Source: Crocosphaera sp. Alani8 (lineage in GTDB: Bacteria > Cyanobacteriota > Cyanobacteriia > Cyanobacteriales > Microcystaceae). Taken from it: DNA of 32,000 nucleotides. Of the stretch, positions 1 to 32,000 are shown piece by piece. Positions within the stretch are counted from its first letter, which is position 1, and each line of letters opens with the position of its first letter. The stretch spans positions 23,389 through 55,388 of the forward strand of contig NZ_JARVCN010000460.1 in the NCBI RefSeq assembly GCF_038442745.1, given 5' to 3'. The position numbers were made by a program, and so were the translations under genes. The notes beneath the pieces are model-generated. The model searched no databases and was not told the DNA's origin. It worked only from the letters and a program-made list of their open reading frames with translations.

Positions 1-1
1 T

Positions 2-1045
2 TTTTCTATGGTGGCCAATGGTCACGGTCCGTTGTTACGATACAATGTTCACGAGTTAGTGGAACGCTATCGCACCTGGAGCGAAGAACAAAGCAAGGCA
101 GATAAAAGCGTAGCAGTATTTTACGTTTCTGACTACGGATACAGCGATCGCCTTTCCCAAGCTATTGCCAAAGGTATTACCAAAACAGGGGTTGCTGTAG
201 AAATGGTGGATCTTAAATCTGCCGATGTTCAAGATGTTCATGAGATCGTCAGTCGTTCTGCCGGTTTGGTAATTGGGATGCCCCCCCTAGAAGGTAATCA
301 TAGCAACGAAACTACTAGTAACATTGGAACAATTATTGCTGCCGCCAAAAATAAGCAATACATCGGGATGTTTGAATCCTATGGTGGCAACGACGAACCC
401 ATAGACCCTCTGCTAACCAAGTTTAGAGAAGCCGGTTTAAACAAAGGTTTTAACCCCATTCGGGTTAAGGATACTCCCACCGAAGCCATTTATCAACTCT
501 GCGAAGAAGCAGGGGTGGATTTAGGACAAAGCTTGACCCTATCCAATAAGATGAAGCAACGGAAATCCCTCGATAATGACCTAGATAAAGCCATTGGTCG
601 TATTAGTAGCGGTTTATATATCCTAACTGCTACCAAAGGAGAACTTAAGGGGGCAATGTTAGCCTCTTGGGTAACACAAGCGAGTTTTGAACCCCCAGGT
701 TTCACCGTTGCAGTGGCAAAAGATCGGGCGATCGAATCTTTAATGCAGGTGGGAGATAGTTTTGTTTTAAACATCCTCGAAGAAGGAAACTATCAATCTT
801 TGATGAAGCATTTTCTAAAAAGATTCCGCCCCGGTGCCGATCGATTTGAAGGGGTTAATGTTCAAACTGCTAACAATGGTTCTCCTATTTTAGTTGATGC
901 TTTAGCTTATTTAGAATGCGAAGTTGTCACTCGCATGGAATGTAGCGATCATTGGATTGTTTATAGCAAAATCACCAACGGACGAGTTTCTAACCCCGAT
1001 GCTTTAACAGCTGTTCATCGCCGAAAGGTTGGTAACTATTATTAA
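2..1045 (+). CDS. Flavodiiron protein (Flv, A-type flavoprotein), C-terminal part; 5' end lies outside the window
   Basis: The frame is open from nt 2 to the stop at 1043-1045. A flavodoxin-like segment (VAVFYVSDYGYSDRLSQAIAKG...VIGMPP) is followed by a flavin-reductase-like domain (LASWVTQASFEPPGFTVAVAKDRAIESLM...DHWIVYSKI). This domain pair is characteristic of cyanobacterial Flv1-4. The paralogue cannot be assigned. Confidence 0.8.
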   Translation, partial: FSMVANGHGPLLRYNVHELVERYRTWSEEQSKADKSVAVFYVSDYGYSDRLSQAIAKGITKTGVAVEMVDLKSADVQDVHEIVSRSAGLVIGMPPLEGNHSNETTSNIGTIIAAAKNKQYIGMFESYGGNDEPIDPLLTKFREAGLNKGFNPIRVKDTPTEAIYQLCEEAGVDLGQSLTLSNKMKQRKSLDNDLDKAIGRISSGLYILTATKGELKGAMLASWVTQASFEPPGFTVAVAKDRAIESLMQVGDSFVLNILEEGNYQSLMKHFLKRFRPGADRFEGVNVQTANNGSPILVDALAYLECEVVTRMECSDHWIVYSKITNGRVSNPDALTAVHRRKVGNYY

Positions 1046-1052
1046 AGTTATC

Positions 1053-1077
1053 AGGTGGGCAATGCCCACCTTTTTTC
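1053..1077 (+). terminator. Rho-independent terminator downstream of flv
   Basis: aggtgggc-aat-gcccacct is a perfect inverted repeat followed directly by the ttttttc run, 8 nt after the stop codon. Confidence 0.8.
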
Positions 1078-1124
1078 TTGTATAAAGAAACCATCAATGT
1101 GAAATAAAACTAGATGTATTAACT

Positions 1125-1871
1125 CTACGATGGCATTTTTCGGTAACAACGACTGGTGATGTGATACGGATGAAAAACTTCTAAAAAATTCTTTTGAAGG
1201 GTTATAAAAAAATCATCAACAACATCAGGATCATCGATATGAAAAGGAAATTCTTGGTCAAATCCTTTGAAAAAATACCAATTAATAATTATTTTTCCTT
1301 GAGGACTAAGCATTTCTTTAAACAACAACAGTTGTTTACTAGGGACTAATAAATGTTCTAAGACATCAAAACAAATTATCGTATCGAATACTTCCTTGTC
1401 TTTCACTTCAGAACAGCAACGTACCTTATTCTTTAAACCTATTTGACTTACTCTATGATTAACAAAATCTAGGTTTCTAGAATTAATATCACAATAAGTA
1501 ACTTTTTCTACTTGAGGTGATAATGCCGCTGCGATAGAGTGGGTACCAATTCCACCACCGAAATCTAAAACATTGCCTTGGCAATTATCTGCAATAAGAC
1601 GTAAAGTATCAGCAATATAATCCGAACTACTCAAGTGCCAAGCAGTTAGCTCAAATAGGTGTAAATCTCCTACTTGTTCACGATAAAATGTTGTTGCTTC
1701 TTCCCAATCGAAACATTTTTTTCCTAATATTTCTAATTGTTTGTGACCTGTTTTAAGATAACTTTCTAAGGTTTCTTGATCAATTTTCAAAAATCCCTGT
1801 AGGTGCTTCTTTAAATCAAAAGCACTTTCCCAGTAGGACTTTAAAAAGGATGGTGTAGGGAATGAGGACAT
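1125..1871 (-). CDS. Class I SAM-dependent methyltransferase
   Basis: 248-aa ORF with an ATG start. It has the glycine-rich SAM motif I VLDFGGGIGTHS, the acidic post-I residue (YCDIN) and a motif IV-like CFDVLEHL. Confidence 0.75.
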   Translation of the reverse strand: MSSFPTPSFLKSYWESAFDLKKHLQGFLKIDQETLESYLKTGHKQLEILGKKCFDWEEATTFYREQVGDLHLFELTAWHLSSSDYIADTLRLIADNCQGNVLDFGGGIGTHSIAAALSPQVEKVTYCDINSRNLDFVNHRVSQIGLKNKVRCCSEVKDKEVFDTIICFDVLEHLLVPSKQLLLFKEMLSPQGKIIINWYFFKGFDQEFPFHIDDPDVVDDFFITLQKNFLEVFHPYHITSRCYRKMPS

Positions 1872-2014
1872 AGCAAATGGTTAATATTGCGGTAAGAGTG
1901 AATGAAATACCAGAAATTGCAGTAAATTAGAGTAAAACGAAACCCTGGCAGGAAAATTAATCCTACTCAACCAACTCATGAAACTCAATTAAAAGCGATC
2001 GCCTAATCATTGAA

Positions 2015-2731
2015 TTAAAGATCAAGATTGTAAGCAAAAAAGTTACCAGTTGTATCGGAAAATAGGGGATCTTTGAAAGGAACTATCTCTATTTTGAACC
2101 GCAAAGCAGTTAATAAATCTGCTAAAGTTCCTACAGAATAATTGTTAATTCCATTTACTTTTCCCACTTGCGGAACATTATCCATCAAATGATATTCTCC
2201 CGTAATATATCGCACCTGTTTTAACTTTTTAGAAGTCAATAAAATAGGAAATTCGCTGCCTTCGCAATCCAATTTTAAGATATCAATAACCTTATCTCCT
2301 ATTAAACTATCTAAAGAAACTGTCTCCACTGAGTCCCCTGATTCCCCAAAAACAGAAGGTGTTCCCGTATTTAAGGTATCTTTATTAACAGGATCTGGAC
2401 CATCGGGATGCATAAGAGAAAAAGAAGTTAAAAATAGTTGCTCATCACTCAATCCATCAGATCTCCACACTGCTTTGGGAGACAGAGAAATCGAGGTACT
2501 TTCTAGGTTAAATTTAGCCAAATTATAGTTTTCACTAAAGGGTTCAAATGCCATGATATTTCTTGCACCTCGTTGCCAACATAAATAAGAAAATAATCCA
2601 ATGTGACAACCTACATCAATAATAGAAGTATTTTCGTTTAGCTGTTCGGGAATTCGATATTCGTTGTCTTGCCAAATGTATTTTTGGAAAATGGCATCGC
2701 TAGTATTGGGACGAAGCCTAAACTGTGACAT
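2015..2731 (-). CDS. FkbM-family methyltransferase
   Basis: 238-aa ORF. It has IIDVGCHIGLFS (motif I), AFEP, and LKLDCEGSEFPIL, the signature block of the FkbM methyltransferase family. Confidence 0.75.
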   Translation of the reverse strand: MSQFRLRPNTSDAIFQKYIWQDNEYRIPEQLNENTSIIDVGCHIGLFSYLCWQRGARNIMAFEPFSENYNLAKFNLESTSISLSPKAVWRSDGLSDEQLFLTSFSLMHPDGPDPVNKDTLNTGTPSVFGESGDSVETVSLDSLIGDKVIDILKLDCEGSEFPILLTSKKLKQVRYITGEYHLMDNVPQVGKVNGINNYSVGTLADLLTALRFKIEIVPFKDPLFSDTTGNFFAYNLDL

Positions 2732-3112
2732 TTTTAAACCTTATTTAGTTGTTAGCCATCTTTTATTGTAAATGAAGATGCCACTTTTTTATCAATGCTA
2801 AAAGCGATCGCTTGATGTTTATAAGAATATGCTCTACTGCTAGATACTTATTATTAAATTATTAAAAATAAATCGCCTGTCTACTTCTAGCTATGATATA
2901 ATCTTTCTTGGGTTTACCTAGTATCTAAATGCATAAAGTCATCTATCAAGATAGTGAGAAGATATTAAACAAGATAAACAAAAAATTACCTATATTAAGC
3001 AACTTATAAATGTTTTCCTGTACCTATTTATATCTCAAATTTATATCTCAAAAATTTAGATATCAAGTAAAGATTAAAAAAAACTTTCAATATTATTTAA
3101 TAAATAACTAAA

Positions 3113-4177
3113 TTACTCTTGTTTAACTAACTCATAAAACCAACCTTCAAATCTCTCACCCAATGCTTGAAGAGAGTATTCTTTTTCAGCTTGCTGACGA
3201 CATTGCTTTCTATCAATTGTATCAACACGATTAATGCCGTCAACCAAACCAGAAATACTATCAGGTTCGACTAGAAATCCCGTCTTTTCATGTTGGACAA
3301 TTTCTGCTGGCCCCCCCCGACTATAAGCAATAACTGGAACACCACAAGCTAAGGCCTCAACTGCAACATTTCCAAATGCTTCTATCCACCTTGGAGTCAT
3401 CAGTAAAGCTTTACATCTACCCAATTTTTCTTGCAATTCTATTGTATTAAAAAAGCCTTCGTATTGATAAGAACCATCGGGATAATTTTGACGAATAGTT
3501 TGCCAGTATTTCTCATCGGTAACCTTACCAAAAATTTTCAAAGGAATATTAACAATTTTTGAAGCTTCTATGGCATCTTCTAAAGCCTTTTCTGGAGCAA
3601 TTCTCCCCACCCAAGCTAAACAATTATCAGGACTATCGCAATAATTATATAAAGATAAATTTAATCCATTACCCAAGACACGGCAAATATCATTAAAGGG
3701 AAAAGTTTGGCCTTGAGCATGAGTATGAACCCCCATAGTATTTGGGTATTGTTTAGCGACTCGGTTCATAACCTCATCAAAAGCATCTGTTGTGGAACCC
3801 ATACTGATAAGATGGGCAATAGGAGTGGTAAAGAAAGGAGTCAGATAAAACGGTAGCCAGTCAAAGGCAAAATTGATGATCAAATCGTAATCCTTTTCTA
3901 CTCTTCCTGCGTAGTCCCACATATTGCCCAAAACCGAATTTTTCGGCAAAACAATTGGCGCATCTCTATGGTTATTTTGAATTGTATCTTGCCAAGTTCC
4001 CGAAATTTCTTGACAAGAAACCTCAGAAACAACAGAATTTTCCGGAGCCACAACTTTAACCCTGTGTCCTCTTCGCCCCATTTCTTGGGCTAAATTAAGC
4101 AAAGTTAATTCAACACCTCCCCCCATCCCCGAACCCAGTGGTCCAACAGGGGTTGACAAAAATAGCAATTTCAGCAT
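3113..4177 (-). CDS. GT-B fold glycosyltransferase (GT4-like); possibly the pteridine/tetrahydrobiopterin glycosyltransferase subfamily (tentative)
   Basis: 354-aa ORF. The C-terminal block EAFGNVAVEALACGVPVIAYSRGGPAEIV...GFLVEP is the GT1/GT4 nucleotide-sugar binding motif. The N-terminus is unusual: FLSTPVGPLGSGMGGGVELT. Size and N-terminus match my recollection of cyanobacterial UDP-glucose:tetrahydrobiopterin glucosyltransferase-like proteins. This is not verifiable here. Confidence 0.8.
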   Translation of the reverse strand: MLKLLFLSTPVGPLGSGMGGGVELTLLNLAQEMGRRGHRVKVVAPENSVVSEVSCQEISGTWQDTIQNNHRDAPIVLPKNSVLGNMWDYAGRVEKDYDLIINFAFDWLPFYLTPFFTTPIAHLISMGSTTDAFDEVMNRVAKQYPNTMGVHTHAQGQTFPFNDICRVLGNGLNLSLYNYCDSPDNCLAWVGRIAPEKALEDAIEASKIVNIPLKIFGKVTDEKYWQTIRQNYPDGSYQYEGFFNTIELQEKLGRCKALLMTPRWIEAFGNVAVEALACGVPVIAYSRGGPAEIVQHEKTGFLVEPDSISGLVDGINRVDTIDRKQCRQQAEKEYSLQALGERFEGWFYELVKQE

Positions 4178-4318
4178 TAAACTCTCAAAAAAAACTTGAT
4201 AGCAACCGTTCCATAAATCAAGAGATAGATGTTATCCTGGGAGCTAATTTGCCCGTAATCCATCCCCTTTCCCATTGTCCCATAATTGTCTTGTTTGATA
4301 CAGATTTTTACCCTGATT

Positions 4319-4732
4319 ATGACTTCTGTGACCCCTCCCGGTATCAACCAACAAAGCGTAGAATTAGCCCCGAGCTATAGAATTCCTGTAGTTTTGCTTC
4401 TCATGGCCATCGCCGCTTTTCTCATACAACCTTGGCTAAGTCTTCCCTTCGGTTTATTAGGGTTGTTCCTTTTATTACAAACCGTTCTCATTCGCCTAAG
4501 ATTTACTCAAACCGATTTAGAGGTTTATCGATCTGATCAGTGTATTCGTAGTTTTCCCTACAGCGATTGGCAAAACTGGGAAATTTTTTGGTATCCTGTA
4601 CCAATTTTATTTTATTTTAAGGAAGTAAAAAGCATTCATTTTTTGCCCATTATCTTTGATCCCCAAATGCTTAACACTTGTTTGGAACAATACTGTAGTT
4701 TTGATAAAATCAAAGCAAACCAGTTGAAATGA
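4319..4732 (+). CDS. Small conserved membrane protein (two N-terminal TM helices plus a soluble C-terminal domain; possibly DUF3119-like)
   Basis: I chose the internal ATG at 4319 rather than the ORF-track start at 4286. Two hydrophobic helices are present (IPVVLLLMAIAAFLIQPWLSLPFGLLGLFLLLQTVLI). They are followed by a Trp/Phe-rich segment (FPYSDWQNWEIFWYPVPILFYFKE). The family name is from memory only. Confidence 0.5.
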   Translation: MTSVTPPGINQQSVELAPSYRIPVVLLLMAIAAFLIQPWLSLPFGLLGLFLLLQTVLIRLRFTQTDLEVYRSDQCIRSFPYSDWQNWEIFWYPVPILFYFKEVKSIHFLPIIFDPQMLNTCLEQYCSFDKIKANQLK

Positions 4733-4969
4733 ATACCGATTCAACGATAGACTTCTGATGAGTCTATCTCTCTTGGTGGAGAAAACTGACAACAGGTAAC
4801 AAATAAAAATTAGGTGATTCAAAAGAATCATAAGTGATTTGTGTGTGTTTAACAGCAAATCACCCAAGAAAAAACAGACGGTACAATTCCGTAAAAATGT
4901 TATCTTATTCCCCTTTCGTCGCCATGAGAAAAACCTCTAACATTGCACCCTGTCTCTAAATCTAAATCC

Positions 4970-6148
4970 ATGACCTCAGACGTTCCCCAGTTTTCCAACC
5001 CGAATCTAAACCCTGATCTCTCTCAGGAGAACGCTTCTGCTGAAGAAATAGAAGGATTAGAACCTCTAACCGTTTCCGAAGAGATACGGGAAGAAGAAAG
5101 CAAAGAGATTGACTCATTCGATAAAGCAGTATCCTTTATAGATGAGTTATCGCGACCTGCGGACTTGGAAAAAACTGTCCAGGAATTGACCAACGAGGTT
5201 GAAGTATTAACGCAACAGAAACAGGATCTAATTGCCGAAATCGAAGCTTTAGAAGTGAGTAAAGCTCAAAAACTGTCAGAAAAAACCCAGACAGTAGAGC
5301 AAACTCTAGAAAAAATGGTTGCAGAAGGACTCAAAGAGCTTCAGCAAAAAAAACAAACCTTAGAACTATCTGTCGAGCAATTAGAACGCCGTCGAGATAG
5401 AATTCGTGAGGAAATGAAAACCACTTTTGCGGGAATCTCCCAAGACTTAGCTATCAGGGTACAGGGATTTAAAGACTATCTAGTGGGAAGTTTACAGGAT
5501 CTCGCGGCCGCTGCTGAGCAATTGGATCTGCCAAGTCAAGACAGTTGGGAGCAACCTTCAGAACCTACCATTCCTCCTCCAACTAGTGGATCGACAGTAC
5601 AAATTGCACCCCAAGCATTTGCCGAACAAACTCGTAAAATTCAGCAGATTTTAGACCAGTATCGTAGAAATCCCGATTACTATGGCCCCCCGTGGCAACT
5701 ACGCCGAACATTTGAACCCATCCACGCAGAAAGAGTACAAAAATGGTTCTTTTCTCAAGGAGGTAGGGGTACAATTAAATCAATGGGCAGTCGTTTACAA
5801 AACATTTTAGTAGCTTCTGCAGTAATTTCCGTTTTGAACGAATTACACGGCGATCGCACTCGGTTTCTGATTTTGGCCAATACCCCAGAAAGATTGGGAG
5901 AATGGCGAAGGGGACTACAAGACTGTTTGGGAATTTCTCGAGGGGACTTTGGACCAGAAAGAGGAGTGGTTCTATTTGAATCCCCAGATGCTTTGGTTCA
6001 AAAAGCAGAAAGATTAGTAGAAGATGATTTGCTCCCCCTTGTCATCATCGATGAGGCAGAAGAACAAATTAATCTCTCCTTGCTACAATTTCCCTTGTGG
6101 TTGGCTTTTGCCCCAGATCCGCAGCAAATGAGCAGCTATCTCTATTAA
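4970..6148 (+). CDS. Conserved cyanobacterial coiled-coil protein of unknown function (possibly DUF3086)
   Basis: I chose the ATG at 4970; the ORF-track start at 4943 is TTG. The N-terminus is acidic and low-complexity. A long heptad-like Glu/Gln/Lys region follows (LTNEVEVLTQQKQDLIAEIEALE...LELSVEQLERRRDRIREE). The C-terminal domain looks globular (PPWQLRRTFEPIHAERVQKWFFSQGGRG...). Confidence 0.6.
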   Translation: MTSDVPQFSNPNLNPDLSQENASAEEIEGLEPLTVSEEIREEESKEIDSFDKAVSFIDELSRPADLEKTVQELTNEVEVLTQQKQDLIAEIEALEVSKAQKLSEKTQTVEQTLEKMVAEGLKELQQKKQTLELSVEQLERRRDRIREEMKTTFAGISQDLAIRVQGFKDYLVGSLQDLAAAAEQLDLPSQDSWEQPSEPTIPPPTSGSTVQIAPQAFAEQTRKIQQILDQYRRNPDYYGPPWQLRRTFEPIHAERVQKWFFSQGGRGTIKSMGSRLQNILVASAVISVLNELHGDRTRFLILANTPERLGEWRRGLQDCLGISRGDFGPERGVVLFESPDALVQKAERLVEDDLLPLVIIDEAEEQINLSLLQFPLWLAFAPDPQQMSSYLY

Positions 6149-6189
6149 ACAACCAAAATTTTGACCACTTTCAATTTTACCGATGACTT

Positions 6190-6837
6190 ATGGCTTTTTT
6201 CATTAGCGCATTACTAATTCTGATTGGCTATCTACTGGGTTCCATACCCACAGGATACCTGACTGCATTTTACCTAAAAGGCATTGATATTCGTGAACAT
6301 GGTTCAGGATCTACCGGTGCTACCAATGTTTTACGCACTATTGGCAAACGAGCAGCTATATTTGTCTTAGGCGCAGATTTAGCTAAAGCCATGTTCGCTG
6401 TCATTGTTGTTAAACTATGGTTTTTATTCCAATCTTCCGATTTGGTTCCTTTAGAATGGAAATCTTGGCTGGTGATTTTGGCAGCGATCGCTGCTGTATT
6501 TGGTCATAGTAAGTCTATTTTCCTCAATTTTACGGGAGGCAAATCTGTTGCTGCCAGTTTAGGGGTTTTATTAGTGCTTAACCCCATTGTTGCTTTAGGT
6601 ACACTAGGTAGCTTTTTGGGGATGTTAAGTCTATCTCGTATTGTTTCTTTGAGTTCTATTACTGGAGTTCTTGCTGTTAATGTGCTTATGTTTGGGTTAA
6701 ATCAGCCTTTACCCTATTGTTTATTTGGGATAATAGCTGGAGTTTATGTGACTTTTCGTCATCGTACCAACATTATGCGTCTTTTCGCTGGAACCGAACC
6801 CAGACTAGGACAAAAATTACAACAAGAAGGAAGTTAA
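6190..6837 (+). CDS. plsY: Glycerol-3-phosphate acyltransferase PlsY (acyl-phosphate dependent)
   Basis: 215-aa polytopic membrane protein. It has the PlsY signature blocks GSIPTGYL, HGSGSTGATNVLRTIGK and FGHSKSIFLNFTGGKSVA. Confidence 0.9.
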   Translation: MAFFISALLILIGYLLGSIPTGYLTAFYLKGIDIREHGSGSTGATNVLRTIGKRAAIFVLGADLAKAMFAVIVVKLWFLFQSSDLVPLEWKSWLVILAAIAAVFGHSKSIFLNFTGGKSVAASLGVLLVLNPIVALGTLGSFLGMLSLSRIVSLSSITGVLAVNVLMFGLNQPLPYCLFGIIAGVYVTFRHRTNIMRLFAGTEPRLGQKLQQEGS

Positions 6838-6869
6838 TTATTTCTAACTTTTATGGAATCTTGATTATA

Positions 6870-6904
6870 AGGAGACAGTTGCTATGTTTAAGCGACTGTC
6901 TCCT
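6870..6904. terminator. Hairpin between convergent plsY and rluA-like genes (probable bidirectional terminator)
   Basis: Perfect 10-bp inverted repeat aggagacagt / actgtctcct with a 15-nt loop. It has T-rich flanks and lies in the 71-nt gap between two convergent stop codons. Confidence 0.5.
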
Positions 6905-6908
6905 AATT

Positions 6909-7811
6909 TTAATCATCAGTAAATTGTCTTTTACAAGTAAAAGTTAACGGTTTTTTGTTAATGGGATGAACACAGTAAAGTTGATAAGCGTGGAGAAAAT
7001 AACCGCAATCTCCAGGAACATTTATTTGTTCTTGTTCATTATTAATTTTAGGAATTCCGCCAATTGTGTATAAGGGATCACCAAGTAAAGGGTAGCCAAT
7101 AGCTGCTAAATGAATTCTAATTTGGTGGGGACGACCTGTCAATATAGTAACTTCTATTTCTGTTTTATCTGAGTGTCTTTTTAACACACGACACTCGCTG
7201 TAAGCGTATTTCCCATCACTTTTTGCCCCATAAATATAACCTAAAACAGGATCAGATATTTTTCCAATGGGATGATCAATAATAAATGAATCAGGAAGGT
7301 TAGTTTTTCCAATTAAGGTTCGATAAACTTTTTTTATTTTGTGTTCCCGCATTTGTTGGCTTAAGTGGGAACGAGCGATCGCAGTTTTTCCCATTAACAT
7401 TAACCCCGATGTTCCCCTCCCTAAACGATGAATTGGTGTGGGTGGGTTATGAGGATATTGTTTTTTTAATTGCCACAATAAAGTATTTTCTAAAAACCCT
7501 CCTCCTGGTAACACAGGAAGTCCAGAAGGTTTATTCATCACCAATAGGTGATCATCTTCGTAAAGGCAATCAAAACTCAAGGGAACCTCTGGTTCCTCCC
7601 AAGGGGGACGGTTATAGCTTAACCATTGACCTGTTTTTAAAACAGTTTCGGGGGGAACAGGTTGATTGTCAACAAGAATTTGACCAGAGAGAATCCTCTC
7701 TAACCATTGTTGAGAACTAGAATGATGGTAATGTTTGGTGTAATATTGTATTAGCGTTACACCAGCATTTTTTGGCTTAATTTGTTCTCTATAAATCCAG
7801 CCATTATTCAT
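6909..7811 (-). CDS. RluA-family pseudouridine synthase homologue with an atypical active-site motif
   Basis: It has an S4-like N-terminal segment (ILSGQILVDNQPV). Motif II reads HRLGRGTSGLMLMGKT and motif III reads GRPHQIRIHLAAIGYPLLGDPLY. I chose the ATG at 7811 (MNNGWIYRE...) because the ORF-track start at 7913 would overlap the upstream ferredoxin gene by 98 nt. Confidence 0.8.
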   Translation of the reverse strand: MNNGWIYREQIKPKNAGVTLIQYYTKHYHHSSSQQWLERILSGQILVDNQPVPPETVLKTGQWLSYNRPPWEEPEVPLSFDCLYEDDHLLVMNKPSGLPVLPGGGFLENTLLWQLKKQYPHNPPTPIHRLGRGTSGLMLMGKTAIARSHLSQQMREHKIKKVYRTLIGKTNLPDSFIIDHPIGKISDPVLGYIYGAKSDGKYAYSECRVLKRHSDKTEIEVTILTGRPHQIRIHLAAIGYPLLGDPLYTIGGIPKINNEQEQINVPGDCGYFLHAYQLYCVHPINKKPLTFTCKRQFTDD

Positions 7812-7815
7812 GCTC

Positions 7816-8238
7816 TCATCTTTTCGTCGAGGGTTTTCTCCTTCTCTTGGGACTGCGATGGACTTGAGGAAAACCAAGGGCTTTAATCTGTTGATGCTTG
7901 CGAACCTCCTCAAGTTCTTTTAACTCTGTGTAATCAACCCAATGGATGCAATCAACAGGACAAGTATCGATCGCTTCTTGAACGGTATCCTCTTCGTCTC
8001 CGTCTTGATTGTAGACTCTAGCTCGTCCATGACTGTCTTCCACATAAAAAGTGTTGGGGGCAAAGTGAACGCAGTTTTTACAGCCAATACAGGTTAACTC
8101 GTCCACGTAGACCCCTTTTTGTCGCAGTTGACCCCCTAACTCTGGTTCAAATCCGGTTCTATCGGGAGCATCTCGAAAAATTCCCCCTAGTTCCGGTTCT
8201 AACCCAGAGCGATCGGGGGTGAAAGCGAAATCATCCAT
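7816..8238 (-). CDS. Single-cluster Fe-S ferredoxin-domain protein (Fed7-like) with a basic C-terminal tail
   Basis: It has Cys motifs CIGCKNCVHFAP...CPVDCIHW and a C-terminal KRRRKPSTKR tail. Its ATG overlaps the ycf35 stop (TAATG at 8236-8240). The N-terminus carries a 17-aa tandem duplication. Confidence 0.75.
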   Translation of the reverse strand: MDDFAFTPDRSGLEPELGGIFRDAPDRTGFEPELGGQLRQKGVYVDELTCIGCKNCVHFAPNTFYVEDSHGRARVYNQDGDEEDTVQEAIDTCPVDCIHWVDYTELKELEEVRKHQQIKALGFPQVHRSPKRRRKPSTKR

Positions 8239-8624
8239 TACGCACTCCAGCGTTGAACAACAAGGCGTATAGAACCGTCTTCGTTCTTTTGTTGTTGGGC
8301 TACTTGGAACCCTTGCTTAGAAGACTCATCAAGAATAGTATGCAGAGCATATCCTTGAGTAACTTTCTTCAAAAATCCTTCAACCGATAGAGGTTGCTGC
8401 CAGTATTGTAAATCGGCAACTAATTCGTATTCGCTACCATTCCAACTAAAACCGATGTCGTAGCTATTTTCTTGTTGGAGAACAATTTCGGCCTTACGGG
8501 TTTGCCCCTTGTATCCCCTAACGGTGTGTGAACCTTCCTTCCAGTCGATTCCCATGTCATTGAGTGCTGCTTTGAGGGAGCTTAGGTTACGGATTTGGGT
8601 TTTAATGTTGCTAAAGTGTGACAT
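8238..8624 (-). CDS. ycf35: Ycf35 / DUF1257 family protein
   Basis: 128-aa ORF starting MSHFSNIKTQIRNLSSLKAALNDMGIDWKEG, the typical DUF1257 N-terminus. It neighbours a DUF2997-like gene and a ferredoxin gene, as I recall for other cyanobacteria. Confidence 0.75.
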   Translation of the reverse strand: MSHFSNIKTQIRNLSSLKAALNDMGIDWKEGSHTVRGYKGQTRKAEIVLQQENSYDIGFSWNGSEYELVADLQYWQQPLSVEGFLKKVTQGYALHTILDESSKQGFQVAQQQKNEDGSIRLVVQRWSA

Positions 8625-8680
8625 ATTTTTTTAAATTTGAGAACGTTACAAGAGATAGAATAATCAACAACAATTAACTC

Positions 8681-8896
8681 TCACCAGTCGCTAGAAGAAA
8701 CCTTATTGGCAACTTTTGCTGATTGAGAGTTAGTTTGTTCGTAATATTCAGAAGTTTTCTCACTAGAAAGAACTCTTCCTAGTTGTGCTTCGATTGCTGC
8801 GGTTACCTCTTGACAGGAGGAACCTACTATGCCCGTCACTGATTCTTTGACACGGCCATCGGGGTAAATGATAAATTCTAGGGTTTCCATGTTCAT
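8681..8896 (-). CDS. DUF2997-like small protein
   Basis: I chose the start at ATG 8896 (MNMETLEFIIYPDGRVKESVTGIVGSSCQEVTAAIEAQLG). The pattern matches the DUF2997 family that usually sits upstream of DUF1257 genes. Confidence 0.65.
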   Translation of the reverse strand: MNMETLEFIIYPDGRVKESVTGIVGSSCQEVTAAIEAQLGRVLSSEKTSEYYEQTNSQSAKVANKVSSSDW

Positions 8897-9148
8897 GGTT
8901 GATTCTAGAACGGGGTTTTTAATGGGCTCAAGGACTAGAAACATCCGAATAATGGTTGCTCGTGTCCATTGTTACCAAGACGTTTATCTTGATTCACTTT
9001 GACTGCACCAGTTAAATGTTAGCAAAAATTAACATTTAATGGGTGCTTCACTCTAGTTATTGTAAGTTTCTCTCAACATTCTAGAAAAAGTCAAGGTTAA
9101 ATTTTTCCCATAACTAAGAAATTAACAAAAATATACAGAATCGACAAA

Positions 9149-10261
9149 CTACTCGAGACTGCGAGGATCAAGAGCGTCTCTTAAACCATCTCCAAGCAAA
9201 TTAAAGGAGAGAACCGTCAAAATAATCATCAAAGCAGGGGGCCAAATCAACCAGGGTTGAAGTACCAAAATCGAGGCATTGGTAGACACAGACAGTAAAT
9301 TCCCCCAACTGGGGTCAGGTTGCTGAATTCCCAACCCAATCAGACTGAGAACGGACTCAGAAACAATGAAACCAGGAACAGCCAGTGTTGCTGAGATGAT
9401 AATGTATGTAGCTGTTTGGGGCAGTACATGACGAACAATTATGCGCCAAGGAGTTGCTCCCATCGCTTTTGCGGCCTGGACAAATTCTTGTTCTTTGAGG
9501 GACAATACTTGACCGCGGATAACTCTGGCCAGTCCTGACCAACCGATAAAAGATGTTATTAAAACGATTAAGAGGAATCTTTGTCCACTACTGAGACTTG
9601 GGGGAAGCACAGCAGCTAAGGCCACTAAAAGATAAATTCCAGGGATGGTCATCAAAACTTCTACCAGACGCATCAAAATACCATCGATCCAGCCTCCAAA
9701 GTAGCCAGAAATACCCCCGACGATCATTCCCAGGGGAAAAGAGATAATAATACCAACAAGACCGATAAAGAGGCTAATTCTCCCCCCAAACAGTAAACGA
9801 CTGAATTGATCCCGTCCCTGTTCGTCGGTTCCCAATAAATTGATTTTTCCTGAACCAATAGTGCCAAAAAGATGACGATTAACTGAAATACCTGGAAACA
9901 ATTCCACTTCTTCAAAAGAAGGGGGTAAAGGAAGACGAATTTGCAGGAATTGGTAAGTTTCACCTTTGACAAAAAGGCGAATGGGGGAAGGTTCCTCAAA
10001 ATTGACGTTTAGACTACGTTTCCCCGTCTCAACATCCGTAGGACTTTGGGTGACAGGATAAACATGAGGGCCAATAAAGTCACCTCCCTTGGTTGTCCAA
10101 TAAATCTGTGTGGGAGGAAGAAGAGAACCATCAGCTTGGGATGAATAAGGATTATAAGGAGCGACAAAATCCGCAGCAATTACAGCTATATAGAAAATTA
10201 TCAGTAGAACTGCTCCAAAACGAGCTAAGGGGTTATCTTTAAGTTTTTTCCACCAGTTCAT
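9149..10261 (-). CDS. ABC transporter permease, oligopeptide/dipeptide (OppC/DppC) type
   Basis: 370-aa ORF. It has an N-terminal anchor helix and a long periplasmic loop. The BPD-type permease core includes the EAA-like loop EQEFVQAAKAMGATPWRIIVRHVLP. Confidence 0.85.
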   Translation of the reverse strand: MNWWKKLKDNPLARFGAVLLIIFYIAVIAADFVAPYNPYSSQADGSLLPPTQIYWTTKGGDFIGPHVYPVTQSPTDVETGKRSLNVNFEEPSPIRLFVKGETYQFLQIRLPLPPSFEEVELFPGISVNRHLFGTIGSGKINLLGTDEQGRDQFSRLLFGGRISLFIGLVGIIISFPLGMIVGGISGYFGGWIDGILMRLVEVLMTIPGIYLLVALAAVLPPSLSSGQRFLLIVLITSFIGWSGLARVIRGQVLSLKEQEFVQAAKAMGATPWRIIVRHVLPQTATYIIISATLAVPGFIVSESVLSLIGLGIQQPDPSWGNLLSVSTNASILVLQPWLIWPPALMIILTVLSFNLLGDGLRDALDPRSLE

Positions 10262-10369
10262 AACTAAAGCTTAAGCGTTAACTCAATAATTATAATTCTT
10301 TCCATTAAATAACATTTTAGTATTAGTAACAAAAATATTACTGATCACAGATAATAAGCAAATAATAGA

Positions 10370-10495
10370 AATGAAGCTATGATCAAAGTAGCTAAAGTTC
10401 ATGAAAAAATAACTAGCTGTGGTGAGGATTTTCTACACAAGCTAAGTCGTAATTTAGTTAACAAAAACTAAGTCATTGTAGGGGATTGAACCCCT
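10370..10495 (+). pseudogene. Internal fragment of an IS200/IS605-family tnpB (OrfB) gene, decayed
   Basis: The translation reads NEAMIKVAKVHEKITSCGEDFLHKLSRNLVNKN*VIVGD*. It matches the conserved TnpB block (I..LH.KI.N.R.DFLHKLS..LV..NQ.I..EDLN). Stop codons interrupt it and no N- or C-terminal parts remain. Confidence 0.6.
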
Positions 10496-10535
10496 GCTTT
10501 TTTGATCAAGATCCTCACGCTTTTTTGTTTTCCAC

Positions 10536-10853
10536 TCAAATCAAAAGATTGAGACGTTGCATTAATTGAGAGGCTTGCATAGCACCTTCAAATTTTTCTA
10601 TTGGTTGACTTTTTTTAAATAAAACCAAAGTTGGCAAAGATTGGATACCGTATTTAGAGGCAATTCCTGGATATTTGTCTGTATCTATTTTGACAACTTG
10701 TACACGACTTCGCATCTGGGTTCCCACTTGTTCTAAGATAGGGGACATCATTTGACAAGGACCGCACCAAGTCGCATAAAAATCTACGAGAACCGGGACT
10801 GTTGATGCGGATAACATTTCTTCAAAACTGGAAAATTGTTTTTTAAGTGCCAT
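10536..10853 (-). CDS. Thioredoxin (WCGPCQ active site, y-type-like)
   Basis: It has the active site WCGPCQMM and the Trx-fold blocks VLVDFYATWCGPC...KIDTDKYPGIASKYGIQSLPTLVLFK. The ATG at 10853 gives the canonical ~105-aa length, against the ORF-track start at 10889. Confidence 0.9.
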   Translation of the reverse strand: MALKKQFSSFEEMLSASTVPVLVDFYATWCGPCQMMSPILEQVGTQMRSRVQVVKIDTDKYPGIASKYGIQSLPTLVLFKKSQPIEKFEGAMQASQLMQRLNLLI

Positions 10854-11077
10854 AGTTGCTGAGATTTGGTTGGTTAATAAGGTTTTCAATGCTAGTTGCT
10901 ATATTTCAGAAAACCCTAAATTTTATTTCCCTATAACTATGATAGATCATCATATAATCAAACAACTTTTTTCATATCCGAATTATATAGGTTTTCCCGG
11001 ACTGATGATGTACACCTAATGCTAAGTCCGCCATTCAAGCTAACAAATATCCTGACTCTTCTATTAAAATGAAGTCA

Positions 11078-12283
11078 TTAGCTTTTTTTAAAGCGATTTT
11101 GTGCCTGTTTAAAGGCTTCTCGCATCACTGTCTGAATTTGCTCAGGATTGGGTTTTTTTCCCCCCATTAAATCTCCAAAATAAACACAAGTTGCTTCCCC
11201 TAAAGCCCAGGTATAGGCACCAGCCCAAGACGCAGCAATAACACTTCCCAAACCAGGAATAAACTTAATTAATTCTCGTCCGATAGACTGGGCTAAAAAC
11301 CCTCCTGCGATCGCACTTACAATACCACCAGCCTGGGATGGGGTCAAAATTTGTCCGTAGAGTTTCCCCAACAATGTCACCTGAGATACTTGTAAAGCGG
11401 TTAAAACGGGCATAGTAGCAAAGGGTAGAGGAACAGCGGCTAAAGTACCTGCTACCACAGAAAAAGCCCAAATATAGCGACGGGCAACGTCTCGATAAAG
11501 ATTACCAATTTTCTCGCTGGTTTCCCCTTCTAGAAGTTGATGAATGGCTATAGATTCCGCTTCTGGTAACTTTTGGGCGATGGCGTTTCTGAGGGTTTCT
11601 AAGCCGTAAAAAACAGGGGTGTAACCGTCTTCTTCTCGGGTAAAGTCAATGAGAATGGCATCGTCGTAAAGATTCTGGAAGTCATTTTTGAGATGGTTAA
11701 AACTGCGATTGATTTCTTCAAAGTTGGGAGGATAAGGGGGATGATTTTGGGTACGGGGAGGATAAATTTCGTGAAGACAAGTAGCAACAAGAATATAGGG
11801 AATTTTAGGGGATAGTTGACGTAATTGGTGGGCAATTTTGGCTAGGGTTTCTGTAGCAAAATCATCAATTTTGACGGTTAGAATAACTACTTTTGCTTTT
11901 TGGTTGGAGGATTCTAATTTGTCGGTTAATTCTTGAATGATGGAATCCGTATTTTGTTCGATGTCTCCTAATCCTACTGTATCGGTAAAAATTAGTAACG
12001 GTAAATCATCGTTGGGGTATGTATATTGGTTCGTATGTTTGGTATGGGGACGAAATCCTTGACCAACAATTTCTGCTGAAACCCCTGTTAATCCTCTGAC
12101 AATTGAACTTTTACCGGATTGGGTTTTTCCAATTAAAATAGCTTCGGTGGTGGGTAATTTTTCTCTTACTGTTTCTAAAATTTCTGCTATTTGTGTACCA
12201 CTCACCTGAAACCATTGAGTAATTTTTTGTGGTAATAATTTATTTTTGAGAAAATTTTTGGTTGATTGAAAGACTTGATTCAT
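11078..12283 (-). CDS. Membrane-associated GTPase (P-loop GTPase domain plus DUF697/YcjF-like C-terminal membrane domain)
   Basis: G1 is GKTQSGKSSIVRGLTG and G3 is DTVGLGD. The C-terminus is hydrophobic and Gly/Ala-rich (WAFSVVAGTLAAVPLPFATMPVLTALQV...GLGSVIAASWAGAYTWALGEA). I chose the ATG at 12283; the ORF-track start at 12304 is TTG. Confidence 0.7.
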   Translation of the reverse strand: MNQVFQSTKNFLKNKLLPQKITQWFQVSGTQIAEILETVREKLPTTEAILIGKTQSGKSSIVRGLTGVSAEIVGQGFRPHTKHTNQYTYPNDDLPLLIFTDTVGLGDIEQNTDSIIQELTDKLESSNQKAKVVILTVKIDDFATETLAKIAHQLRQLSPKIPYILVATCLHEIYPPRTQNHPPYPPNFEEINRSFNHLKNDFQNLYDDAILIDFTREEDGYTPVFYGLETLRNAIAQKLPEAESIAIHQLLEGETSEKIGNLYRDVARRYIWAFSVVAGTLAAVPLPFATMPVLTALQVSQVTLLGKLYGQILTPSQAGGIVSAIAGGFLAQSIGRELIKFIPGLGSVIAASWAGAYTWALGEATCVYFGDLMGGKKPNPEQIQTVMREAFKQAQNRFKKS

Positions 12284-12330
12284 TGCTGATAATATTAGCT
12301 TCAAGGAATTAAACTAGTATCAGTTACCGA

Positions 12331-13683
12331 TTATTGGTTATCACTGTTTACTATTCTAAAACCTGCGTGTTGATAGAAGTTAGGGCGGAACCAATTACGA
12401 TAATATTTCAAGGTTTCTGTCCCTTGAGTTACCCAAGCCCCTCCTAACATCATTTTATGACGATTATCAAAAAAAGGAGCAGAATTATCTTCGTAGAGAA
12501 AATGGGGTTTAAAACCTGGTAAAGGTTTAAAATCTTCTTCTAACCATTCCCAAACATTTCCCCGTAAATCCCATAATCCCGAGTAACTTTGGGCTGTTTT
12601 TAATAATCCAACTGGACTAGGAGAACCAAATTTTAAATTGAGATTATACTGGCTTACCTCTTCAATTTCGAGTTGATAATTTTGCTGTGGTTCGTAAGTA
12701 GCTAAATTCCACTCTGCTTCGCTCATTAATCTAGTTTCTTTTCCTTTCCAACGGCAATAAGCCATAGCTTCGTAATAATTAACTTCCACTGGCCAGTCTA
12801 AGGGTAAAGGGATTTCATCAAACATGGCACGATAATAATATTCGCCGTCATTTAATTGCCAAAATTTTGGATTTCTAACACTATTTTTTTCTTTCCATTG
12901 CCAGGATTTTTCGTCCCAATAAGTTTCATTTTCATAACCTTTATTATTGACAAATTCTAGAAATTCAGCGTTACTAACTAAGTATTGACTAGCAAAAAAT
13001 GATTTAACTTTAACTAAGCGATCGCCGTATTCACAGTCCCATCCATATAATTTATCATCTCTTTCTTTTCCTAGTTTTACAGTTCCACCCTCTACCAAAA
13101 CCATGTTATTACTATTAGTATTTTTGTGGGAAGGTGCATATTGCCATCCTCGAGGTTTCTCTAGTTTTTCTGTAGGAAGTTGTCTAAATAACATGGAAGA
13201 GGTTTCAAAATGAATTCGTTGATGTTCCATTCCCATCATTAGACCCCAAAGGGGATGATTTTCGTGAATGGGAAGTTCTAAAGAGGTATTTTTAATGACT
13301 TTTAAAATGACATCATAAGCTGTATTTCGATATTCCCAAATATCGTCAACCTTTGGCCAATTAATGTGTGCGATAGCTTGATCTAATTCTTCTGAATTTT
13401 CAGGATCAACCCCAAACTCAAGTAATACTTCATAATCTGCATTAATTCGTTTTTCTAGTAACCCAACTTGAATTAATTTATTAATATAAAATGCAGCAGA
13501 ATGTCCTAAATAAAAAATCAATGGATTTCTTAAAGGATCGGGATTGATATAAAATGTTTCATCATCCACAATACTTTCCATTAATATGTTTTCTAATTCC
13601 CAACTATTCTGAAAATAATCAATTATGGAGTCTCGAGAACAGTTATCAAGAAAAACAGGTAGTTGAGATTTTAGAAGTGACAT
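12331..13683 (-). CDS. egtB: Ergothioneine biosynthesis sulfoxide synthase EgtB (DinB-like plus FGE-sulfatase domains)
   Basis: The N-terminal DinB-type metal site is present (YLGHSAAFY...MGMEHQRIHFETS). The C-terminal FGE/SUMF1-like block is present (GNVWEWLEEDF...GGAWVT...RNWFRPNFYQHAGFR). It lies directly downstream of egtD. Confidence 0.8.
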   Translation of the reverse strand: MSLLKSQLPVFLDNCSRDSIIDYFQNSWELENILMESIVDDETFYINPDPLRNPLIFYLGHSAAFYINKLIQVGLLEKRINADYEVLLEFGVDPENSEELDQAIAHINWPKVDDIWEYRNTAYDVILKVIKNTSLELPIHENHPLWGLMMGMEHQRIHFETSSMLFRQLPTEKLEKPRGWQYAPSHKNTNSNNMVLVEGGTVKLGKERDDKLYGWDCEYGDRLVKVKSFFASQYLVSNAEFLEFVNNKGYENETYWDEKSWQWKEKNSVRNPKFWQLNDGEYYYRAMFDEIPLPLDWPVEVNYYEAMAYCRWKGKETRLMSEAEWNLATYEPQQNYQLEIEEVSQYNLNLKFGSPSPVGLLKTAQSYSGLWDLRGNVWEWLEEDFKPLPGFKPHFLYEDNSAPFFDNRHKMMLGGAWVTQGTETLKYYRNWFRPNFYQHAGFRIVNSDNQ

Positions 13684-13760
13684 AATGATTCCCAGTAGAT
13701 GTTAATAAACTAAATTAAATGTGATTAAGTATTGAATACTATACTTTTATTTACTTTAAG

Positions 13761-14768
13761 CTATTTTATCGCCTGACTAAGTATTAAAGCAAACCATTGA
13801 TTTTCATCTGTAAATATTTTTATTGGTTTTAATTTTTTAGAGGCTAATTTATATTTTGTATCTTCTACATCAAATTTTCGAGAAATTTCGGTTAAGATTT
13901 TTTCTCCTTTCTCTAAACTAACTGCTAGGTTAAGAGCTTCGAGATTTACTTTTTGTTTTTTTTCTGACAACAAATACATCTCTATTTGTTTTTTTTCTTC
14001 GTTGTAAATAGCCTTATGTTTAAAACAGTTAGGATCAAAATTCCCTTTAAATCTATTGTTTAAATGATTCAGCATATTCAAATTAAAAGTTGCAGTTACT
14101 CCTTGACTATCATTGTAAGCAGCTTCTAAAATAGACTTAGGCTTTTGTAAATCAACCCCCAACAAAAAATAATCTCCATTGTTTAAAACTTGTGCAATTT
14201 TATCTAAGAAATTATCATAGGCTACATCACTAAAATTACCTATAGAACTGCCTAAAAAAAATACCATTCTCCTCTGAGAAGCAAAAGAGTCTAAATGGCT
14301 TAGAGCTTCGTCATAAGTCCCTACTAAACCCAGAATATCCAAAGAATTATAATCTTGTTTTAGTTGTATTGCACTTTCTTTGAGAATTCCTGCACTAACA
14401 TCAATAGGCATATATTTAAAACCCTTTTTTTGTTGCTCATAAGCATCTAGTAATAAGCGAGTCTTCGTAGAGCTTCCACTCCCTAATTCAACCAATTCAC
14501 AAGTCCCTGTAATTTGTGCAATTTCCCCTGAATATTGTTTTAAAATACTTGCTTCTGTTCGAGTAGGATAGTATTCTGGTAACTGACAAATTTGTTCAAA
14601 TAATAGAGATCCTCGGTCATCGTAAAAATATTTAGGTGGGATGCTTTTAGGATATTGATTTAACCCTTCCTTAACATCTTGACCCCAGGATTGTTTTGCG
14701 TCTTTCCCTGTTTCAAGTGATTGTAAATACTCGATTTTAAATTTTTCTGTTTTTGGCTCATTCAACAT
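13761..14768 (-). CDS. egtD: L-histidine N-alpha-methyltransferase EgtD
   Basis: It has KYFYDDRGSLLFEQICQLPEYYPTRTE, ELGSGSSTKTRLLL and FLGSSIGNF, the EgtD (Methyltransf_33) signature blocks. Confidence 0.85.
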   Translation of the reverse strand: MLNEPKTEKFKIEYLQSLETGKDAKQSWGQDVKEGLNQYPKSIPPKYFYDDRGSLLFEQICQLPEYYPTRTEASILKQYSGEIAQITGTCELVELGSGSSTKTRLLLDAYEQQKKGFKYMPIDVSAGILKESAIQLKQDYNSLDILGLVGTYDEALSHLDSFASQRRMVFFLGSSIGNFSDVAYDNFLDKIAQVLNNGDYFLLGVDLQKPKSILEAAYNDSQGVTATFNLNMLNHLNNRFKGNFDPNCFKHKAIYNEEKKQIEMYLLSEKKQKVNLEALNLAVSLEKGEKILTEISRKFDVEDTKYKLASKKLKPIKIFTDENQWFALILSQAIK

Positions 14769-15256
14769 ACAATAACACAGATGCTCTGTGTTCGATTTTG
14801 CTCTTTTATTTTAAAACAAATTTTCTGTAAAAAACAAATTGCTAACCTTAATTTTTTTCATTTCGCATACTCTATATAGCTACAAGAGCATAACTTTTAT
14901 TTGCAGTAACATGAACCTTTAGGTGCTTTTTTATTTTTTTAACTAAACTTAACGTGATTGTCATAAAAAAAAAGTACAATAAATGAATGCACAAATGTAC
15001 AACACAGTTTATATTTTCCCAAATATATTATTAGTGGAGTTCTAGAAAACTCGTTGAGTACCTTACCACCATATTCAAGCAATTGAGACATGATAGTTTT
15101 GATAGTTTTCCTTCCATAAAAAAGTGTATTTGTCAAGAAAATAAATTATTGTCATTTGCAACATCAGACAAACAATTTGTCTTCGGTGAAATTAACTAGA
15201 AAAATTGGGGAACAATAAGGTTGACGAGTAAACCTAACCCTAGTGAGGAACCTTCA

Positions 15257-15694
15257 ATGGCTAAAACAAAAAGTGAACAAACTTTGGGAAGTCTGTTACA
15301 ACAAGCAAGACTAGTCAGCCCTCATCAGGTTGAGATTGCACTAAAAGAGCAGAAGAAAAATCCCCAACGTCGTTTAGGGGAAATTTTAGCTCAAAAAGGT
15401 TGGATAAAACAACAAACTGCCGATTTTTTCGCTGAAGATTGGGCCAGAACCCTAGAGAAAGCTCGCGAAGGAACTCCTCAATATCTGGGCTATTATCTAA
15501 AGAAAGCGGGCTTAATCAATGATAGTCAACTCCATAATATCTTAGAGGAACAAGGACAGGGAAGGATATGGATGAGAATCGGTGCTTTGGCTGTATTCAA
15601 GGGTTTGATTAACCAAACCACTGTTGATTTTTTTCTCCAACATCTTCACCCCAACCGTGCAGGGGATTCTCCTTTCCTGAAAGCTAGACAGTAA
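15257..15694 (+). CDS. Stand-alone protein with two MshEN / T2SSE_N-like modules
   Basis: I chose the ATG at 15257; the ORF-track start is TTG at 15221. There are two copies of the paired about-24-residue motif. The first is LGSLLQQARLVSPHQVEIALKEQ plus RLGEILAQKGWIKQQTADFF. The second is LGYYLKKAGLINDSQLHNILEEQ plus RIGALAVFKGLINQTTVDFF. Confidence 0.55.
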   Translation: MAKTKSEQTLGSLLQQARLVSPHQVEIALKEQKKNPQRRLGEILAQKGWIKQQTADFFAEDWARTLEKAREGTPQYLGYYLKKAGLINDSQLHNILEEQGQGRIWMRIGALAVFKGLINQTTVDFFLQHLHPNRAGDSPFLKARQ

Positions 15695-15704
15695 CTAAAA
15701 ATAG
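15691..15704 (+). promoter_or_regulatory. Candidate NtcA box (GTA-N8-TAG) overlapping the -35 region of the riboswitch/gif promoter
   Basis: gtaactaaaaatag differs from GTAN8TAC at one position. Possible -10 hexamers are taagat (15715-15720) and tattaa (15720-15725), only 10-15 nt downstream. That spacing fits a repressor-type position, as known for gifA/gifB, rather than the activator spacing of about 22 nt. Confidence 0.35.
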
Positions 15705-15740
15705 AAAAAAATGTTAAGATATTAACACAGCAGGATAAAT

Positions 15741-15799
15741 CGTTCATCTGCTGGCAACAGCAGACGGAAGTAGGGAAAACTATCCCGAAGGAACGCGCC
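15741..15799 (+). promoter_or_regulatory. Glutamine riboswitch (glnA RNA motif, type 1)
   Basis: P1 is cgttc (15741-45) paired with gaacg (15791-95). P2 is ctgctg-gcaa-cagcag (15748-63, GNRA loop). The conserved junction strings ACGGAAGUAGG (15764-15774, its last two G shared with P3) and CGAAGGAACGCGCC are present. A short P3 is ggga...tccc. The element lies 35 nt upstream of a strong SD and a small ORF. Confidence 0.8.
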
Positions 15800-15833
15800 T
15801 CATTCGATTCACCACGATTCAGAAGGAGGCGTT

Positions 15834-16001
15834 ATGCCCTTGAACAATGCAATTACTCGCCCGAAGGGGTTAGACGATTTACAGTCTAAATCCCGCTTTT
15901 TAATCGCTCAAAAACGTAGCAAGCATCAACATCGTAGACTATCGATGTTATTGCGCCTTTCCTCAGAGATGGGTATCTATGTTCAATCTTTAAAAGCATA
16001 A
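15834..16001 (+). CDS. gifA: Glutamine synthetase inactivating factor, IF7/IF17 family (55 aa)
   Basis: It is below the ORF-track length cut-off. The SD aaggagg lies 5 nt upstream of the ATG. The translation is MPLNNAITRPKGLDDLQSKSRFLIAQKRSKHQHRRLSMLLRLSSEMGIYVQSLKA. The core SRFLIAQKRSKHQHRRLSMLLRLSSEMGI aligns with Synechocystis IF7 as I remember it (ARALMMRHHQFIKNRQQSMLSRAAAEIGV). The three Arg reported as essential there (R8, R21, R28) align with R21, R34, R41. A glutamine riboswitch lies upstream, as known for gifB. Confidence 0.7.
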   Translation: MPLNNAITRPKGLDDLQSKSRFLIAQKRSKHQHRRLSMLLRLSSEMGIYVQSLKA

Positions 16002-16014
16002 ATAGAGGTGAGTT

Positions 16015-16170
16015 ATGACCAATAACCAAAAGCACTTAAGCGATGTTGCTCATCTTCATCGCTCTAACATTTTGAAAAGCTTAGAGCATCGTTTGCAAGT
16101 TGCAAAGACTAAAGGACAAAGTCGTTTAGTTCAGCAATTGGAAGCAGAAAAAAGCTACTACAGTCCTTAA
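16015..16170 (+). CDS. 51-aa basic small protein, co-transcribed with gif; PirA-like (tentative)
   Basis: It is below the ORF-track cut-off. The SD gaggtg lies 4 nt upstream of the ATG, and the ATG is 13 nt after the gif stop. The translation is MTNNQKHLSDVAHLHRSNILKSLEHRLQVAKTKGQSRLVQQLEAEKSYYSP. Length, charge and helical character match my recollection of the PII-interacting regulator PirA (51 aa). Sequence identity cannot be verified here. Confidence 0.5.
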   Translation: MTNNQKHLSDVAHLHRSNILKSLEHRLQVAKTKGQSRLVQQLEAEKSYYSP

Positions 16171-16201
16171 CCTTAACAGAGTTTTTACTCCAAGGTAATC
16201 A

Positions 16202-16249
16202 AGAGTTCTCGTTTCAACCATAACTTAGAAACGAGGACTCTTTGACTTT
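16202..16249 (+). terminator. Rho-independent terminator of the gif/sORF operon; shared with the convergent FG-GAP gene
   Basis: A 14-bp stem, agagttctcgtttc / gaaacgaggactct, contains one G-U pair and has a 12-nt loop. The T-rich tract tttgacttt follows. Confidence 0.65.
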
Positions 16250-16307
16250 AATATCAGTCTGATTGAATCAATCAATTTAGCTAGAAATATTTGATTTTAA
16301 AACAAGA

Positions 16308-17414
16308 TTATCTCAGTTTTGACCATTTTGTAGCTATTCCTAATAAACCTAACAGAATGAATCCAAAAATAGCGTTGGGTTCAGGAGTAGCAACTAAAAC
16401 TGAAATGTTATCACTATTAAAATTAGCAACCGCCAAATCTTCCCTATTGTCGTTGTTGAAATCTCCAATCACTACCGCTCTAGCTGCATCACCCACATCA
16501 ATGTTACGAGGGAAACTAAAGTTTCCGAGTCCATCTCCTAAAAGTAAGGAAACATCATTGCTGAAAAAGTTGGCCACTGCTAAATCTTCATTTCCATCGT
16601 CATTTAAGTCCCCCACCGCAATAGAAGGGGGTAAAAGTCCCACTGGAAAATCTGTGCGGTTTCCAAAACTCCCCAATCCGTCTCCAAACAAAATCGAGAC
16701 ATCGTTATCATCAGCATTGCCAACTGCTAAATCTAATTCACCATCACTATTGAAGTCCCCTACTGCTAGTGCATCTGGTCTATCTCCTACAACAAAATTG
16801 TTGGGTGAACCAAAGTTACCGATTCCATCTCCCAATAAGATAGAAACGTCATCGCTAAAAGCATTAGCTACTGCCAAATCTAAGAAATCATCATCATCAA
16901 AAAGGCCAGTAACTACGGCAAAAGGTCCATCTCCAACTACAAAATTGTCAGGATTAAGAGAGAAATTGCCAGTGCCATTTCCCAGTAACACTGAGACATC
17001 ATCTCCCTCAAAATTAACCACGGCGATATCGAGATTACCATCATTGTTAAAGTCTCCAATGGTCAAGGGAACCGGGCTATTTCCCACAGAAAAGTTAGTG
17101 GGAGAAGAAAAATTACCCACCCCATCTCCTAACAGTATAGAAACATTATTATCGATATTATTTGCAACTGCTAGATCTAATATTCCATCATTGTTAACAT
17201 CTCCCACTGCAACAAAAGTTGGAGCTTCTCCTACAGCGATATCGGTACGATTACTAAAATCTCCTGTTCCATCCCCTAGCAATACTGAAATATCATTGCT
17301 CTCGAAATTAACCACCACTAAATCCTGGTTAATATCATCGTTAAAGTTCCCTGATGCAATAGATAGAGGTGTATTACCTACCAAGAAGTCCGTACGACTA
17401 AAATTCAAACTCAC
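16308..17414 (-). CDS. Seven-blade FG-GAP/VCBS repeat beta-propeller protein with a PEP-CTERM sorting tail
   Basis: The GTG start is preceded by aggag 9 nt upstream. Seven ~49-aa repeats follow the pattern VGD(F/L)N.DG..DLAVAN...(D/N)(V/I)S(V/I)LLG.G.G.F. The C-terminus TPEPNAIFGFILLGLLGIATKWSKLR is PEP, then a TM helix, then basic residues. Confidence 0.85.
   Translation of the reverse strand: MSLNFSRTDFLVGNTPLSIASGNFNDDINQDLVVVNFESNDISVLLGDGTGDFSNRTDIAVGEAPTFVAVGDVNNDGILDLAVANNIDNNVSILLGDGVGNFSSPTNFSVGNSPVPLTIGDFNNDGNLDIAVVNFEGDDVSVLLGNGTGNFSLNPDNFVVGDGPFAVVTGLFDDDDFLDLAVANAFSDDVSILLGDGIGNFGSPNNFVVGDRPDALAVGDFNSDGELDLAVGNADDNDVSILFGDGLGSFGNRTDFPVGLLPPSIAVGDLNDDGNEDLAVANFFSNDVSLLLGDGLGNFSFPRNIDVGDAARAVVIGDFNNDNREDLAVANFNSDNISVLVATPEPNAIFGFILLGLLGIATKWSKLR
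16389..17387 (-). repeat. Seven tandem ~147-bp coding repeats (FG-GAP blades)
   Basis: The periodicity is seen directly in the translated sequence. The repeats have diverged at the nucleotide level. Confidence 0.8.
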
Positions 17415-17655
17415 GTTTATCCACTCCTACAATTAATAATAATTAGACAATTCAAGAGGCTATCTTGGCACAATTATTAAGGTTAGTCAAAAGACCTATT
17501 GTCAAAGATGATAGCAGTATTTATTTGCATAGATTATAAACTTTCTAGCTTTGAGGCAGAAGGCAGAAGTTAAATTTTCGGTTATTCTATTCAATTGAAA
17601 AATGCTTAGGTTAACTGGTAAAATATGAATTAATTGTTAGATATTAATACGTTTG

Positions 17656-17964
17656 ATGAAAGTTATTGCTGATATTTGTGTTATTCCTATGGGAGTAGGG
17701 GTTTCTGTTTCTGAGTATGTAGCTGTTTGCTTAACTATCTTCACAGAAGCCAATCTCAATCCACAACTTCATGGATATGGAACCAATGTGGAAGGAGAAT
17801 GGGATGAGGTAATGGCAGCTCTAAAACGTTGCCATGAGAAAATTCACGAGATAGGAAGTCCGAGAATTAGTACCTCGATTCGGTTAGGAACTCGTACTGA
17901 TAGGGAACAAACTATTGCTGATAAGATTGATAGTGTTAACTCGATTAATATGGAGTTAAATTAA
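17656..17964 (+). CDS. MTH1187/YkoF-family (UPF0045, DUF77) thiamine-binding-like protein
   Basis: The translation is MKVIADICVIPMGVGVSVSEYVAVCLTIF...LHGYGTNVEGEWDEVMAALKRCHE...RISTSIRLGTRTD. It shows the typical DUF77 pattern and ~100-aa size. I chose the ATG at 17656, directly after the TTG at 17653. Confidence 0.75.
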   Translation: MKVIADICVIPMGVGVSVSEYVAVCLTIFTEANLNPQLHGYGTNVEGEWDEVMAALKRCHEKIHEIGSPRISTSIRLGTRTDREQTIADKIDSVNSINMELN

Positions 17965-18024
17965 ACAGTATTTTTCTGATCAAAGCTTTGTATAATTAGA
18001 CTTTTATACTTATAAGTCAATAAT

Positions 18025-18696
18025 ATGTTACTACTACAATTTAGCACCTCTCATTACTGCCGAAAAGCAAGACTAGCATTAGGTTATAAAAAAATCCCCT
18101 ATCAAGTAGAAAACTTAACCCCAGGATTACATATTTTGAAACTAAAACCCCTGACAGGGTTAAGTACTGTGCCAGTTTTGCTCCCCCAAAAAACAGGACA
18201 ACCCGAGGCAATAGCAGACTCAACTTGCATTTTTAACTACCTTGAAACCTATCAAAAAGATCCCCCTTTCATGCTATGTGATCCCCCCAAACAAACCCAA
18301 GCATTATTATTAGAAGATTGGTTAGACGAAAGTATTGGTACAGCAACTCGTTTTGTTTACTATAATTATCGTGCAGGAGAAGGAAAATCCATCGATCCAT
18401 CTCTATCAAGTCAACTGGTGATCAATATTGTCCGTCGTCAATACGGCATTACACCAAAAACTGTTGAATTAGCTCAAAAACGCCTAGAAGAAGCGATGAA
18501 TGTCCTTGGCTACTGGAAAGAGCAACCCTACTTAGTCGGAGACTCCTTGAGTATAGCTGACATTACCGCAACAGCTTTACTCAGTCCCCTGGCATTAATT
18601 CCTTACTATCGTCAAGCTTATCCTTGGTTATTTGAAAAAATTGTTACCATTCATAATATGTGTGGTGAAACTTTACCCCCAGGACTGTCTGTATAG
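18025..18696 (+). CDS. Glutathione S-transferase family protein
   Basis: It has an N-terminal thioredoxin-like GST_N pattern (SHYCRKARLALGYKKIPYQVENL...VPVLL). The C-terminal helical domain includes SIADITATALL. Confidence 0.8.
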   Translation: MLLLQFSTSHYCRKARLALGYKKIPYQVENLTPGLHILKLKPLTGLSTVPVLLPQKTGQPEAIADSTCIFNYLETYQKDPPFMLCDPPKQTQALLLEDWLDESIGTATRFVYYNYRAGEGKSIDPSLSSQLVINIVRRQYGITPKTVELAQKRLEEAMNVLGYWKEQPYLVGDSLSIADITATALLSPLALIPYYRQAYPWLFEKIVTIHNMCGETLPPGLSV

Positions 18697-18707
18697 GAGA
18701 TAAAATC

Positions 18708-19019
18708 ATGGTCTATAACCCACTTTATCGTGCCATTCCCATCAGTTTAGCTCTACAAATGGTATTTTTTGAGGTAGGGGTAACTTTACCACCCCCAGAG
18801 GACATTCCTGAAGAAGTGTTGCGGACCGAAATTATCACTGAGGGGCGATCGCCCGTAGATGGAGAACCCCTAAGTGCAGCAGAATACGCTCAAATCCAAG
18901 AAAAATTAGCACAGAGTCCTTATCCCCCCGAAATCGACTCAAAATTGCAAAATCTTATTTTTTTATTGAAAATACGCAAAATGCTCAAAACCTTTGTTCC
19001 TCTGCCCATAATACCTTGA
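18708..19019 (+). CDS. Hypothetical protein (103 aa), probably co-transcribed with the GST gene
   Basis: The SD ggaga lies upstream and the ATG is 12 nt after the GST stop. I recognised no family motif. It has a hydrophobic N-terminal segment and a basic C-terminus. Confidence 0.5.
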   Translation: MVYNPLYRAIPISLALQMVFFEVGVTLPPPEDIPEEVLRTEIITEGRSPVDGEPLSAAEYAQIQEKLAQSPYPPEIDSKLQNLIFLLKIRKMLKTFVPLPIIP

Positions 19020-19210
19020 GTATGATGAAAGTCATCTTTAACAGAAGAAAATGACTATAAAAATTTAGCCCAAATTTTTACTTTAAAGGCTGTTAGTTTG
19101 AGGGAATCTTGGGGAATCTTAAGGGAGAAGGATAACCAATCTATAGCCATCAAGGGCAAAGATCGATTACCTCAAAGACCATCAAATTAACGCTTATAGG
19201 GGGGTTTACT

Positions 19211-19771
19211 GTGTCAACTCATAAAATACTCGTCATTGATGATAGTAAAGTGATTCGGATGCGGGTTAAAGATATGTTACCAGAAGGTAACTTTCAAGTC
19301 CTCGAAGCCAAAGATGGTGTTGAAGGATACAATCTTATCCGTAGCGAACAACCTAACCTCATTATGTTGGATTTTCTACTCCCTAAAATGAGTGGTTGGG
19401 ATGTTTATCAAGAAGTGCAAAAAGAATACGATCTCAAAAAAATTCCTCTTGTCTTGATGTCAGGAAGAAAAGAAGAGGTTGTTGAAAAACTTAACGAACC
19501 TTTTGAATACTTTTCTTTTATTGAAAAACCTTTCGAGAAAAAACAATTACTCGGCGCTATTAAAGATGCTATGGCTAAAGCTAGAAAGCATCCTAAACCA
19601 AAAGAAACAGCAGGAAACACTTCTCAAGTTACAGGAAATGTCAAAGATGGTGCCGCTATGGCTAAAGAAATTGTTTCTCTTCGTCAACAAGTTAATACCA
19701 TGCAAGGGGAAATTGATCTACTCAAGAAACAACTAAGACAAGTATTAGGTTTCCTCCGACAAAAAGGGTAG
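19211..19771 (+). CDS. CheY-like response regulator (receiver domain) with a C-terminal coiled-coil tail, no DNA-binding domain
   Basis: The start is GTG. The receiver signature is present: ILVIDDS...LIMLDFLLPKMSGW...PLVLMSG...KPF. The C-terminal 60 aa are Lys/Gln-rich and heptad-like (EIVSLRQQVNTMQGEIDLLKKQLRQVL). Confidence 0.8.
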   Translation: MSTHKILVIDDSKVIRMRVKDMLPEGNFQVLEAKDGVEGYNLIRSEQPNLIMLDFLLPKMSGWDVYQEVQKEYDLKKIPLVLMSGRKEEVVEKLNEPFEYFSFIEKPFEKKQLLGAIKDAMAKARKHPKPKETAGNTSQVTGNVKDGAAMAKEIVSLRQQVNTMQGEIDLLKKQLRQVLGFLRQKG

Positions 19772-19787
19772 AAATTAAAGGAATATC

Positions 19788-19814
19788 CCCTTGCTATTAC
19801 TTCACTAGCAAGGG
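19788..19814. terminator. Hairpin between the convergent response-regulator and rsmG genes
   Basis: Perfect 9-bp inverted repeat cccttgcta / tagcaaggg with a 9-nt loop, inside the 100-nt convergent gap. The U-tracts are weak. Confidence 0.45.
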
Positions 19815-19871
19815 CAGATTTCTAATAAATTACTTTTCTTTCAGATTATTTTTATAGCCATATCCTACTAA

Positions 19872-20597
19872 CTATAAAGGTTGTTGTTTAGGAACCCCTA
19901 CAGCCCGAGGGAACTGTTCAGAAATTTTAATGGTTTTTTCAACATAAATAAAGTGGCGTACACTTTGAGTTAAAGGGGTTTTAAATTGTTTAACTAGGAT
20001 CAGTTTTCCTCCTAATTGTTTTAAAGCATTGTCTAGGCTTATTTCTTCTTGGTTTTGCAAGTTTCCTCGATACAAAACCCCAATTCCTCCTACTTTGAGA
20101 AAAGGTAAAATATATTCAGCACAAACTGAAACTTCCCCCACGGCACGAATTAATCCTAAATCATAACTTTCTCGATGTTCTGGAAAATGTCCTATATCTT
20201 CTGCACGACCGATAATTGTTTGGCAGTTAGACAATTGTAATGCTTCTAAAAAGAGTTTAATAACATTAATTTTTTTACGAGTTGAATCTAGCAATGCTAT
20301 TTGCCAATGAGGAAAGATAATACCAATAGGAAGACCGGGAAAACCTGCGCCTGTTCCAATGTCAATTGCTTTTAATGACTCTTTATACTGTAAAAAATCT
20401 AAGCCAATCACACCAGCTACAGAGTCCCATAAATGCTTTTCCCAAAAGTCATTTGGTTCAGTGATTCGGGTTAAATTAATTTGATTATTAATTAATAAAA
20501 TTTCTTGATATAACTTTTCCCATTGTTCTAATTGATCTTGTGTGGGTTGCCATTGTAAACTATCTTGCCAAATGTCTTTGAATGTGGGTAATTCCAT
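19872..20597 (-). CDS. rsmG: 16S rRNA (guanine527-N7)-methyltransferase RsmG (GidB)
   Basis: It has INLTRITEPNDFWEKHLWDS, IDIGTGAGFPGLPIGI and LDSTRKKI, the RsmG signature blocks. Confidence 0.9.
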   Translation of the reverse strand: MELPTFKDIWQDSLQWQPTQDQLEQWEKLYQEILLINNQINLTRITEPNDFWEKHLWDSVAGVIGLDFLQYKESLKAIDIGTGAGFPGLPIGIIFPHWQIALLDSTRKKINVIKLFLEALQLSNCQTIIGRAEDIGHFPEHRESYDLGLIRAVGEVSVCAEYILPFLKVGGIGVLYRGNLQNQEEISLDNALKQLGGKLILVKQFKTPLTQSVRHFIYVEKTIKISEQFPRAVGVPKQQPL

Positions 20598-20694
20598 TAA
20601 TTAAGTCAAAGGTGAACAGTTGAATGATACTATAAATTTTGGATTTAGTTGAGATACTTTTATAATACATCAAATCAATCTTTTTCTGTTTTCG

Positions 20695-20722
20695 GTAGGG
20701 TTCAACGGCCATTGAACCCTAC
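20695..20722. terminator. Perfect 11-bp stem hairpin immediately 3' of the P-type ATPase gene
   Basis: gtagggttcaa-cggcca-ttgaaccctac lies 6 nt beyond the ATPase stop codon. On the gene strand no U-run follows it, so it may be a terminator or an RNA-stability element. Confidence 0.4.
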
Positions 20723-20728
20723 AATAGT

Positions 20729-23575
20729 TTAATGTTTAAATTTCCGATAAAGACGGAAGAAAATCTTTTCTAATTCCACCCAAACAAACATCAAACTACT
20801 AAACAACAAACAGATAACTAATTGTTCGCCTGTTAATACTGTTGTGTTAAAGAAAGACCGTAACGGGGCAACATAAACTAACATTAATTGTAGAATCGTT
20901 GTCACAATAACAGCACCCCATAAATAAAGGTTAGAAAAAGGGTTCATTTCAATAGCTAAACGGGTAGTAGAACGAGAGGCGATCGCATGACCCATTTGAG
21001 CAATACAAAGGGTGGTAAATACCATTGTCTTCCAGCTTTCGGGATCATGACCAGGTTGTTGAGCGTCATAAAATGCCCAGGACATTAAACTAATAGTAAC
21101 AATAGAAAAAATGATGCCAATACGAACAATATAAAACCCTAAACCACGGGCAAAAATGCTTTCTTGAGGATTAGAAGGAGGACGCTCCATGATATGAGGA
21201 TCAGCAGGTTCCACTGCCAAAGCTAAAGCCGGTAAACCATCCGTAACTAAATTCATCCAAAGAATTTGTAGAGGGGTTAAAGGAACACCAGAAAGTCCCA
21301 TTAATGGGGCCGCTGCAATAGTAATAACTTCCCCCACATTACTACCCAAAATGTACTTAATAAAGTGACGAATATTGCTGTAAACCACCCGTCCCTCTTC
21401 CGTAGCAGCGACGATAGTGGCAAAATTATCATCCAGCAATACCATATCACTCGCTTCCTTGCTCACATCCGTCCCTGTGATACCCATAGCAATACCGATA
21501 TCCGCTTGTTTAAGGGCGGGTGCATCGTTCACACCGTCCCCAGTCATAGCCACAAATTTGTTGCCCTTCTGCAATGCTTGGACGATGCGTAATTTATGTT
21601 CAGGGGAAACGCGGGCATAAACGCTCACCCTGTCTACCTCTTCCTCTAACTGAGGTTGAGATAACTTTTCTAATTCCCGTCCCGTTAAGATGTTATCAGT
21701 TGTTGCGATGATTCCTAACTGTTGGGCGATCGCTTGAGCGGTGAGTTGGTGATCCCCTGTAATCATGATGGCACGAATACCGGCAGCCCGACATTTAGCC
21801 ACAGCCGCTTTAACTTCAGGGCGAGGAGCATCCATCATCCCCACTAACCCTAACCAGATTAACCCCTGTTCGATCTCTTCTGCTTCCGTTGCGTCTGGTA
21901 TTTGTGGGATGGGTTTATAGGCCAAACCCAACACCCGTAAAGCCCGCTTAGCCATGCCATTATTACCTCTCAATACCTGTTCTTTTTGCTCTTCGGTTAA
22001 GGGATGAACCCGTCGACCTTGTTGATAATATTGACATTGTTCGAGGATTAATTCGGGAGATCCTTTAGTAAACAAAACATATTCGTGATCCGGTTGACTT
22101 TGCCAACTAGGCCAACGATCGCCGTTTTGCCTACCTTGACAGACGGTACTCATGCGTTTGCGTTCAGAAGAAAAAGGAAATTCTGCCACCCTTGTATATT
22201 CTTCTTCTAACTCTGATTGTTGTAACCCAGCTTTCCCCCCTAACGCTAGTAACGATCCTTCCGTGGGATCACCCATAATGCTCCAGTCTTTTTCTTCTTG
22301 GGACAAATGGGCATCGTTACATAAAACCCCTGTAAATAATAAAGCTTGTAATGCGCCGTAACGACTGCAACGAATACTATTTTTCGCCTCGCTACAAATA
22401 AACTCCCCCACCGGTTCGTATCCTGTCCCTGTAACTTGATAGTTACCTTCGAGGGTTTCTACTTCTTGGACAACCATTTTATTCTGGGTTAGGGTTCCTG
22501 TTTTATCGGAACAAATAACATTAACCGATCCCAATGTTTCCACAGCCGGTAGTTTACGGATCAAAGCGTGGCGTTTAACCATACGTTGGGTTCCCAGGGC
22601 CAAAGTAACCGTAATAACCGCCGGTAAACCCTCCGGAACCACAGCAACCGCCATACTCAAAGAGATTTCGATTAACTCTTGTAATAGTCCCCATCCGGCT
22701 TTGAGGGTTCCTGCCACCACCACCACAGCAACCATAATCAATGAACCTGTTACCAGAACGTTCCCTAACTGGGTCATACGTCGCTGTAAGGGGGTGTCTT
22801 CCGTTTCCACCGATTGTAACATTTCGGCGATTTTCCCCAGTTCTGTGTCCATTCCCGTGCCGGTAACCACAACTTTGGCCCGTCCTTGAATTACCTCGGT
22901 TCCAGTAAAGACCATGTTTACCCGATCTCCCACGGGGGTATCTTCTTGTAACCCTTGGGTTAAGATATTTTTTTCAACTGCGTGGGCTTCTCCTGTTAGG
23001 GCTGACTCTCTAATTTGTAGATGAGATCCCTCTATAATTTGACCATCGGCGCACAAAGTATCTCCAGCTTCGATTATAATAATGTCCCCTGGTACTAATA
23101 AGGGTGCATCCACTTCTTGACGTTTTCCGTCTCTCAGCACTTGTACTCTAGGAGAAGATAGCTTTTTTAAGGCGGCTAGGGCTTTTTCGGCGCGGGTTTC
23201 TTGTAAGTAACCCAATAGTCCGTTTAAGATAACGATGGAAAAGATGGCGATAGTGTCTTTGAAAGGGAGGCCGCTTTTAGTTGTTCCACTGTTGCTTAGT
23301 TCAACAATATCCAAAATACCAGAAATAATAGCGACAACGATCAGCATGATTAACATGATGTTGGTAAACTGATCGAGGAGTATTTGCCAATTGCTGCGGC
23401 CTACGTTTTCTTCTATTTCGTTACGGCCATAATGTTGTTGTCTTTGATTAATATTTTCTGTGTCTAACCCAACTTGGGGATCAGTTCCCAAAATGTCTAG
23501 GGTTTTAGCTACAGAGTAAGTATGCCAGGATTGTTTTTTTTGGGGAAGGGTATGGGCAGAATAGGATCGGATCAC
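20729..23575 (-). CDS. P-type cation-transporting ATPase, P2 (Ca2+-ATPase, PacL-like)
   Basis: 948-aa ORF with a GTG start. Motifs present: LTGEA (actuator), [13 protein letters not shown] (phosphorylation), [28 protein letters not shown]. It has ten hydrophobic segments and PEGLP in TM4. Confidence 0.9.
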
Positions 23576-23702
23576 AGGAACACAGATAAGTTAATTCTCT
23601 ACTTGTGTTGATCTTACTGTTTACTTTCTCAAGGGTTCCGATTGATCACAAAATTGTAAACTGTCGTTAATTAATGGACTGTTACCGATAATCGGTCAAT
23701 AC

Positions 23703-23927
23703 ATGGCCATTGCACCACCAAAAAACCCTAAACCACCGGTTATGGAATTCTATAAAAGCCATCTCAAAGATATTCAAGCAAAGTTAACCAATGATGGCAA
23801 AATTGACCCTAATTGCTCTGGCAATAATTCCCTGAAACAATTAGGTAAAGCAAGAGTGGGGGATAAGTTAGTCAAATTGTTGTTCAAAGAACTGCTTGTA
23901 GCTTATCGTAAACTTATGGTTAAATAG
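23703..23927 (+). CDS. Hypothetical small protein (74 aa), weakly supported
   Basis: It is an ORF only, with no clear SD and no recognised motif. It lies 75 nt upstream of ycf46 on the same strand. Confidence 0.25.
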   Translation: MAIAPPKNPKPPVMEFYKSHLKDIQAKLTNDGKIDPNCSGNNSLKQLGKARVGDKLVKLLFKELLVAYRKLMVK

Positions 23928-24002
23928 CACCAAAAAAAAGGGGTCTATAACCCTCCCTTGTTGGTAGTTATTTGGAAAAATTCATCCTAAAGTAATTAAA
24001 AG

Positions 24003-25505
24003 ATGACCTTTCAAGAAGAATTTGAACTGTTGCTACGAGCTTGCTACCCTTTAATATACATTCCCACCAACGAAGAAGAAAGACTCGAAACAGCGATCGC
24101 CCAGTGCGCCAAAACCCTAGCTAACCGAACCGTTTATGTATGGGACTTTGTAGACGGCTATCAAGACAATCCCAACAACGAAGGATTCGGCAGACGCAAC
24201 CCTCTACAAGCATTAGAATTTGTAGAACAATTGCCCAATAATATTGGAGGAATTTTCATTTTACGGGACTTCCAACGTTTCTTAGAAGACGTATCCATCT
24301 CTCGCAAACTACGAAACCTCTCCCGTCGCTTAAAATCCCAATCCAAGAACATCATCATCCTTGCTCCTCAACTACAAATCCCCGAAGAATTAAGCGAAGT
24401 CCTTACGGTTTTAGATTTTCCCCTCCCCATCACCCCAGAGATTGAAAGCGAACTACAACGCCTTATCGGGGCCACAGGACAACCATTATCCAATACATTA
24501 ATAGACGAATTAGTAAGGGCAGCACAAGGACTCTCTTTAGAAAGAATACGCCGAGTTTTGACCCGTTGTATTGCTAGTCATGGACGCATCGAACCAGAAG
24601 ACGTAGAACTAATCTTAGAAGAAAAGCGTCAATCCATCCGTCAAACCCAAATTCTTGATTTTTACCCCGCTACCGAACAAATTTCTGACATTGGGGGTTT
24701 AGATAACCTCAAAGACTGGTTATTGAGACGAGGGGGAGCATTTAGCGAAAAAGCCAGGTCTTACGGTTTACCCCACCCTCGAGGACTACTCTTAGTGGGT
24801 ATCCAAGGTACAGGAAAATCCCTCACGGCTAAAGCCATCTCTCACCACTGGCGTTTACCCCTACTCCGTTTAGATGTGGGGCGGCTTTTTGGGGGACTAG
24901 TAGGAGAATCAGAGTCTCGCACCCGCCAGATGATTAGTCTAGCAGAAGCCTTAGCCCCTTGTGTCCTCTGGATCGATGAAATAGATAAAGCCTTTGCTGG
25001 AGCAGAAGGAAAAGGAGACGGAGGAACCACTAGCCGAGTGTTTGGCACTTTTATTACCTGGTTAGCAGAAAAAAAATCCCCCGTGTTTGTGGTGGCCACC
25101 GCCAACAATATCAAAGCTTTACCCCCAGAAATGCTCCGTAAGGGCCGCTTTGACGAAATTTTCTTTGTCGGTTTACCCAGTCAAGGGGAACGAGAAGCCA
25201 TCTTCAACGTCCATCTATCTAGACTGCGACCCCACAATCTCAAAACTTATGACACTAAGCGACTCGCCTATGAAACCCCAGACTTTTCAGGGGCAGAAAT
25301 AGAACAAACTATAATCGAAGCTATGCACATTGGGTTTAGTCAAAACCGTGACTTTACCACCGATGATGTCCTACAAGCCGCAAGTCAAATTATACCCCTA
25401 GCTCGAACTGCCCAAGAAGAAATTGAGTTTTTACGACAGTGGGCGGCGGCAGGAAAAGCGCGATTAGCTTCTCGTCAAAGTTCTTTGAACTCTCTGACTT
25501 CCTAA
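24003..25505 (+). CDS. ycf46: AAA+ ATPase Ycf46 family
   Basis: 500-aa ORF. The N-terminus is MTFQEEFELLLRACYPLIYIPTNEEERLE, typical of Ycf46. Walker A is GIQGTGKSLTAKA, Walker B is VLWIDEIDK, and the second region of homology is ATANNIKALPPEMLRKGRFDEIFFV. Confidence 0.8.
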   Translation: MTFQEEFELLLRACYPLIYIPTNEEERLETAIAQCAKTLANRTVYVWDFVDGYQDNPNNEGFGRRNPLQALEFVEQLPNNIGGIFILRDFQRFLEDVSISRKLRNLSRRLKSQSKNIIILAPQLQIPEELSEVLTVLDFPLPITPEIESELQRLIGATGQPLSNTLIDELVRAAQGLSLERIRRVLTRCIASHGRIEPEDVELILEEKRQSIRQTQILDFYPATEQISDIGGLDNLKDWLLRRGGAFSEKARSYGLPHPRGLLLVGIQGTGKSLTAKAISHHWRLPLLRLDVGRLFGGLVGESESRTRQMISLAEALAPCVLWIDEIDKAFAGAEGKGDGGTTSRVFGTFITWLAEKKSPVFVVATANNIKALPPEMLRKGRFDEIFFVGLPSQGEREAIFNVHLSRLRPHNLKTYDTKRLAYETPDFSGAEIEQTIIEAMHIGFSQNRDFTTDDVLQAASQIIPLARTAQEEIEFLRQWAAAGKARLASRQSSLNSLTS

Positions 25506-25580
25506 ATCGGGAACACAGGCCAAATCAGTGGAATCAAAGTTAATATGTAACCCTACATTATCTTATATCTTGTTATCGTT

Positions 25581-26063
25581 ATGAATCGTTTATCTGGTGT
25601 TTTTCAATTCTTATTAGGTTTTTTCCTGGGTATTTTCCTCTTGGTGGGGGGAACTGCCTCTCTTGCCTATGTCGTCTTTACTCGCATGAATGCTAACCCA
25701 GAAAAACCCCTGTTTGCCGAGGAGAAACCTCAAGATACTACCGCCAACGCCGATAGTGATCCCGCTTCTCAGCAAGCAACGGAAACTAAACCTGTCGAAG
25801 AAGTGGTATCCACAGAAACAGTGATGGAAGAGGAAACAGAGAAACTTCCTCAAGGAGCTTATCGAGCTAAAGTTACTTGGTCAACTGGGTTGAGTCTGCG
25901 ATCGCAACCATCCTCCGACGGAGAAAGAATAGGCGGTGTGGAGTACGACACAGAGCTAATCGTACTAAAAAGCAGTGCCGATGGTGATTGGCAACAGGTT
26001 CGTCTCCCCAATAATCAACAAGAAGGTTGGGTTAAAGCCGGCAATGTACAAGAAATAGAATAA
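25581..26063 (+). CDS. Membrane-anchored SH3b-domain protein
   Basis: It has an N-terminal TM helix (FQFLLGFFLGIFLLVGGTASLAYVVF) and an acidic linker. The C-terminal bacterial SH3-like block is YRAKVTWSTGLSLRSQPSSDGERIGGVEYDTELIVL...WQQVRL...GWVKAGNV. Confidence 0.7.
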   Translation: MNRLSGVFQFLLGFFLGIFLLVGGTASLAYVVFTRMNANPEKPLFAEEKPQDTTANADSDPASQQATETKPVEEVVSTETVMEEETEKLPQGAYRAKVTWSTGLSLRSQPSSDGERIGGVEYDTELIVLKSSADGDWQQVRLPNNQQEGWVKAGNVQEIE

Positions 26064-26149
26064 TCGGTTAGGCCAATTAGTCGCACAAAAATGGGTGTTA
26101 ACTGCGACCAGTTTTCCTTTTGCCCGATTTACCATACCCGCTCCTTGCG

Positions 26150-26339
26150 CTGTAAGACAACGCAGGGTTCTTGTGACCCCTTGTGACCAACTTTCGCTCG
26201 TCTCCCTGCTCCTCTGCAATCTCCACAAGAATGTTTGTGATCTACTGATACTAATCTGATTGAGTATGATACCAAACCCACTTTTGATGCTAACGACATT
26301 AGCATCCCTTTCCCTCAAAGAGATATTCATATTTTCCAA
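26150..26339 (-). pseudogene. Decayed 3'-terminal remnant of an IS200/IS605-family tnpB gene
   Basis: The minus-strand translation ...LRERDANVVSIKSGFGI... resembles the TnpB C-terminal DRD.NAA.NIK..G block. After a frameshift the tail ...SCGDC...KVGHKGSQEP resembles the usual (K/N)QE(S)P end. The Zn-finger and all upstream parts are missing. A possible right-end hairpin gtcgca...tgcgac lies at 26080-26108. Confidence 0.4.
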
Positions 26340-26407
26340 AATTAGTTTCAGTTTGTCAATAAGCTAAAAGTTATCTTTGGAAATGATAATTAACAAATTT
26401 TTCAAAA

Positions 26408-27424
26408 TTAGGGTTGCCAAACATGAATACGAGACAACAACCATAAGCTAATGGTAACTCCTACTAATCCTGCTAAAATGACATTCATTACTGCCAATAA
26501 CCCTAAAATATCCATTGGTACAATCACCAAACCAGGGTTAACCATAGTTCCCCCCGGTACAGGTTTTGACACTCCCACGAGTAGAACTGCGTGGGATTAT
26601 TGCTTCACATCCTCTTAGCTAGACATAGTTTTCTCAAACCATGCCCCCGCCAGACCGAATCCACAAACATTTTAGTTTAACTTCCACTGGCTGCCCGACA
26701 GCAGACTGTATGGGTTTTTTAGATCTCTAATAGCTCGAATTAAGGAGCATATTAAACCTGCTATGACTTTGATTCTGTTCAACTGGGTAGGGCTTGTCCG
26801 TCGCAGAAAAACGTCTCAGAGGGAGTTAACCAGCTATACTGAGTACAGAAACCTAGACAATTCTAGGCAAGAAACACCGATAAATCTCTTACGGGCATTA
26901 CCGCACTTAGTTGATGATACCATATTCACTCCGCCTAAAGACGGGCAAACTACATCCCACGAGTGAACTGCGTAGGCTTTGTTTGCAGTATCCTGTAAAA
27001 TTGTGGTTGCCCCTTGAGGTAATGAAAGAATAGTGTAGAGTAATCTCCCCAGAGTAATAACTCCAATTAAAACAGCCAGAAACATAACCGCTAAATTAGC
27101 CGTAATACCAATCCAGACGTTCCGAAGTACCTTAGCTTTTTTTGGGTATTTTTCAGAGTTTTCAAGTTTCTTTGCTGGTCGAGTATAACCAAAACACCAA
27201 AAAATAGTAAATAAAAGGGTCATAATATCAATAAAACTAAAAATATTAGTAATACCGATTCCTGTCATTGTCTCTTCTTTGGAAAATATCCATTGAAACG
27301 TTAATAAAATAACAGGAATAGAACCTAAAATAAGTTGGCACCAAAAACCAATCCAACCCAAACGGCGTAAGTTAGCAGCAATTTGAAAATGAGTAGGTGG
27401 GGTACGAGACAATAATTGGAACAT
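26408..27424 (-). pseudogene. Four-TM membrane protein gene (DUF3611-like) interrupted by a ~0.4 kb insertion
   Basis: The N-terminal part (27424 down to about 26966) encodes TM1-3 (LRRLGWIGFWCQLILGSIPVILLTF...). It then runs into about 45 aa of non-native sequence inside the insertion. The missing last helix and C-terminus (VNPGLVIVPMDILGLLAVMNVILAGLVGVTISLWLLSRIHVWQP*) are encoded at 26545-26408. The reading frame continues across the repeated junction sequence gcagtt. Confidence 0.6.
26573..26977 (+). mobile_element. Miniature insertion bounded by two directly repeated hairpins (IS200/IS605-derived, PATE-like); true ends uncertain
   Basis: The left hairpin is tcccacg-agtagaactg-cgtggga (26573-26596). 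The right copy is tcccacg-agtgaactg-cgtaggc (26955-26977), in the same orientation. The interior plus strand encodes a TnpB-tail-like remnant (NWVGLVRRRKTSQ...NSRQETPINLL) about 75 nt upstream of the right hairpin. No transposase gene is present. Confidence 0.45.
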
Positions 27425-27775
27425 ATCTAGGCTTAAAATTCTATAGTAGGGTGATTGGTTTGAAATTTGGCGATCGCTTTTTTTAATCCTTCTAGAGAAT
27501 CATGGGTAATTACAGCAGTTTTCGACTTAGTGTGGCACAAGAAGTTAAGAATTGAGGTAGGAGGCAGCTGTAAAATGTACTTTAATAATTCACAAAGTGC
27601 TGTAAAAACGGTTTAAATTTTTCCCCTACTGGAAAAGACGTATAACCCCTAAAATAATGACCAATGACAGCTATTTTATTAAAAACCAATTTTCATGAAA
27701 AAGCTGTTTGATTACGTCTTTCTAGTTCATCAATCAAATAAAAAGTTTGTATTTTCCCTTTAATGAGTCTTGTTA

Positions 27776-29245
27776 TTAAAATAACGATTGATTTTGTGTG
27801 TCTTCCGGTAGATCTATAAATACCCTTTCTCCAGGGTTTAAACCAGAAAGAACCTGGGTTTTTTCGTCCAACACTTGACCAATAGTAACGGGTTTAAATT
27901 GAGGTTGTTCGTTTTCGTCTGCTACCATGACTCCTGTTTTTCCATTTTTCGTAACGATAGCTACGGTAGGAACCACCAGAGCATCACTAATTTCTTCTCC
28001 CAAAAAGTTCACGTCAACATTCATCCGCGATAATAACTTATCTTGTCCGGTCCTCAGAGCGATGGTTACTTCAAATGAGGTCACATTTTCTTCTACAACG
28101 GCTTCTGGAGCGACCAAAACCACTTGCCCTTGAAAAATATCGTTTGGATAAGCATCCGCTGCAATGGTCACGGGTTGCCCTTGTTTAATCATGGCAATAT
28201 CCACTTCTGGCACTTTAGCCACCACTTTCAATCCTCGTGCGATGGCTAAAATCGAACTGGAGGTAGCAGAAGCGGTGCTAGAGGCTGATGTAGTGGGAGT
28301 TACAAAAGCCCCTGGGTTGGCGTATTTTTGGGTAACAACACCATCGAAAGGCGCACGGATAGCGGTATCTTGAAATTGGATAACCTCTCTTTCTAGTTCA
28401 GCTTTTGCCGCTTCGGCAGCCAACTCTAAGCTGGCAATATCCATTTCGGCGGTTCGTTTTCTTTCTTCTAGTTGAATTTGTGTCTCAGCTACCATTGCTT
28501 GGGCGTGTAACACTTCGTGCTTTAACTGATCAATTTCTGGGTTTTGGGTTTGATTTGCCTGTTCTAGTCTAGTTTCCAGTTCAATTACACTAGCTTGAGC
28601 GTTATTGTAGTTATTGAGCAGTTCATCGAATCGATCTTGAGTTATTGCTCCTTCTTGAAGTAATTCTTCATTCCGTTTCACACGAGAGGCTGCTAATTGC
28701 AACCCTGAGCGCGCGGATACAATTTGTGCCTTTATTTGGTCAATGTCCCTGGGAATTCTCTCTACTGCTCTCTTTAGGTTAGCTTGAGCTTGTTGTAGTT
28801 GACTTTGGGATTGAATATAACGAGTTTCTGCCTGTCTAACCTCACTAGGAATACGAATCTTGGCTGCTTCAAAGTCAGCTAGAGCCTGTTGATATCTGGC
28901 TTCAGCGAATTTTCCTTCTGCTTTATTCTCACTGTGTTCCATAAGAGCTAAAATTTGCCCTTCTTTGACTTTCATCCCCTGTTCCACTCGTAACTGCACC
29001 AACCTTCCTGGATTTTTGGGACTAATGTTAACGCTTTCTATGGGTTCTACAACTCCACTGGCTTCGATATCCACTGCGAGGCTTTCCCGTTCAGCCATAA
29101 CGGTCATTTTGTCCAGTTCACTCTCAGAAACGGGGGTTTTAGCCATTCTGTAGGTGAACCCTCCCACCAAAAGTAATCCGCCTGTCATAAGGGCTAGGAT
29201 CCAAGGAAGAGGACGACTGACTTTATTAAACACAGGAACTTCCAT
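27776..29245 (-). CDS. HlyD/DevB-type membrane fusion protein (periplasmic adaptor of an ABC or RND exporter)
   Basis: 489-aa ORF. It has an N-terminal anchor helix and a lipoyl-like half (GRLVQLRVEQGMKVKEGQILALM). A long coiled-coil hairpin is followed by IRAPFDGVVTQKYANPGAFV and a C-terminal beta-barrel. Confidence 0.85.
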   Translation of the reverse strand: MEVPVFNKVSRPLPWILALMTGGLLLVGGFTYRMAKTPVSESELDKMTVMAERESLAVDIEASGVVEPIESVNISPKNPGRLVQLRVEQGMKVKEGQILALMEHSENKAEGKFAEARYQQALADFEAAKIRIPSEVRQAETRYIQSQSQLQQAQANLKRAVERIPRDIDQIKAQIVSARSGLQLAASRVKRNEELLQEGAITQDRFDELLNNYNNAQASVIELETRLEQANQTQNPEIDQLKHEVLHAQAMVAETQIQLEERKRTAEMDIASLELAAEAAKAELEREVIQFQDTAIRAPFDGVVTQKYANPGAFVTPTTSASSTASATSSSILAIARGLKVVAKVPEVDIAMIKQGQPVTIAADAYPNDIFQGQVVLVAPEAVVEENVTSFEVTIALRTGQDKLLSRMNVDVNFLGEEISDALVVPTVAIVTKNGKTGVMVADENEQPQFKPVTIGQVLDEKTQVLSGLNPGERVFIDLPEDTQNQSLF

Positions 29246-29539
29246 AAAGTTATCTTTGTAAGAAACGCAACAAAACGACGTATTATTTCCTCCATATTAA
29301 CCTTTATGTTGTGTATTAGCACGACAAGAAACAGAAATAATTAAAAATTTTTTACTAATTCCCTGACATTCAATGGTTACTATCTATTCCATACGGCGAT
29401 AATGTATTAAATTTTAATAGGAAAGATTAATTTATTTAATCTTATTTTTCGATTTAAGATTTTTTTATAAGAAGATTCAAGTGATTATTCTGCTTAATAT
29501 GCCTATAAAATAAAGAGTGTCACCGTCTAAAAATTCACT

Positions 29540-30400
29540 ATGACTCTAAAGGATGACCGAGATTATCAAATTTTGTTCCTCAGTAGTTTTCTGGGGTTGG
29601 GTATCATAACCCGCGATTGGTCTTTAAAACCTGAGTTAATTGTTGTGGTTATTATTAGTTGTTTATTGACACAACTATTATTAACTTCTGGGATGTATTT
29701 TCTTAAACAAAAACAAAAATTTAGTTGGAATTTATCACTAATTAATCCCCTATTTATTGCTTCTTGGCGTAGCGCATTAATTACTGCTTTGGGTTTATGT
29801 CTTTTATTAAGAGCTAATCAGGCTACAACCATGATCTTAGCAGGTAGTTTAGCAATTGCTAGTAAGTTCATTTTTCGAGTTAATCAAAAACATTTTTTTA
29901 ATCCTGCTAATTTCGGCATTATTGCCGCATTAACCTTCACTCAAGATGCTTGGGTGTCCCCCGGACAATGGGGTAATGATTTCTGGTTTTTACTACTATT
30001 TTTAGGTGCCGGAGCGATGATTTTAAAAAGGGTTGGTCGTTGGGAAACTTCGGCGGTTTTCTTGGTAGTTTATACATTGCTCGAAGCAGTTCGCAATTTC
30101 CGTTTAGGTTGGAGTTGGGATGTTTTGAGTCATCATCTAATGACAGGAAGTTTATTATTATTTGCGCTATTTATGCTCACCGATCCCCGTTCTATTCCCA
30201 ATCATTATTTAGGTCGTATTTTGTGGGCGATCGCTATTGCTATACTAACCTTCACCCTTCAATATTCTCTCTACATTTCAACATCTATTTTCTGGGCATT
30301 ATTTTGTTTATCACCTCTAACTATTATTCTCGATTACTATTTACATTCATTCGGTTTTAATTGGAAGGTGAGCTATGCTCACCTCACCATATCGTCTTAA
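29540..30400 (+). CDS. Polytopic inner-membrane protein (about 8 TM); faint NqrB/RnfD-like resemblance (tentative)
   Basis: 286-aa hydrophobic ORF. The N-terminus RDYQILFLSSFLGLGIITRDWSL recalls Rnf/Nqr subunit-D-like membrane proteins. I have no decisive motif. Confidence 0.5.
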   Translation: MTLKDDRDYQILFLSSFLGLGIITRDWSLKPELIVVVIISCLLTQLLLTSGMYFLKQKQKFSWNLSLINPLFIASWRSALITALGLCLLLRANQATTMILAGSLAIASKFIFRVNQKHFFNPANFGIIAALTFTQDAWVSPGQWGNDFWFLLLFLGAGAMILKRVGRWETSAVFLVVYTLLEAVRNFRLGWSWDVLSHHLMTGSLLLFALFMLTDPRSIPNHYLGRILWAIAIAILTFTLQYSLYISTSIFWALFCLSPLTIILDYYLHSFGFNWKVSYAHLTISS

Positions 30401-30408
30401 ACAATCTT

Positions 30409-31590
30409 TTAACTTTGGGATAATCTTTCTACAGCTTGTCCCCCTAGTAACTGATCGGTTTCCGCTAGGAAATGAGGAATTTTATGTCTATAGGGACTAT
30501 CCAATAAACAGTTAGAAAGATCCACTTTTGTAACGTTTTCTGCATTATTTCCAGGAAACCAGTGTCCTCCTCTTCCCAACAAATTATATCTCATTTTCCC
30601 ATATTCCACCAGATCATAAGCTAAAGCTAAGTTCCTTAACCACAAAATTGTTTTAATATCTATGTTTTCAGGAGTTTCTTGATAAGATGGTAAACCTTTA
30701 TCCCAACTTTTAAACCAATTTTCTCCTAGAACTTTTATGGCTTCCTCTTCTAATCTAGCTATGATCGGTTTTAGTATGGGTTGGGGATTTTCTAATAGAG
30801 AAAGAGTGTTTAAATGCTCATCAAAATCCGTTGGACGGGCAGCCCCTAAACTAAGGGTGTGAACTTCTGGATGAGACAAACAAAAAAGATCATTAAACAC
30901 CATTGGACTCAGAGGGTGACACAATTCCACCAATTTTTGGGGAGGTTCATAAAGTTTTCCTCCCTTATCAGAAGGACTAATAATAAACACCCCCATATCG
31001 TGTTTCTTGGCCGCTTCTATAGCCGGCCAATTAACCTGATTGATATAATACCAATGAAGATTAACATAATCGAAACAGTCCGTTTCTATGGTCTTTTTGA
31101 TAATATCAGTAGAACCGTGGGTTGAAAAGCCAATAAAACGAACTTTACCTTGTTCTTGTAGTTTCCTTGCCTCTTCTAAACACCCTCCAGGACGAATGCA
31201 ATAGTCTAGTATTTCATCTGTATTAATGCCGTGTAATCCTAGTAAATCTACATAGTCTAATTGCAAAAAATTCAAGGATTGATTAAACTGCAAACGAAAC
31301 TCTTTCGGGTCTTCTTTAGGAGAAACTTTAGTCTGAATAATTAATTTCTCTCTGGGAAGTTTAGGCAAGACCTTCCCTAATTGCATCTCAGATGTTCCAT
31401 ACCCTCTAGCGGTTTCAATATGATTAATTCCTAGCTCTAAAGAACGATGGATGGTCGCCTCTAAGTTACGTTGATTCTCTTCAGGAATTTCGCTTTCAGG
31501 AACATCTTTCCACTTATGCTGATAACGCATTCCTCCACAAGAAAAGACAGGAATTTCTAATTCTGTACGACCGAATCTTCGATATTTCAT
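30409..31590 (-). CDS. Aldo/keto reductase family oxidoreductase with a C-terminal extension
   Basis: It has MKYRRFGRTELEIPVFSCGGMRY...GINHIETARGYGTSE...VDLLGLHG...IGFSTHG, the AKR catalytic and cofactor blocks. A ~110-aa extra C-terminal region is present. Confidence 0.85.
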   Translation of the reverse strand: MKYRRFGRTELEIPVFSCGGMRYQHKWKDVPESEIPEENQRNLEATIHRSLELGINHIETARGYGTSEMQLGKVLPKLPREKLIIQTKVSPKEDPKEFRLQFNQSLNFLQLDYVDLLGLHGINTDEILDYCIRPGGCLEEARKLQEQGKVRFIGFSTHGSTDIIKKTIETDCFDYVNLHWYYINQVNWPAIEAAKKHDMGVFIISPSDKGGKLYEPPQKLVELCHPLSPMVFNDLFCLSHPEVHTLSLGAARPTDFDEHLNTLSLLENPQPILKPIIARLEEEAIKVLGENWFKSWDKGLPSYQETPENIDIKTILWLRNLALAYDLVEYGKMRYNLLGRGGHWFPGNNAENVTKVDLSNCLLDSPYRHKIPHFLAETDQLLGGQAVERLSQS

Positions 31591-31619
31591 GGTAAATAAT
31601 CTAAGAAAACTAAATAATT

Positions 31620-32000
31620 TTAAACTTGAGCAGGTTGAGTAATTATTTCTAAAACCCGTTGCTGGTAGTCATCTTTAAACAGAGAATCTACGCACACTTG
31701 AGCTACCTTTTGTCTAGGAATACTTCCTTCAAACAGGGTATCTGCGGATGACACTAAAATCTCATCTGAGTTATTCTCGTTTTTAAGACCTCCAGGACGG
31801 ACAATTGTATACTTTAAGCCACTATTTTCTAAATAGTTTTCTGCTTGCTTTTTCCAGTATAAAACTAACCAAAAAAGATTAAGGGGATGAAAAAATTGGG
31901 AAACACAAAGGGAAGAAACTAACACAAACTTTTCTATTCCTTGCGCCTTGGCGACGTTAACTAAATTTTTTGTCCCTTCGTAGTCTACCTGATAGGGTCC
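31620..32000 (-). CDS. NAD(P)-binding atypical SDR (NmrA/Ycf39-like), C-terminal part; 5' end lies outside the window
   Basis: The frame stays open to nt 32000 (GPYQVDYEGTKNLVNVAKAQGIEKFVLVSSLCV...YTIVRPGGLKNE). The ORF-track start at 31925 is an internal GTG. Confidence 0.75.
   Translation of the reverse strand, partial: GPYQVDYEGTKNLVNVAKAQGIEKFVLVSSLCVSQFFHPLNLFWLVLYWKKQAENYLENSGLKYTIVRPGGLKNENNSDEILVSSADTLFEGSIPRQKVAQVCVDSLFKDDYQQRVLEIITQPAQV

Follow-up and report, generated by a model that had tools for sequence, protein, structure and literature searches.

Glutamine riboswitches have so far been tied to IF17-type inhibitors of glutamine synthetase (GS), and PirA to monocistronic genes under NtcA and sRNA control. 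The locus studied here raises the question of whether a single glutamine-responsive transcript could serve both a GS inactivating factor and PirA. We analyzed a window of 32,000 nt from Crocosphaera sp. Alani8 (NZ_JARVCN010000460.1, assembly GCF_038442745.1, positions 23,389-55,388 of the forward strand), and we consider it probable that the window holds a bicistronic nitrogen-excess operon, in which glutamine acts as an ON-switch, a truncated inactivating factor (the “mini-IF”) inhibits GS, and PirA is co-produced.

Layout and coding capacity of the unit

An earlier note on this DNA had described two short ORFs of 55 and 51 aa, each preceded by a Shine-Dalgarno (SD) sequence and separated by 13 nt, and our analysis confirmed both their coordinates and their SDs (Table 1). 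Among 18 distinct orthologous sequences, both ORFs show a coding signature in which the third codon position is the heaviest, with differences by codon position of 797/859/2575 for ORF1 and 1216/902/2373 for ORF2, and with a synonymous share of changed codons of ~53-54% in both ORFs vs 10-16% in shifted frames. By this measure, ORF1 and ORF2 are both under purifying selection.

Table 1. Features of the riboswitch, mini-IF and pirA unit (positions in the window)
Feature	Position	Strand	Evidence
NtcA-like palindrome GTTAAGATATTAAC	15713..15726	+	sequence reading
Leader AGGATAA, directly 5′ of aptamer, SD-like	15732..15738	+	invariant in alignment
Type-1 glutamine riboswitch aptamer (glnA RNA, RF01739)	15739..15799	+	Rfam covariance model
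Anti-SD segment CGCCUCAUUC	15796..15805	+	single-sequence fold and alignment fold
ORF1 SD region GAAGGAGGCG, sequestered in predicted OFF state	15822..15831	+	folds, alignment
ORF1, 55 aa, “mini-IF”, putative truncated IF7-type GS inactivating factor	15834..16001	+	weak NCBIfam IF7A match
ORF2 SD GAGGTGA	16005..16011	+	inside intercistronic spacer 16002-16014 (13 nt)
ORF2, 51 aa, PirA	16015..16170	+	NCBIfam PirA_Argsyn
15-bp hairpin, 12-nt loop, probable transcript end, weak U-tract	16201..16242	+	fold

The layout also bears on the proposal that these elements form one transcription unit closed by a terminator with a 14-bp stem. The tight spacing, the absence of an intercistronic hairpin and the retention of the tandem in several lineages all stand, and they suggest co-transcription of the two genes. 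A strong hairpin does follow ORF2, with a folded segment of -29.7 kcal/mol and z -4.72. One of the 15 pairs in its stem is a G-U, the U-tract is poor, and a consensus terminator scan did not pick the hairpin up.

A glutamine riboswitch with a predicted translational platform

The glutamine riboswitch that had been proposed for the leader was recovered by the Rfam model RF01739 over its full length (model positions 1-53), with 59.2 bits (E 8e-11) vs a gathering score of 35 bits, and it is the sole Rfam match within the 32 kb window. Every orthologous or related locus with enough upstream sequence that we submitted also contains RF01739, at 49-64 bits. An alignment of 13 loci demonstrated five pairs with compensatory changes on both sides in the aptamer stems P1a and P2, with P1 itself being invariant.

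The start of ORF1 is preceded by GAAGGAGG, and the SD of this gene is a potential pairing partner for the invariant segment CGCCUC..UUC that immediately follows helix P1. In the alignment fold, the resulting anti-SD:SD helix (CGCCUC/UUC with GAA/GAGGCG) is 9 bp long, with all nine pairs present in 13/13 sequences, and the same pairing is predicted in the single-sequence fold (z -3.4). Both segments, anti-SD and SD, are unchanged across 13/13 PirA-anchored and 4/4 mini-IF-anchored loci, and the linker between them varies; since both strands are invariant, the support for this platform is conservation and not covariation. Our model of the platform is patterned on the gifB leader of Synechocystis, for which a translational switch has been proposed where the segment following P1 pairs with the ribosome-binding site (PMC6212724). 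The first C of CGCCUCAUUC corresponds to the partner in the long-range G-C pair of the aptamer (C68 in Synechocystis gifB). The Crocosphaera switch is predicted to work through SD sequestration, not through termination.

Immediately 5′ of the aptamer, all 13 aligned genome loci share GGATAA without change; nearly every mini-IF-type riboswitch locus has the leader AGGATAA, and the DUF4278-type riboswitch loci lack it. Pairing of this leader to either the linker or the loop of P2 was considered and rejected, as Chlorogloeopsis and Gloeocapsopsis do not conserve the partner sequence.

ORF1 resembles the core of IF7

The only family matched by ORF1 and its relatives is NCBIfam IF7A (NF052599). ORF1 scored 20 bits (E 6e-4) with an alignment confined to profile positions 3-38 of 66 and fails the equivalog cutoff of 70 bits, other members of the mini-IF family reach 22-42 bits, and the Synechocystis IF7 control scored 123.6 bits. 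When a profile was run against 1.84 billion representatives, most of the matches were small proteins bearing the IF7 motif, and a few were repeat proteins with no relation to them. Alignment to an IF7 reference sequence, validated with the IF7A model, placed R21, R34 and R41 of ORF1 opposite R8, R21 and R28 of IF7, and these arginines are invariant and identically spaced across the family. In IF7 these three residues are essential for GS binding, and pairs of GS and inactivating factor are known to be species-specific (PMC6316151). The same alignment showed that the C-terminal half of IF7 is missing from ORF1, which stops shortly after the core helix, and a Pfam search of ORF1 found no domain, hence the DUF4278 of IF17 is missing as well. 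The IF7-like factor of the earlier note is consequently retained as regards its similarity to the IF7 core and its three arginines, and is abandoned as a canonical IF7 or IF17. Judged by its sequence, ORF1 is a member of a shorter class of ~50 aa that has the riboswitch upstream at every locus examined. Querying PDB sequences with the ORF1 family brought up only weak matches to RadA/RAD51 (E 0.06 or worse), which we read as chance similarity between short helices.

Like IF7 (gifA, ssl1911, in Synechocystis; IF7A in Anabaena PCC 7120), ORF1 is small and basic, would be expected under nitrogen excess, and matches the N-terminal ~36 residues with their three arginines. Unlike IF7, it is without the C-terminal ~30 residues and has ~15 extra N-terminal residues; furthermore, gifA forms a single-gene transcript under NtcA repression and NsiR4 regulation, and no riboswitch is known in front of it.

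The mini-IF most likely binds and inactivates GS through the three conserved arginines. We consider it very unlikely that ORF1 instead acts on another partner, e.g., as a co-factor of PII or PirA, or that its translation merely serves to control pirA. A role of this kind would fit the gap between 20 and 70 bits with IF7A, the missing C-terminal half, the lack of a Pfam domain, and the label of hypothetical protein that NCBI gives to ORF1 and its relatives everywhere. The arginines used by IF7 to bind GS are nevertheless invariant in their spacing and identity, IF7A is the sole family matched, and the riboswitch is also followed by a family member where pirA is absent. In addition, ORF1 is unlikely to be a mere leader because its peptide sequence is under purifying selection.

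ORF2 is PirA, and the tandem recurs in several lineages

The second ORF had been called PirA-like, and this assignment proved correct: ORF2 matches NCBIfam PirA_Argsyn (NF050139) at profile positions 2-48 of 48 with 69.8 bits (E 1.3e-19), above the equivalog cutoff of 50 bits, and NCBI names a protein identical to ORF2 as PirA. It carries the HR.NI.KSLEHRL...QLEAE core and has the shared residue at each of the 16 columns that are invariant in an alignment of 24 sequences. A Pfam match to ANAPC16 was sub-threshold and spurious. Compared with PirA of Synechocystis (ssr0692) and Anabaena (asr1328) (PMC8092223), ORF2 is full-length at 51 aa and has all invariant residues. The pirA genes described so far are transcribed singly from an NtcA-repressed promoter of their own, whereas the pirA in our window has no such NtcA box and follows a riboswitch-controlled gene.

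Of the 80 PirA loci that were retained from species genomes, 12 contain the tandem of riboswitch, mini-IF and pirA, and these 12 represent three lineages, i.e., the Crocosphaera/Cyanothece clade, Chlorogloeopsis and Gloeocapsopsis. We also identified it in Rippkaea PCC 8801 and in Chroogloeocystis. Of 38 evaluable metagenome contigs, 25 contain the tandem, a count that is biased by the riboswitch DNA pattern used to gather these loci and by the many near-identical Crocosphaera-like contigs among them. The arrangement is found in marine nitrogen-fixing Crocosphaera and in diatom spheroid-body endosymbionts. Pleurocapsa PCC 7327 contains a mini-IF behind the riboswitch without pirA, which would make riboswitch and mini-IF the core unit. 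Four metagenome loci encode DUF4278-PirA fusion proteins directly behind an RF01739 riboswitch, a second architecture in which PirA would be glutamine-gated. The literature that we searched nowhere describes the arrangement of riboswitch, mini-IF and pirA.

The promoter and its NtcA-like box

A near-consensus NtcA box had been reported upstream of the aptamer, a description that our analysis does not support as it stands. The palindrome has the form GTT-N8-AAC, which matches four of six consensus positions of GTA-N8-TAC with GT and AC retained. Of 13 orthologous loci, only four keep the GT..AC pair of this degenerate box, and nine, among them C. watsonii WH 8501 and C. subtropica ATCC 51142, have lost its right half-site. 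The pattern TGT-N10-ACA occurs 14 times in the window vs 7.2 occurrences expected by chance, and sequence alone puts the box not above chance. A -10 hexamer, TATTAA, is likely to lie inside the box at 15720-15725, with transcription probably starting near 15731-15733.

Of 68 pirA loci that stand alone, 67 have a perfect GTAN8TAC box ~75 nt ahead of the start codon, whereas none of the 13 riboswitch-linked loci (0/13) has one in the stretch that runs from the promoter region across ORF1 and pirA. The sole perfect box in our scan of these riboswitch-linked loci from -500 to +480 is at -426 in a single locus. Riboswitch promoters of the DUF4278 type or of unclassified type contain a perfect box in 10 of 14 cases, at -23 to -31, and no mini-IF-type locus does so at the equivalent position (0/30).

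It is somewhat doubtful that, in line with the earlier note, GTTAAGATATTAAC is a true NtcA operator placed over the -10 element, which would add repression under nitrogen limitation (high 2-oxoglutarate) to the riboswitch layer, like in gifB. The box does lie at ~-28 from P1, the same place as the perfect boxes of the DUF4278-type riboswitch promoters; it deviates from GTA-N8-TAC at positions 3 and 12 only, which are somewhat variable, and NtcA sites overlapping a -10 element are repressing (PMC6212724). Such dual control is nonetheless difficult to reconcile with a 4/6 match that does not exceed chance, with a right half-site that most orthologous loci lack, and with the absence of perfect boxes at that position from all 30 mini-IF-type loci, and the AT-rich core is perhaps conserved merely as a -10 element. 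NtcA control of the operon thus seems weak or lost.

Three other candidate sites were rejected. TAGACA-16-AAAAAT at 15685-15712 was the only site returned by a consensus promoter scan, which found fewer sites than chance, and its position is not conserved in SU3. With GATAAA (15734-15739) as the -10 element, the start site would land inside P1. A 5-of-6 NtcA-like motif within ORF1 (15868-15881) could be taken as an internal pirA promoter, but the L-D-x-L-Q codons account for its conservation, and neither activation nor repression agrees with its geometry.

Possible coupling of PirA to the switch

From parts whose identity and conservation are established, we infer a promoter, co-transcription, ON-switch logic, inhibition of GS by ORF1 and coupling of PirA, which would operate together as follows. 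Transcription most likely begins from a promoter located shortly before 15739 and yields an mRNA of ~510 nt that ends at the hairpin at 16201-16242. At low glutamine, the segment CGCCUC..UUC located 3′ of P1 would pair with GAAGGAGGCG and conceal the ribosome-binding site of ORF1. When glutamine is bound, the first C of this segment would enter the long-range G-C pair of the aptamer, the helix would melt, and ORF1 would be translated. The mini-IF would then inactivate GS via its three conserved arginines, and PirA, encoded 13 nt downstream, would be co-produced either by re-initiation of ribosomes after ORF1 or from an mRNA stabilized by translation. PirA would bind PII-ADP, so that PII-dependent activation of N-acetylglutamate kinase (NAGK) falls. 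A rise in glutamine would in this way brake ammonium assimilation and arginine synthesis jointly.

The description of PirA as riboswitch-gated has to be weakened, as the platform sequesters only the ribosome-binding site of ORF1, and a separate, strong SD precedes PirA. This SD is conserved as G(A/G)GGTGAG, with a spacer of 13-14 nt in 28/28 Crocosphaera-type loci, and the spacers between ORF1 and pirA range over 9-41 nt. No intercistronic hairpin was predicted in the loci folded, and no significant structure surrounds the PirA SD in the window (z +0.96). Coupling via a structure that masks this SD is not supported in the two Crocosphaera-type loci folded (z +0.96 and +1.54), and likewise not in Chlorogloeopsis (z -0.64) and Gloeocapsopsis (z -1.62). 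Because the platform hides only the SD of ORF1 and the SD of PirA is predicted to be unstructured, gating of PirA by the riboswitch is a matter that we infer, and PirA could be translated irrespective of the translation of ORF1.

We regard it as unlikely that PirA merely shares the transcript and is independent of the riboswitch, being translated from its own ribosome-binding site or expressed from an internal promoter, with regulation by an NsiR4-type sRNA or by proteolysis. The unstructured SD GAGGTGA would permit this, as would a switch that sequesters an SD and does not terminate transcription; the Pleurocapsa pair shows that riboswitch and mini-IF can do without pirA, and Synechocystis PirA is under other post-transcriptional control according to PMC9196836 and PMC8092223. 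The linkage is, however, tight over long evolutionary distances (9-41 nt, and 13 nt in the Crocosphaera clade), and the DUF4278-PirA fusions place a PirA domain directly under the riboswitch elsewhere. Moreover, the pirA of the operon is without the perfect NtcA box found in 67/68 stand-alone genes, and independence would therefore leave PirA with no obvious nitrogen input. We retain joint production of mini-IF and PirA as the preferred reading.

Relation to known systems and significance

The closest counterpart is the gifB (sll1515) leader of Synechocystis sp. PCC 6803, which also combines an RF01739 aptamer and a proposed translational ON mechanism (PMC6212724) with a gene of the GS inactivating factor type directly after the riboswitch. 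Unlike gifB, the Crocosphaera unit encodes a protein of ~50 aa without DUF4278 (IF17 has 149 aa), adds pirA, has no consensus NtcA box, and contains the class-specific invariant AGGATAA leader. The type-2 glutamine riboswitch loci of Prochlorococcus and marine Synechococcus likewise have a glutamine riboswitch before a shortened member of the IF family. There, however, the aptamer is RF01704, and DUF4278 is kept with the IF7-like part lost, i.e., the truncation is opposite to that of the mini-IF; PirA is absent from this clade. In the discussion of PMC8092223, “PirA-like” annotations with an N-terminal extension are reported for Thermosynechococcus elongatus and Synechococcus JA-3-3Ab, which its authors suspected to be mis-annotations. 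The metagenome DUF4278-PirA fusions are probably the same kind of protein as these. The extended proteins are single fused proteins for which the text consulted draws no link to the riboswitch, whereas our window contains two separate ORFs. In T. elongatus BP-1, a second DUF4278 gene lies behind a riboswitch and may encode such a PirA fusion.

Taken together, these comparisons allow a broader reading that we put forward tentatively, as possible and somewhat short of probable: the mini-IF would be a third, unrecognized class of GS inactivating factor that is led by a riboswitch, and pirA would have been recruited to it in Crocosphaera, Rippkaea, Chroococcidiopsidales and Chlorogloeopsis with loss of its NtcA operator, so that glutamine replaces the 2-oxoglutarate/NtcA input. 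Intracellular glutamine, read by RNA, would throttle both GS and the PII-NAGK arginine branch, and the DUF4278-PirA fusions would have answered this need independently, in a second way.

If true, this would extend the riboswitch regulon to the control of arginine and the ornithine-ammonia cycle, would define a widespread class of GS inhibitors presently labeled only as “hypothetical protein”, and would represent a natural swap of the 2-oxoglutarate/NtcA input for a direct glutamine input. These proposals are testable with methods established for Synechocystis, i.e., reporter assays, in-line probing, and assays of GS inactivation and of PII binding. Such a switch would carry ecological weight, since balancing newly fixed nitrogen is central for marine Crocosphaera and for the spheroid-body endosymbionts of diatoms.

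Results

Two small genes behind a glutamine riboswitch

The earlier note placed a glutamine riboswitch, two small ORFs of 55 and 51 aa, each preceded by a Shine-Dalgarno sequence (SD) and separated by 13 nt, and a 14-bp-stem terminator between positions 15691 and 16249, a region that is flanked by two unrelated genes. Both ORFs (ORF1 and ORF2) are found as described, and the riboswitch is confirmed by a covariance-model match to RF01739, the only RNA family identified by an Rfam scan of the 32-kb window. A hairpin is also present after ORF2, but its U-tract is poor and a consensus terminator scan does not call a terminator there.

Each of the two small proteins has a 100% identical NCBI entry from Crocosphaera sp. 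Alani8; that of ORF1 reads "hypothetical protein", and that of ORF2 "arginine synthesis PII-interacting regulator PirA". ORF1 and ORF2 are real genes: differences among 18 distinct orthologous sequences gather at codon position 3, and the synonymous share of changed codons is 53-54% in their frames vs 10-16% in shifted frames.

Around the operon (i.e., the riboswitch, ORF1, and ORF2), synteny with the gene for the c-di-GMP-motif protein is limited to the Crocosphaera clade. The EgtD-type gene has an FGE-sulfatase/EgtB-type neighbor in two syntenic loci (L001 and L002), and these genes look like an ergothioneine biosynthesis pair conserved beside the operon in this clade. A 381-aa ORF at 16291-17436 (+) is likely not a gene, being an antisense shadow of the FG-GAP gene with no Pfam match.

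Table. Features of the operon and its surroundings (window positions)
Feature	Position	Strand	Evidence or remark
EgtD-type histidine methyltransferase	13761-14768	-	Methyltransf_33, 399 bits
157-aa protein, two MshE-type c-di-GMP-binding motifs	15221-15694	+	NCBIfam NF053729, 72 bits; immediately upstream of operon
NtcA-like box GTTAAGATATTAAC	15713-15726	+	GT and AC of GTA-N8-TAC kept; positions 3 and 12 differ
AGGATAA	15732-15738	+	directly 5′ of aptamer; SD-like, no start codon after
Glutamine riboswitch aptamer RF01739	15739-15799	+	Rfam 59.2 bits, gathering score 35
Anti-SD CGCCUCAUUC	15796-15805	+	directly 3′ of stem P1; invariant (13 orthologous loci)
ORF1 SD region GAA(G/A)GAGGCG	15822-15831	+	invariant (13 orthologous loci)
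ORF1, 55 aa	15834-16001	+	SD-preceded small ORF
Second NtcA-like motif GTTAGACGATTTAC	15868-15881		inside ORF1; 5/6 consensus positions; recurs in several Crocosphaera orthologues
ORF2, 51 aa	16015-16170	+	SD-preceded small ORF, 13 nt after ORF1
15-bp hairpin	16201-16242	+	z -4.7; after ORF2
FG-GAP repeat gene	16308-17414	-	FG-GAP_3, 135 bits; downstream of operon, opposite strand

Identity of the two small proteins

ORF2, which the earlier note considered as possibly PirA-like, passes the NCBIfam PirA equivalog model (69.8 bits, cutoff 50) and has all invariant residues of a 24-sequence PirA alignment. For ORF1, a Pfam search returns no domain, and the sole model matched, IF7A, is hit weakly (20 bits, cutoff 70; profile positions 3-38). 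A search of 1.84 billion representative proteins with a profile built on the Crocosphaera ORF1 family recovers mostly small IF7-motif proteins and a few unrelated repeat proteins; these IF7-motif proteins and the ORF1 orthologues of other lineages match IF7A with up to 49 bits, and give no significant E-value for any other family. In a joint alignment, the invariant R21, R34, and R41 of ORF1 align with R8, R21, and R28 of Synechocystis IF7, a sequence validated as IF7 by its full-length match to the IF7A model (123.6 bits). These three IF7 arginines are reported to be essential for binding glutamine synthetase (GS) (PMC6316151). Given the profile-search matches, IF7A as the only significant family, and the aligned invariant arginines with their role in GS binding, the weak IF7A match is homology, and ORF1 is thus an IF7-core protein of a class we name mini-IF. 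The IF7-like assignment therefore stands, for a short subclass scoring under the IF7A cutoff, which has neither the C-terminal half of IF7 nor the DUF4278 domain of IF17. Profile searching finds 707 relatives; the named top matches, almost all "hypothetical protein", come from Crocosphaera, Chlorogloeopsis, Rippkaea PCC 8801, Pleurocapsa/Hydrococcus, Gloeocapsopsis, Chroogloeocystis, Aphanothece, Gomphosphaeria, and Rhopalodia spheroid-body endosymbionts.

The PirA C-terminus is mostly LEAE(K/R)xYY in riboswitch-linked loci; that of stand-alone Nostocales PirA is LEAE(M/I/V)(R/K)Y(S/F). Chlorogloeopsis groups with Nostocales, yet has the operon type, a hint that an ancestral operon was retained or that horizontal transfer took place.

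Conservation of the arrangement

A PirA-anchored scan, with each species represented by a single genome, yielded 115 loci, and 80 of them were retained. An Rfam riboswitch lies ~220-280 nt upstream of pirA in 12 of these 80, i.e., in those Crocosphaera/Cyanothece-clade genomes whose upstream sequence was long enough, in two Chlorogloeopsis genomes, and in Gloeocapsopsis LEGE 06123. The mini-IF HMM finds a small ORF between riboswitch and pirA in exactly these 12 loci and in none of the remaining 68; C. subtropica ATCC 51142 has the same layout. Look-ups anchored on mini-IF place the riboswitch end ~36 nt before its start codon in 4/4 loci, with pirA following in Rippkaea PCC 8801 and Chroogloeocystis, and a GC-rich hairpin with a T-run instead of pirA in Pleurocapsa PCC 7327. 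Intercistronic spacers span 9-41 nt; those of the Crocosphaera clade are all 13-14 nt long and carry a conserved G(A/G)GGTGAG.

The Rhopalodia gibba endosymbiont keeps the riboswitch and mini-IF, and of PirA only a divergent 44-aa ORF (HRTNMLRILKYRL) with a GTG start, displaced ~100 nt downstream of mini-IF, which may reflect gene decay. In C. watsonii WH 8501 (L008), where the upstream region is unlike that of other Crocosphaera genomes, a Cyano-1 RNA (RF01701, 46.6 bits; L008 positions 1554-1632) lies ~590 nt upstream of the riboswitch.

A metagenome scan with the aptamer 3′ half plus anti-SD as pattern gave 40 loci (38 evaluable), and Rfam confirmed all 20 submitted. The riboswitch precedes a mini-IF and PirA tandem in 25/38, a DUF4278-only small ORF in 5/38, a DUF4278-PirA fusion in 4/38 (3 distinct), canonical IF17 in 2/38, and another gene in 2/38. 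The search pattern and the many similar contigs skew these counts, which show recurrence rather than frequency. The fusions (L098, identical in sequence to L110; L119; and L122) are single proteins of 127-146 aa with an N-terminal DUF4278 (42-80 bits, Pfam) and a C-terminal PirA domain (50.3-50.8 bits, NCBIfam, cutoff 50), each immediately preceded by an RF01739 riboswitch and a perfect NtcA box, and resemble PirA in an IF17-style form. The N-terminally extended PirA annotations of T. elongatus and Synechococcus JA-3-3Ab, which Bolay et al. 2021 (PMC8092223) call possibly false, are probably proteins of this kind.

Expression platform

Aptamer stems P1a and P2 show compensatory changes across 13 orthologous loci. 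Pairing of the anti-SD with the ORF1 SD, across a linker of 16-18 nt that varies by lineage, is predicted in both the single-sequence fold (-38.7 kcal/mol, z -3.4) and the alignment fold. The same arrangement was proposed for the Synechocystis gifB leader, where the C of a glutamine-dependent long-range G-C pair starts the segment masking the ribosome-binding site, and glutamine turns translation ON (PMC6212724). No U-run follows the anti-SD/SD helix, which, on these folds, argues for translational control and not termination.

The AGGATAA leader is (nearly) invariant in mini-IF-type riboswitch loci across distant lineages and missing from DUF4278-type leaders; a ribosome standby site or 5′-end stability element is possible.

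Possible NtcA control

The near-consensus NtcA box of the earlier note exists as a palindrome with GT and AC, differing at two positions reported to be variable (PMC6212724), and probably overlaps a -10 element (TATTAA, 15720-15725). It is nevertheless degenerate and not callable as functional from sequence: the window has 14 copies of TGT-N10-ACA vs 7.2 expected, the right half-site is lost in 9/13 orthologues, and the stretch covering promoter region, ORF1, and pirA contains no perfect box in any riboswitch-linked locus, the only one between -500 and +480 being at -426 in L017. Related promoters differ sharply. Stand-alone pirA carries a perfect GTAN8TAC ~75 nt before the ATG in 67/68 loci. 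In 10/14 promoters of DUF4278-type or unclassified riboswitches, P1 is preceded at 23-31 nt by a perfect box, the position of the degenerate box in the window, vs 0/30 mini-IF-type loci (3/30 have one further upstream). The box in the window may be an operator that is weak or in decay, and at the operon control by NtcA seems weak or lost.

The second NtcA-like motif, inside ORF1, is probably a by-product of conserved L-D-x-L-Q codons. A conserved ATTACGGTTTTC...GACAGAAGC block, located ~60-70 nt upstream of the aptamer, is common to Chlorogloeopsis and Chroococcidiopsidales (L015, L016, L017, and L089). In Chroogloeocystis it makes a perfect NtcA box (GTACGGTTTTCTAC) at -69, reminiscent of the distal NtcA site reported for Synechocystis pirA.

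Discussion

The operon is most likely one transcript of ~0.5 kb. Glutamine bound by the aptamer would free the mini-IF SD, the mini-IF arginine triad would inhibit GS, and PirA from the same mRNA would bind PII-ADP and lower NAGK activation, as reported for PirA (PMC8092223). The weakest step is the link from riboswitch to PirA. Since PirA has a strong SD, around which no structure is predicted (z +0.96), it could be translated independently of ORF1 and the riboswitch; however, the 13-nt spacer would permit re-initiation by terminating ribosomes, operon-type pirA has no other recognizable nitrogen input, and the DUF4278-PirA fusions place the PirA domain directly under the riboswitch in other organisms. 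These three points favor riboswitch-PirA coupling; gating of PirA by the riboswitch is an inference.

The type-1 riboswitch has been tied to DUF4278/gifB genes (Klahn et al. 2018, PMC6212724), and pirA is an NtcA-repressed gene according to Bolay et al. 2021 (PMC8092223). Among papers open without subscription, neither Klahn 2018, Bolay 2021, reviews, nor later papers to mid-2026 mention a gifA-like/pirA operon, a riboswitch before pirA, or DUF4278 with PirA. The finding is real, and the core interpretation of the earlier note holds: known parts occur in a new combination, with a new short IF subclass and a riboswitch-driven two-gene unit that includes PirA.
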